DNA of 52,561 nucleotides from Eisenibacter elegans DSM 3317 (GTDB taxonomy: Bacteria > Bacteroidota > Bacteroidia > Cytophagales > Microscillaceae): assembly GCF_000430505.1 (NCBI RefSeq), contig NZ_AUMD01000021.1:192001-244561 (forward strand), given 5' to 3'. Below the pieces are notes generated by a model. The model had not been told where the DNA came from. It was given only the letters and a program-made list of their open reading frames with translations, and searched no databases. Below, in pieces: positions 1-52,561 of the stretch. Made by a program: the position numbers and the translations under genes. How positions within the stretch are numbered: the first letter of the stretch is position 1; every line of letters begins with the position of its first letter.

Positions 1-66
1 AGCCAATAGACTAAAATCGTATTTGGGGCGTTAAAGGTAAAAGTTTCATATTAAACTACACACCTT

Positions 67-486
67 ATGAAAAACGCCCTATACACTACCGTCTTTTTGC
101 TGCTTTTTGCCTTCTTGTCTCCTACCTTGATGATGGCTCAGAACGCCAAATATCGTGGAGACGCTTTTTTGTTTGAAGGAGACAGCCAGAACCTGCTGCC
201 CTCGTCAGTGCCCAACCTAAAGTCTTTGTACAAATTTATGCGACGCAACCCCAGTGTACGCATTGAGTTGGCAGGGCATACCAATGGCCGGCACCGTGAA
301 TCGTCTTTAGAGCTGGCTTTGGCGCGTGCTGAGGTGGTACGTGCATATTTGATGAACAAAGGCATCAAGTACAACCGCGTAGAAGTAAAAACCTACGGAG
401 GCAAACATCCGCTCTACAAAAAACCCAACAACTCACAGGAGGAGGCGCTCAACCGAAGAGTAGAGGTCAAGATTTTGCAATACTGA
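67..486 (+). CDS. OmpA-family protein (OmpA C-terminal-like peptidoglycan-binding domain, signal peptide)
   Basis: 139 aa with an N-terminal hydrophobic signal (MKNALYTTVFLLLFAFLSPTLMMAQ). The C-terminal half matches OmpA_C-like motifs (RIELAGHTN, ALARAEVVRAYLM, NRRVEV). Confidence 0.65.
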   Translation: MKNALYTTVFLLLFAFLSPTLMMAQNAKYRGDAFLFEGDSQNLLPSSVPNLKSLYKFMRRNPSVRIELAGHTNGRHRESSLELALARAEVVRAYLMNKGIKYNRVEVKTYGGKHPLYKKPNNSQEEALNRRVEVKILQY

Positions 487-630
487 CACCCACGACACCT
501 TTTTGGTTTTGTCGTTCTTGTGCGTACTTTATCCCCTTGTTCTTGACATATATTTAACCGCAAAGGAGCATCCATATTTTGGGTTTTTTGGAAAATGCCC
601 AGTAGCGTGCAATACTGACTAACTGGTCTC

Positions 631-999
631 TTATTGCCCCAGCAAAAGCTGTTGGTACTCCTTTAGTTTTTCGCTCAGCGCCTGCTTGGTTTGCTCTAGC
701 TCGGCTATCTTTTCTGAGACAAGTTGGATTTTCTCTTTAAAGACCCTGATTTTTTCAGGCAAAGGAATCTGCCCATCTTTCCACTCCTGTAGCCGCAGTT
801 TGATTTCGCTCAGTGTAAAGCCAAATAGCTTTGCTTGCTTGATTAACAACAGCAGCGCAACAGCTTCCCGGTCGTAGTATCGGTAGTTGTTGCGCGTTTG
901 CCGATTGAGCGGGGGAGGCAACAAGCCGATTTTTTCGTAATACCGGATGGTGTCGGGGGTAAACCCTGTTTTTTGTGCCAATTCACTTATCTTCATAGT
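631..999 (-). CDS. MerR family transcriptional regulator
   Basis: The N-terminal HTH MKISELAQKTGFTPDTIRYYEKIGLL is classic MerR, and a C-terminal coiled-coil dimerisation region follows. The ORF track extends to 1035; I chose the MKISEL Met at 999, and Met 1008 is an alternative. Confidence 0.8.
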   Translation of the reverse strand, partial: TMKISELAQKTGFTPDTIRYYEKIGLLPPPLNRQTRNNYRYYDREAVALLLLIKQAKLFGFTLSEIKLRLQEWKDGQIPLPEKIRVFKEKIQLVSEKIAELEQTKQALSEKLKEYQQLLLGQ

Positions 1000-1033
1000 C
1001 TTGGTCATATCATATCTACAACGAAAATTAGCC

Positions 1034-1061
1034 AAACCTAGGGATTATTCAAACCTAGGAA
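1034..1061. promoter_or_regulatory. candidate operator: direct repeat of CAAACCTAGG(G/A)A containing the palindromic CCTAGG
   Basis: Two 12-nt copies lie 16 bp apart, at 1034-1045 and 1050-1061, in the MerR/SGNH divergent intergenic region. Confidence 0.25.
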
Positions 1062-1109
1062 TTAAATTAGCTCCACCAAACAGACACCAACAGTATTTTA
1101 GACACCAAA

Positions 1110-1958
1110 ATGCACGCACGATTTTCTGCATCCCCTCAAAAAACTCCGGTTCGACCGTCTTCGCCCAAGCCTTGGCATCCATTGAACGAAATTTGGTGGA
1201 TGTTGGCCTTGGCTTGGCTTGTGGTGGTTGGGTATGGGCTGATGCCTACTCCCATCCAAAACGACACGCTGGTTGTCAAACAAGCCAAAAGTAGGGCATT
1301 TGTAGGGTTGGACAATAGCGGCCAGACAGCCTTTGTCGTTGAGGTTGCTGGGAAGCACTTAGGCAATGTAGCCGCCGACTGTACACGCACCAAGACTCCC
1401 GAAAAACAGGCTGCCAACGAGCGTCCCAAAGTACCCAAAGGGGAAAAGCAACGCATCTTGATGATAGGCGACTCGATGGCAGGGCCGGCTGGCTTGGAAT
1501 ATGGGATGCAACAATATACCCTCTTCAATGGGCATACGCTCATTGTCAAGCACCAGTCTAGTTCTTCGACCCAGCTCTGGAGCCAAGAAAAGCGCGCCAA
1601 AGCGCTTATCGAAGCCCACCAGCCTAGCTTTGTGATTATTGCCTTAGGCTCTAACGAGCTTTTTGTCAGAGATTTGGAAGAACGCGCCTATTATATTCAC
1701 GATATTTTGGAGCAATTGGGCGACACCCCCTATATCTGGGTAGGGCCACCTAACTGGCGACCCGATACAGGAATCAACGAGTTGTTGGCCAAGATGATAG
1801 ACAAGCAGCGCTTTTTTAGCTCCCAAAGTCTCAAATTGCCCCGACAAGAAGACGGTATCCACCCCAATCTGGAAGGCAGCCGCCTTTGGGCAGACACCCT
1901 CACCGAATGGATTATGTACCAAAGTGCCTATCCGTTTACCCTTTATACCCCACAATAA
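1110..1958 (+). CDS. SGNH/GDSL-type hydrolase family protein (membrane-anchored)
   Basis: It has the GDS motif in ILMIGDSMAG, block III IIALGSNE and a C-terminal DGIHPN (DxxH catalytic block). A hydrophobic N-terminal segment MLALAWLVVVGYG suggests a signal anchor, so the real start may be the Met at about 1200. Confidence 0.65.
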   Translation: MHARFSASPQKTPVRPSSPKPWHPLNEIWWMLALAWLVVVGYGLMPTPIQNDTLVVKQAKSRAFVGLDNSGQTAFVVEVAGKHLGNVAADCTRTKTPEKQAANERPKVPKGEKQRILMIGDSMAGPAGLEYGMQQYTLFNGHTLIVKHQSSSSTQLWSQEKRAKALIEAHQPSFVIIALGSNELFVRDLEERAYYIHDILEQLGDTPYIWVGPPNWRPDTGINELLAKMIDKQRFFSSQSLKLPRQEDGIHPNLEGSRLWADTLTEWIMYQSAYPFTLYTPQ

Positions 1959-2002
1959 GGCAATGCTAAAATTTGGATAGGCAGTCTTGTCAGCCCAATG
2001 GA

Positions 2003-2599
2003 TTAGGCTAAGTTTTCGGTAGCCGCAGTATCTTCGAGTAGTTGGTGTACGATACGGGGCAAGTGTTGGTGTTCGAGGGTGGCAACACGCTCTGCGATGG
2101 TCTCAGGAGTGTCTTCGGCGCGGATAGGGCATTTGGCCTGAAAAATAATCTGCCCTTCGTCGTAGTTTTCATTGACATAATGAATCGTCATCCCGGTTTC
2201 GGTAGCGCCCGATTCCCAAACAGCCCTGTGGACGTTCATCCCATACATTCCTTTGCCCCCAAAATCAGGCAGTAGTGAAGGGTGTAGGTTGATGATACGG
2301 TTTTTGAAGGGTTCGAGCAAGTTTTGAGGCACTAGCCACAGGAAGCCTGCCAAGACAATAAGGTCTATTTCTAGCTCTTCTAGCTCCCGAACCAAAATAT
2401 CGGATTTGTAGAAAGTATCTCGGTCAAAGACCTGTGTCAGCACACCGTGTTGGCGAGCCTTTTCGAGCACGGGCGCATCGATTTTGTTGGAAAGTACCAA
2501 GGCCACCGTAACATCGGGCACTTGGCTGAAATAGGCCATCAGGTTTTGGGCATTACTACCTGTACCGGAGGCGAAAATGGCGATTTTCTTTGGTTTCAT
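2003..2599 (-). CDS. purN: phosphoribosylglycinamide formyltransferase
   Basis: 198 aa with MKPKKIAIFASGTGSNAQNL, LIVLAGFLWLVP and NLHPSLLPDFGGKGMYG. The family motifs and size are typical of PurN. Confidence 0.9.
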   Translation of the reverse strand: MKPKKIAIFASGTGSNAQNLMAYFSQVPDVTVALVLSNKIDAPVLEKARQHGVLTQVFDRDTFYKSDILVRELEELEIDLIVLAGFLWLVPQNLLEPFKNRIINLHPSLLPDFGGKGMYGMNVHRAVWESGATETGMTIHYVNENYDEGQIIFQAKCPIRAEDTPETIAERVATLEHQHLPRIVHQLLEDTAATENLA

Positions 2600-2680
2600 A
2601 AAAGGCTATCAACGGGGTACTCCCCGAAAAGTATCAGGGGAGGCGCGACTGTGCCGCGCTTCCGGGGGTAGATAAAGGAG

Positions 2681-3478
2681 CTATAGTTTTTTAATACCGG
2701 CGCGTTTGAGCGTAGCTTTGGCAAAATTTTTCAAGGTTTCTTTTACTGTCGTACCCACTTTCTTGACAGCAGTGTCTTCGGGCTTGGCCTTGAAAACAGT
2801 ATCGTGGTAGGAGGCTGCTCCTTCGCGTAGTTGGGTGTAGAAATACACATAAATCGACTTACGGGTGATGTGCTCGGGGACGGTGATTTTGGAGTAGCCG
2901 TGGTAAGAAATCTCACTGGTTTCAAAAATAACGGCTCTATTGAAGATAGGAGCGACTTTTTTCTCACAGCGTGTCATCTTAGCATCCCACATTTCGAGGT
3001 CTCCGCCATAGCTTTCGAGCCAGTCTTTGTTCATATAAATGAGCATATTGAGGCGGCGGTGAATGTCTTTTTCAGCGTGGATATTAAAATCGATGTGAAT
3101 ATCCAAAAAGCTACCATTGCTGCCTTGGTGGAGGCCTGTGCCGAGGTGGTCATCTGCAACAAAGACCTCTTCGATGCCCGTTACACGGCTCATCCAAGCG
3201 GCCATTTGCTCGCCCATAATCAGCTCGCGGGCTTGGCGGAAAACCTCCGGGAAATCGTCAAAATTAGCCCCTTCAGACTTCCGTTCGTTTAGCCCATTAT
3301 AGTGTTTTTTGAGCTTTTCGATTGATGGAAACTGGGCGTTGAGCGCCTCGGCAAAGTCTGCGGTCAAGAAATTATCCAAGACCAAGTGGCGGTAGGGTTG
3401 CGCTTGGTCAAATTGTTGGCGTAGTCGGGCTGTAGCTTCTACGCTGATATAGTCGGGGTTGATGTGTTGCTCAAACAT
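2681..3478 (-). CDS. 2OG-Fe(II) oxygenase superfamily protein
   Basis: It carries an HxD...H facial triad (LDIHIDFN ... ISYHGY) and a downstream R/K-x-S (RKSIYVYFY) consistent with 2-oxoglutarate binding. The C-terminal tail is lysine-rich. Confidence 0.55.
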   Translation of the reverse strand: MFEQHINPDYISVEATARLRQQFDQAQPYRHLVLDNFLTADFAEALNAQFPSIEKLKKHYNGLNERKSEGANFDDFPEVFRQARELIMGEQMAAWMSRVTGIEEVFVADDHLGTGLHQGSNGSFLDIHIDFNIHAEKDIHRRLNMLIYMNKDWLESYGGDLEMWDAKMTRCEKKVAPIFNRAVIFETSEISYHGYSKITVPEHITRKSIYVYFYTQLREGAASYHDTVFKAKPEDTAVKKVGTTVKETLKNFAKATLKRAGIKKL

Positions 3479-3593
3479 AGTATAGGGAAGATGAGTTTGA
3501 AGTAGACAAAAATATGCAATTTTTCAGCATTTGTGCGTATTTTGTGCCAAGATTCTTGTCAGCTGATTTTTATGTCCCTCAGAGATAAAGCTT

Positions 3594-4898
3594 ATGACCA
3601 CTAAACCCTCCATATTCCTCTTGGCTGCTACCCTTTTTTGGGTAGGGATGGCGGCCTGTACTCCTAAGATATTGCCCAATGAGCCCAGCCGGCAGCAAGT
3701 CAGCGCATCGCGTGCAACGGCCACACAGGGCGGCGGACAAGTAAAAGTCGCCGGTGGGAAGATAGACTGTAAGCACCGTGTGGTAGACAACCAAGGCCAC
3801 ATCAGGGTGATGTTGCAGCTCGAACTAACGCGTTTGGCCAACGACAAGGACGTAAAGCGCCTGATGGAAGAGTTCAACATCAGCTACGGAATTATCTCAG
3901 ATTATGACGAGCGGCAGTTTGTCCAGACCGGAGTGCTACAAATTACCGAGGCCAATGCCCGAAAAACAGGCCAGTACTTCTATGTGATGGCAGACATTCC
4001 CAAGCGTGAAGACCGCAATGAGGCGGTATTGCTGATTGAAATATTCGACAAACTCAGCACACAAAAAGGCTTGTACAACTTGCCGGTGAGGTTTCAGAAA
4101 CCGGAGTTGGAGGATATTTTTTATTGGGAAGATGCCGACTCAGGAGAGGCGCAGTTCCAGTCGTATTTCCGCACACAAAACCGCCTCAAAATCCGTGCGT
4201 TACACAACAACGCCCCCAATGTACTCACGGTTACTTATTATCAACAACCTTTTGGGCCGGCGGCCATTCCGATGGCCACCCAAGTACCGATGGAACGGTT
4301 GCCCGCCTTGGCCGACTCTACTTTTTCTATCCGTATTGGGCAACCACTGAGCTTCGCAAAGCCTGGTTTTTATCTAATTGACAACGCCGCCTATACTGGC
4401 GTAATCAGTGTCTATATTGCAGAAAATCGGTTTCCAAAATTGGCACAACTCCAAGACCTTGTACAGCCACTGCGCTATATCACCACCGAAGAGGAGTTTC
4501 AGCGCCTCCAAGTCTCTGCCGACACCAAGGAAGCCCTTGATTCACTCTGGCTCGAACTGATGGACAATAACTTGGCAAGAGCCAAGGCTACTATCAAGGC
4601 TTACTACCAAAGGGTAAAGTTTGCCAATGAATTTTTCACAGATTACAAACCCGGATGGCAAACCGATATGGGGATGATTTTCACTGTATTTGGCAGTCCA
4701 CAGAAAGTCAAAAAATTTAATGACAAAGAAATTTGGACTTACACACAAGAGAAAACCTTTTCGGAGACTAATTTTACCTTCCAAAAAACCCGGACTGTGT
4801 TTGGAAGAGAGGTTTTTGTATTGGTGCGTTATCCCGAATACGAACAAGTATGGTATGAAGCCATAGAGCGCTGGAGAGAAGGAAGGATAGGCTCTTAA
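3594..4898 (+). CDS. GWxTD domain-containing lipoprotein
   Basis: It has a lipoprotein signal (LLAATLFWVGMAAC) and the diagnostic C-terminal GWxTD motif, KPGWQTDMGMIFTVFGSPQKV. Confidence 0.8.
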   Translation: MTTKPSIFLLAATLFWVGMAACTPKILPNEPSRQQVSASRATATQGGGQVKVAGGKIDCKHRVVDNQGHIRVMLQLELTRLANDKDVKRLMEEFNISYGIISDYDERQFVQTGVLQITEANARKTGQYFYVMADIPKREDRNEAVLLIEIFDKLSTQKGLYNLPVRFQKPELEDIFYWEDADSGEAQFQSYFRTQNRLKIRALHNNAPNVLTVTYYQQPFGPAAIPMATQVPMERLPALADSTFSIRIGQPLSFAKPGFYLIDNAAYTGVISVYIAENRFPKLAQLQDLVQPLRYITTEEEFQRLQVSADTKEALDSLWLELMDNNLARAKATIKAYYQRVKFANEFFTDYKPGWQTDMGMIFTVFGSPQKVKKFNDKEIWTYTQEKTFSETNFTFQKTRTVFGREVFVLVRYPEYEQVWYEAIERWREGRIGS

Positions 4899-4950
4899 CG
4901 AATGCTTGGCTACCGTTAGCTGGTGCTCAATGCTTTGTGGGGGTGGCTTG

Positions 4951-4998
4951 AAAAAAGGCTTTTTTGTGTACCTTTGCAAAAAAGCCTTTTTTCTTTGT
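4951..4998 (+). terminator. rho-independent terminator / strong hairpin downstream of GWxTD gene
   Basis: Arms AAAAAAGGCTTTTTT (4951-4965) and AAAAAAGCCTTTTTT (4978-4992) are exact reverse complements (15 bp) around a 12-nt loop. The right arm ends in a T-run before CTTTGTTTG. Confidence 0.6.
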
Positions 4999-5014
4999 TT
5001 GACACATCTGCGAT

Positions 5015-7732
5015 ATGAGCGAAATTTCTAAAACCTACGACCCCAAGGACGTAGAAGCCAAGTGGTATCAGTATTGGATGGAGCATAAGCTTTTCCGCTC
5101 CACCCCCGACCCCAACAAAGAGCCGTATACCATCGTCATCCCGCCACCCAACGTAACGGGTGTGCTGCATATGGGGCATATGCTCAACAATACCATTCAG
5201 GACGTGCTCATCCGTCGTGCCCGTATGCAGGGTAAAAATGCCTGCTGGGTTCCCGGAACAGACCACGCCTCTATTGCCACAGAGGCCAAGGTCGTCGCGA
5301 TGTTGAAAGAACAAGGCATTGAGAAAAAAGACATCAGCCGTGAGCAGTTCCTCGAACACGCCTTTGCTTGGAAAGACAAATACGGAGGTATCATCCTAGA
5401 GCAGCTCAAAAAATTGGGCGCTTCTTGTGATTGGGATCGCACCCGCTTTACCATGGAAGAGGAACTGTCGAAGGCCGTTATCGATTCTTTTGTACAGCTA
5501 CACCGCAGAGGGTGGATTTACAAAGGCGTGCGGATGGTCAACTGGGACCCTCAGGGTAAAACAGCCCTCTCCGACGAAGAGGTGATTTTCAAAACCTCTA
5601 ACACCAAGATGGTGTACTTCAAATACCGGGCAGCGGATAACCCTGATGAGTTTTTAACGGTAGCTACCGTACGCCCCGAAACCATTCCGGGCGATGTGGC
5701 CGTGTGCGTAAACCCCAACGACGAGCGCTACCAGTCTTGGATAGGCCGCAAGGTATTGGTACCCTTGCTCGACCGTGAAGTGCCCGTAATTGCGGACGAA
5801 TACGTAGACCCTGAGTTTGGTACGGGTATTCTCAAAATCACCCCTGCCCACGATGTAAACGACTACAACATCGGCCAAAAATACAACCTACCTGCCATCG
5901 ATACCATCGCCGACGACGGCACAATGTCCGAAGCCGTAGGCATTGCCAAATACATCGGTCAAGACCGTTTCCGTGTGCGCAAGGCCATCATTCAGGATTT
6001 GGAAGAGGCCGGCCTGCTTGTCAAAGTAGAGGACTACAGCAACCAAGTAGGAACATCGGAACGTACCGGCGCGGTGATAGAGCCTAAGCTCTCGATGCAG
6101 TGGTGGCTCAAGATGGAAGACATCGCCCGCCCAGCGTTTGAAAATGTGATGAATGATACCATCCGCTTCTTTCCCGAGAAGTTTAAGAATATGTACCGCT
6201 CTTGGATGGAAAACCCCAAGGACTGGTGCATCTCTCGACAGCTTTGGTGGGGGCAGCAGATTCCGGCCTACTACGACGACCAAGGCAATATCTTCGTGGC
6301 CAATACCAAGGCCGAAGCCTATGCCGAGTACCAAGCCCTCTGCGCACAGGAAGGCCGTACGGCAATGCCTTTTGATGCCTTCCGCCAAGATGAAGACGTG
6401 CTCGATACTTGGTTTAGTTCTTGGCTATGGCCTATTTCGGTGTTTGATGGCTTCAAAGATCCCAACAATGCCGATATCCAATACTACTATCCTACGGCTG
6501 TATTGGTGACGGGCTTCGATATTATCTTCTTCTGGGTAGCACGGATGATTATGGCCGGCTATGCCTTCAAAGGAGAGCTACCTTTCAAAGATGTGTACTT
6601 TACCGGCCTCATTCGAGACAAAATGGGGCGAAAAATGTCTAAATCACTGGGTAACAGCCCTGACGCGCTGCGCTTGATAGACCTGTACAGCGCCGACGGG
6701 GTGCGCTTTGGTGTGTTGTTCAGCTCGGCAGCCGGCAATGACTTGCTCTTTGATACGGGTGTACCCAAATCACAAAAGCAGGAAGACATCACGGCTTTTA
6801 TGGAAGACCCTGAGTCCCACAACTCCAAGCTTTGTGAACAAGGCCGCAACTTTGCCAATAAAATTTGGAACTCTTACCGCTTGCTGAGCGGCTGGGAGGT
6901 AGACGAAAGCCTGCCTTTTGCCCACGCCCACAGCGTAGCTTGGTTGGAGGAGCGCCTGCAGCAGGCGCTAGCCGAGATAGACGACCACTTCAGTAAGTAC
7001 CGTATTTCAGATGCCTTGCAGGCTGTTTACAAACTCTTCTGGGATGACTTCTGCGCTTGGTATCTCGAGATCATCAAGCCGGAGTATGGCCAGCCCATCG
7101 ACCGTAGCACACTACAACATACCCTCGATTTCTTCGAGCGACTCTTGCAACTGACACACCCGTTTATGCCCTTCATCACCGAAGAGCTGTGGCAGCAAGT
7201 GCGCCCTCGTGCCGCCGGAGAGTCTATCTGTATTGCCCCTTACCCCGCTGCCACCCGCCCCGCTGACCAAGCCCGCATTCAGGCAATGGATCAGGCTTTT
7301 GAGATTGTGATTGGGGTACGGCAGGTACGCAACCAGAAAGAGATTGCCCCCAAAGTGCCGCTCAAGCTTTTTGCCAAGGCAGATACCTTGCAGAAATATA
7401 CCGAAGCTGCCTACATCATCCGTAAAATGGCCGTATTGGAAAGCTTTGACACGTGTGAGGCTCAGCCGGAGCAAACCGTCTCCTTCTTGGTCAAAGGAGA
7501 AGAGTTTTTTGTACACGTTGGCGATGCCATCGATTTGGACAAAGAGCGTGAAAAGCTGCAAAAAGAGCTGGAATATGCTCAAGGCTTCCGCGACAGCGTC
7601 CTCAAAAAACTTGGCAATGAGCGCTTTGTGGCCAATGCCAAACCCGACGTAGTGCAGAAAGAACGCGAAAAGCTGGCCGATGCCGAAGCCAACATCCAAG
7701 CCCTGAGCGAAGCCCTGAAGAAATTGGCTTAA
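5015..7732 (+). CDS. valS: valine--tRNA ligase
   Basis: 905 aa with class I HIGH (PPNVTGVLHMGHMLN) and KMSKS (KMSKSLGN) motifs, an editing domain and a C-terminal coiled coil. Confidence 0.95.
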   Translation: MSEISKTYDPKDVEAKWYQYWMEHKLFRSTPDPNKEPYTIVIPPPNVTGVLHMGHMLNNTIQDVLIRRARMQGKNACWVPGTDHASIATEAKVVAMLKEQGIEKKDISREQFLEHAFAWKDKYGGIILEQLKKLGASCDWDRTRFTMEEELSKAVIDSFVQLHRRGWIYKGVRMVNWDPQGKTALSDEEVIFKTSNTKMVYFKYRAADNPDEFLTVATVRPETIPGDVAVCVNPNDERYQSWIGRKVLVPLLDREVPVIADEYVDPEFGTGILKITPAHDVNDYNIGQKYNLPAIDTIADDGTMSEAVGIAKYIGQDRFRVRKAIIQDLEEAGLLVKVEDYSNQVGTSERTGAVIEPKLSMQWWLKMEDIARPAFENVMNDTIRFFPEKFKNMYRSWMENPKDWCISRQLWWGQQIPAYYDDQGNIFVANTKAEAYAEYQALCAQEGRTAMPFDAFRQDEDVLDTWFSSWLWPISVFDGFKDPNNADIQYYYPTAVLVTGFDIIFFWVARMIMAGYAFKGELPFKDVYFTGLIRDKMGRKMSKSLGNSPDALRLIDLYSADGVRFGVLFSSAAGNDLLFDTGVPKSQKQEDITAFMEDPESHNSKLCEQGRNFANKIWNSYRLLSGWEVDESLPFAHAHSVAWLEERLQQALAEIDDHFSKYRISDALQAVYKLFWDDFCAWYLEIIKPEYGQPIDRSTLQHTLDFFERLLQLTHPFMPFITEELWQQVRPRAAGESICIAPYPAATRPADQARIQAMDQAFEIVIGVRQVRNQKEIAPKVPLKLFAKADTLQKYTEAAYIIRKMAVLESFDTCEAQPEQTVSFLVKGEEFFVHVGDAIDLDKEREKLQKELEYAQGFRDSVLKKLGNERFVANAKPDVVQKEREKLADAEANIQALSEALKKLA

Positions 7733-7833
7733 GTTACCCCAAGGGCTATTTGAATGGAGAATCTACTGGATTTGATTTTCTTTATTGCTCCAACTAATTT
7801 TGGTTGGGCATAAAATAGCTTAGCGCAACAATA

Positions 7834-7874
7834 AAGCGCTGTATCGACACAGATACAGCGCTTTATCTTTTTTG
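7834..7874 (+). terminator. rho-independent terminator of valS
   Basis: Arms AAAGCGCTGTATC and GATACAGCGCTTT (13 bp, perfect) surround the loop GACACA and are followed by ATCTTTTTT. Confidence 0.8.
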
Positions 7875-7910
7875 TAGGAAGCCAATGATGGATTTCGAGG
7901 CCCGCAACTA

Positions 7911-9074
7911 TCACTTGGCAGGCTTGAGCGTAGCCAACTTAAAATCAGGTCGATAACGGATATAGATGCCGGCAGCGTGTTCAAAGAGCTGGTTGTTGAA
8001 ATCATAATAGGGCTCTAGGCGGAAGAGAAAATCTACCCCCCCATTGATATGTACTTCTTTGAGCAGACGCAAGAACAAGAGTTGCCGGTTTTGGGGCGCT
8101 TGCTCTGGGCTAAGCTCTGCAAAAGAACTATAGATTGCCCCTCCTTGGGCTGAGGCATAGCCTTCGGCATACCAATAGCTGAGCATAAACTCCCAGTTGC
8201 GGCGCGACACTACCGAAGCGTTGGCATAAGCTGCCCATCCGCTGATGGCCTCGTCTTCGGGGGTGTTTTGGATACGAAAAGAGCTGCCACTAAAGCTCAG
8301 ACCGTAGGCACTGAGACGCATTTGTGAGAGCCAAGCCCCACTGCGTAGCGGGCGGTAGGTATGTTGCCAGCCCAACGCCACATTGGCCGTATTGGTTACA
8401 GGATCTTCTTTGTTGGCTTGTATTTGACCTCCATAGTGCAAGACAGTCCCCTGTAAGACCAATTCATTTTGGTGGCGTGGCGCATCAAGCCACCGGTAGT
8501 GGGTATGCTGGCCTGCGAAGATAATTTCTTGAAAATCAGAGTCTACATAAATCATTCGCTGCCAGTCTACCCATAGGTCTGTATACCAGCGTCGGCTTCG
8601 ATGCTGGATTTGCATCCCGTCTTCGAGGCGTAGGTTGAGCAGGTTTTCAAAAGCATAAAGAGGCTCAATGAGCCGGTGTGTCAGGCCACCTTCGAGCATA
8701 CCCAAGGTGAGCGTTAGGCTGTCGGTCAGCGCAACTTTTACCGAAAATATAGGACTAACCAGCGTTGGATTGTCAGCGCCAAAGTCTTGCCTCAACAACA
8801 CTCCCCCTTCTAAACGCACCCGCTTGGAGGGGTAATATACCAAGCTGGGCGCTGCCTGCACCCCAAAATAAGTCCTTCCCAAGGTGATGGGATTAAAATA
8901 TTCGGTGTTGAGTACAAAAGGCAAGGCATCTAACCGGAGATACAACTCACGCGCACGCTCGGCCAACAAGGGTTTCTGGTCAGAGAGCGCTTCATTGCGC
9001 AACTGCGCCGCTAAGCCCCAAGGGAGCATCAAAAAGAGGATAAACAAACTACGAAATACAGACGAGGGAAGCAT
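7911..9074 (-). CDS. hypothetical secreted/outer-membrane protein
   Basis: 387 aa with an N-terminal signal peptide (MLPSSVFRSLFILFLMLPWGLAAQ). The sequence is aromatic-rich with alternating hydrophobic residues suggestive of a beta-barrel. I recognise no family. Confidence 0.4.
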   Translation of the reverse strand: MLPSSVFRSLFILFLMLPWGLAAQLRNEALSDQKPLLAERARELYLRLDALPFVLNTEYFNPITLGRTYFGVQAAPSLVYYPSKRVRLEGGVLLRQDFGADNPTLVSPIFSVKVALTDSLTLTLGMLEGGLTHRLIEPLYAFENLLNLRLEDGMQIQHRSRRWYTDLWVDWQRMIYVDSDFQEIIFAGQHTHYRWLDAPRHQNELVLQGTVLHYGGQIQANKEDPVTNTANVALGWQHTYRPLRSGAWLSQMRLSAYGLSFSGSSFRIQNTPEDEAISGWAAYANASVVSRRNWEFMLSYWYAEGYASAQGGAIYSSFAELSPEQAPQNRQLLFLRLLKEVHINGGVDFLFRLEPYYDFNNQLFEHAAGIYIRYRPDFKLATLKPAK

Positions 9075-9262
9075 AAAGAGAGGCGTTTGAAAGGTGGAGA
9101 CCTACAGATAAGACAGACGTAGACTGTAAAGCTATCAAATATAGCCTTCTGAGGCAACCCCACTAAAAAATCTAGGGAGCTTTCCTGCTTTTTGGCAGAA
9201 TAATGTCTAATTTAATGGCATCAAACAAACCACCCCCCAACGCTATTTCAAACAAGGATTGT

Positions 9263-10693
9263 ATGCACGCAAACTTCAATAAAACCAAAATTGTAGCCAC
9301 CGTAGGCCCAGCTTCTAATACCAAAGAACGATTGTTGGCCTTGGCTCAGGCCGGAGTAGATGTCTTCAGGCTCAATTTTTCACACGGCACACACGAAGAG
9401 CACTTTCAGGTCATTCAACATATACGCGCTATCAATGTTGAATACGGTTATAGTATCTCTATCTTACAAGATTTGCAAGGCCCCAAAATCCGTACGCGTG
9501 AAGTCGAAGGTGGGGAAGTAATGCTCGAAAAAGGGCAGACCGTCCGAATCACCACGGCCAACGTTCCTTGCAGCGAAGCCCTTATCAGTACCAACTACAC
9601 CGCACTACCCAAGGATGTCAGCGAAGGAGACCGTATCCTCATTGATGATGGGAAGATAGAGCTAAAAGTACAAAGCATCGATGGAGAGGAGGTCAAGGCT
9701 ACCGTAATTTATGGCGGGCCTCTACGTTCCAAAAAAGGTATCAATCTGCCCAACACCTTGGTATCAACCCCCTCACTGACCGAAAAAGACACCGAAGATC
9801 TCTACTTTGGGCTAGAACACGAGGTAGACTGGGTTGCTCTTTCGTTTGTGCGCTCTCCAACAGATATTCACTTGCTGCGACACATCATCCGGCAAAGAGG
9901 CAAGGATACCCGCATTGTGGCTAAGATAGAAAAGCCACAAGCAATCAACCTTATTGATGAAATCATCGAAGCGACCGACGCACTGATGGTGGCCCGTGGC
10001 GACCTAGGGGTAGAAGTAGGAATGGAAGAAGTGCCGATGATTCAGAAAATGATTGTACAAAAAAGCACAGACGCAGCCAAGCCGGTAATTATCGCTACCC
10101 AGATGATGGAGAGTATGATTGACAGCCCACGCCCAACCCGCGCCGAGACGAACGACGTAGCCAATGCTGTTCTTGATGGAGCTGATGCCTTGATGCTCAG
10201 CGCCGAAACTGCCGTAGGCAAATACCCTGAGTTGGTCATTCAGTCGATGGCCGAAACCATCCGTATCGTAGAAGAAAAGTCGCCTAGGGTCTACAACCGC
10301 CCTTATGTATTGGATACAGCCGCCGAAACCTTCTACAACGATAGCGTCATAGCGGCGGCCTGCGTGCTTTCTAAAGACACCAAGGCTCAGGCTATTGTAG
10401 GGATGACCACCTCGGGCTACACGGCTTTCCGTATAGCCGCACACCGCCCCAAAGCACATATATTTATTTTCACCTCTAATAAAAAAATAATCCCTGTGCT
10501 CAACCTTGTCTGGGGAGTGCGTACTTTCTTCTACGATAGCCTCGTCTCTACTGATGCTACTTTCAACGACCTCAAACAGTTCTTGATGAAGGAGGGCTAT
10601 CTGGCGCACGGCGACGTATTTATCAACACCGCCAGTATGCCTATTGCAGAGAAGCGACGTACCAATGCCATTAAACTTTCGATAGCACGCTAG
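9263..10693 (+). CDS. pyk: pyruvate kinase
   Basis: Matches include KTKIVATVGPAS, MVARGDLGVEV and a C-terminal allosteric domain. The start is placed at MHANFNKTKIV, while the ORF track begins 60 nt upstream at 9203. Confidence 0.9.
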   Translation: MHANFNKTKIVATVGPASNTKERLLALAQAGVDVFRLNFSHGTHEEHFQVIQHIRAINVEYGYSISILQDLQGPKIRTREVEGGEVMLEKGQTVRITTANVPCSEALISTNYTALPKDVSEGDRILIDDGKIELKVQSIDGEEVKATVIYGGPLRSKKGINLPNTLVSTPSLTEKDTEDLYFGLEHEVDWVALSFVRSPTDIHLLRHIIRQRGKDTRIVAKIEKPQAINLIDEIIEATDALMVARGDLGVEVGMEEVPMIQKMIVQKSTDAAKPVIIATQMMESMIDSPRPTRAETNDVANAVLDGADALMLSAETAVGKYPELVIQSMAETIRIVEEKSPRVYNRPYVLDTAAETFYNDSVIAAACVLSKDTKAQAIVGMTTSGYTAFRIAAHRPKAHIFIFTSNKKIIPVLNLVWGVRTFFYDSLVSTDATFNDLKQFLMKEGYLAHGDVFINTASMPIAEKRRTNAIKLSIAR

Positions 10694-10711
10694 TGTCGAA
10701 TTAAAGCAAGT

Positions 10712-10766
10712 CTCTTCCGTAACTTTGGAATTCCAAGTTCGGAAGAGCTAGGTGTTTTGCTTTGGG
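10712..10766 (+). terminator. terminator-like hairpin after pyk
   Basis: CTCTTCCG...CGGAAGAG encloses a TTGGAATTCCAA palindrome, forming a near-perfect 36-nt hairpin, and GTGTTTTGCTTT follows. Confidence 0.5.
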
Positions 10767-11151
10767 GCAACCCTTGTCGTTGATGTGCATGTAACAACCA
10801 AGAGCTAAGCGATACTACTGCTTTGTGCTTTTGTGTGCGCTATAGGGCGACAACAAAGCCCCAACCCAACACAAAACCCCAAAATGTCCCAAGGGCTGGC
10901 AAAAAATAATACGAAATACGGCCAATTTGCGTAATTTGCATAACGGTAAAAATTAGAACAAACAGAAACATACCTTGGGGCTATATGAGCTACTTCCTAA
11001 TACTTGGGAGGGGTGATAGCGCTGTGTTTGAATATTTTAAATCATACAAATCAAATACTGCCAAACACAGAGCATCTCAAAACTTTAGCTATATTGCATA
11101 TAAAACCAAGCCTCTACAAGACATACAATCGCAAATGTAATACAAATTGCT

Positions 11152-11523
11152 ATGGATACTCAGGTAATATTGTTAGTAGATGATGACCCCATCAATAATA
11201 TGATTATTCAGCGGATGTTTGCCCGGCAATCAGACCGTATCCGAATGCAGATATTCGAACAAGGGCAAGATGGCCTGAGCTACCTCAAATCAGGACGCAA
11301 CCCGGCCCTTATCTTGCTCGATATCAATATGAATGACATCAACGCGTGGGAGTTTTTAGAACAAATGCAAGCCGACAAGATAGATATCCCCGTGATGATT
11401 TTGACCTCTTCTATTGGACAAAAGGATATGAAGCGTGCCAAAGGCTACAACCAAGTAATTGACTACCTGATCAAGCCACTGGATGACCAACAAGTGAAGA
11501 AAATATTGGATAACCTGCCCTGA
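11152..11523 (+). CDS. response regulator, receiver domain only (CheY-like)
   Basis: 123 aa with ILLVDDDPIN (acidic pocket), LILLDINMNDINAWEF (phospho-acceptor Asp), T at MILTSS and K at YLIKP. There is no output domain. Confidence 0.8.
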   Translation: MDTQVILLVDDDPINNMIIQRMFARQSDRIRMQIFEQGQDGLSYLKSGRNPALILLDINMNDINAWEFLEQMQADKIDIPVMILTSSIGQKDMKRAKGYNQVIDYLIKPLDDQQVKKILDNLP

Positions 11524-11536
11524 TTTTTTAAACACT

Positions 11537-12373
11537 ATGAAAAGCCTGCCTATTTTTTTTCCATTTATCTTGATACCAATCCTTGGACTTGTTGCCTGCA
11601 ATACCCGCGAAGAGCGACTCAACCAAGAGAAAGAAGCATTGCTACAAAAATATATACAACAGGCCCGTGCCAACCAAGAGATGGACTCTTTGATGGTCTT
11701 GCTTAACGAGACGCTCGACTCCGTCAATCTTGAGCAATATGAACTCAATACCTTGATTAAACGTGAAAAAGGGGCACGCAAACGGAGTGATATCCTCTCC
11801 AAAATCGAAGGGCTACAGCGCTATGTGCGCGCCAGCAATGACCGCATCGAAGTGTTGGAGCAACTGCTGGCCAACCAAGAAGCAACGAATGGCGCACAGG
11901 TCGCCGGCCTGAGAGGCATTATCAATCAACTCAAAACAGACCTACAGGCCAAGGAGTTGGAAATCATTGCCTTACAAAAGCAAGTCAATCAGCTGACAGA
12001 TGAGGTAATCTCTCTCAAAGACCAACTCGCCCTTCAGGAATCGCTGCGTGAGCAGAACGCCAAAGTCATTGCCACACAAGCCGAAAAAATAGCCCAAAAA
12101 GATATACGCCTGCAAGAAGAGCGCATCCGCACATTACAAGCACAAGTGGACAAGCTCATTGCCCAAGGTTTGGCCGAAGAGGAATTGGCGCAAAAAACCA
12201 AGCTTGCTGCCCGAAAGAAAAACGAACACCTAATGAGCGCCTATGATTTTTATCAAAAAGCCTATGCACTAGTAGCAGAAGAAGAAGCCCTGGCGCAAAA
12301 ACGCCGCGAACTAGAGGCGCGCCTCTCCAGTGTGAAAGCCAAACTCCCCAGTCGACACAAAGAGCAACTCTAA
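11537..12373 (+). CDS. coiled-coil lipoprotein, hypothetical
   Basis: It has a lipoprotein signal (ILIPILGLVAC). The remainder is Q/E/L/K-rich heptad-like sequence. It begins 14 nt after the receiver gene. Confidence 0.5.
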   Translation: MKSLPIFFPFILIPILGLVACNTREERLNQEKEALLQKYIQQARANQEMDSLMVLLNETLDSVNLEQYELNTLIKREKGARKRSDILSKIEGLQRYVRASNDRIEVLEQLLANQEATNGAQVAGLRGIINQLKTDLQAKELEIIALQKQVNQLTDEVISLKDQLALQESLREQNAKVIATQAEKIAQKDIRLQEERIRTLQAQVDKLIAQGLAEEELAQKTKLAARKKNEHLMSAYDFYQKAYALVAEEEALAQKRRELEARLSSVKAKLPSRHKEQL

Positions 12374-12384
12374 CAACCCAACCA

Positions 12385-14499
12385 CTAAAACCGCCAAAGC
12401 CAAGCTCCTTGGCTGCGGACATCGTGCCATTGTAAGCCCAGCTCAGCGGCATCTTGTTTGAGTTTTTGAGTGGTTTTGGTATAGTTACTGGCATCTACTA
12501 CATACTGTGCTTGGCGAGGAAGCTTGTCTGCCAAAGGCTTCAAACTTCGCACGGCATTGTTTTGTAAAATAAATACCGACACTCCGGCTTCGCCACAAAG
12601 TTCCCAAAAAGCAGGGCTAACCGCCCCCGACACAAGGGCAATGCGCTGCCCTTGCCAAAAAACCAACTCAAAGGCCAGACTGCCCGGCCTGATTTTTTGC
12701 CGCTCAAAATGACAAACCTGCAAGCCTAAGGCCGTATGATGGCCACCAAGCGCAAACTGATAGTCAGCAGACTGCACAGCAGATAATTTGTTGGGCAGCA
12801 ATACTTGGGCTTTTTGGCCTTGTAAAAGCTGTAAGTGGGGATTTTTGGGCAAATAATATACAGTCATCAACCGCTGTGAGCGGAGCTGGTATTGGTAATA
12901 TATGCGGCTGCTGCTCCAAGCTGTTACCATTCCTACACACAACCACACGTAGACAAAACGTCGTTGAGCCAACAGTAATAAGACACCCAAGAGCATCCCA
13001 TACAAAAAACACAATTCCCAGCCGTTGAGATATATGCCCTGAGTACTGGCGTATGGCAAGCTAGTAAGCCAACGCACCAAGATTCCCATCCAGACAATGG
13101 TCTGACTCAACAGCCAACCCAACCACACGGCTAGGTAAGGGAATGGGGAGAGCAACAACAACAGGATTCCGCCCCCTAAAATAAATGGTACGACAGGCAA
13201 GACCATTAGATTGGATAGTAGAAAATAGTTTGGAAACTGATGAAAATAGTACAGGCCTAGCGGAAAAGTTGCTAATTGTGCTGATATCGAAACAGCCGAC
13301 AACTGCCACGCTTTGTCTAAGTATGGGTTAGGGATTGAGAATATGCCATAAATCTTTGGATATAGGTAAATTATTCCAATAACAGCCAGATAAGAAAGCT
13401 GAAACCCTAGAGAAAACAATAGCATTGGATTGTACAAAAGTAAGATAAAGGCCGAAGCTGCGATAATGTTGTAAATATTGGTTTGTCGGGTGAGGGCTTG
13501 CCCTAATAAAATCAGTGAGAACATCGTGGCTGCCCGTAGTACCGATGCTGAAGCCCCGGTTAGGAAAGCATAGCCCCACAAAACCATAATCACTAAGAGA
13601 CTATATACCCAAACTCCATAACGCCACCGCCGCAAAGGCTTTAGCATCAAGGAGACTAGGCCTGCTACCAACCCCAAATGCAGCCCCGAAACAGCCAATA
13701 TGTGCATCAGTCCGGCTTGGGCATATGTTTGAGAGGTTTCAGTGTCGAGGTTTGTCTTGACACCCAACACCAAGGCAGAGGCTATGCCTAAAGCTTCAGC
13801 TTCGGGTAGATAAGTGTGAAGCTGTATTTGGCAGTAGTGGCGTATTTGTAGCGAAGCTTGTTGCCACCAAGGCAGGGTCTGGCGGGCTATTATGCCGATA
13901 TGTTGTGGCTGCACATATTGTTGGCAGTAGATTCCCTTGTGCCATAAGTAAGCCTGATAGTCAAAACTATGGGGATTTTTAGCTTCATCAATGGGACTAT
14001 ATATGCCCTTGATTATCAGCTCGTCGCCTACTAGCGGAGCACTACTTGGCTCGGGGAGGCTGTCAGTATAAGCGATTCGAAGCAGAATTTTGCCATGGCA
14101 ACGATGCCATCCATCGGGGTAGCGCAACGCCCTTACCTCTGCGATTGTTTGCCAGTAGCTTGATTTAGCCTGTACCTCGTCGGTGATTCGAACCACATAA
14201 GCCCTCAAGCTATCTGTTGGTTGGTGGACAAAATGTGAGGGATGATTGCGGGCTACTGTCTGATAACAGCGTACAGCGCCGACACCCATAAAAACCGAAA
14301 GCCCCAACAGCCCAAGCCATAGTTGAGCTTGATGGCGCTTGTGCGAAGGAACATACCAAGGGCTCAAGCCATAGATAAAGCTAGCAACAATCACCCATAC
14401 AATAAATATATTTTGGGGTGTAGGAAAGAAGTATTGCCATAAAATACCCAAAACCAGAGCAGCCAGTAGCCGTACATAGCTATAAGGAAGCCATTGCAT
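12385..14499 (-). CDS. comEC: ComEC/Rec2 family competence protein
   Basis: 704 aa, polytopic, with the competence-domain motif HILAVSGLHLGLVAGLV. The C-terminal region looks like a degenerate metallo-beta-lactamase-like extension. Confidence 0.8.
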   Translation of the reverse strand: MQWLPYSYVRLLAALVLGILWQYFFPTPQNIFIVWVIVASFIYGLSPWYVPSHKRHQAQLWLGLLGLSVFMGVGAVRCYQTVARNHPSHFVHQPTDSLRAYVVRITDEVQAKSSYWQTIAEVRALRYPDGWHRCHGKILLRIAYTDSLPEPSSAPLVGDELIIKGIYSPIDEAKNPHSFDYQAYLWHKGIYCQQYVQPQHIGIIARQTLPWWQQASLQIRHYCQIQLHTYLPEAEALGIASALVLGVKTNLDTETSQTYAQAGLMHILAVSGLHLGLVAGLVSLMLKPLRRWRYGVWVYSLLVIMVLWGYAFLTGASASVLRAATMFSLILLGQALTRQTNIYNIIAASAFILLLYNPMLLFSLGFQLSYLAVIGIIYLYPKIYGIFSIPNPYLDKAWQLSAVSISAQLATFPLGLYYFHQFPNYFLLSNLMVLPVVPFILGGGILLLLLSPFPYLAVWLGWLLSQTIVWMGILVRWLTSLPYASTQGIYLNGWELCFLYGMLLGVLLLLAQRRFVYVWLCVGMVTAWSSSRIYYQYQLRSQRLMTVYYLPKNPHLQLLQGQKAQVLLPNKLSAVQSADYQFALGGHHTALGLQVCHFERQKIRPGSLAFELVFWQGQRIALVSGAVSPAFWELCGEAGVSVFILQNNAVRSLKPLADKLPRQAQYVVDASNYTKTTQKLKQDAAELGLQWHDVRSQGAWLWRF

Positions 14500-14630
14500 A
14501 GTATATTTCTAAGAATAATGGTTTGATAGTAGATGCTGTTGGTAGCTAATATATTAAAAAACAAACCATAATACAATATAAAGTAGTGTTTATGTGTTTT
14601 TTATACTGAATTAGACAATAAAACCCTATC

Positions 14631-14718
14631 AATGTTTGAAAAAAGATTGGAGCCCCGAGCTACTTTTCCAAAAATGTCCAGTGGCGTGTCCTCAAATCTT
14701 GTCAATCTTGGTATAATA
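14631..14718 (+). repeat. family-B interspersed repeat (short form) fused to shared tail
   Basis: GTTTGAAAAAAGATTGGAGCCCCGAGCTACTTTTCCAAAAATGTCCAGTGGCGTG is at most 3 mismatches from 45899-45933. It is followed by CCTCAAATCTTGTCAATCTTGGTATAAT, the tail shared with family A. Confidence 0.7.
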
Positions 14719-14774
14719 CATACATCACTACTTTACCCTCCTTGGAAATGGGCAAGATATTTATTGAACAGGCC

Positions 14775-16136
14775 CTAAATACTTTGGGAAAAAATGGCTG
14801 ATTGAGGTGCTTTTTGCTGCAATCGCGCATCAAATACCGCACAAATGTTTCTTACAAACCCTCGACCTAAGGGCGTTATTTTCAGGGACTGAGCCTCTAG
14901 GTGCAGCAGCCCATCGGATTCCAAAGCTTGGAGCTGTGGCAGCAAATCATAAAGTACGGCGGTTTGGTCTTGGGGCAAAGCCCAAGAGGTTTCAAATCGG
15001 CACATCAGCCTCAAGATATGTCTGCGCAATACGAGGTCTTCATTGGTGAGTTGGTGGCCGTGGGTAATGGGCAGGCGGCGTTGTTTGAGTAGTTGGCGAT
15101 ACTCATCTACTGTTTTGGCATTTTGGGCAAAACCCATCCAAGCATCCCCAATAGAAGACACGCCTAGGCCGATGAGTAGTTGGGTATGGCGTACAGTATA
15201 GCCCATAAAGTTGCGATGTAATTGTTTTTGGTTAGCCGCAATAGCCAGTTCATCACTAGGAAGCGCAAAATGATCCATCCCTATCTCGACATAGCCACTC
15301 TCTAAGAGCAGTTGTTTGCCAAGGGTATAGAGTTGATGCTTCATCTCGGGCTTGGGCAACATTGACTCAAAAGACTTTTGCGCCGGTTTGCGCCAAGGGA
15401 TATGCGCATAACTATAGAAGGCAATTCGATCGGGGCGGTCTTGTAACACTTGCTGGATAGTCTGGCTTACAGAAGTTTCTGTTTGCATAGGAAGCCCGTA
15501 AATAAGGTCATAGTTGACTGAATCAAACCCCGTAAGGCGTGCTTTTTGGCTTAGAGCCGCCACTTCGTCCCTAGTTTGGATACGATTGATGGCACATTGA
15601 ACCTTGGTGTCAAAATCTTGTACCCCAATACTGATACGTCTGAACCCCAGCGCATAGAGCGTGTCAAGGTGGGCTTGGGTTGTATTGTGGGGGTGAGCTT
15701 CGAAGCTCAGCACGGCATCTTCGGCCAAGACGCTATGCTTCAAAATCCCTTCAATGAGACGCTGAAGGTTTGCGGGATTAAAAAAAGTAGGAGTTCCGCC
15801 ACCAAGATGCAACTCACGGATGATGGGCTGAGCATCGAAACATTCATTGTAAAGCGCCCATTCACTGAGTAGGTCTTGGATATAAGGGATTTCGACGTGG
15901 TGATTGACAGTAATACGGGTATTGCAACCACAGTAAGTACAGAGGCTTTCGCAGAAAGGGAGATGGATGTAAAGCGCAATCCCTTTGCGGGCATTGCTTT
16001 GTGCAAAAGCATCGGCCACCATATCCTGCCATTGATAGGCACTTGGCGCATTATCCCAATAAGGAACAGTAGGGTAGCTGGTATAACGCGGTACGGGTTT
16101 GTTGTATTTGCGCAAAAGGGAAGTGCTGATAGTCAT
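14775..16136 (-). CDS. hemN: oxygen-independent coproporphyrinogen III oxidase (radical SAM)
   Basis: The N-terminus RKYNKPVPRYTSYPTVPYW and the CxxxCxxC radical-SAM cluster (CESLCTYCGC) fit HemN, as does the 453 aa length. Confidence 0.9.
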   Translation of the reverse strand: MTISTSLLRKYNKPVPRYTSYPTVPYWDNAPSAYQWQDMVADAFAQSNARKGIALYIHLPFCESLCTYCGCNTRITVNHHVEIPYIQDLLSEWALYNECFDAQPIIRELHLGGGTPTFFNPANLQRLIEGILKHSVLAEDAVLSFEAHPHNTTQAHLDTLYALGFRRISIGVQDFDTKVQCAINRIQTRDEVAALSQKARLTGFDSVNYDLIYGLPMQTETSVSQTIQQVLQDRPDRIAFYSYAHIPWRKPAQKSFESMLPKPEMKHQLYTLGKQLLLESGYVEIGMDHFALPSDELAIAANQKQLHRNFMGYTVRHTQLLIGLGVSSIGDAWMGFAQNAKTVDEYRQLLKQRRLPITHGHQLTNEDLVLRRHILRLMCRFETSWALPQDQTAVLYDLLPQLQALESDGLLHLEAQSLKITPLGRGFVRNICAVFDARLQQKAPQSAIFSQSI

Positions 16137-16217
16137 CTCTAAATAGCGTTAGGGTTACATCAATAAGCCAAAGCTAGTGATGTTAGCGCGCTGATGCTAT
16201 GACATTTGTCAGTCTGT

Positions 16218-16336
16218 TGTTTTTATGCCAAGATTCACAAGAGTTGATGTATCACCTCCCCAACAAAATAGCCCCTGACAGCAGAAAGCGCCGTCAGGGG
16301 TATGGGTATTGTTTTTATGCCAAGATTCACAAGAGC
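16218..16336 (-). repeat. two identical 26-nt tail-motif copies flanking a hairpin (pruA-hemN intergenic)
   Basis: TGTTTTTATGCCAAGATTCACAAGAG occurs at 16218-16243 and 16311-16336. On the minus strand it reads CTCTTGTGAATCTTGGCATAAAAACA, the family-A tail. The hairpin CCCCTGAC-N13-GTCAGGGG (16272-16300) lies between the two copies. Confidence 0.75.
16272..16300 (-). terminator. candidate terminator hairpin downstream of pruA
   Basis: An 8-bp GC-rich stem CCCCTGAC/GTCAGGGG is followed on the minus strand by a T-rich stretch, CTATTTTGTT. Confidence 0.4.
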
Positions 16337-16421
16337 TAATCCCTAGTTTATTTGGGAGGCATACCCAATAGCAATCAGTTTGGGAAACGGATGTGCTTAC
16401 TTGTACTAAGAACTATCAGGT

Positions 16422-18077
16422 CTAGCCCAAGAAGGGGTAGCGGTAGTCTACCGGTGGGGCAAAGGTCTCTTTGATGGTGCGTGCCGACACCCAGCGGAGG
16501 AGGTTCATCATCGCGCCGGCTTTGTCGTTGGTACCGGAGGCACGAGCCCCGCCAAAAGGCTGCTGACCTACTACGGCTCCCGTAGGCTTGTCGTTGATGT
16601 AGAAGTTTCCGGCAGCATTGCTCAAAGCCTTGGTAGCCAACTCAATCGCGTAGCGGTCTTGAGAGAAGATAGCGCCTGTGAGGGCGTAGGGAGAAGTTTG
16701 GTCTACGAGCTTGAGTGTATCCTCAAAGTTCTCTTCGTGGTAGACATAGATGGTGAGCACAGGGCCGAAAATCTCCTCGCACATCGTCTCAGAAAGCGGG
16801 TCGATAGACTGTAGCACGGTAGGGGCAATGAAGTAGCCCTTGCTCTTGTCGTAAGTACCTCCAGCCACGACGGTTACGCCGTCGGTTTGCTTGGCGCGTT
16901 CGATGTAGCCCACGATTTTGTCGAAGGCTCGCTCATCGATAACGGCATTGATGAAGTTGCCAAAGTCTTCCGTACCGCCCATTTTGATGGAGGCTAGGTC
17001 GGTAAGCATATAGCCCTTCACCTCTTCCCAAAGATTCGAGGGGATGTAGGCACGAGAGGCTGCCGAACATTTTTGCCCCTGAAACTCAAAAGCACCACGC
17101 ACCAGTGCAGTGGCTAGAGCTTTGGCATCGGCAGATTTGTGTGCCAACACAAAGTCTTTGCCACCCGTTTCGCCCACAATGCGGGGATAAGTCTTGTAGT
17201 GGTCGATATTTTGGCCAATGGTTTTCCAGAGGTGTTTGAATACCGCCGTGCTACCTGTAAAGTGCAGGCCTGCAAAGTCGGGGTGTTTGAAGACTACCTC
17301 TCCGGCCACGGGGCCATCTACATACACCAAGTTGATGACCCCGTCGGGCACACCGGCCTCTTGAAAGACCTCCATCAGTACTTGAGCAGAATATATTTGA
17401 GTGTAGGCAGGTTTCCACACCACAGTATTGCCCATCATTGCTGGAGCGGCGGGGAGGTTACCCGCAATGGCCGTAAAGTTGAAGGGCGTAATGGCAAACA
17501 CAAAACCTTCGAGCGGGCGGTACTCCATACGGTTCCAGATACCGGGTGCAGACTGCGGTTGGTCGGCATAAATTTGGGCCATATACTGCACATTGAAGCG
17601 CAAGAAATCGATGATTTCGCAGGCAGAATCAATCTCGGCCTGAAACGCATTTTTCGACTGCCCCAGCATCGTAGCCGCATTGAGGCGTGCGCGGTACTTG
17701 CCCGCAATCAGGTCGGCAGCTTTGAGAAAAATAGAGGCACGGTGTTCCCAGCTCATTGCAGCCCAAGCCTCCTTAGCGCCCAAGGCCGCATTGATGGCCT
17801 GCTCTACGTGGCCGGCATCGCCTTCGGTAAAATACCCCAATACGTGCTGATGGTCGTGGGGAGGAGTAAGATTGATTTTTTTATCTGTAAAAATGCGCTC
17901 ACTGCCGATATACATCGGGATAGCCATTTGTTGGCCGCGCATCTCTTTCAGGGTGTTGGCCAAGCGCTCACGCTCCGGCGTACCGGGCGCATAGCTCAGG
18001 ATAGGCTCGTTGATGGGCGTAGGGGTGTTAAAAAATCCGTAGCTCATATTTTTGTTGTTTTGAGGTGTATGATGCAT
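16422..18077 (-). CDS. pruA: L-glutamate gamma-semialdehyde (1-pyrroline-5-carboxylate) dehydrogenase
   Basis: 551 aa in the aldehyde dehydrogenase superfamily (FTGSTAVFKHLW, VGETGGKDF, catalytic Cys in QKCSAAS). The size and N-terminal extension match bacterial PruA/RocA. Confidence 0.85.
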   Translation of the reverse strand: MHHTPQNNKNMSYGFFNTPTPINEPILSYAPGTPERERLANTLKEMRGQQMAIPMYIGSERIFTDKKINLTPPHDHQHVLGYFTEGDAGHVEQAINAALGAKEAWAAMSWEHRASIFLKAADLIAGKYRARLNAATMLGQSKNAFQAEIDSACEIIDFLRFNVQYMAQIYADQPQSAPGIWNRMEYRPLEGFVFAITPFNFTAIAGNLPAAPAMMGNTVVWKPAYTQIYSAQVLMEVFQEAGVPDGVINLVYVDGPVAGEVVFKHPDFAGLHFTGSTAVFKHLWKTIGQNIDHYKTYPRIVGETGGKDFVLAHKSADAKALATALVRGAFEFQGQKCSAASRAYIPSNLWEEVKGYMLTDLASIKMGGTEDFGNFINAVIDERAFDKIVGYIERAKQTDGVTVVAGGTYDKSKGYFIAPTVLQSIDPLSETMCEEIFGPVLTIYVYHEENFEDTLKLVDQTSPYALTGAIFSQDRYAIELATKALSNAAGNFYINDKPTGAVVGQQPFGGARASGTNDKAGAMMNLLRWVSARTIKETFAPPVDYRYPFLG

Positions 18078-18261
18078 TGATGGGGCGCACTTTCAGTTAG
18101 CTAACAGGAAAGCACGGATATACAAAGGTGCAATATCTTGAGCAACTCTCCAAGCGCTCTTTGTGTGTGCCTTATGCTCTTTGTGGGTAAATGTATGTCG
18201 AAGATGGGTAATCTCCCCAAAAAATAAAGACACACAGAAATAGGTGCGCTATACTCCGACC

Positions 18262-18357
18262 AAAATTGGTTTGGGAAATGTGTGGCGCTAAAAATCCTTG
18301 AGAATCAAAAAAAATCAACTCCTGTAAACCCTCAAATCAAATGAATCTTGGCATAAT
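18262..18357 (+). repeat. family-A interspersed repeat (full copy)
   Basis: AATTGGTTTGGGAAAT ... CTAAAAATCCTTGAGAATCAAAAAAAATC ... GTAAACCCTCAAATCAAATGAATCTTGGCATAAT lies upstream of the Crp/Fnr gene. Confidence 0.75.
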
Positions 18358-18400
18358 TTGTAACAATTGTTACGGAGTTGTTGTCCGCTAATCGGTATCT

Positions 18401-19066
18401 TTGCTTAAAGACCAACAACCGAAAATGATTGATACAATAGACCTAAAGCTTTTTCAAGAGCAATTTAGCCAATTAGACCAAGAGGTCATCACACATCTGA
18501 CCGAACACGGCCAAATACGCCAGTGGGAAGAGGGCGAGGTGATGATGCGTACAGGGCAATATATCAAGCAGACAATGCTCATCCTCGACGGGCGTGTCAA
18601 ACTCTATCGGGAGAGCGAAGATGGTAGCGAGTTTTTTATTTATTACCTTGAGCCGGGGCAGGCTTGTGCCCTGAGTATGATTTGCTCGGCCAACAGCGAG
18701 CCTAGTCAAATCACGGCCAAGGCCGTATCACCTACCCGCACCTTGGTTGTGCCCGTAATGCAAACAGAAGTGTTGTTTGGCAACAACCGCTCTTGGTACA
18801 ATTTTGTGCTCAAAAACTACCGCAGCCGTTTTGATGAGATGCTCCAAGTACTGGATAGTGTTGCATTTAGAGGGATGGACGAGCGGCTAGAGTTTTACCT
18901 CAAACGGCATTTTGATGCAGAAGGGGATATTCTCAACACCACCCACCAAGAGATTGCTGCCGACCTCAGTACCTCGCGAGAGGTGATTTCGCGCCTGCTC
19001 AAGAAAATGGAAAAAGAGGGTTATATCGCCTTACAACGCAACCAAATTATCAATAAAAAGCTATAA
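18401..19066 (+). CDS. Crp/Fnr family transcriptional regulator
   Basis: It has a cNMP-binding beta-roll region and a C-terminal HTH (TTHQEIAADLSTSREVISRLLKKMEKEGYI). Confidence 0.8.
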   Translation: MLKDQQPKMIDTIDLKLFQEQFSQLDQEVITHLTEHGQIRQWEEGEVMMRTGQYIKQTMLILDGRVKLYRESEDGSEFFIYYLEPGQACALSMICSANSEPSQITAKAVSPTRTLVVPVMQTEVLFGNNRSWYNFVLKNYRSRFDEMLQVLDSVAFRGMDERLEFYLKRHFDAEGDILNTTHQEIAADLSTSREVISRLLKKMEKEGYIALQRNQIINKKL

Positions 19067-19071
19067 AACCG

Positions 19072-19100
19072 GCCTACAGGTGTCTTGTAGGCAGGTTTTT
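19072..19100 (+). terminator. rho-independent terminator of Crp/Fnr gene
   Basis: GCCTACA-GGTGTCT-TGTAGGC (7-bp stem) is followed by AGGTTTTTGC. Confidence 0.7.
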
Positions 19101-19242
19101 GCTAGCTTCGCAGTACTTAGTGCTTGTTTAAATTTTCAGCAGGGCAGGCAAAACAACTGGTTTTTGTGCTGATACTAGGCAAAAAACGCAGGCATTACAT
19201 ATAGCCCACGATTTTAATCGTGGGAGGGCTACGGCGAGCGTT

Positions 19243-19340
19243 TTTATACCAAGATTCACAAGATTTGGGGATTTGTAGAATTTGATTTCTTGATTATCAA
19301 GGATTTTTAGTGCAAAGATTTCCCAAACTAATTGTGGTTG
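19243..19340 (-). repeat. family-A interspersed repeat (full copy, inverted)
   Basis: The reverse complement reads CCACAATTAGTTTGGGAAATC ... CTAAAAATCCTTGATAATCAAGAAATCAAATTC ... CCAAATCTTGTGAATCTTGGTATAAAAA. Confidence 0.75.
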
Positions 19341-19355
19341 AGTATAAACAAGTGC

Positions 19356-19934
19356 TTAGATTACGAGAGTGGGCTGCTTGTTTTCGTCGAGGGCTACAAA
19401 GGTGAACGTGCCTTGGATGGCGTGCTCTCGGCCTTCTTGATACATTTCCTCTTTGAAGATAGAGACTTCCACCTCCAGACTGGTGCGCCCCACACGCACC
19501 ACACGGCCTATCAGCTCGATGATGGTATCTGCGGGGATAGATTTTTTGAAGTCAATCTTGCTAGAAGAAACCGTAACAACCCGCTTGCGGCTGAATCGTG
19601 TGGCGGTAATAAAGGCTACCTCATCCATCATTTCCATCGCCGTACCTCCGAAGAGGGTGTCGTAATGGTTGGTGGTGTTAGGGAATACTACTTTGAATAC
19701 GCGGCTTTCTGAAGCGGCTATTCGGGAGGCAATGGCAGTGCTCATTTGTTGGTATTGTTTGTGGAGTAATTGTAAGCAGGTGGCGCAGAGGCAGTCCGAA
19801 TATTGGGAGGCGATATACTGCTGTGCTTCGTAGCTCAGGGGCTGGTCGAAGCAGTGGCAGAGCGTAACGCTACCTACCTTACACTCAAAAGTGCTGCCAC
19901 AGCGGGCGCAAGGTTTGTGTTCGTGACTGGGCAT
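19356..19934 (-). CDS. Cys-rich CWC domain fused to hotdog-fold acyl-CoA thioesterase
   Basis: The N-terminal 60 aa, CARCGSTFEC...CHCFDQ...CLCATC, fit the Cys_rich_CWC pattern. Residues from about 70 to the end (HYDTLFGGTAMEMMDEVAFITATRF...GRTSLEVEV) look like YciA-type acyl-CoA thioester hydrolase. Confidence 0.7.
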   Translation of the reverse strand: MPSHEHKPCARCGSTFECKVGSVTLCHCFDQPLSYEAQQYIASQYSDCLCATCLQLLHKQYQQMSTAIASRIAASESRVFKVVFPNTTNHYDTLFGGTAMEMMDEVAFITATRFSRKRVVTVSSSKIDFKKSIPADTIIELIGRVVRVGRTSLEVEVSIFKEEMYQEGREHAIQGTFTFVALDENKQPTLVI

Positions 19935-20338
19935 AGGCCTGCTTGTTTGGTGAAAAAAAGTTTGGGTTGGAGCGCTCAGTACAGGGTTACCCTTAGGGCT
20001 AGGGTGGCTAAAACGGTTTGGGCAAGTCCTGTTTTGCTTGGAAGGCTCTTTGCGTCATATATTGGCTCTTCCGTGATTTTGGTGCTAAAGTTCTCGAAAA
20101 CCTCCTTAGCGATAGGTTTGCAAACTTATTCCTTCATCTCCTATGGTGGCTAAAATGGTTTGCTCAAACGCTGTTTGACACCAAAATCAGGCCTCGTGCT
20201 GACAGGGTGAAGCCTCTGACACAAGCGGGCGCACGCGGCTTAGCGATAGGCGAGCAGTACCCCACAGCACGAAGTGCGAGGAGTACAGCCGCCTAGCGCG
20301 ACCCGAAGGGTAAGCCCCAGAATAAAACAAGAAAAGTG

Positions 20339-20378
20339 CCTTAAAAATCCTTGATAATCAGGCAAATCTTGGCATATT
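20339..20378 (+). repeat. family-A repeat, truncated copy
   Basis: TTAAAAATCCTTGATAATCAGGCAAATCTTGGCATATTCC lies immediately 3' of the metE stop. Confidence 0.6.
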
Positions 20379-20386
20379 CCGGGAGC

Positions 20387-22705
20387 TTATGATGCCACGG
20401 AAGCGGCTGTCTTTTCGCGCAGCGCCTTGGCTACGGCAATCATCCGTATGAGGGCTTCCTTGGTTTCGGGCCAACGACGGGTTTTGAGGCCACAGTCGGG
20501 GTTGACCCACAGGTTGCGGGCGGGGACAAACTTAAGCGCTTTGAGCAAGAGCGCCTCCATCTCGTCGGTGCTGGGAATGCGAGGGGAGTGGATGTCATAC
20601 ACGCCGGGGCCTATTTCGTTGGGGTACTTGAAGTCCACAAAGGCATCCAAGAGCTCCATATCTGAGCGGGAGGTTTCGATGGTAATCACGTCGGCATCCA
20701 TCGCAGCGATGGCCTCAATGATATCATTGAACTCAGAGTAGCACATATGGGTATGGATTTGGGTTTGGTCGGACACTCCGCTGTTAGACAGTCGGAAAGC
20801 TTTCACGGCCCAGTCCAAGTAGGCGGGGCGGTCTTTTTGGCGCAGTGGCAATCCTTCGCGGAAGGCTGGCTCATCAATCTGAATCACACCGATACCGGCG
20901 ACTTCGAGGGCTTTTACCTCATCATTGATGGCACAAGCGATTTGGAAGGCTGTTTGGTGGCGGGGCTGGTCATCACGCACAAAAGACCACTGCAAGATGG
21001 TTACCGGCCCTGTGAGCATCCCTTTTACGGGCAGTTGGGTTTGGGCTTGGGCAAAGCTACTCCATCGGACGGACAGGTCGCGGCTGCGCCATACATCACC
21101 ATAAATGATGGGCGGCTTCACACAGCGGCTGCCATAGCTCTGTACCCAACCATATTGGGTAAAGGCAAAGCCTTCGAGTAGTTCGCCAAAGTATTCGACC
21201 ATATCGTTGCGCTCAAATTCGCCGTGTACGAGCACGTCCATCCCGACCTCTTCTTGCCAAGTGATAGATTCGCGGATGGCTTCTTCCATTGCCGCTTCAT
21301 ATTCGGCAGCACTGATTGCGCCTTTTTTGAAGTTGGCACGCAAGGCACGTATTTCTGGGGTTTGTGGGAAAGAGCCGATGGTCGTAGTAGGGAAGAGCGG
21401 TAGCTTGAGCGCTTTGTGTTGGGCTGATTGGCGTTGGTCGAAAGCCGACTGTCGGCGGAAGTGGTCGGCCTTGAGGGCTTCGAGACGCTTTTTCACCTCC
21501 GGATTATGGATGCGGGTAGAGCGGCGGCGGGCTTCGTGTGCCTGCTGGTTAAGCTCTAGGCGGGCGAGGGCTCGGCGACTTGGCTCGGCAGTGCTGGCCA
21601 GTTCGGCCAAGGTGCTGACCTCTTCGAGCTTTTGCTGTGCAAAGGCAAGCCATTGTTGTAGTTCTTGGTCGAGCTTGGTCTCTAGCGACAAGTCGATGGG
21701 GCTATGCAGCAGCGAGCAAGAGGGAGCCACCCATACGCGTGCTTCTCCGACTTTGGCCACAGCCTTGCGCAAGAAGGTGAGGCTATGGGCAAAATCATTG
21801 CGCCAAACGTTGCGACCGTCTACCACACCAAGCGACAGGATGCGTTGGTCGCCTAGGGCGGGGTGTTCGAGCAGGTCGTCGAGCTGTGAAGGGCAGCGTA
21901 CCAAATCGAGGTGTAAGGCCTCTACGGGCAGGCTCAACACGGTGTCGAGCGCTTCGCCAAAGCAGTCGAAATAGTTGGCCAACAAAAACTTCAGACCGGG
22001 GACACTTTTGCGGAGGTAGTTGTAGGCTTGTACCAAGGCGATTTGCGCCTCCGGCGATATGTCGGTGGCGAGGATAGGCTCATCGAGCTGTACCCAAGTT
22101 ACGCCTTGGTCGGCAATGCGCTGTAACAATTGAGCATAGACGGGCAACAGGCGCGGGAGCAGGTCGAGGGTATTGAAGTCAGTGTTTTTGGCCTTACCCA
22201 ACAACAAAAACGAGATAGGCCCTAGCAGCACGGGCTTGGCCTTGATGCCTGCTTGTAAGGCTTCGGCGAGCTCGTCGAGTACCTTGGGGCGGAATAGCTG
22301 GAACTGTTGCTCACGGTGAAACTCAGGGACGATGTAGTGGTAGTTGGTGTCAAACCACTTGGTCATCTCCATCGCACGTAGGTCTAGGCCGTCGCGCTGA
22401 TGGCCACGGGCCATCGCAAAATAGAGGTCAAGAGGTTGCGCACCGCCAACAAGGGGTTGGTAGCGCTCGGGGATAGCGCCAAAGGTTAGGAGGGTGTCGA
22501 GTACGTGGTCGTAGAGCGAGAAGTCATTGACCGGAACAAGCTCAATACCGGCTTCCGATTGGGCTTTCCAATGGCGCAGGCGCAGCTCGTATGCAGTCTG
22601 TTGCAGCTCTTGGGCGCTAGCATTGCCGGCCCAATAGTTTTCGCTGGCTTTTTTGAGTTCGCGGTGGCTACCAATTCGCGGATAGCCGAGGTTATGCGTT
22701 TGCAT
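20387..22705 (-). CDS. metE: 5-methyltetrahydropteroyltriglutamate--homocysteine S-methyltransferase (cobalamin-independent methionine synthase)
   Basis: 772 aa with an N-terminus MQTHNLGYPRIGSHRELKKASENYW and two UroD-like MetE barrels. C-terminal zinc-ligand motifs (HTHMCYS, CGLKTR) are present. Confidence 0.95.
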   Translation of the reverse strand: MQTHNLGYPRIGSHRELKKASENYWAGNASAQELQQTAYELRLRHWKAQSEAGIELVPVNDFSLYDHVLDTLLTFGAIPERYQPLVGGAQPLDLYFAMARGHQRDGLDLRAMEMTKWFDTNYHYIVPEFHREQQFQLFRPKVLDELAEALQAGIKAKPVLLGPISFLLLGKAKNTDFNTLDLLPRLLPVYAQLLQRIADQGVTWVQLDEPILATDISPEAQIALVQAYNYLRKSVPGLKFLLANYFDCFGEALDTVLSLPVEALHLDLVRCPSQLDDLLEHPALGDQRILSLGVVDGRNVWRNDFAHSLTFLRKAVAKVGEARVWVAPSCSLLHSPIDLSLETKLDQELQQWLAFAQQKLEEVSTLAELASTAEPSRRALARLELNQQAHEARRRSTRIHNPEVKKRLEALKADHFRRQSAFDQRQSAQHKALKLPLFPTTTIGSFPQTPEIRALRANFKKGAISAAEYEAAMEEAIRESITWQEEVGMDVLVHGEFERNDMVEYFGELLEGFAFTQYGWVQSYGSRCVKPPIIYGDVWRSRDLSVRWSSFAQAQTQLPVKGMLTGPVTILQWSFVRDDQPRHQTAFQIACAINDEVKALEVAGIGVIQIDEPAFREGLPLRQKDRPAYLDWAVKAFRLSNSGVSDQTQIHTHMCYSEFNDIIEAIAAMDADVITIETSRSDMELLDAFVDFKYPNEIGPGVYDIHSPRIPSTDEMEALLLKALKFVPARNLWVNPDCGLKTRRWPETKEALIRMIAVAKALREKTAASVAS

Positions 22706-22929
22706 AGGACTTTTAACTTTTTGTGAAACAATGAAGTCAAAAGCTCTTCAAGCGAAACTTCGCCACGCACACAGGCGATACACCGTAAAAAACAATGAGG
22801 GAGTTGGGTCAAAAAAATAAGTATGCTACACACACGCAGAGACCTCGGTCGAATGCTGCCGAAAGGACAAGGCATTCCCCTCAAAAATTAGGTGTGAGCA
22901 GATACATCTTCCTGACTTGAGGCCCCAAA

Positions 22930-23115
22930 TCGCGAGGGCGTGGGTCAATACAAAAGGGCAGGTCTCCTGGCTTGTAACATTTTTGCCGACCTTCTCGCCC
23001 CACAGGGGCAATGGTACGCGAGGACAAAAACCGATACGTTACTTACAGTTGCGCGTCAGCTCGTGATTTTCACACGATTCCCTTTTAATCTATGCTTCCA
23101 TAGAACCGCTTTTGC
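22930..23115 (-). ncRNA. cobalamin (B12) riboswitch in metE leader
   Basis: The minus-strand RNA reads ...AAAAGGGAATCGTGTGAAAATCACGAGCTGACGCGCAACTGTAAG...CCCCTGTGGGGCGAGAAGG...ACAAGCCAGGAGACCTGCCC. This matches the conserved core (AAGGGAA, GTGAAAATCAC, GCTGACGCGCAACTGTAA) and gives a perfect B12-box (AGCCAGGAGACCTGCC). It sits about 230 nt upstream of the metE start, a classic regulated target. Confidence 0.8.
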
Positions 23116-23325
23116 GTTGATGAAATTACGAAACAAAGAACTTATGTTCGCAAAAATAGCATAAGCCCTTTAATAAATGCCGAACAGTCGTGTTTTTTTG
23201 CGTAATATCTGGATGTTATGGGTATAAGTGGCTTTTTATCAGCATTTTAAATCGCTAAAATCTTGCTTATCCCGCAACTAAGTTGCTGACAAAGCCCTGT
23301 GGGGCGATACCGTTAACAATGGTTT

Positions 23326-23988
23326 TTAAAAATACACGATGTTATTGGGGCCTAGCTCCAGCGGGTTTTCTCCGGGATTGAAGTCATCCATTGGGTACTT
23401 TTTTTGTGGGGGGATGCCAAAGCTGAGCGATTGTCTCTGCTCAACGGTTTCTGCAACCTCGTCGCAGTTTTCCGAAAATTGTTCAAGCCTAAATGCCCCA
23501 TCCTTGAGTTGGTATTCAAAGCGGGTAGTTTGGCCGCAGGGGTCTCCAAATTCCACTTCGGCCTTGGCCAAGTACCACTGTTTGTCTTGGTATTGATACG
23601 TATGGATGTATTGCCATTTCTCGCGGCTGCCGCCAAAGTGCTCTAATACTATTTGGCCGTTTTTGATGCTTAGGGTTTGGAAAGGATCTCCCATCATCCC
23701 TCCGGCCTGACTGGGCAGCACTGCCCCCCGGCTTTGGTGCCATAGGCTCCAGTTGCCTTTAGTTTTTTGGAAAATGCGAATCTCTCGCACCATTCCGAGG
23801 TCGGTCTCTTCGTTAGTTTGGTAGATGACAACCAGCTCTACCGAGCTGTCACCATTGAGGTCGCCTAGCGCCTCCACGAGTTTGAGGTAGCCTTTGGGAG
23901 TGGGTACAGTATCGGGGGGTAGGGGGCTGGCCTTGAGCACAGTGGAAATAAGCGCTAACAGCAGGGTAATTGTATACAGTGGTTTCAT
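23326..23988 (-). CDS. hypothetical secreted protein
   Basis: 220 aa with a signal peptide (MKPLYTITLLLALISTVLKA). I recognise no family motif. Confidence 0.4.
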   Translation of the reverse strand: MKPLYTITLLLALISTVLKASPLPPDTVPTPKGYLKLVEALGDLNGDSSVELVVIYQTNEETDLGMVREIRIFQKTKGNWSLWHQSRGAVLPSQAGGMMGDPFQTLSIKNGQIVLEHFGGSREKWQYIHTYQYQDKQWYLAKAEVEFGDPCGQTTRFEYQLKDGAFRLEQFSENCDEVAETVEQRQSLSFGIPPQKKYPMDDFNPGENPLELGPNNIVYF

Positions 23989-24032
23989 AGGGGGGTATGG
24001 GGTTATATTGGAGGGGCATTGTTGTATGAAAA

Positions 24033-24989
24033 TCAGTCCATTGTTTGCAGAAGCTGCAACAAATCAGCAGCTATATTGGGATGTTGTCGCCGGTTTATGT
24101 TGATGAATAAGGTCTTGATGCCGTCAACAGGGTTGTGGCCTTGGCTCACAAAAAAATCATAGATAAACTCCATCTCCTGCCTTGAGCCGGCCAGCACTCC
24201 CATCGTACGGTCAGGTTCTGGCTCTGTTTTACGGCGGTGTGCTATTTCGGGGCTTTGTAAAAAGGCATCTACTTGGGCAATCCAGTCAGCTATATTTTCT
24301 GGCGTGATACCAGCCTTGGGCAGGGCGGCGTGTGTGGCGGCAGTTTGGGGTCGGACAAACCTAAAAGCATCTTCCCGGCGCATTTCTTCGGGCTTAGGGT
24401 CTCTGTTGTCGTCGCCTTGCAAGACAAAACGTACTTGACCGCCGGGCAAGCGTTGGTATTGCACCCACCGGATTTGCACGAGGTCTTGCGTATCTATTGG
24501 TGGGTTGAGGTGGGTGCTCGACGCATCAAAATCGGTTGGCGTTCCACATACAAAATAGCCACTGTGCTTATCCCAAGGATGATGTGCGGTTAGGGGCAAC
24601 TTACACGAGAAGGTCAACGCGGCACCCAAAATACCCTCATAAAGCTCTTGCGTACGCAGGTCTGTGAGCTTGCCCTGGGCTTTGAGCACCTCTAATTGGG
24701 GGATTAGCTCTTGACGCTCTGCCTCAGACAAGATAAACCCTTGTCTTTGGGTTTTGTGTAATACCAGTTCGGTGATGCTTATGTTCAGGGCTATTTGTTC
24801 TTCAAAAGCCATTCCCATCAGCATCAAGCTGCTTTTGGTTTGCCACTGGCCTTGTAGCCAGTCAGGGCTGCTGACTTGTGCATGGGCAAACTGTATCAGC
24901 CCCAACAGCAGGGCGCAGAGGGAGGTGTTTCGTAGCATCATCGAGGCAATCGTTTGATAGATATGACACCATAACGTAAATATCGTCAT
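24033..24989 (-). CDS. hypothetical secreted protein
   Basis: 318 aa with a signal peptide (LCALLLGLIQFAHAQ). It lies 44 nt upstream of the 23326-23988 gene on the same strand. I recognise no family. Confidence 0.4.
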   Translation of the reverse strand: MTIFTLWCHIYQTIASMMLRNTSLCALLLGLIQFAHAQVSSPDWLQGQWQTKSSLMLMGMAFEEQIALNISITELVLHKTQRQGFILSEAERQELIPQLEVLKAQGKLTDLRTQELYEGILGAALTFSCKLPLTAHHPWDKHSGYFVCGTPTDFDASSTHLNPPIDTQDLVQIRWVQYQRLPGGQVRFVLQGDDNRDPKPEEMRREDAFRFVRPQTAATHAALPKAGITPENIADWIAQVDAFLQSPEIAHRRKTEPEPDRTMGVLAGSRQEMEFIYDFFVSQGHNPVDGIKTLFININRRQHPNIAADLLQLLQTMD

Positions 24990-25078
24990 TTTGGATACTT
25001 ACCAAACCCTCGAAACAAAAAAAGCCACCCCCAAAATTGTGGGGATGACTCTTATTTATTGACTAACTAAGGGTTTTT

Positions 25079-26143
25079 CTAGGCTTCTTGTGTTGCGGCT
25101 TTGGTGGCCAGCACATCGTTGAAACGACGTTCTTGGCGATTTTTCCAAGCGCCTTTGTGGTAGGCATATCCGCTGATGAGGGGCATAGCCAGTGTGGCTT
25201 CGGCCCATACCATCTGCTCGTATACAGTATCTACCTTACCCCAAGAGCAGGCCTCCTTGAGGGTAGAGCCGGAGAGTGCGCCGTCGCGTTCGTCGGCCAC
25301 AGTGATTTGCACGGCATATTTGTGCATTGGTGTATCAAAGCCGAGTACTTCACCCGCTACTACGGTATCTTGGATAAAGTTTTTGGGCACACCGCCACCA
25401 ATCATAAAGATGCCTGATTCTTGGCTGACAAGCTTGATGCGGGTCAGTTCGAGGAAATCCTTGGCAGAGTCGATAGAAAGGTGCTTGTCGGGGTTGTTGT
25501 ATTGGTGTTGTACCAAGCCAAAGCCGGCAGAGCAGTCAGAAAACGCAGGTACAAAAATAGGAACACCTTTTTTGTAGCAGTGCCACACGATAGAATCTTC
25601 ACGGTAAGCGGCATACTGCTCGTTTTCGTCGAGGTACTTGCCCATTTCGATGATAAACTCACGCGAAGAGTAAGGGCGTTTTTCGAGGCTGTCGCAGAGC
25701 TGCCCCATAATGTCATCACAGATGCGGAGGTTTTCTTCGTCGATATAGGTATCATAGATACGGTCAATCATCAACTCACGCAGCTCTTGGTCGTCTACAA
25801 AAGGAGTGCCTTTGTAGTGTTTGAAGCCAAGGGCCTCAAAAAAGTCTTGGTCTACTATATTAGCACCGGTAGAGACGATTGCGTCTACCATGTTGTTTTT
25901 CACAAGGTCAAGGATAACGTGCTTCAAGCCGGCAGAGATAAGCGAACCGGCCAAGGTCAAAAACACGGTCGATTGCGTATCCTCTTGCATCATATTGAAG
26001 ATTTGCGCACCGCGAGCGAGGTTGCGGGCTTGGAAGGCCATATCGGCCATCGCGTCTACCATCGGCACGACGTTGTGTGCCTTCATGTCAATGTGTTGGA
26101 TAGTTTCTTGGAGAAACTCTTTTTTGCGGGCTTCGTTGGTCAT
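25079..26143 (-). CDS. deoxyhypusine synthase family protein (DHS-like)
   Basis: 354 aa with NAD-binding and DHS-fold motifs (IVSTGANIVDQD, MIGGGVPKNFIQDT), at DHS/homospermidine-synthase-like length. Confidence 0.85.
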   Translation of the reverse strand: MTNEARKKEFLQETIQHIDMKAHNVVPMVDAMADMAFQARNLARGAQIFNMMQEDTQSTVFLTLAGSLISAGLKHVILDLVKNNMVDAIVSTGANIVDQDFFEALGFKHYKGTPFVDDQELRELMIDRIYDTYIDEENLRICDDIMGQLCDSLEKRPYSSREFIIEMGKYLDENEQYAAYREDSIVWHCYKKGVPIFVPAFSDCSAGFGLVQHQYNNPDKHLSIDSAKDFLELTRIKLVSQESGIFMIGGGVPKNFIQDTVVAGEVLGFDTPMHKYAVQITVADERDGALSGSTLKEACSWGKVDTVYEQMVWAEATLAMPLISGYAYHKGAWKNRQERRFNDVLATKAATQEA

Positions 26144-26419
26144 GGTGCTCGTCCTAAGTTAGAATATTACAATTTGACATAGCAAAGGTACGAATTTATG
26201 CCCGCTTGGACAGGGCTGCGCCTTGTTTTTGGGTAGAATATTTTGCGCTTTGCCTAGAATTGGGTATCGAACCCTGATAGAGATGGATTTTTTTGTACCT
26301 ATGTCTCGCTTTGGCAAAAATCAACAAGAAATAATGGCCTAAGCTGGAGATAATTCTCAAAAGCCTTTATCTTCGCTCCTAACTACCAAACGGCTGTATA
26401 CCCACTGCCGCCCAAACCT

Positions 26420-26902
26420 ATGACCAAAAAGAAAAATACGGCTCCTAAGCGGATTATTGGCACAAGAGACCGGATTGATTTTGTAGACTTTGCGTTGTTT
26501 GATTTGCCCTGTAAGATTGATACTGGCGCAGAGACCTCGGCCATTCACTGTCATCATGTCAAATTGATTGAAAAAGAAGGACAAGAACTGATTTCATTCA
26601 AATTACTCGACCCCTCTCATCCTGAGTATGATGGGGTGGAATACCGCACGGCGAAGTTTGAGGAGCGGCGCATCCGCAGCTCATTTGGCCATACGGAGTA
26701 TCGATATGTAATTACTACGCAGGTGCAGCTTTTTGGAGAAGTCTTCTCAACACAGTTCACCCTAGCCGACCGTGTGCAGATGAAGTTCCCAGTCTTGTTG
26801 GGCAAACGACTGCTCAAAAACCAGTTTTTGGTAGATGTGAGCCTAGTTGATTTGTCGTTTAAGCAAAAACAGCAAAACCTATCTACCCAAACACCTTTAT
26901 AA
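26420..26902 (+). CDS. RimK-associated putative ATP-dependent zinc protease (retropepsin-like, COG4067-type)
   Basis: 160 aa with KIDTGAETSAIH (aspartic-protease-like DTG). It sits immediately upstream of rimK, as in the conserved pair. Confidence 0.7.
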   Translation: MTKKKNTAPKRIIGTRDRIDFVDFALFDLPCKIDTGAETSAIHCHHVKLIEKEGQELISFKLLDPSHPEYDGVEYRTAKFEERRIRSSFGHTEYRYVITTQVQLFGEVFSTQFTLADRVQMKFPVLLGKRLLKNQFLVDVSLVDLSFKQKQQNLSTQTPL

Positions 26903-26947
26903 TTCAAAATTGCAACACTTTATTTATTATACCGACGAGGAGATGTT

Positions 26948-27859
26948 ATGAAAATAGCCGTACTTTCGCGTAACCCCGAACTTTACTCTACCCGAAGGCT
27001 GCTAGAGGCTGCCCAACAACGCGGGCACGACGCGCTCATCATCAACCACGCCAACTGCTATGTGGTGATGGAAAAAGGGCTGACTAGTGTACACTCTACC
27101 CTACAAGACGTGGGTCAGGTCGATGCCATCATCCCGCGCATCGGTGCGTCGGTTACTTTTTATGGCAGCGCCATCATCCGGCAGTTTGAGATGCAGAAGG
27201 TCTTCACTACCCTTGGTTCGTTGGCCTTGGTTCGTGCCCGCGACAAGCTGCGCTGCCTACAAATTTTGGCTAAGGCCGACGTAGACATCCCCCGGACGGC
27301 CTTTGCCAAGCATCCCCGCGACATCCAGTCTATCATCGACCAAGTTGGGGGTACGCCTCTTGTCATCAAACTGCTCGAAGGCACACAGGGCTTGGGGGTA
27401 GTTTTGGCCGAAACCAAAACCGCTGCCCGCTCCGTAATGGAGGCTTTTTATGGGCTCGATGCCAATATCTTAGTACAAGAGTTTATCAAAGAAGCCAAAG
27501 GAGCCGACATACGCGCCTTTGTGGTCAATGGCAAGGTCGTAGGCGCTATGCGTCGCCAAGGGCAGGAGGGCGAGTTCCGCTCCAACCTCCACAGGGGGGG
27601 CTCGGGCGAACTCATCAAGCTTACCCGCGCCGAAAAGGCCATGGCTGTCAAAGCCTGTGATGCCCTCGGCCTCAAGGTAGCTGGTGTAGATATGCTCCCC
27701 TCTGCGCGTGGCCCCTTGGTGATAGAGGTCAACCCCTCACCCGGACTAGAGGGCATCGAAACCGTAACGGGCATCGACATCGCCGGCAAAATCATCCAGT
27801 ATGTCGAAGAAAATATCGGCAATACAGAAGGCCGCAAAAAGGATAAAATTGGGGTTTAG
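26948..27859 (+). CDS. rimK: ribosomal protein S6--L-glutamate ligase / alpha-L-glutamate ligase (ATP-grasp)
   Basis: The N-terminus MKIAVLSRNPELYSTRRLLEAAQQRGH and the ATP-grasp motifs (PLVIKLLEGTQGLGVVL, GADIRAFVV) fit RimK. Confidence 0.9.
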   Translation: MKIAVLSRNPELYSTRRLLEAAQQRGHDALIINHANCYVVMEKGLTSVHSTLQDVGQVDAIIPRIGASVTFYGSAIIRQFEMQKVFTTLGSLALVRARDKLRCLQILAKADVDIPRTAFAKHPRDIQSIIDQVGGTPLVIKLLEGTQGLGVVLAETKTAARSVMEAFYGLDANILVQEFIKEAKGADIRAFVVNGKVVGAMRRQGQEGEFRSNLHRGGSGELIKLTRAEKAMAVKACDALGLKVAGVDMLPSARGPLVIEVNPSPGLEGIETVTGIDIAGKIIQYVEENIGNTEGRKKDKIGV

Positions 27860-28106
27860 CCCCACCCTGTACACGCATATTTCCACAATCCCTGCGTTAT
27901 TTGTCTTTTCTTGTAGCTTCCCCGCGCCGCACGTTGAGGGCTGTGTTCCACATACCCAAGGGCACGCGGGGGGAGCTGTCGCCGAAAGCGCTAAGTTGCT
28001 TACGCCTGCGTAGTTTTGCTCGTAGCAGTACCCGCGCCCAAAATACCCACCAAAGCAACACAACAACACCCAAACCACAGTCTGTGTTGCACTGATAACA
28101 TACCAT

Positions 28107-28742
28107 ATGATAAAAAACATTATTTTTGACCTCGGCGGGGTCATCATCGATGTCGTTTTCGAACGCAGCACTGCCGCCTTTGAAGCCCTCAACCCCGCCC
28201 TGAAAGACATCATTTGGCGCGATACTTTCCAGTCCGACTTATTTTGGGACTACGAAAAGGGCTTTATCAGCGATGCCGAATTTCGGGCGCGTGTCATCAA
28301 GACTTTCCAGCTTCCCCTGCTCAGCGACCACGATTTTGACACTGCTTGGAACGCCCTACTAGGAGATATTCCGCCCGCCCGTATCAAAGTTTTGCAGCAA
28401 TTGGCCACACAATACCGTGTATTCTTGCTGAGCAACACCAACGCCATCCATATCCGTGGGGTAGAGCAAATTCTCCAAGCCCGTACAGGCATTGCCCAAC
28501 TTCCACCCTTGTTTGAACGTTGTTATTATTCTTACGATATGGGCAAACGCAAACCCGACCCGACCATCTACCAACAAGTACTCGAAGAAAATGGCTTAAA
28601 CCCTGCCGAAACCTTGTTTTTGGACGACAACCTCGACAATGTTCACGCCGCTCAAGGTCTTGGTATTGCTACCATACACGTACCGGCCAACACCGACGAG
28701 ATACTGACCTTGCCCCAACGACTGCCACATTTTACTACCTAA
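28107..28742 (+). CDS. HAD-IA family hydrolase
   Basis: Motif I DxG is present (IIFDLGGVIID), followed by a cap domain and motif III/IV (K...LFLDDNLDNV). Confidence 0.8.
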   Translation: MIKNIIFDLGGVIIDVVFERSTAAFEALNPALKDIIWRDTFQSDLFWDYEKGFISDAEFRARVIKTFQLPLLSDHDFDTAWNALLGDIPPARIKVLQQLATQYRVFLLSNTNAIHIRGVEQILQARTGIAQLPPLFERCYYSYDMGKRKPDPTIYQQVLEENGLNPAETLFLDDNLDNVHAAQGLGIATIHVPANTDEILTLPQRLPHFTT

Positions 28743-28760
28743 ACCTTTTCTAATTTAACG

Positions 28761-29897
28761 ATGCTCCGATTATTCCGCCGCTACGGCCTCCATCTGCTGC
28801 TTTTCTGCCTGACAGTACTCACCACCACCCTAGCCGGTGCCGAATGGATTACGGGGCGGCTCTTTTTTGTCAATGAACAGCATCTTGGCTGGAGCGAGTG
28901 GATGACTTGGGCGCACTTCAAAAAGGGTTTGGCCTTCTCCATCCCTTTTCTAACTTTCTTGACCGTACACGAGTTTGGGCATTATTTTACGGCTCGTTGG
29001 CACAAGGTACGCGTAACCCTGCCTTACTACATCCCGTTGTGGTTGGGCATCACGGCCACCATCGGCACGGCAGGCGCATTTATCCGCATCAAAAGCCCGC
29101 TACAGTCACGTACACAGCTTTTTGATATCGGTGTAGCCGGCCCGCTGGCTGGCTTTGTGGTCGCTTTTGGGGTATTGGTATATGGTTTTTGGAGCCTGCC
29201 CGAGCCGGAGTATATCTTTGACATCCATCCGGAGTATGCAGCCTACGGCTTGGACTATGCCCCGCACGTCTACCAAGATGTTGAGGGGCTCAAAGTAGGT
29301 AAGAGCCTTTTGTTTATGGGCTTAGAGTGGCTCTTGGTGCGCGACCCTGCCCGAATGCCCAACGCCTACGAGATTGTGCATTATCCTTGGTTGTTTGCCG
29401 GCTATATCGGCCTGCTTTTTACGGCGCTCAACCTGATGCCCATCGGCCAACTTGATGGGGGGCACATCCTCTATGGGATGTTTGGGCAAGAAGTCCACCA
29501 AAAAGTAGCCCCTGTCTTGTTTACTGTTTTTGTGTTGTATGCGGGCTTGGGCATTATCACGCCCTACGATGACAATGAGAGCCTGCTGACCGCCATCCCG
29601 ATTTATGTGGCTTTTTTATACCTCATTGCGCTGCGGATGTTTGTAGAGCGGCGGAATGTACTACTATGGGCGATGAGTGTGTTTACAGTACAGTTTCTCA
29701 TCAGCTTTGTATCACCCACCACCATCGGCTATGCCGGATGGCTACTGTATGCCTTCCTTCTGGGGCGTGTGTTGGGGATTTATCACCCCCCGGCCATCCA
29801 AGATGCGCCCCTAAGCCCAGCCCGCAAGGCTCTGGGTTGGTTGAGCTTGGTGATTTTTATCCTCTGCTTCAGTCCTAGACCTTTTATGATAGGGTAA
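28761..29897 (+). CDS. site-2 protease family (M50) membrane metalloprotease
   Basis: It is polytopic with an HExxH in a TM helix (HEFGHYF) and a downstream LDGG motif (NLMPIGQLDGGHILY). Confidence 0.75.
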   Translation: MLRLFRRYGLHLLLFCLTVLTTTLAGAEWITGRLFFVNEQHLGWSEWMTWAHFKKGLAFSIPFLTFLTVHEFGHYFTARWHKVRVTLPYYIPLWLGITATIGTAGAFIRIKSPLQSRTQLFDIGVAGPLAGFVVAFGVLVYGFWSLPEPEYIFDIHPEYAAYGLDYAPHVYQDVEGLKVGKSLLFMGLEWLLVRDPARMPNAYEIVHYPWLFAGYIGLLFTALNLMPIGQLDGGHILYGMFGQEVHQKVAPVLFTVFVLYAGLGIITPYDDNESLLTAIPIYVAFLYLIALRMFVERRNVLLWAMSVFTVQFLISFVSPTTIGYAGWLLYAFLLGRVLGIYHPPAIQDAPLSPARKALGWLSLVIFILCFSPRPFMIG

Positions 29898-30012
29898 ATT
29901 CGGCAGACGCTAACACCTAAATACTACGCAGTTGTTGTATGGCAAACCTGAAAGTCGTTATTTTGTAATACTTTTTGGTTTATCATCATCTTCTTAGTGC
30001 TCTTCCGACTTT

Positions 30013-30918
30013 ATGTATACAAAACTACTCCGTTTTCCGATTATTTTTTGTTTCCTAGCACTACTGGCCTCTTGTGGAGCTGCGCATCAAAACGCTGGCC
30101 AAGAGCAGCGCGCTTCGGCCAAGTTTAAGCCACAAACAGTAGCACATCAACAACGCCACTTTCTGGCTTTGGATAGTGTACAAACACTACTGATTGGGGG
30201 GCATTTGGTAGATGTGATACAACCCTCGGGCGAAGTCAAAGGGAATATTATTGTATTGCCGGGCTGGGATTTCTCGCGGAAGGACTGGTGTCAGAAAAGC
30301 AGCCTTTGTACGCAAGCCCTAGCAAGGGGCTACCGTCTGGTATTGCCAGAGATGGCACGTAGTGTGTATTCGGCAGAGTACTATATCGAAACCCGTACTG
30401 ATTGGCTGCGCTACCCCAACAAAGCTTGGTGTACGGACAGTCTAGTGCCGGCGCTCCAACAGCGTTATGGTATCTTGTTGCCCGAGCAGAAGAATTTCAT
30501 CCTGGGGCTTTCGACTGGTGGGCGCGGGGTGGCGCTGTTGTGTTTGGCTTTACCCGAGCTATTTACAGCCGCTGCTGCGCTTTCGGGCGATTTTGACCAA
30601 ACCAAAATGCCCGCCGATAACCTAATGCGTGGGTACTATGGCGAATACAGTAAGTTTCCCGAACGTTGGAAAGGAGCTGATAATCCTGTATATCAGGCTG
30701 ATAAATTCCAAACGCCCATCTATCTTGGACATGGCAAGCGCGACGGCATCGTGCCTTTCCAACAAACAATATTGTTTTATGAAGCGCTGCGCAAGGCCAA
30801 GCCCGAGCTGACTGTCGTGCTCAATACCCCTGAGGAGGCTGGCCATGATTATGATTACTGGGATGCTGAAGTAGTGCCGATGCTCGATTTTTTTGAGTCT
30901 TTCCTTCCCAAACATTAA
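30013..30918 (+). CDS. alpha/beta-hydrolase fold esterase (lipoprotein)
   Basis: It has a lipobox (LALLASCGAA) and a GxSxG nucleophile elbow (GLSTGGRG). The C-terminal His is in GHDYDYW. Confidence 0.7.
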   Translation: MYTKLLRFPIIFCFLALLASCGAAHQNAGQEQRASAKFKPQTVAHQQRHFLALDSVQTLLIGGHLVDVIQPSGEVKGNIIVLPGWDFSRKDWCQKSSLCTQALARGYRLVLPEMARSVYSAEYYIETRTDWLRYPNKAWCTDSLVPALQQRYGILLPEQKNFILGLSTGGRGVALLCLALPELFTAAAALSGDFDQTKMPADNLMRGYYGEYSKFPERWKGADNPVYQADKFQTPIYLGHGKRDGIVPFQQTILFYEALRKAKPELTVVLNTPEEAGHDYDYWDAEVVPMLDFFESFLPKH

Positions 30919-30943
30919 GCTATAAAACTGCATCCATAACGCC

Positions 30944-30971
30944 AAAAAAACCGCCGGAACAATTCCGGCGG
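30944..30971 (-). terminator. rho-independent terminator (minus-strand, S9 peptidase transcript)
   Basis: CCGCCGGAA-CAA-TTCCGGCGG is a 9-bp perfect stem with an A7 run on the plus side, which gives a T7 run on the minus strand. It lies about 240 nt past the peptidase stop. Confidence 0.7.
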
Positions 30972-31061
30972 TACAACTGATTGCCCGAAGTATCGGGAAG
31001 GGATAGAAGAAGGGGCATTCCCAAGCCAATTTGGCTTGGGGAATTATTGGGTAAAAATGCT

Positions 31062-31204
31062 TGAGAATCAAGAAAGTAAAACTCGGTAAATCTTGATGTA
31101 TACCCAATCACAATTGGTTTGGAAAATCTGCACACTGAAAATCCTTGATAATCAAGGAAATCAAATTCTGTAAATCTCCAAATCTTGTGAATCTTGATGT
31201 AAAA
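31062..31204 (+). repeat. family-A interspersed repeat, about 1.5 tandem copies, inside the 3' UTR of the S9 peptidase gene
   Basis: A half copy GTAAAAATGCTTGAGAATCAAG...GTAAATCTTGATGTATACC is followed by a full copy CAATTGGTTTGGAAAATC...GAAAATCCTTGATAATCAAGGAAATCAAATTC...CCAAATCTTGTGAATCTTGATGTAAAA. The full copy contains the perfect palindrome TCCTTGATAATCAAGGA. Confidence 0.8.
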
Positions 31205-31209
31205 CCAGC

Positions 31210-33705
31210 TTAGTTCCCAGTTTTGGGAGCGTTTTTGACATAAGTCTCCAACCACTGATGCATTTCCCACAACATATGCATCAAAGACTCCTTGGCGCGA
31301 TAGCCGTGGCTTTCGTGTGGCAGCATCACGAGGCGTGTAGTAGCTCCCAAACCTTTGAGAGCATTGTAAAGGCGCTCACTCTGAATGGGGAAAGTGCCCG
31401 AATTGTTGTCAGCCTCTCCGTGGATGAGCAAGAGTGGTTCATTGATTTTGTGGGCATTCATAAATGGCGACATTGTATTGTAAACCTCTGGAGCCTCCCA
31501 GTAGGTGCGTTCTTCGGCTTGGAAGCCAAAAGGAGTAAGTGTACGGTTGTAGGCACCACTTCGGGCTATACCGGCGCGTAGTAAATCGCTATGTGCCAGC
31601 AGGTTGGCGGTCATAAACGCCCCATACGAGTGCCCGCCTGCACCCACGCGGTTGGGGTCAACAACTCCTAAGCGCACGCCTTCGTCAATGACGGCCTGCA
31701 CATTGGCTACCAACTGCGCTACGAAGCTGTCATTGGGTTGGGCATTGCCTTCACCCACAATGGGCATCGAGGTATTGTCAAGTACGGCATAGCCTTGGGT
31801 TACGAAAGGAATCGCTCCCCAGATAGATAAGCGCACAAATTGATATGGCGAGCCGTTTACTTGGCCGGCAGCGTTTTTGTCTTTGTACTCTCGTGGGTAA
31901 GCCCAGATAAAGGTTGGTAGCGGACCATCTTCTTTTTTATAGCCAAGGGGCAGATAAAGATCGGCCGTCAACTCTACCCCATCATTGCGTTGGTAACGCA
32001 AGACTTGCTTTTCGAGGTCTTTGTACTCGGGATAAGGATGTGGGAAAAAGGTCGTCTGGGTCAGGTTTCTCTTCTTGAGGTCGCGCACGAAGTAATTGGG
32101 GTTTTCTTTGGGCGACTCTCGGCTGGTAAGTACCAGTTGCTTGTCAAAATCGAGAATAGCCACAGGCTGCTCAAAATAAGGAGCTTCGGAACGCCATAGG
32201 CGTTGTGTTTTGAGGCTATTGAGGTTGAGCAAGTCTACAAAGGGGCGGTCACCTTCGGGCGAAGCACCCTTGCCGGTCATCCATAAGTTACGGTTTTTGT
32301 CGAGCGCCAGTATGCGTCGACCTTGGGCGTTTTTGCGAAGCTCAGGTGTACCGGGGTCGTTGTAAGTATCTTCATATGAGCGGTCAAAGATTACCTTAGC
32401 AGCGGCCTTGCCACTAGGATCTATCAGGCGGACAATCTGCTGACGGTTAGCCCACCAGTTTTCGTAGCATAGGGCAGTTTGGTTATCACCCCAGAGAATG
32501 TCCTGAAAGCGGAGTGTGGTTTGTGCCAGTAGTTGTGGCTGTCCGTCGAAGGGCGCATTGAGGGCAAATACCTTATCACGGATGGATACTTGCTTGCGTG
32601 GGTCGCCTTCGTCTTGGGCTTCTACCCAATAGACAACAGCAGGTGCATCAGCACGCCACCCATGATTGCGAGGCCCTGTTTGGACAGCGTTGAAGCCTGT
32701 GGGGATATTCTCCTGTAGCGGAATTTGTGCTAAGGTCTTGACGGCTTGGTCATCTACAGTACGGATCTCGACCTTCATCGGAAAGCGGTAGTAAGGTACG
32801 AGGTACGAGAAGGGTTGCGTTATCGTCTCCAGCAAAATATAGCGCCCGTCGGGCGAGGGGCTAGCACCCAATACCAGCCCAGCAGCACCGATATTTTTTA
32901 TGTTGCCGTTGGCAATATTGACCAAGGCCGCCTGTGCGGTGGCATAATAAGCAAATAGCGCCTCATCATCAGGGTTTTTGAGCAAATCTTGGTAAGTGCG
33001 TGCAGGGGCTTTTTTGCCGATATTCTCTTGAATTACAGGGCCCTCGGGCACACTTGAGCGTTTGGGTGCTTGGCCACGGCTGGGCAATACCAACTTACAA
33101 ATGAGTTGCTGGTTGTCAGGCATCCACTCAAAGGGCGCTCCCAAAACCGCATTGAGCATCAGATTGCCCACCCGCTGCGCTTGCGCAGAGGCCACATCCA
33201 ATACCCAAAGCTCGATGCCTTGGCTGGTAGTGTTGGCAAATGCTACTTTGCGCTCATCCGGCGACCACTGCACATAGCTAATATTTACGTTGGCCGGTAG
33301 ACCTTTGACGGCGCTGGTTTCGCGCTGGCCTACAGTACCTAGGCTCATTCCGATAAAGCTCGTAGCGCGGCTAGGGCCATTGGTTTGTGGATTGATGCGC
33401 AAGCCTGCCAAACGTAACTCAGGCTGCGAAAGTTCTTCAATCGTGGGTGCTTCGGAGCGCTCCAAAAACACCATTCGAGCGCCCTTACTATCCACACTCA
33501 CCAGCGGGGTGAGGGGGGCGTTGGCCAAGTCTACCATCGCCTGTGGAGGCGTTTGGTAACCGCTTTGCGCCGTTAGCAGGGTATAGCTGCTCAGGCAGAG
33601 TATCCATATCCAACAAAATCGTTGCTTTATCATAAAAAGAGGGTAAGTTAGTGGTGAATTATTCAGCATTGTTGCACAAGTTAGGAAAAACCCTTGTTTG
33701 GCCAC
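31210..33705 (-). CDS. S9 family peptidase (prolyl oligopeptidase/dipeptidyl aminopeptidase type)
   Basis: 831 aa with a signal peptide, an N-terminal beta-propeller-like region and a C-terminal alpha/beta hydrolase with GGHSYGAF (GxSxG). Asp and His fall in the last 120 aa. Confidence 0.85.
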   Translation of the reverse strand: MAKQGFFLTCATMLNNSPLTYPLFMIKQRFCWIWILCLSSYTLLTAQSGYQTPPQAMVDLANAPLTPLVSVDSKGARMVFLERSEAPTIEELSQPELRLAGLRINPQTNGPSRATSFIGMSLGTVGQRETSAVKGLPANVNISYVQWSPDERKVAFANTTSQGIELWVLDVASAQAQRVGNLMLNAVLGAPFEWMPDNQQLICKLVLPSRGQAPKRSSVPEGPVIQENIGKKAPARTYQDLLKNPDDEALFAYYATAQAALVNIANGNIKNIGAAGLVLGASPSPDGRYILLETITQPFSYLVPYYRFPMKVEIRTVDDQAVKTLAQIPLQENIPTGFNAVQTGPRNHGWRADAPAVVYWVEAQDEGDPRKQVSIRDKVFALNAPFDGQPQLLAQTTLRFQDILWGDNQTALCYENWWANRQQIVRLIDPSGKAAAKVIFDRSYEDTYNDPGTPELRKNAQGRRILALDKNRNLWMTGKGASPEGDRPFVDLLNLNSLKTQRLWRSEAPYFEQPVAILDFDKQLVLTSRESPKENPNYFVRDLKKRNLTQTTFFPHPYPEYKDLEKQVLRYQRNDGVELTADLYLPLGYKKEDGPLPTFIWAYPREYKDKNAAGQVNGSPYQFVRLSIWGAIPFVTQGYAVLDNTSMPIVGEGNAQPNDSFVAQLVANVQAVIDEGVRLGVVDPNRVGAGGHSYGAFMTANLLAHSDLLRAGIARSGAYNRTLTPFGFQAEERTYWEAPEVYNTMSPFMNAHKINEPLLLIHGEADNNSGTFPIQSERLYNALKGLGATTRLVMLPHESHGYRAKESLMHMLWEMHQWLETYVKNAPKTGN

Positions 33706-33835
33706 AACTTTTTCGCCGTTTGACAGGTCTATCTAGCTCAATACCCTTTTTGGCAGCTCAGAAAGCTTTTTACTCTTTCGGAGAAAAAACGACGCAAAAA
33801 AATGTATCTTCAGCTCAGAATCTGACTATCAACAA

Positions 33836-34381
33836 ATGCATTTCAATCTACAACCCATACTTCGCAACGAGCGTGTAACCCTGATGCCTCTCCAAGCCCA
33901 AGACTTTGAAGAGGTGTATAGCATCGCCTCAGATGCGCTTATTTGGGAGCAACATCCCAACAAAAATCGTTGGCAAAGGCCTGTGTTCGAGACCTTTTTT
34001 GAGGGCGCGATGCAGAGTGGCGGCGCATTCAAAATCGTAGACACACAGCTCAATGCCTCCATAGGCAGCACCCGTATTTATGATTACAACCCTGCCGAAA
34101 AGAGTATCCTGATTGGTTATACCTTTTTTCACCGGATGTACTGGGGCAAAGGGTTCAACCACGCCGTCAAAACCCTGATGCTCGACTATCTATTCCAGTA
34201 TGTCGAAAAAGTGGGATTTCATATCGGCGCTGCTAACATCCGCTCTCAAAAATCTATCGAACGCTTGGGGGCTGTCAAGATGGGTGAGCAAGAGGTGGCT
34301 TATTTTGGCGAAGCACCCAAACTCAATTTTATTTATCATATCCAAAAAACAGATTGGCTGGTGAGGAGTGTGAAATTGTAG
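33836..34381 (+). CDS. GNAT family N-acetyltransferase
   Basis: 181 aa with a RimJ/RimL-like layout and an acetyl-CoA binding region (YWGKGFNHAVKTLMLDYLF). Confidence 0.8.
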   Translation: MHFNLQPILRNERVTLMPLQAQDFEEVYSIASDALIWEQHPNKNRWQRPVFETFFEGAMQSGGAFKIVDTQLNASIGSTRIYDYNPAEKSILIGYTFFHRMYWGKGFNHAVKTLMLDYLFQYVEKVGFHIGAANIRSQKSIERLGAVKMGEQEVAYFGEAPKLNFIYHIQKTDWLVRSVKL

Positions 34382-34605
34382 GAATAAGCTAGGATTTTCT
34401 ATCCAAACCTGTCGAATGTCATTTTTTGCTTGGGAAGGATGTACTAATTATGTACTTCCGTTATGTGATGCCCCAACCCATTACAAACCGCGCCTCCGAC
34501 ACGGGAGATGCCTCTAACAAAAAATCATTAAAGCTTGGGGGGCAAGGGACTTCGCTGACTTGTATTGTACCAATCCTGACTTTGTCTTTAACAATTTTGA
34601 GCCTT

Positions 34606-37335
34606 ATGTCGCAACAAAACCGCCCCACTACTACTACCACCACGACCTCTTCGCCGCCTGATACGGCTCCTGTGCTCCAACAATACCAAAGCCGCCTAGA
34701 AGGACTTTCGAGCCAAGAAGCCGAACAACGGCTGGAGCAATATGGTGCCAATATCTTGCCTAGCAAGCCGCCTCCAACTGTTTTTCAGATCTTCATACAA
34801 CAGTTTCTCAACCCTTTGATTTATGTGCTTTTAGCCGCTGCTGTGGTGTCGGCGTTGTTGCAAGAGTGGATAGATGCAGCCTTTATCGGGGTGGTGTTGC
34901 TGTTCAATGCTGTCATTGGCACTTACCAAGAGTGGCGCGCAGCCCGCAGTGCGGAAGCACTCCAAAACCTGATTAAGGCCAAGGTACGTGTCCGGCGTGA
35001 CGGCAAAGTTGTGTCAGTGCCTGCTGAGGAGCTAGTCCCCGGCGATGTGGTGTTGCTGGAATCGGGTAACCGTGTGCCGGCAGATATGCAGTTGCTGCAA
35101 AGCTACCAACTCAAAGTTGATGAGGCATTTTTGACGGGAGAGTCCGAGCCGATTGAGAAAAACACAGCCCCCATCCCTGAGGGAGTACCCGTTCTGGAGC
35201 AGCGCAACCGGCTTTTTGCCGGCTCTACGGTGTTTTCGGGCAGGGCTGTAGGGCTTGTCATTGGTACGGCAGCCAAAACCGAAATTGGGCACATCAGTAA
35301 AAGCTTGCAGTACACCACTAGTGGCAAACCTCCACTGGTGATTCGGATAGAGCGTTTTTCGCACCAAATCACGTATTATATGTTGGGCGTAACGGCCCTA
35401 TTGGCCTTGTTGGCTTTTGCCAAAGGGTATCCTACTACAGAGATTTTCTTTATTTCGGTGGCCTTGGCCGTAGCAGCCATCCCAGAGGGCTTGCCCATTG
35501 CCATTACGGTAGCCTTGTCGATAGGGACTTGGCGGATGTCGCAGCGCAATGTGATTGTCCGTAAGCTCACAGCGGTAGAAGGCTTGGGTAGTTGTACTTT
35601 TATTGCTAGTGACAAAACCGGCACCCTGACCGTAAACCAACAAACGCTGCGGCGTGTGGTGTTGCCACAGGGGCAGGTGTGGCAAATTAGTGGGGAGGGG
35701 TACAGCGGCGAGGGCGAAGCCCTACCCGAAAACACTACCGACGAAGACAGCCGCCCGGCGCTCAATTATGTGGCTAGGCTGGGGGCATTGGCCAACGAAG
35801 GTTCGCTCGAAAAACGCGGCACACAGTGGCAGGGGCAAGGCGATGCGATGGATGTGGCTATCTTGGCGCTAGGGCACAAAGTGGGCGTACTGCCCGCCGA
35901 CCTCAAATCGACGGTAAAGGTACAGCTCGAAATTCCTTATGAGTCAGAACGCAAGTATGCCGGACTGATTTATGACACTGCCGAAGGCCGACACGCCACC
36001 GCCAAGGGAGCACTCGAAACTTTGCTGCCCTGCTGCAATGCTATCCGTTTGCCCGATGGAGGCAGTGCACCACTCGATGCCGCTGCCATTACAGCACAAG
36101 CAGATGCCCTGACGGCGCAAGGTTACCGCGTGTTGGCGGTAGTAGATGGGCTAATTGATGCAACAACAACCCCTACAGAGAACTCCCTCCAAGACTTACA
36201 GTTTATTGGGCTTTTGGGCTTTATAGACCCGCTACGCCCCGAAGCCGCACAGGCCGTAGCCGACTGTAAACGTGCTGGCGTACAGGTAGGCATCGTTACC
36301 GGAGACCATCCCCTCACTGCCTTGGCCATTGCCCAAGAGTTGGGGATTGCCAAAACAATGGATGAAGTGGTCACCGGAGCTGCTCTCGCCGAAATAGCAG
36401 ATACCGAAGGGGAGGAGTTTGCCGCGCTCATCGGTCAAAAGCGGGTGTTTGCAAGGGTATCTCCCCTGCAAAAAATGCAGATTGTTACTGCTTTACAAAA
36501 TCATGGACACTTTGTGGCCGTTACCGGAGATGGGGTGAATGATGTACCGGCACTCAAAAAGGCCCATATCGGCGTAGCCATGGGCAGCGGTACTGACTTG
36601 GCCAAGGAGACCGCCGAAATCATTGTTACGGATGATAACTTTGCTTCTATCAAGGCTGGTATTGAAGGAGGGCGACACGCCTACGACAATATCCGCAAGG
36701 TCATCTACCTGCTCATAGCTACCGGAGCTGCCGAGATTATGCTCTTTGTTTGCGCTATCTTGGCCAATACACCAATGCCTCTGACGGCAGTGCAGCTGCT
36801 CTGGGTCAATTTAGTAACCAACGGCATCCAAGATATTGCCCTTGCCTTTGAAGGGCGGGAGCCTGAAAATATGCGCAAACCGCCTCGCAAACCTTCTGAA
36901 GGTATTTTTGACAAACTGATGATTAGCCAAACCTTGATTGTAGGCAGTACGATGGGCTTGACAGCGTTTGCAGCTTGGTATTGGATGATGCAGGCCGGCT
37001 ACGAAACCATTCATGCCCGCAATCTGGTGCTGATGCTCTTGGTATTTATCGAAAATGTACAGGTGTTCAACTGCCGCTCGGAGCGTAGCTCGGTGTTTCG
37101 TGTGCCGCTCAGCCGTAACTGGTACATCCTTGGTGGGGTTGCGCTGGCGCAAGGTATCCACATTGCCGCAATGCAAAGCGAATGGATGCGCACCATCCTT
37201 GGGGTTGATGTGGTTACGCTCCATGAGTGGGGGACGATGTTGATAGTTGCCTTGGCTGTGTTGGTTGTATCCGAAATCTTCAAACTAATCATACCCCATA
37301 CACCGCTGCGCTGCGAATACACCCAAGAACGCTAG
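34606..37335 (+). CDS. cation-transporting P-type ATPase (P2-type, Ca2+/Mg2+-like)
   Basis: It has DKTGTLT at the phosphorylation site, TGES, and GDGVNDVPALKKAHIGVAMG, with 10 predicted TM segments. The ORF track starts at 34426, but I chose Met 34606 (MSQQNRPTTTTTTTSS...) because the upstream 60 aa look non-coding. Confidence 0.9.
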   Translation: MSQQNRPTTTTTTTSSPPDTAPVLQQYQSRLEGLSSQEAEQRLEQYGANILPSKPPPTVFQIFIQQFLNPLIYVLLAAAVVSALLQEWIDAAFIGVVLLFNAVIGTYQEWRAARSAEALQNLIKAKVRVRRDGKVVSVPAEELVPGDVVLLESGNRVPADMQLLQSYQLKVDEAFLTGESEPIEKNTAPIPEGVPVLEQRNRLFAGSTVFSGRAVGLVIGTAAKTEIGHISKSLQYTTSGKPPLVIRIERFSHQITYYMLGVTALLALLAFAKGYPTTEIFFISVALAVAAIPEGLPIAITVALSIGTWRMSQRNVIVRKLTAVEGLGSCTFIASDKTGTLTVNQQTLRRVVLPQGQVWQISGEGYSGEGEALPENTTDEDSRPALNYVARLGALANEGSLEKRGTQWQGQGDAMDVAILALGHKVGVLPADLKSTVKVQLEIPYESERKYAGLIYDTAEGRHATAKGALETLLPCCNAIRLPDGGSAPLDAAAITAQADALTAQGYRVLAVVDGLIDATTTPTENSLQDLQFIGLLGFIDPLRPEAAQAVADCKRAGVQVGIVTGDHPLTALAIAQELGIAKTMDEVVTGAALAEIADTEGEEFAALIGQKRVFARVSPLQKMQIVTALQNHGHFVAVTGDGVNDVPALKKAHIGVAMGSGTDLAKETAEIIVTDDNFASIKAGIEGGRHAYDNIRKVIYLLIATGAAEIMLFVCAILANTPMPLTAVQLLWVNLVTNGIQDIALAFEGREPENMRKPPRKPSEGIFDKLMISQTLIVGSTMGLTAFAAWYWMMQAGYETIHARNLVLMLLVFIENVQVFNCRSERSSVFRVPLSRNWYILGGVALAQGIHIAAMQSEWMRTILGVDVVTLHEWGTMLIVALAVLVVSEIFKLIIPHTPLRCEYTQER

Positions 37336-37402
37336 CCAAAACAAGCTGCTTCTGAGGGGGGAATAGCACACTAGTTCGACCATATTATGGCTTATACTAC
37401 TC

Positions 37403-37443
37403 ATTCTTCAAGGGTCTCAAACCCTTGAAGAATTGTGTTATTT
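37403..37443 (+). terminator. rho-independent terminator of P-type ATPase gene
   Basis: ATTCTTCAAGGG-TCTCAAA-CCCTTGAAGAAT (12-bp perfect stem) is followed by TGTGTTATTT. Confidence 0.75.
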
Positions 37444-37494
37444 AAGGGATATCAATCAGGCCTGTGAGGACACTGGCGCGGGCGTAGCTCACGC

Positions 37495-37622
37495 TACATT
37501 TTTGGAAAAGCAACTCGGAGCTCCAGCTCCGCGATAAGCTGAGGCCTCATTGTGGGGGTAAAATGAGATTTAGCCTGTAGTGTTAACTGTGGGGTTTGAA
37601 AAATGTCCAGTGGTGTTTGTGG
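37495..37622 (-). repeat. family-B interspersed repeat (full copy, inverted)
   Basis: This is the reverse-complement counterpart of 45814-45937. ACATTTTTGGAAAAGCAACTCGGAGCTCCAGCTCCGCGATAAGCTGAGGCCTCATTGTGGGGGTAAAATGAGATTTAGCC...CTGTGGGGTTTGAAAAATGTCC has ends forming imperfect terminal inverted repeats (ACATTTTT / AAAAATGT). Confidence 0.7.
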
Positions 37623-37625
37623 AAC

Positions 37626-37666
37626 AAGAAAAAAGGCATAGCAGCTTAAAAATTAAGCTGAATGCC
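37626..37666 (-). terminator. rho-independent terminator of T9SS cargo gene (minus strand)
   Basis: The hairpin GGCAT-AG-CAGCTTAA-AAA-TTAAGCTG-A-ATGCC is preceded on the plus strand by AAGAAAAAA, which is a T-run on the minus strand. Confidence 0.7.
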
Positions 37667-37749
37667 CGAACAAAAATGACACCAAAATTAATAGCATTAA
37701 CAAAGTCGCAACAATGATGCCACAGCACTAGCATCTTTGGAATTATTGC

Positions 37750-40347
37750 CTATTCTTTCTGAAATCGACTGTTCCATTGTTGGAATCTTGTTTCTATTTT
37801 TAGAAGATAAGGCCCTGATGATAAGCGTATTAATTGCTCATTGAGTTGTTGCCATACTAGCTCAAATGCCCCAGATTGTTGCCACAGTTGTCGTCCTTGT
37901 ATATCCAACAACAAGATGGTACAGTACTCATCAGGGCTAGGGCCGCCTTTGAGGGAGAGTGTGTAAGGAGTAGGGTTTGGGTAAAGCACCCAATCTTGCG
38001 CATTTGTGTTGTTTTTGGCCAAATAACGCCATTCACTGTGGCGTAGCCGGCCTTGGTCATACCAGCGCAAGCGGTAATAGGCTGACTGTTGAAAGGCTGT
38101 ATCAATGGCTTGGTATTGTACCGGACTATTACGGAGGTTTTGAGATACCCTGAGGTGTACAATGGGGTGTGTATTGTCTATCTGGAGGTTTGTACTTTTG
38201 TCTATCCAATAGCTGATGGTATCCGTTTGTAGAGGCCTGACAGTCCAGCGTAGGCGGGCGTGTTGTGGATTTTGTGGGTGGATGTCCACCTCCCAACGAA
38301 GTAAGTCAATAGGTAAGGGGGAATTTTCGGGAGCCAGTGTCCAATCTGAAAAACTTTGGATATTCTCCAAACCGACCCATTGATTGGCCAAGCTTGTTTG
38401 AGATGGGTTTCGCCCCAACTCTTGCCAACCGCCACCGGCATTACGGTATACCTGCAAGTCCGCAGCAGGGTGCCCGTTGAGTGCCAACAATGGATAGGCA
38501 ATACGCACGGTAGCAGTATTGCCTGCGTTGATAGTCCCTGCGGTAAGTTGGATACTGTAGACCCTTAGAATACTGAATCCTAGGGCGGCATAATGATAAC
38601 GACGCACATCAAGGGTGATGTCTGTGTTGCTACGGGCAATAAACACCCCCGACCCTGCTATGTTGTTTGGTATTGTGCTGCCTACTGTACGGTTTTGGAA
38701 AAGTAAATAACCGCCTTTGTTGGTTTCATTGAGTCCGGTACTGAGATCGGTAACCACGTGATTGTTGAGATAGTCTTCAGACAGCACACCATCATTACCA
38801 AGGTCAATGATTTGTTGTTGGAGGTTAAGCACACCCCGCCCGACAGTCAGCGTGCCGTGGATGCGTAAGTCCAAATTAAGCAAGCTTAGTCCATTGTTAC
38901 GAAAGAGTGTAAAATCCTGTAATGGAGCTGGGTTGGCTGTGAAAAAATCGCTGGAAAGCACAAGGGCTGCCCCTCCGGCAGTCGCCGCATTGCCCAACTG
39001 AAGGCTTGAGCTTGCAGTCGTTTGTAGTCGACCGTTGGTGCGTCTTAAAGGCTGATTATCAGCAGAGAGTAACCTGAGCCGGCTATTTTGAAGTGCAAAA
39101 GTACCATTGCGTAGCTGGACATAGCCACTTACATCCAGATTCTGACTTAGGGTTACGGTCTGGGTATTGTCTATTTCAAGCCATTGGATGGCTGCGGGCA
39201 GCCCCGAGCCGGTTACTTGATTGGTTGTACCATAAAACCGAAAGCCAATGACAGTGGCAAAATTACGTGTGCCTGTGTTTTGTACGCTCCCTAGTGCTGC
39301 TGTAGCGCTAAAGCCCTGAGCATTGGCTGTTTTGAGGGTGTCTTGAGCGCTGAAGTTGGCCGTACCACTCAGTACGAAAGTGCTGAAGTCTACGGCATTC
39401 TGTGTGGTGATGAGCGCTGTACCGGGGTCCGTGCTGTTGTTGTCAATACGGATGTTGTTTGTCAAGCGGACTTGGTTGAGGTGTATATTGCCATTTTGTA
39501 AGACAATTGCCCCAGGGCCGCCAATCTCGCGTTCTACCACAAAAAGCCCACAAGTAGTACTTTGACTGACCTCTGCTCCGGCACCTATCCGCAAGCCGCC
39601 CAAAAACCGTTTTTCACCAGTATTATTGAAAGTGATATTACCATTGGCCTCATAAGTGCCTCTGAAGGTAGTAGGGGTATTCGCCCCTACTAGGCCTAGC
39701 GTGACACCTTGTCTAAAAATAGGAAACACCCCGGCGGAGACATTGGGGAAGTAAGTTATGTTAGCAGTAGGATAAGCACCAAAAACTGAGGTTTCAAAAA
39801 TGGCTTCGTGCTGCCAAAACATTCGTGCCGCAAAAGTTATGTCTTGGTTGTTGGCATAACGGTATGCCTGTCCGCCGGTATTGTTGGTTATTCGAATCAT
39901 CCCTCCGCCCTGTATTTCGATAGTACCAGTGCCTAAGGGGGCAACATTGCTGCTGCTGTGCAAAAATAACCCACCATTTTGGATGACAATGTCGTGGCCC
40001 ACCCCATCATTGATGGTCAAGTCTGTAGAGGCTGTGCTTCGTGCCAAAACGCCACCACTTTCAATCACTACTTGATCGAGGGTAACGGCGACATTTATAT
40101 CGGCGGTATGGCCATTACGGATGAGGATGAGGCCGTCGTTGAAGTTGGGAGCGGCGGAGGCGGCTACCCAAGTACTGCCATTGTATCGCTGCCAGTTGGT
40201 AGCAGTAGAAAAATTGACAGCACCATTGGTGCGATAATCCCCTAGGCTTTGCCCATAAAGCCCACTTAAGCTCAATAGCATCCCCACTACCGAAGCGCTG
40301 ATATGATTTCTGAAGAAGGGAAACCAAACCGACTTAAAACTGCACAT
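37750..40347 (-). CDS. T9SS C-terminal-sorting-domain protein with parallel beta-helix repeats
   Basis: 865 aa with an N-terminal signal and a long Gly/Asn/Thr-rich beta-helix-like repeat region. The C-terminal approximately 80 aa, with VLYPNPTPYTLSLKG...ILLLDIQGRQL, match the T9SS type-A sorting domain (YPNP motif). Confidence 0.6.
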   Translation of the reverse strand: MCSFKSVWFPFFRNHISASVVGMLLSLSGLYGQSLGDYRTNGAVNFSTATNWQRYNGSTWVAASAAPNFNDGLILIRNGHTADINVAVTLDQVVIESGGVLARSTASTDLTINDGVGHDIVIQNGGLFLHSSSNVAPLGTGTIEIQGGGMIRITNNTGGQAYRYANNQDITFAARMFWQHEAIFETSVFGAYPTANITYFPNVSAGVFPIFRQGVTLGLVGANTPTTFRGTYEANGNITFNNTGEKRFLGGLRIGAGAEVSQSTTCGLFVVEREIGGPGAIVLQNGNIHLNQVRLTNNIRIDNNSTDPGTALITTQNAVDFSTFVLSGTANFSAQDTLKTANAQGFSATAALGSVQNTGTRNFATVIGFRFYGTTNQVTGSGLPAAIQWLEIDNTQTVTLSQNLDVSGYVQLRNGTFALQNSRLRLLSADNQPLRRTNGRLQTTASSSLQLGNAATAGGAALVLSSDFFTANPAPLQDFTLFRNNGLSLLNLDLRIHGTLTVGRGVLNLQQQIIDLGNDGVLSEDYLNNHVVTDLSTGLNETNKGGYLLFQNRTVGSTIPNNIAGSGVFIARSNTDITLDVRRYHYAALGFSILRVYSIQLTAGTINAGNTATVRIAYPLLALNGHPAADLQVYRNAGGGWQELGRNPSQTSLANQWVGLENIQSFSDWTLAPENSPLPIDLLRWEVDIHPQNPQHARLRWTVRPLQTDTISYWIDKSTNLQIDNTHPIVHLRVSQNLRNSPVQYQAIDTAFQQSAYYRLRWYDQGRLRHSEWRYLAKNNTNAQDWVLYPNPTPYTLSLKGGPSPDEYCTILLLDIQGRQLWQQSGAFELVWQQLNEQLIRLSSGPYLLKIETRFQQWNSRFQKE

Positions 40348-40654
40348 AACACGTAATTTTAGCTCACAAAGTCAACCGTCTGCTAATTTTAAGATAGTGT
40401 AAAAATACAAAAGGAATTCTTATAAATCCCTAACATAACAAAAGCTTAACCTTTGGGTAACATATTTTGACGATAAAATGGCCTTGTTTACCCAAGTGCT
40501 TTTTTAGAAAGTTTTAACAATGCTCAACAATCTTTTCTGTTTAAGCACCGTTTATACCCTTGCTGACGCGCTCCAACGGGCGCTAGCGATAGCGAAAGCC
40601 GAAAAGCTATAACAGAGTAGGCATTTTTTTAACAAAAGCTAAATTAGTCAGTTT

Positions 40655-41296
40655 ATGTTGAAATTTAACCAGAATCAATGGGCAGTGGCATTCGCAGTAG
40701 TGGCACTCTCTTTTATCACCAGCCTTCCTTCTTTTGCACAAGTATCTCAAGGCAATCTCTTCTTGGGTGGCCAAGTAGGATTCTCAAGTACTTCGTTTGA
40801 AGGGAACTCAGATCGTAAAGAAAGCACGTTTTCAATCATCCCTAACATTGGGTATATGGTGAGCGATAACATCGCCATCGGTCTAGGAATTGGATATAAC
40901 CAAGCCCGTAACGAAAACGTAGCAGGCCCTACACGTACTGTAAACACTAACAGTGCCTTTGTGGTAGCTCCTTTTGCACGTTATTATGTGCCTACTTCTA
41001 GTGACCAATTCTTCTTCTTCGCGCAATTGCGTGCTGATTTGGGCTTTGGCTCTGCTAAAACAGAAGCCACTACTGGTAACGTTACAGTAACTACAGATGC
41101 TAAAGTGAACACTGCTGATGTGTTTGTGTCTCCAAATTTTGCTTTTTTCCCTAGCCAACACTGGGCTTTGGAGTTTGGCTTCCGTGGTCTCGGCTTTGAG
41201 TCTGTGAACCCTGAAGGTGACAACAACAACGTAAGTCGTTTTGTATTTGGTGTAAACTCATTTGCACCACGCTTTGCGGTACAGTTCTTCTTTTAA
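40655..41296 (+). CDS. outer-membrane beta-barrel protein (OmpW/porin-like small OMP)
   Basis: It has a signal peptide ...LPSFAQ and alternating amphipathic beta-strands, and it ends in a C-terminal aromatic residue (AVQFFF). Confidence 0.7.
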   Translation: MLKFNQNQWAVAFAVVALSFITSLPSFAQVSQGNLFLGGQVGFSSTSFEGNSDRKESTFSIIPNIGYMVSDNIAIGLGIGYNQARNENVAGPTRTVNTNSAFVVAPFARYYVPTSSDQFFFFAQLRADLGFGSAKTEATTGNVTVTTDAKVNTADVFVSPNFAFFPSQHWALEFGFRGLGFESVNPEGDNNNVSRFVFGVNSFAPRFAVQFFF

Positions 41297-41320
41297 GCGC
41301 TGAGTAGCCCTATATACAAA

Positions 41321-41357
41321 AGCCCTCCCAACCAAGGTTCGGAGGGCTTTATTTTTA
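41321..41357 (+). terminator. rho-independent terminator of OMP gene
   Basis: AGCCCTCC-CAACCAAGGTTC-GGAGGGCT is followed by TTATTTTTAT. Confidence 0.8.
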
Positions 41358-41368
41358 TCGAAGCCAAA

Positions 41369-41821
41369 CTAGTGCTTGGGTTCGTACTTTTTGGGCGCAT
41401 ACAGAAAGCCAAAGGCTTCTGCGCCTTCTTTTTCTTTGCAACGATGGTGAACGTGGTGGGCGCGAATCATACGTTGCAAGTAGCGGCTTTTGGCTACAAA
41501 CTTGATTTTGAGGCGGCGGTGTACGATGATATCGTGAAAAACGACATAAAAAATGCCATAGCCTAGAATACCAAAACCAATCGGCAACAAAAACCAAAGC
41601 CAAGGCACATTGACCCCCAGCATAATCGTGGCCATAGAGGGGATACTGAACACAACGGCGAAGTAGTCGTTTTTTTCAAAAAAGTGCTCGTGGGGCTTGT
41701 GGTGTGACTCGTGCCACGTCCACAAGAAACCATGCATAATGTATTTGTGGGTAAACCAAGCTACGCCTTCCATAAAAAAGAAAGTAGCCGTAGCGATGAT
41801 GAAGTACAATAAGTAAGTCAT
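41369..41821 (-). CDS. crtZ: beta-carotene 3-hydroxylase
   Basis: 150 aa with all CrtZ histidine boxes (HKYIMHG, HESHH, HDIIVHRR, AHHVHH) and the GFLYAP C-terminal motif. Confidence 0.9.
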   Translation of the reverse strand: MTYLLYFIIATATFFFMEGVAWFTHKYIMHGFLWTWHESHHKPHEHFFEKNDYFAVVFSIPSMATIMLGVNVPWLWFLLPIGFGILGYGIFYVVFHDIIVHRRLKIKFVAKSRYLQRMIRAHHVHHRCKEKEGAEAFGFLYAPKKYEPKH

Positions 41822-41896
41822 TGTGTGCCAATATTTATTTGATTTAAGGAATTGCTTGGTCTAATTTTCTTGATGCGCAATAAGGATGGCCAATCA

Positions 41897-41925
41897 ATTT
41901 CCCAAACTAGTTTCCCTAGAGTATG
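41897..41925 (-). repeat. family-A repeat head fragment
   Basis: CCAATCAATTTCCCAAACTAGTTT is the reverse complement of TAGTTTGGGAAATTGAT, the head of copy 47252-47346. Confidence 0.5.
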
Positions 41926-41960
41926 ATGAAACAGAATAGGGTGCTATTTGGAGGGATGGT

Positions 41961-42806
41961 TTAGAGCTGTTCGAGGCGTTCTTTTACGGCTTCCATCAGC
42001 CACATAGGTGTAGAAGTAGCCCCACAAACGCCTACACGGTCGTCTTGATCAAACCATAGACGGTCTAGCTCGTCAGGGCTAGAGATAAAATAAGTGTTGG
42101 GGTTGACTTGCTTGCAGATTTCGTAGAGCACCTTACCATTGGAGGACTTAGTGCCTGCTACGAAGAGTATTTTGTGAAATTTATGCGCAAAATCGCGCAA
42201 TTCTTGGTCTCGGTTAGAGACTTGCCGACAGATAGTATCATTGGCGTTGACCTCTATACCGGCAGCCAGAAACTTATCCTTGATTTCATAAAACTTATCG
42301 GTACTCTTTGTGGTCTGGCTGTAGAGCGTAATGCGCCGGGGGAGGGTGGCTAGGTCTAGTTCTTCAATATCTTGAAACACAACAGCCTCTTGGTTGGTTT
42401 GCCCCAACAGTCCTTTGACTTCGGCGTGTCCGTGTTTGCCATAGATGTAAATCTTGTCGCTTTTGTCATAAGAGTTTTTGATGCGGTTTTGGAGCTTGAG
42501 TACTACCGGGCAAGAGGCATCAATCAACTCTATATTGTTGCTGAGGGCTATTTGGTAGGTCGAAGGGGGTTCGCCATGAGCGCGGATGAGCACCTTTTGG
42601 TTATGGATATGAGAAAGGTCTTCGTGAGTGATTACCTCCAAGCCTTTGGCCTCCAGACGCTTTACCTCCTCATCGTTGTGTACTATATCGCCTAAGCAGT
42701 AGAGCTTCCCGTATTGGTCGAGAATTTCTTCAGCCATTTCGATCGCATACACCACCCCAAAACAAAAGCCGGAGTTTTGGTCAATGGTTACGTCTAAGTT
42801 TAGCAT
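41961..42806 (-). CDS. ispH: 4-hydroxy-3-methylbut-2-enyl diphosphate reductase
   Basis: 281 aa with GFCFGVVYAIEMAEE (first Cys ligand), HNDEEV and the conserved cysteines. Confidence 0.9.
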   Translation of the reverse strand: MLNLDVTIDQNSGFCFGVVYAIEMAEEILDQYGKLYCLGDIVHNDEEVKRLEAKGLEVITHEDLSHIHNQKVLIRAHGEPPSTYQIALSNNIELIDASCPVVLKLQNRIKNSYDKSDKIYIYGKHGHAEVKGLLGQTNQEAVVFQDIEELDLATLPRRITLYSQTTKSTDKFYEIKDKFLAAGIEVNANDTICRQVSNRDQELRDFAHKFHKILFVAGTKSSNGKVLYEICKQVNPNTYFISSPDELDRLWFDQDDRVGVCGATSTPMWLMEAVKERLEQL

Positions 42807-42914
42807 TGTGTAAAAAGTTTGAATGTTTATGTAGCGTTTTGTTGGTGTTAAGAGAAGTTGTTCAGAAATCAGCAGGAGGCTGTTTGCACAAATTGGTATA
42901 CCAAAATCATCCTA

Positions 42915-43370
42915 TTAACTCAGATAAGGCGCTAATGTTTGCTTGTCTTTGAAAGTACAGCGTCCGCTATCGAGCAAAAACTTACTGATACGCCTTTTGA
43001 GGTCTTCCTGGAGGGGGCTTTGGCCTAGATTTTTGATGATAAAGCGCAGATCTTGTTCGAGGTGAACACTCAACATCAACAGAGTAGGGATATTATGTTC
43101 AATGGTAAAACGCAGGAAGCGTATTTCCACTTCGTCGGGAGCGGCTTTGACGGCCTTGTCAAAATAGCTTTGAGCTTGCTGAAGCAGGGCGAGCTTCTCC
43201 AAGGGAAAAAGAGCTTGGTCGGCCCTGATCCCCTCAATAGCGCCTTTGTAGGCCAGCAGGAGGGGCTCTTGTTGGGTTCGTTCGGGGCTGAGGTATTGAT
43301 CTAATTGCCGGAAATATTCCGGTTGTTTGGAGGCTACTTGATAGGCGGCTCTAATCTCATCGATGCTCAT
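42915..43370 (-). CDS. hypothetical protein (no signal peptide, predicted alpha-helical)
   Basis: 151 aa. It begins 10 nt downstream of the 43381-43845 gene on the same strand. I recognise no family. Confidence 0.4.
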   Translation of the reverse strand: MSIDEIRAAYQVASKQPEYFRQLDQYLSPERTQQEPLLLAYKGAIEGIRADQALFPLEKLALLQQAQSYFDKAVKAAPDEVEIRFLRFTIEHNIPTLLMLSVHLEQDLRFIIKNLGQSPLQEDLKRRISKFLLDSGRCTFKDKQTLAPYLS

Positions 43371-43380
43371 ACCGGCAGGT

Positions 43381-43845
43381 TTAGTATTGTTTGCGTTTGG
43401 ATTTGTATTGAATACTTAGTTTTTCAAACTGAGAGAGCAGACCAGTGGTTTGGCTGAGGGTTATTTTTTTTCCTTTTCTATTTATTTTGATGGGGTTGCT
43501 CATGGCAGAGCGATCTTGCATCACCGGCATTACTTCCCTGATTTTACCCCAGTCTTCTTGCCCTGCAAGTTGTAAAAAATCGTTGATAGCGATAGGTTCC
43601 TTTTGTAATTGCTCACTGATGAGGCTTTCGGTTTGGAAGTCTAGGCTAAAGTCCAAAACATCGCGTGGGTTTTTTTGGGGGAATCCTACCCAACTATTGG
43701 GGGCTTCAGTTTGTCGTTGCAAGATAACAGTTTGGGACTTATTATTTTCCTCAAAATATATCCAAATTTCCTGTGTATTGTCAGGAGCTAGGCGGCAGGC
43801 CAAAAATAGCAACACAAACAATCCGTAATTTATCATATAAGGCAC
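43381..43845 (-). CDS. hypothetical lipoprotein
   Basis: 154 aa with a lipobox-like LFLAC at the end of the N-terminal hydrophobic segment. I recognise no family. Confidence 0.4.
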   Translation of the reverse strand: MPYMINYGLFVLLFLACRLAPDNTQEIWIYFEENNKSQTVILQRQTEAPNSWVGFPQKNPRDVLDFSLDFQTESLISEQLQKEPIAINDFLQLAGQEDWGKIREVMPVMQDRSAMSNPIKINRKGKKITLSQTTGLLSQFEKLSIQYKSKRKQY

Positions 43846-43975
43846 TACTTTGAGATATTTTTCAAAAATCTTACAACTTGCTCAAGATACACAAAATATG
43901 GGCAAAAATATCACCAGCTGTGAGAAGTTTTTGTAAAATCTACAGGAGTTTGGGAGTTGCGCCTGCCAAGGGCAT

Positions 43976-44572
43976 TTATTGAAGCTCTAGGCTATCCATA
44001 ATGCGTTGGCCGATGGGTTGCCATTTGTCACGGACTTGCGCTGGGCAGTTGAAGTTAAAAATATGTACTTCATTATTGATGACTGCGTAGCGGAGATGGC
44101 TGTATTGACGTACCATCTGGGGCTTGCCCATCATCAGACTTTTTTCTTCGTCTTTTACTTCCCCTACAAACTCATAAATGATAACGCGCTTCCCGTTTAC
44201 TTCGCGGATGCCTTCCTGCAAAAACACCACATTGCTGTGAAGTGCCAAGATGGTAGACTTGTAGAAGCCGGCCAATATCTGTAGGTCTTGCTCATAAAAA
44301 TCGGCATCGGTTTGAGCTTTGAGCGAGCGGTTCACCAACTTGTTGACCCCAAAGTCTGCGACTTCGTCCATACTGGTATACATTGCCAAAGGGGGGCGAT
44401 AAGCGCCATATTTGCGTACAATCAACATATCGGGCATAGGTGCAAAGCCTGCCGGAAGGGTTACGCTGATATACGGGGTGATTTTGACCTTAGTGTCTTT
44501 TTTGAAGCCTTGGGCCAGACCGGTACCCAAGGTAAGGAAGCCCAATAATAGGGCGAGTATGGTCGTTTGCAT
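43976..44572 (-). CDS. hypothetical secreted protein
   Basis: 198 aa with a signal peptide MQTTILALLLGFLTLGTGLAQG. I recognise no family. Confidence 0.4.
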   Translation of the reverse strand: MQTTILALLLGFLTLGTGLAQGFKKDTKVKITPYISVTLPAGFAPMPDMLIVRKYGAYRPPLAMYTSMDEVADFGVNKLVNRSLKAQTDADFYEQDLQILAGFYKSTILALHSNVVFLQEGIREVNGKRVIIYEFVGEVKDEEKSLMMGKPQMVRQYSHLRYAVINNEVHIFNFNCPAQVRDKWQPIGQRIMDSLELQ

Positions 44573-44692
44573 AAGTAAAGAGGGAAAATGGATGATGCCT
44601 CAAAAACGCAGTGAAGGGCCTTTTTGGTATACCCCTCCCCACCATAAGGGTGACTGCTTATGGTAGGGGGGCTTTTATATTTTTGGAAAAGG

Positions 44693-45778
44693 CTATTCGT
44701 TTTGGTAGATAAAAGTATGGGCTTTGCCATCAGCCTTGATATAGCCGCGATACATCCCTTCGGAGTTGAAAGGCATCGCGAGGTTGCCGTGTTTGTCCAA
44801 GATAATGACACCGCCTTCGCCGTCGGCGGCCACGAGTTTGCGCATCAATACTTCTTCGCCGGCTTCAGACACGCTTTTCCCCGCATATTTGACCAAGGCA
44901 GCAATGTCATAGGCTACCACATAGCGGATAAAAAACTCTCCGTGCCCGGTGGCAGATACGGCGCAGCTGGCGTTATCGGCATAGGTACCTGCTCCGATGA
45001 TGGGCGTATCACCAACACGGCCATACTTCTTGTTCGTCATTCCGCCAGTGCTTGTGCCGGCCACTAGGTTGCCGTATTGGTCTAGGGCTACACAACCTAC
45101 TGTTCCGAACTTATAGTCGCGCAGGTCTTGTGGGATAGCCCCTTGGTCTTTGTTGTTGTGGTTTTGTCGCTCTTTCTCCTTGATACGCTCTATTTGAGAA
45201 GCACGTTCGGGCGTATGGAAGTAGGTCGGTTCGACGATAGTCAGGTTTTGCTCGCGGGCAAACTGCTCTGCGCCTTGCCCAATGAGCATCACGTGCTCGG
45301 TGTGTTCCATCACGGCACGGGCAGCGGTGATAGGGTTTTTGACAGTCGTAATGCCAGCTACTGCGCCGGCTTTCAGGGTTTTACCGTCCATCAGAGCTGC
45401 ATCGAGTTCGTTTTTCCCCTCACTGGTAAACACAGCGCCCTTGCCAGCGTTGAAAAGCGGGGAGTCTTCTAGGATTTTGATGGTCTCTACGACGGCATCC
45501 ATACTCGTGCCACCATTTCTGAGGATAGTATACCCTGCTTTGAGCGCCTCTTCCATTTTTGCGTGGTAGGCGGCCTCGCGCTCAGGGGTCATATCTTGCT
45601 TGCGGATAGTGCCTGCACCGCCGTGGATGACAAGCGTGATTTTGTCCTGTTGTGCCATCAGAGACATCATCCCGAGGCAGCAGCAGAGTAGGGTGGTGTA
45701 AATCGTTTTCATAGGCATTTTTGGGGAGAGTGAGAAAGGAACTAAGGTTTGTGTATCTAATATTCCCAAACCAACCAC
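44693..45778 (-). CDS. isoaspartyl peptidase / L-asparaginase (Ntn-hydrolase, plant-type asparaginase family)
   Basis: It has a signal peptide, TLVIHGGAG, and an autoproteolytic GTVGCVALD (Thr nucleophile after cleavage), plus GMTNKKYGRVGDTPIIGAGTYA. Confidence 0.85.
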   Translation of the reverse strand: MVGLGILDTQTLVPFSLSPKMPMKTIYTTLLCCCLGMMSLMAQQDKITLVIHGGAGTIRKQDMTPEREAAYHAKMEEALKAGYTILRNGGTSMDAVVETIKILEDSPLFNAGKGAVFTSEGKNELDAALMDGKTLKAGAVAGITTVKNPITAARAVMEHTEHVMLIGQGAEQFAREQNLTIVEPTYFHTPERASQIERIKEKERQNHNNKDQGAIPQDLRDYKFGTVGCVALDQYGNLVAGTSTGGMTNKKYGRVGDTPIIGAGTYADNASCAVSATGHGEFFIRYVVAYDIAALVKYAGKSVSEAGEEVLMRKLVAADGEGGVIILDKHGNLAMPFNSEGMYRGYIKADGKAHTFIYQNE

Positions 45779-45813
45779 TAAAGCTATGGATTAGCTTGAG
45801 CATCACGCTACCG

Positions 45814-45970
45814 GACATTTTCAAAACCCACAGTCAAAACTGTGGGCTAAGTCCCATTTTGGGCAAAATGAGACCTCAGCTTGTCTCGGAGCTGGAGCTT
45901 CGAGCTACTTTTCCAGAAATGCCCGGTGGCGTGCTTGGGCATAAAATAAATCTCGGGATAAATCTACAAC
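45814..45970 (+). repeat. family-B interspersed repeat (full copy) plus tail-like extension
   Basis: GACATTTTCAAAACCCACAG...GACCTCAGCTTGTCTCGGAGCTGGAGCTTCGAGCTACTTTTCCAGAAATGCCCGGTGGCGTG is followed by ATAAAATAAATCTCGGGATAAATCTACAAC. Confidence 0.7.
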
Positions 45971-45977
45971 TTTCTGC

Positions 45978-46784
45978 TTAATCAGCAATTGTATCTGTGG
46001 GCTTCTTAGTGCGTTGTGCTGTGTTATTTTTCCGAAGTGGTAGCTGGTACATCAATAAGAAGCCGAGCTGCCAATTGGCTCCGGTGCGGTCATTTTGTTT
46101 GAATCCGGGCACATCTGTGATGGCCATCGGGGTCTTGCTTTCGGTGAGCGCGAGGCGTAGATTGTAGCCCCCTTCCCAGCCCATAAAGATATTTTTCACT
46201 ACTTCGACCCTAAAGCCTAGGCCAAAGTTAAGCCAAGCTGCCAAGAGCTTGTCTTGTCGCCAGCTGATGGGCGTATTGCCCCACAAGGCGCTGTTATTGT
46301 CATAGCGAAGGCTTTGGTTAAACTGCGCCAGCCCGAGCATTGCTCCCACAAAAAACACGTCTCGGGTAGGGTATTTTAGCTCGCTATTGGGTTTATAAAA
46401 AGGTGCGATGGCTGCTCCAATTTGGGCGTATTGCCCTTGCATCTGAAACTGCGCACCGAGGTCACGCTCCAACTGTACATCAGCAAGACCGGCGGCCAAG
46501 CGCAAGAAGTATTTGTTGTCAAATAGTAGCTCAGCATTGCCTTCAAATCCAGCACTGCGCCCATCAATGAGGTGATACAGCGGTGCAGCCACATTTGTCC
46601 CAATACGTAGTCCGGTAGGCTTAAAGGGAACAGGGTATTTTTGAGGTTTTGGAGGTGGTTTTTTGGCCTTGGTCGAGTCGGCAGCCCTGTATTGAATGCC
46701 AGACGGATTGTTTTGCGCCTGAACGTGTAACAAACCAAGAAAAAGGCTAAAAATACAGATGTAGATGTACTTGGGCGGGGTCAT
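45978..46784 (-). CDS. hypothetical outer-membrane protein (beta-barrel-like)
   Basis: 268 aa with a signal peptide (IFSLFLGLLHVQAQ). It has alternating hydrophobic patterning and an aromatic C-terminal region. Confidence 0.45.
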   Translation of the reverse strand: MTPPKYIYICIFSLFLGLLHVQAQNNPSGIQYRAADSTKAKKPPPKPQKYPVPFKPTGLRIGTNVAAPLYHLIDGRSAGFEGNAELLFDNKYFLRLAAGLADVQLERDLGAQFQMQGQYAQIGAAIAPFYKPNSELKYPTRDVFFVGAMLGLAQFNQSLRYDNNSALWGNTPISWRQDKLLAAWLNFGLGFRVEVVKNIFMGWEGGYNLRLALTESKTPMAITDVPGFKQNDRTGANWQLGFLLMYQLPLRKNNTAQRTKKPTDTIAD

Positions 46785-47211
46785 TGCTGATATTGGTGGA
46801 GATAATGGCTAGGGAGTCAAAAGTGCTCTTGGCACTTCGGATACTGACCGAGTTACGGAAATCACAATCGAGGTACACCGTTCGGTTGTAGTCGATGGTA
46901 AGGGTGTCGGTTCGGGCGATGTCATTGCGGCTGATGAGATAGCTGACCACTGTTTGGGTAGGGTGGACGGGTAGCAACCAGCGGCCTTGAACTGACTGCA
47001 CAGGAAGGCTGCGTGGCTCATCAGCAATGATGGCCAACACACTGCCCAGCCCCGAAGCAACTGTATCTGTCGGGGCGCTTTTGCGGAAAAACAACAGCCT
47101 GACCTGCTCTTCTTGGGTTACGACCGGAGGGCAGGCTTCGCGGCAAGCACTCAGGCATAGCGCAATACAGGCCAATAAAAGGCTAAGAAAAGATTTTGGG
47201 GTAGAAATCAT
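46747..47211 (-). CDS. hypothetical lipoprotein
   Basis: 154 aa with a lipobox LCLSAC. It overlaps the downstream gene by 38 nt, which suggests translational coupling. Confidence 0.45.
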   Translation of the reverse strand: MISTPKSFLSLLLACIALCLSACREACPPVVTQEEQVRLLFFRKSAPTDTVASGLGSVLAIIADEPRSLPVQSVQGRWLLPVHPTQTVVSYLISRNDIARTDTLTIDYNRTVYLDCDFRNSVSIRSAKSTFDSLAIISTNISNDPAQVHLHLYF

Positions 47212-47251
47212 AGGTCAAAATTAGCAAAAAGCTTAGGATATATACCCTATG

Positions 47252-47346
47252 AAAATTAGTTTGGGAAATTGATGGGCTAAAAATCGTTGACAATCAAGGG
47301 AATCAAATCAAGTAAACCCTCAAATCAACTAAATCTTGCTATAAAG
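47252..47346 (+). repeat. family-A interspersed repeat (full copy)
   Basis: AAAATTAGTTTGGGAAATTGATGGGCTAAAAATCGTTGACAATCAAGGGAATCAAATCAAGTAAACCCTCAAATCAACTAAATCTTGCTATAAAG lies between the sodA stop and the next gene's start. Confidence 0.75.
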
Positions 47347-47415
47347 ACAAAACGCAAGCGTCGAAACACTTGCGTTTGCCAACAGAAGTTGTGTAAGGGC
47401 TAAAGCCATTACCGA

Positions 47416-48024
47416 TTATTTGGCCGCAGTATAGTTTTCGGCTACCTTGTTCCAGTCAATCACATTCCAGAAAGCCGCCACATAGTCGGGGCGACGGTTT
47501 TGGTACTTGAGGTAGTAGGCGTGTTCCCACACATCGATACCCAAAATAGGCATTCCGGTAGCGCCTACGTTAGGCATCAAGGGGTTATCTTGATTGGGAG
47601 TAGAGCTTACCTCTAGTTTGCCTCCTTTGTGTACACAAAGCCAAGCCCAGCCAGAGCCGAAGCGCGTGGTTGCTGCTGCTGAGAAAGCCTCTTTGAATTT
47701 CTCAAAAGAGCCAAAATCACGGTCGATGGCTGCTGCCAGCTCACCACTAGGCGAGCCACCACCATTAGGACTCATTACTGTCCAGAATAGGTTATGGTTA
47801 TAAAAACCACCGGCATTGTTGCGTACAGCGGCAGGGTGTTTATCAATAGTTTGCAGAATCTCCTCTATGGTCTTTCCTTCCAACTCCGTACCCTCGATGG
47901 CTTTGTTGAGGTTGGTGGTATACCCGGCGTGGTGCTTGCCGTGGTGAATTTCCATCGTGGCTTTATCGATATGGGGTTCTAGCGCGTCGTGCGCATAAGG
48001 CAAATTAGGTAGTTCGAAAGGCAT
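47416..48024 (-). CDS. sodA: superoxide dismutase [Mn/Fe]
   Basis: [32 protein letters not shown] and [18 protein letters not shown] fit the family. The start is placed at MPFELP (48024), whereas the ORF track begins at 48069. Confidence 0.9.
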
Positions 48025-48207
48025 AATCATTGTTGTTTTGTGTGAATAAATGGTAAAAATAACTAGCACAAACAGCTGTTGATACTATAAAAGCAAAATG
48101 GCTTTTGCACCATTGGATTTGTATAAATAAACAAATCCTGTTGGGTTTAGTTCGTTTGTTGGGTAGATATTTCTACCCAAACTACCGCTGGAGGGGCTTG
48201 GTTGCTG

Positions 48208-50085
48208 TTAATAAGCCCTGTCTAGTTTCCCTGCCATATAGTTGACAAAAGCCCTGTTGACAACACGGTTGCCGCCCTTGGTGGGGTAGTTGCCTGTAAA
48301 ATACCAGTCGCCTTGATGGTTGGGGCAGGCCTGAAGTAGGTTGTCCACCGTTTGGTAAATTACATCTACGCTAGCATTGATTTTTGGGGTGTGGATGATT
48401 TGGGCAATCTTGGCCGAAATCTCCAAGTCTGTAAAAGGCTCATAGAGCGCCTGTACGTAGTTGTGGTCGGCACCGCTGGGGTCGTCGAGGGAGGCAAGGC
48501 AGCGCTGATATACTTCTTCGATAAGGCCTTCGCGGCCTGTTTCATTAAGCAAGGCCATCACAGCACGAAAAGCAATAAAGCTCCCCATACGCGACATATC
48601 GATGCCATAACAATCGGGGAAGCGAATCTGTGGCGCAGAGGAGACGATAATGATTTTCTTGGGCTGTAGGCGGTCTACGAGGCGTAGGATGCTTTTTTCG
48701 AGGGTAGTACCCCGCACAATAGAGTCATCAATCAAGACAATGTTGTCTACTCCTTTCTGAATGACTTCGTAGGTTGTGTCATACACATTGGCCACGAGGT
48801 CGTCGCGGTGTTCGTCGTCAGTAATGAAAGTACGAAGCTTGGCATCTTTGATGACTAACTTTTCGACCCTAGGCCTGAAAGAAAGCAGCTCTCCCAGCCG
48901 CTCAGCGCTAAGGCTGTCTTTTTCCAATAAAATCTTTTTACGCTCATCGATGAGGTAATGCTCCATTCCTTGCAAAACACCCAAAAAGGCAGTTTCGGCA
49001 GTATTGGGGATATAAGAAAAGACCGTATTGGCCAAGTCATAATCGATTGACTTCAGGATTTGGGGGCAGAGCAGGCGACCTAAATGTTTGCGTTCTTGGT
49101 AGATAGCAGGGTCTGATCCGCGTGAAAAATAAATCCGCTCAAAGCTACAACGTTGCGGCGGTTGTTGGGCGATGAAAGTATCCAGCTTGTAATTGCCTTC
49201 TTTGTCAATAACTAGGGCGTGCCCGCGAGGAATTTCTTGAATATCATCGTACTCAACATTGAAGGCGGCTTTGATAGCCGGTTTTTCGGAGGCCGCCACA
49301 ATGACCTCTTCGTTGGCGTAAAAGTAGGCAGGGCGTATGCCGTGAGGATCTCGGGCAACAAAAGACGCGCCGTATCCGGTGATGCCAGCCATCGCATAGC
49401 CTCCATCAAAATCACGGCAGGCGCGCTCCAAAACACGGAAAAGGTCAATCTCGCGCTCCAAAATCGGAGTCATTTCGCGTTTGCTGTATTGGCCTTTGTA
49501 TTGGGCGTAGATTCGTTCGTTTTCCTCATCCAAAAAATGCCCGATTTTTTCCATCACCAAGACCGTATCAACCTTATCCTTGGGGTGTTGACCCAGCTCT
49601 AGGAGCACCTCGAAAAGCTCGTCTACATTGGTGAGGTTGAAATTTCCGGCTACAATCAGGTTTTTGCTGCGCCAGTTGCTTTGCCGCAAAAAAGGGTGGC
49701 AGTTCTCGATGCTGTTGCCCCCGTGTGTACCATAGCGCAGGTGTCCGAGCAAGACTTCGCCCATATAGGGAAGATTTTCTTTAATCCATAGCGGGTCTTG
49801 AGCTTGGGCTTTCGAAACCCCTTTGAGCGCTTGCTCTATCCGGTTGTTGGCGGTTTCGAACAAATATTCAATGGGGCGCTCATCGGTTGTACGGATGCGG
49901 CTGATGTAGCGTTTGCCCGGAGGCACGTCTATTTTGAGGGTAGCAAGCCCTGCTCCGTCTTGACCTCTGTTGTGCTGTTTTTGCATCAACAAATAAAGCT
50001 TGCGCAAGCCATAAGAAGAGGTATTGTATTTTTCTACGTAATAGGGGAAGGGTTTCCTAAATCTAATCAGTGCGATTCCACACAT
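48208..50085 (-). CDS. purF: amidophosphoribosyltransferase (long-form class II glutamine amidotransferase + PRTase)
   Basis: MCGIALIRF fits the Ntn Cys1 after Met removal. The rest is a class II glutamine amidotransferase domain with a C-terminal PRTase region. The track ORF carries a 35-aa hydrophobic N-terminal extension that is very probably untranslated, so the start is set at the MCG Met (50085). Confidence 0.85.
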   Translation of the reverse strand: MCGIALIRFRKPFPYYVEKYNTSSYGLRKLYLLMQKQHNRGQDGAGLATLKIDVPPGKRYISRIRTTDERPIEYLFETANNRIEQALKGVSKAQAQDPLWIKENLPYMGEVLLGHLRYGTHGGNSIENCHPFLRQSNWRSKNLIVAGNFNLTNVDELFEVLLELGQHPKDKVDTVLVMEKIGHFLDEENERIYAQYKGQYSKREMTPILEREIDLFRVLERACRDFDGGYAMAGITGYGASFVARDPHGIRPAYFYANEEVIVAASEKPAIKAAFNVEYDDIQEIPRGHALVIDKEGNYKLDTFIAQQPPQRCSFERIYFSRGSDPAIYQERKHLGRLLCPQILKSIDYDLANTVFSYIPNTAETAFLGVLQGMEHYLIDERKKILLEKDSLSAERLGELLSFRPRVEKLVIKDAKLRTFITDDEHRDDLVANVYDTTYEVIQKGVDNIVLIDDSIVRGTTLEKSILRLVDRLQPKKIIIVSSAPQIRFPDCYGIDMSRMGSFIAFRAVMALLNETGREGLIEEVYQRCLASLDDPSGADHNYVQALYEPFTDLEISAKIAQIIHTPKINASVDVIYQTVDNLLQACPNHQGDWYFTGNYPTKGGNRVVNRAFVNYMAGKLDRAY

Positions 50086-50526
50086 AGTTTCCGTAAGCTT
50101 GAAAGGGGAAAATACCAAAGTCAAAACCAAAGCGCAAAGGTAGGCCGTGGCCTTGGGATAACAAAAAAGACTGGCCATAAATTCCGACAAAAGCCTTTAA
50201 CACACTTACCAATGCCTTGTACTAAAGCAAGGGTTACCTCATCGTTTCGGAGCGTATCAACCCAAGACTGTCATTGTAATTTTTGAGGCTTAAATGAAGC
50301 AATGAAGCCAGCGCACCAAAATACGTATTTTTGTGTTTTTCAATAAAACAGCGTTTATAGATTCACATTTTGTTGTATTTTTGCCATTAAGTCCAAAAGT
50401 ACAACTACTAAACAACCCAAACCTCAGGTGTAAGAAGCCTTTGGAATTATCATAATCTTTCGTTTTTGGTATAGATGTTGAACAAATCCCCTACAACACA
50501 ACCAACAAATCACACCAAAACCAAAG

Positions 50527-52561
50527 ATGATTGTAAGCAAAGCGATGAAGACGACCAATTATCTACAAAACTACACCCTACAGCTCTTGATATGGGGGCT
50601 GCTATGCGCCAGCTGGATAGGGCTAAGCCCGCTATCTGCTCAAACAACATACTATGTAAGGCACAATGCCACTGTCAATGCAGGAACTTCTTGGGCCACT
50701 GCTACAACCCTACAAGACGCGCTGAGTAAGGCCGTAGCCAATGACGAAATCTGGCTTGCCCAAGGGACATACACCCCGGGGGCTACACGCTCCAGCCGAT
50801 TCAATATCAACACCAATGGTATACGGATGTATGGCGGGTTTGTGGGTACAGAAACATCTCTGACTCAACGTGATTGGCAAAACAACCTGACCATCATCAG
50901 CGGAGATATAGGTACAGTAGGCGTACATACTGACAACAACTTTGTGTTGTTCCTGATTGGCTCGGCTGTTACCCGTACTACCCGCATTGATGGCCTAGTT
51001 TTTCGACACGCCTACAACGATAATCCGCTGGCAAGTGCCAAAGGCGGCTGGGGAGGGGCTATCCGAAGCGAAGGCGCTCCTACCATCATCAATTGTACTT
51101 TCGAGAACAACTTTGCCCGATGGGGAGCCGCTATTTTCAATGATGATGTATTGGCTTTCCCCGAAATCCGCAATTGTATTTTCCGAAATAATATCGGAGA
51201 ACGTGATGCCGGTGGAATTTATAACTTTAAGAATTTTAATCTCAGTTTTGACCCCAATACCAACAACAATATCGGCTTCTTAGTGGCCGATTGCCATTTT
51301 GAAAACAATACCGGCAATGGAGACAGTGGCGGCGGCTCATTATATGGTGGTGGGGCTATGTATAATGACAATGCTTCGGGCACTGTACGCAACACTACTT
51401 TTACCAACAATACTGGTACAGGTGCGGTGTCTTATGGAGGGGCAATCTTCAACTATGCCCATAATACTTACACCGGCGGTATGGCGCTTAACAACCAACG
51501 AAGATTCGATATCTTGATAGATGGTTGTACTTTTGAGAATAACGGGGCGCTTACTTCGGGCGGTGCCATTCAAAATACCTATGGCACAGGTGCCCTAGAC
51601 ATTACTCGTTGTACAATCATTAACTCTAACTTTGCTAACAATAGCCCCGATAATGTCTCTAACTTCGGCGCTGTAGTCGTAGCTCCTGCTGCAATACCCA
51701 ATGTCAACCTAACTGTAAACAATAATAAGCCTATTATCTGTCGAGGAGATTTCGCTTCGTTTACCATCCAAAATGCACAAGCAGGAGTCTCTTATAGGGT
51801 TTTTAGGGCTGATAACAATGTAGCACAGTCCGGAGCTGTAACGGGTACAGGAGCTAACCTGACACTCACCACCGGCAATCAACTGGATGCCGGTACTTTC
51901 AGTTACTATATCCTTGCCCGAAATACGACAACCAACACCACGGTACGTCTCAATACAGAGCCATCGGTAACGATAAACCCTTCTCCTACATCAACAATCT
52001 CTACACCTAGTACTACTGTTTGTCAAGGGGAACCGGTAACATTTACAATAACAGAGACACTGGTTAATTATGAGTTTTATGTAGGTACTCCTTTTTTGGA
52101 TGAGAATCTTGTGCAGAGCGGTACTTCTAATACCTTTACTACGAGCTCTTTGCTAAACAATCAATTTGTATGGGCAAGAGGAACAAATGCGAATGGCTGC
52201 ACTTCTTTCAGCGACTTTATTCGAATGACGGTCAACACGCCCGTAACGCCATCAGTATCTATATCAGCAAGTTCGACGGAGATTTGCAGCGGCAGCAATG
52301 TGAGCTTTACGGCCACACCGGTGAATGGCGGAGTCAGCCCCACATATCAGTGGCGAGTGAACGGGTCTGATGTATCCGGAGCTACATCGAACACATTCAA
52401 CAGCAGCAGTTTGTCCAATGGGGATGTGGTGAGTGTGTTGTTGACAAGTTCTTTGACTTGTGTGAGCAGCGCTACAGCCAGCTCCAACACCATCGCGATG
52501 ACAGTCAACACGCCCGTAACGCCATCAGTATCTATATCAGCAAGTTCGACGGAGATTTGCA
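50527..52561 (+). CDS. large secreted adhesin-like protein with right-handed beta-helix repeats and tandem Ig-like (SprB/PKD-like) domains; 5' part only
   Basis: The frame stays open from the ATG at 50527 to the window end (over 678 codons) and is absent from the ORF track because no stop falls in the window. A signal peptide (LLIWGLLCASWIGLSPLSAQ) is followed by repeated NCTFENN/NCIFRNN/DCHFENN/GCTFENN blocks, then by about 91-aa Ig-like units (VNTPVTPSVSISASSTEICSGSNVSFTATPVNGG...YQWRVNGS). Confidence 0.75.
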   Translation, partial: MIVSKAMKTTNYLQNYTLQLLIWGLLCASWIGLSPLSAQTTYYVRHNATVNAGTSWATATTLQDALSKAVANDEIWLAQGTYTPGATRSSRFNINTNGIRMYGGFVGTETSLTQRDWQNNLTIISGDIGTVGVHTDNNFVLFLIGSAVTRTTRIDGLVFRHAYNDNPLASAKGGWGGAIRSEGAPTIINCTFENNFARWGAAIFNDDVLAFPEIRNCIFRNNIGERDAGGIYNFKNFNLSFDPNTNNNIGFLVADCHFENNTGNGDSGGGSLYGGGAMYNDNASGTVRNTTFTNNTGTGAVSYGGAIFNYAHNTYTGGMALNNQRRFDILIDGCTFENNGALTSGGAIQNTYGTGALDITRCTIINSNFANNSPDNVSNFGAVVVAPAAIPNVNLTVNNNKPIICRGDFASFTIQNAQAGVSYRVFRADNNVAQSGAVTGTGANLTLTTGNQLDAGTFSYYILARNTTTNTTVRLNTEPSVTINPSPTSTISTPSTTVCQGEPVTFTITETLVNYEFYVGTPFLDENLVQSGTSNTFTTSSLLNNQFVWARGTNANGCTSFSDFIRMTVNTPVTPSVSISASSTEICSGSNVSFTATPVNGGVSPTYQWRVNGSDVSGATSNTFNSSSLSNGDVVSVLLTSSLTCVSSATASSNTIAMTVNTPVTPSVSISASSTEIC

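Follow-up and report, generated by a model that had tools for sequence, protein, structure and literature searches.

A probable MITE family of about 104 bp in the intergenic spacers of Eisenibacter elegans and a related uncultured bacterium

The stretch of DNA analysed here, which we call the window, comprises 52,561 nucleotides of contig NZ_AUMD01000021.1 from Eisenibacter elegans DSM 3317. Its genes are ordinary housekeeping genes: they include valS, a pyruvate kinase gene, a hemN-like gene, a putA-type dehydrogenase gene and a gene for a Crp-family regulator, as well as metE, peptidase genes, a P-type ATPase gene, lytB and sodA, and none of them encodes a transposase. Rfam matches in the window were confined to a cobalamin riboswitch, which stands upstream of metE in the classical arrangement, and a DUF805b RNA motif; both lie away from the repeat family that is our subject. 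The features that serve as landmarks are these:

16422-18077, minus strand: P5C dehydrogenase gene (551 aa), found also on JGI metagenome contig Ga0484952_000564; its product is 100% identical to the NCBI protein of E. elegans
20387-22705, minus strand: metE, the gene for cobalamin-independent methionine synthase
22940-23126, minus strand: cobalamin riboswitch, 105 bits
40589-40623, plus strand: DUF805b RNA motif, 50 bits, directly upstream of the outer-membrane beta-barrel gene at 40655-41296

The window also holds two direct repeats. The first (19999-20034 and 20141-20176; 81% identical, 142 nt apart) occupies part of the long spacer that separates the thioesterase gene from metE. The second (52225-52288 and 52498-52561; 98% identical, with a 273-nt period) lies at the window end and probably represents a repeated domain of a gene that continues past that end.

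Between the genes lies a dispersed repeat, family A, represented in the window by seven full or degenerate copies and five fragments. About 86% of the window is coding, yet all 12 of these pieces are intergenic, as the original prediction had stated for the copies then known, and they occupy nine spacers. A profile built from four copies and searched with nhmmer found those four again at E values of 1e-30 to 1e-34, together with weaker copies and fragments, and a sequence-only covariance model (cmsearch) gave the four full copies 95-101 bits. The pieces, in order of position, are as follows:

7731-7812, minus strand: degenerate copy without the core, 22.2 bits; begins 1-3 nt past the valS stop codon
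14688-14718, plus strand: solo tail (right terminus); a fragment of a second repeat, family B, abuts it directly
16220-16250, minus strand: solo tail fragment
16312-16337, minus strand: solo tail fragment, a duplicate of 16220-16250 spaced 92 nt from it, with a terminator-like hairpin between the two
16361-16399, plus strand: solo head fragment (left terminus)
18250-18356, plus strand: full copy (the index copy), 94.8 bits; in the spacer that separates the divergent P5C dehydrogenase (minus) and Crp-family (plus) genes; central palindrome degenerate
19244-19346, minus strand: full copy, 99.6 bits; head 9 nt from the thioesterase stop (same strand), tail about 176 nt from the Crp-family stop
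20335-20378, plus strand: fragment, truncated at the 5' side, its core joined straight to the tail end by a deletion between AAATC repeats; adjoins the metE stop
31014-31100, plus strand: diverged copy, 36.3 bits, with an internal deletion between AAATC repeats; abuts the next copy
31099-31202, plus strand: full copy, 100.9 bits; carries the sole perfect 17-bp palindrome (31142-31158); tail 6 nt from the stop of the peptidase S9 gene (other strand)
41822-41923, minus strand: degenerate full-length copy, 40.8 bits
47241-47344, plus strand: full copy, 96 bits; head 29 nt upstream of the start of the DUF6452 gene

Every place at which the original prediction had put the repeat does contain it, the four full copies with nhmmer E values of about 1e-24 to 1e-34, and a repeat finder connects all of them. 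That list was real but incomplete: it lacked the pieces at 7731-7812(-), 31014-31098(+), 14688-14718(+), 16220-16250(-), 16312-16337(-) and 16361-16399(+), and what had been taken for a head fragment at 41897-41925 is really the degenerate full-length copy 41822-41923(-). When the E. elegans contig L053, a Logan contig of a different run, was compared with the window, the two were 99.8% identical across 6.2 kb and the copies showed no indel; the E. elegans sequence that reaches beyond the window added 3.2 kb of new sequence and zero new copies.

Family B, which is unrelated to family A, is about 130 nt long and has two full copies in the window (37488-37615 on the minus strand and 45805-45935 on the plus strand, with 140 bits between them) and a 41-nt fragment at 14648-14688 (plus strand) that abuts a family A tail. 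The copy at 45.9 kb is followed by CTTGGGCATAAAA, which resembles the family A terminus, so that family B abuts family A tail sequence twice. The short-read Logan contig L059 ends near this same copy and at the direct repeat at the window end. At 14.6-16.4 kb, pieces of family A cluster and nest with family B, and small repeats of this sort are known to cluster and nest (PMC10969869). In the same region, the tail fragments within 16204-16334 share 10 nt of left flank, TGTTTTTATGCCAAGATTCACAAGAG, are spaced 92 nt from each other and enclose a strong terminator-like hairpin at 16300-16272 (minus strand); this pair looks like a local duplication.

The consensus unit of family A is 104 bp long (104-108 bp among copies) and runs TTATACCCAA...CTTGGTATAA. 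We aligned 16 copies together with their flanks and found that similarity starts at (T)TATACCC and stops at GGTATAA, beyond which the flanks are unrelated. Thus, the repeat of about 100 nt originally described is real, but it extends about 12 nt further at its head than had been thought, starting at (T)TATACCCAA and ending at CTTGGTATAA. Because of this earlier start, the unit proves to have terminal inverted repeats (TIRs), which had been missed. These are imperfect and about 25 nt long: TTATACC[C]AA...TTGGTTTGGG at the left end answers to the reverse complement of CCTCAAATCAAGTGAATCTTGGTATAA at the right. The outermost bases, TTATACC(C)AA, correspond to TTGGTATAA read as its reverse complement; further in, up to about 25 nt, the correspondence is imperfect, with TTGGTTTGGG against TTGATTTGAGG; the clean inverted repeat is limited to the 8-9 terminal bases, and the remainder is matched at about 65-70%. 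The two termini pair with each other in the predicted fold of the consensus, and taken as a whole the unit forms a long, imperfect palindrome with TCCTTGA-N3-TCAAGGA at its centre. Its G+C content is 34-35%, versus 48.7% for the window, and all six frames of both consensus sequences, that of the window and that of the related genome described below, contain one stop or more.

The right two-thirds of the unit carry seven AATC motifs, all on one strand, at positions 42, 52, 61, 66, 75, 83 and 92 (5-10 nt apart). The internal deletions at 31014-31098 and 20335-20378 in the window and in locus L002 each join two AAATC motifs. The three-part layout of head, core and tail had been read as modular. 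Its motifs are indeed there, each more frequent than in any of 100 dinucleotide-preserving shuffles, but they are not separate modules: they are parts of one unit in decay, the modular look resulting from internal deletions between phased AAATC repeats and the other pieces being truncated ends.

With a head-and-core pattern we scanned 185,579 species, each represented by a single genome. Real copies (62-94 bits) occurred only in CAYZQI01, a metagenome-assembled genome (MAG) labelled 'uncultured Cytophagaceae', which has at least 12 copies at 12 loci; all other matches were below 25 bits and driven by the pattern. The scan returned no E. elegans, though four window copies match the pattern exactly, and it sets no bound on the copy number in that species. 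MAGs of Spirochaetales and Thermodesulfobacteriota and two metagenome contigs (L032 and L038) gave matches of about 23-24 bits, which were considered and rejected: these agree at the pattern positions alone and are one unrelated conserved sequence, with no family members among them. Similarly, a metagenome scan with the same pattern, in a collection that does not include the window's own sample, gave 22 loci, all of them weak and pattern-driven (14-24 bits); a scan of viral contigs gave one chance match, and BLAST against plasmids and phages gave zero matches.

CAYZQI01 belongs to a different genus-level lineage from E. elegans. The P5C dehydrogenases of the two are 72% identical in DNA and 81% in protein, with different neighbours, and a comparison of orthologous sites at this locus was abandoned, synteny not being kept. 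The only DNA common to the CAYZQI01 loci and the window is family A; family B is in none of these loci. We found that the MAG copies average about 93% identity, whereas the window copies are 72-87% identical to one another (mean 76%). The MAG copies lie at unrelated loci, adjoining lgt, moxR, ppx, a pseudouridine synthase gene, aroQ and others. That near-identical copies stand by unrelated genes in so diverged a genome indicates that they were made after the lineages split. Judged by these identities, family A spread recently in CAYZQI01, and the window holds mostly old, decaying copies; the suggestion of recent activity that had been made for the window thus fits the MAG (copies about 93% identical) and not the window (about 76%).

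One MAG copy, in locus L022, follows the stop of an 886-aa gene and precedes the start of a 270-aa gene. In Logan contigs L057 and L058, which come from a relative (89% protein identity), the element is missing, and the called spacer between the same two genes is 24 nt, versus about 143 nt in L022. Both flanking coding ends align, so that the two junctions form a filled and empty pair; the spacer of the relative is too diverged to show the exact insertion junction.

Bacterial MITEs are described as shorter than 200 bp, non-coding and A+T-rich, with TIRs, 5'-TA-3' termini, a target-site duplication (TSD) and long stem-loops (PMC2229807). Family A fits this description in its length of less than 200 bp, its lack of coding capacity, its TIRs, its TA termini, its A+T-richness and its long stem-loop. 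Together with the dispersal between unrelated housekeeping genes, the near-identical copies in a related genome and the one filled site with an empty counterpart, these features bear out the MITE-like reading that had been offered among others in the original prediction. We conclude that family A is probably a non-coding MITE of about 104 bp, present in E. elegans and in one related uncultured bacterium.

Copies might instead be kept because they regulate their neighbours. Under this reading family A is a dispersed cis-regulatory DNA module whose palindrome is recognised by a dimeric protein and whose phased AAATC repeats, at about 9-10 nt, bend DNA or bind a nucleoid protein. The seven same-strand AATC motifs, 5-10 nt apart, would suit such a role; in the four full window copies the core matches the consensus at 88%, which places it among the better conserved segments; and several copies stand 0-70 nt ahead of a start codon. 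In addition, the window and MAG consensus sequences are about 93% alike, and such retention across two genera could mean selection on the sequence. Only one of six window cores (31142-31158), however, has the palindrome in perfect form; it has three mismatches each at 18295, 31058 and 47284, with asymmetric changes, and the copy at 7731-7812 lacks the core entirely. The index copy, to which a perfect 17-bp palindrome had been attributed, is among those with three mismatches (18295-18311). Conservation relative to the consensus is nearly even along the element, at 0.83-0.88 per segment, with a variable 9-nt spacer as the exception. In the element we also sought by eye the Bacteroidota -7 box (TAnnTTTG) and the IHF consensus WATCAANNNNTTR, and found only matches with one mismatch; promoter-like sites were not in excess in a sigma-70 scan.

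The gene context likewise speaks against a common regulatory task: the neighbouring genes are without a common function, and copies occupy convergent (roughly six), tandem (four or five) and divergent (three) spacers, with orientation to the upstream gene about evenly split. It had been proposed that four full copies have their tail ends beside a stop codon and so lie antisense to that gene. This is so for 31099-31202 (6 nt) and for 47241-47344, whose tail is 70 nt past the superoxide dismutase stop and beyond that gene's terminator hairpin; it is not so for 18250-18356, which lies in a divergent spacer, nor for 19244-19346, whose head is the end nearest to a stop and which is sense to that gene. 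When orientation relative to the flanking genes is tallied, it is mixed, with no preferred direction. From these results, we consider it very unlikely that the copies are maintained as regulatory sites.

An RNA element, in the form of a 3'-UTR stabilising hairpin, an antisense module resembling a Rho-independent terminator or a small RNA gene, is another reading that we judge very improbable. An antisense terminator-like module has reportedly been proposed for the pneumococcal SPRITE. The consensus of family A folds into one long hairpin of -29 kcal/mol (z = -3.6; z = -2.4 for the other strand), and the reverse complement of the core forms a 7-bp stem followed by TTTT(T), which a terminator scan picked out at 31158-31142 (minus strand). 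Some copies are also probably transcribed, since 31099-31202 and its abutting partner lie between the peptidase S9 stop and a strong terminator-like hairpin at 30972-30950 (minus strand), and 19244-19346 is similarly placed between a stop codon and the next such hairpin; the L022 copy occupies a junction that is operon-like (24 nt) in the relative. Side effects on individual mRNAs are thus plausible. Against this reading, the old copies 18250-18356 and 47241-47344 fold no better than shuffles (z = +0.8), and RNAalifold gave no consensus fold across copies, only a 3-pair helix. In the long hairpin, 86.8% of cells are paired, versus 85.6% in column shuffles, and the seven cells with double changes (shuffle mean 4.0) were reached or exceeded in 41 of 500 shuffles. 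The element has no match at gathering score in Rfam 15, where its best hit, snR64 (17.5 bits, E 0.56), is noise. The putative terminator stem holds only three G-C pairs, and its orientation is not preferred downstream of genes, tandem contexts showing it about as often as the opposite. Taken together, the decay of the palindrome in old copies, the mixed orientation and context and the weak covariation leave the original suggestion of a protein-binding palindrome, regulatory module or sRNA without support.

We therefore return to the MITE reading and to the question of how such an element would move. Of 14 left ends, 11 have TA as the dinucleotide outside TACCC...GGTA, as do 12 of 14 right ends, and the flank alignment revealed no variable direct repeat flanking the copies. 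The abutting copies at 31 kb have one TA in common (CTTGATG-TA-TACCC). These TA flanks fit insertion at TA as in Correia, RUP and IS630-type elements (PMC2229807), and we infer that family A inserts into TA and duplicates it. This is an inference rather than a reading of the junction, because TA is palindromic and may belong to the inverted repeat, because the spacer of the empty site is too diverged, and because the abutting copies, which carry the same tail variant (CTTGATG), may have arisen by local duplication and not by a second insertion.

A different mode of movement would make family A an element of the REP/REPIN or PATE type, which would travel as single-stranded DNA and depend on a RAYT or IS200/IS605 type of tyrosine (HUH) transposase, and not on a DDE enzyme. 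Its overall hairpin shape, a subterminal hairpin of its own in the head of the MAG consensus (CCCAAA-TTGG-TTTGGG) and the absence of a visible target duplication of variable sequence would all agree with this. The element is nevertheless 104 bp long and AT-rich, with complementary termini, and not a G+C-rich palindrome of 20-40 bp; its right end is without a conserved subterminal hairpin; and it has no conserved GTAG/CGTC tag (tags as defined in PMC3733652), the CTAC of the MAG consensus belonging to a stretch that is variable in the window copies. Neither a RAYT nor a TnpA gene was found in the roughly 150 kb examined, that is, the window and the MAG loci. We regard movement by an HUH enzyme as highly improbable. 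Chance likeness of AT-rich, low-complexity intergenic DNA, which the short repeated motifs of the element and the weak pattern-driven matches in unrelated genomes might bring to mind, can be discounted, given the full-length E values of about 1e-24 to 1e-34, the sharp boundaries held in common in the flank alignment, motif counts above all 100 shuffles and the recurrence of the 104-bp unit in CAYZQI01.

Integron attC sites have ends of the form RYYYAAC...GTTRRRY and lie 3' of cassette genes in one orientation. This candidate was rejected: the left end ACCCAAC of the MAG consensus fits RYYYAAC, but the right end CTTGGTA misfits GTTRRRY, and the neighbours of family A are housekeeping genes, which occur in all orientations.

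For the MITE that family A probably is, we propose the following course of events. A transposase encoded elsewhere in the genome would bind the ends of about 25 bp and move the element by cut-and-paste; within the roughly 150 kb of window and MAG loci there is no transposase gene, and the flanking genes are housekeeping genes unrelated to one another. Insertion would occur at TA in AT-rich spacers, often straight after TAA stop codons, and would duplicate the TA, the pattern of IS630/Tc1-mariner-type enzymes. Copies would then drift neutrally: the palindrome would be eroded by point mutations, and internal blocks would be lost by slippage among the seven phased AAATC direct repeats, so as to leave head, core and tail fragments. 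The mRNA of a transcription unit that contains a copy would gain a long hairpin or, where the copy is antisense, a weak hairpin with a U-run; such effects would be side effects and not the element's reason for existing. A more speculative extension, which we think unlikely, is that the consensus retained in two genera, the central palindrome and the seven AAATC motifs, which share a strand and recur at about one helical turn, constitute a putative binding array for a host or transposase-derived protein, and that copies may have been co-opted as DNA-bending spacer modules or as transcript hairpins and weak terminators; family B might then use the same termini and enzyme, making a network of chimeric MITEs.

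MITEs are little described in Cytophagales, and family A documents a probable one, in E. elegans and a related MAG. The literature that we searched contains no mention of repeats in Eisenibacter. Such elements break short-read assemblies, confuse calls of gene starts and promoters and could serve as strain markers. In addition, several copies of family A lie in likely transcription units or immediately ahead of start codons, and so may alter the expression of single genes.

Family A has not been described previously, but it belongs to an ordinary, well-known kind of element, and nothing in it suggests a new mechanism. It shares with the enterobacterial ERIC/IRU and REP/BIME repeats the character of an intergenic imperfect palindrome that is often co-transcribed, and BIMEs are, like it, mosaic in appearance. 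REPs, however, are G+C-rich, 20-40 bp long and tagged GTAG/CGTC, whereas family A is AT-rich and 104 bp long, conserves no tag and has no RAYT-like gene nearby; similarly, its mosaic look comes from deletions within one unit, whereas that of BIMEs comes from the combination of separate motifs. Within the same phylum, non-autonomous TIR elements are on record from Porphyromonas gingivalis (BrickBuilt, for example) and from Cardinium (PMC10969869, PMC4596501, PMC9769881). In the scan of species genomes family A was found in only one other genome, a Cytophagales MAG, and it thus appears to be separate from these Bacteroidota MITEs and lineage-restricted.

The Correia elements of Neisseria (CREE/NEMIS) resemble family A more closely: they are non-coding, about 100-150 bp long and AT-rich, have TIRs of about 24-26 bp and a terminal TA, lie in intergenic DNA near genes, form a long hairpin if transcribed and occur in many decaying copies (PMC2229807, PMC10969869). 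Family A differs from them in its host, a member of the Bacteroidota (Cytophagales), and in its sequence, which shows no similarity; no IHF site or outward promoter is identifiable in it, and phased AAATC repeats follow the 17-bp palindrome at its centre. In size and inferred mechanism the best match is RUP of the pneumococcus, an intergenic element of 107 bp with stops in all frames and short TIRs, which inserts at TA, has no known function beyond mobility and is thought to be mobilised by IS630-Spn1 (PMC2229807). RUP has a parent IS with matching ends, which sets it apart from family A, and the two are unrelated in sequence and host. It is to these two, Correia and RUP, that family A is closest in kind.
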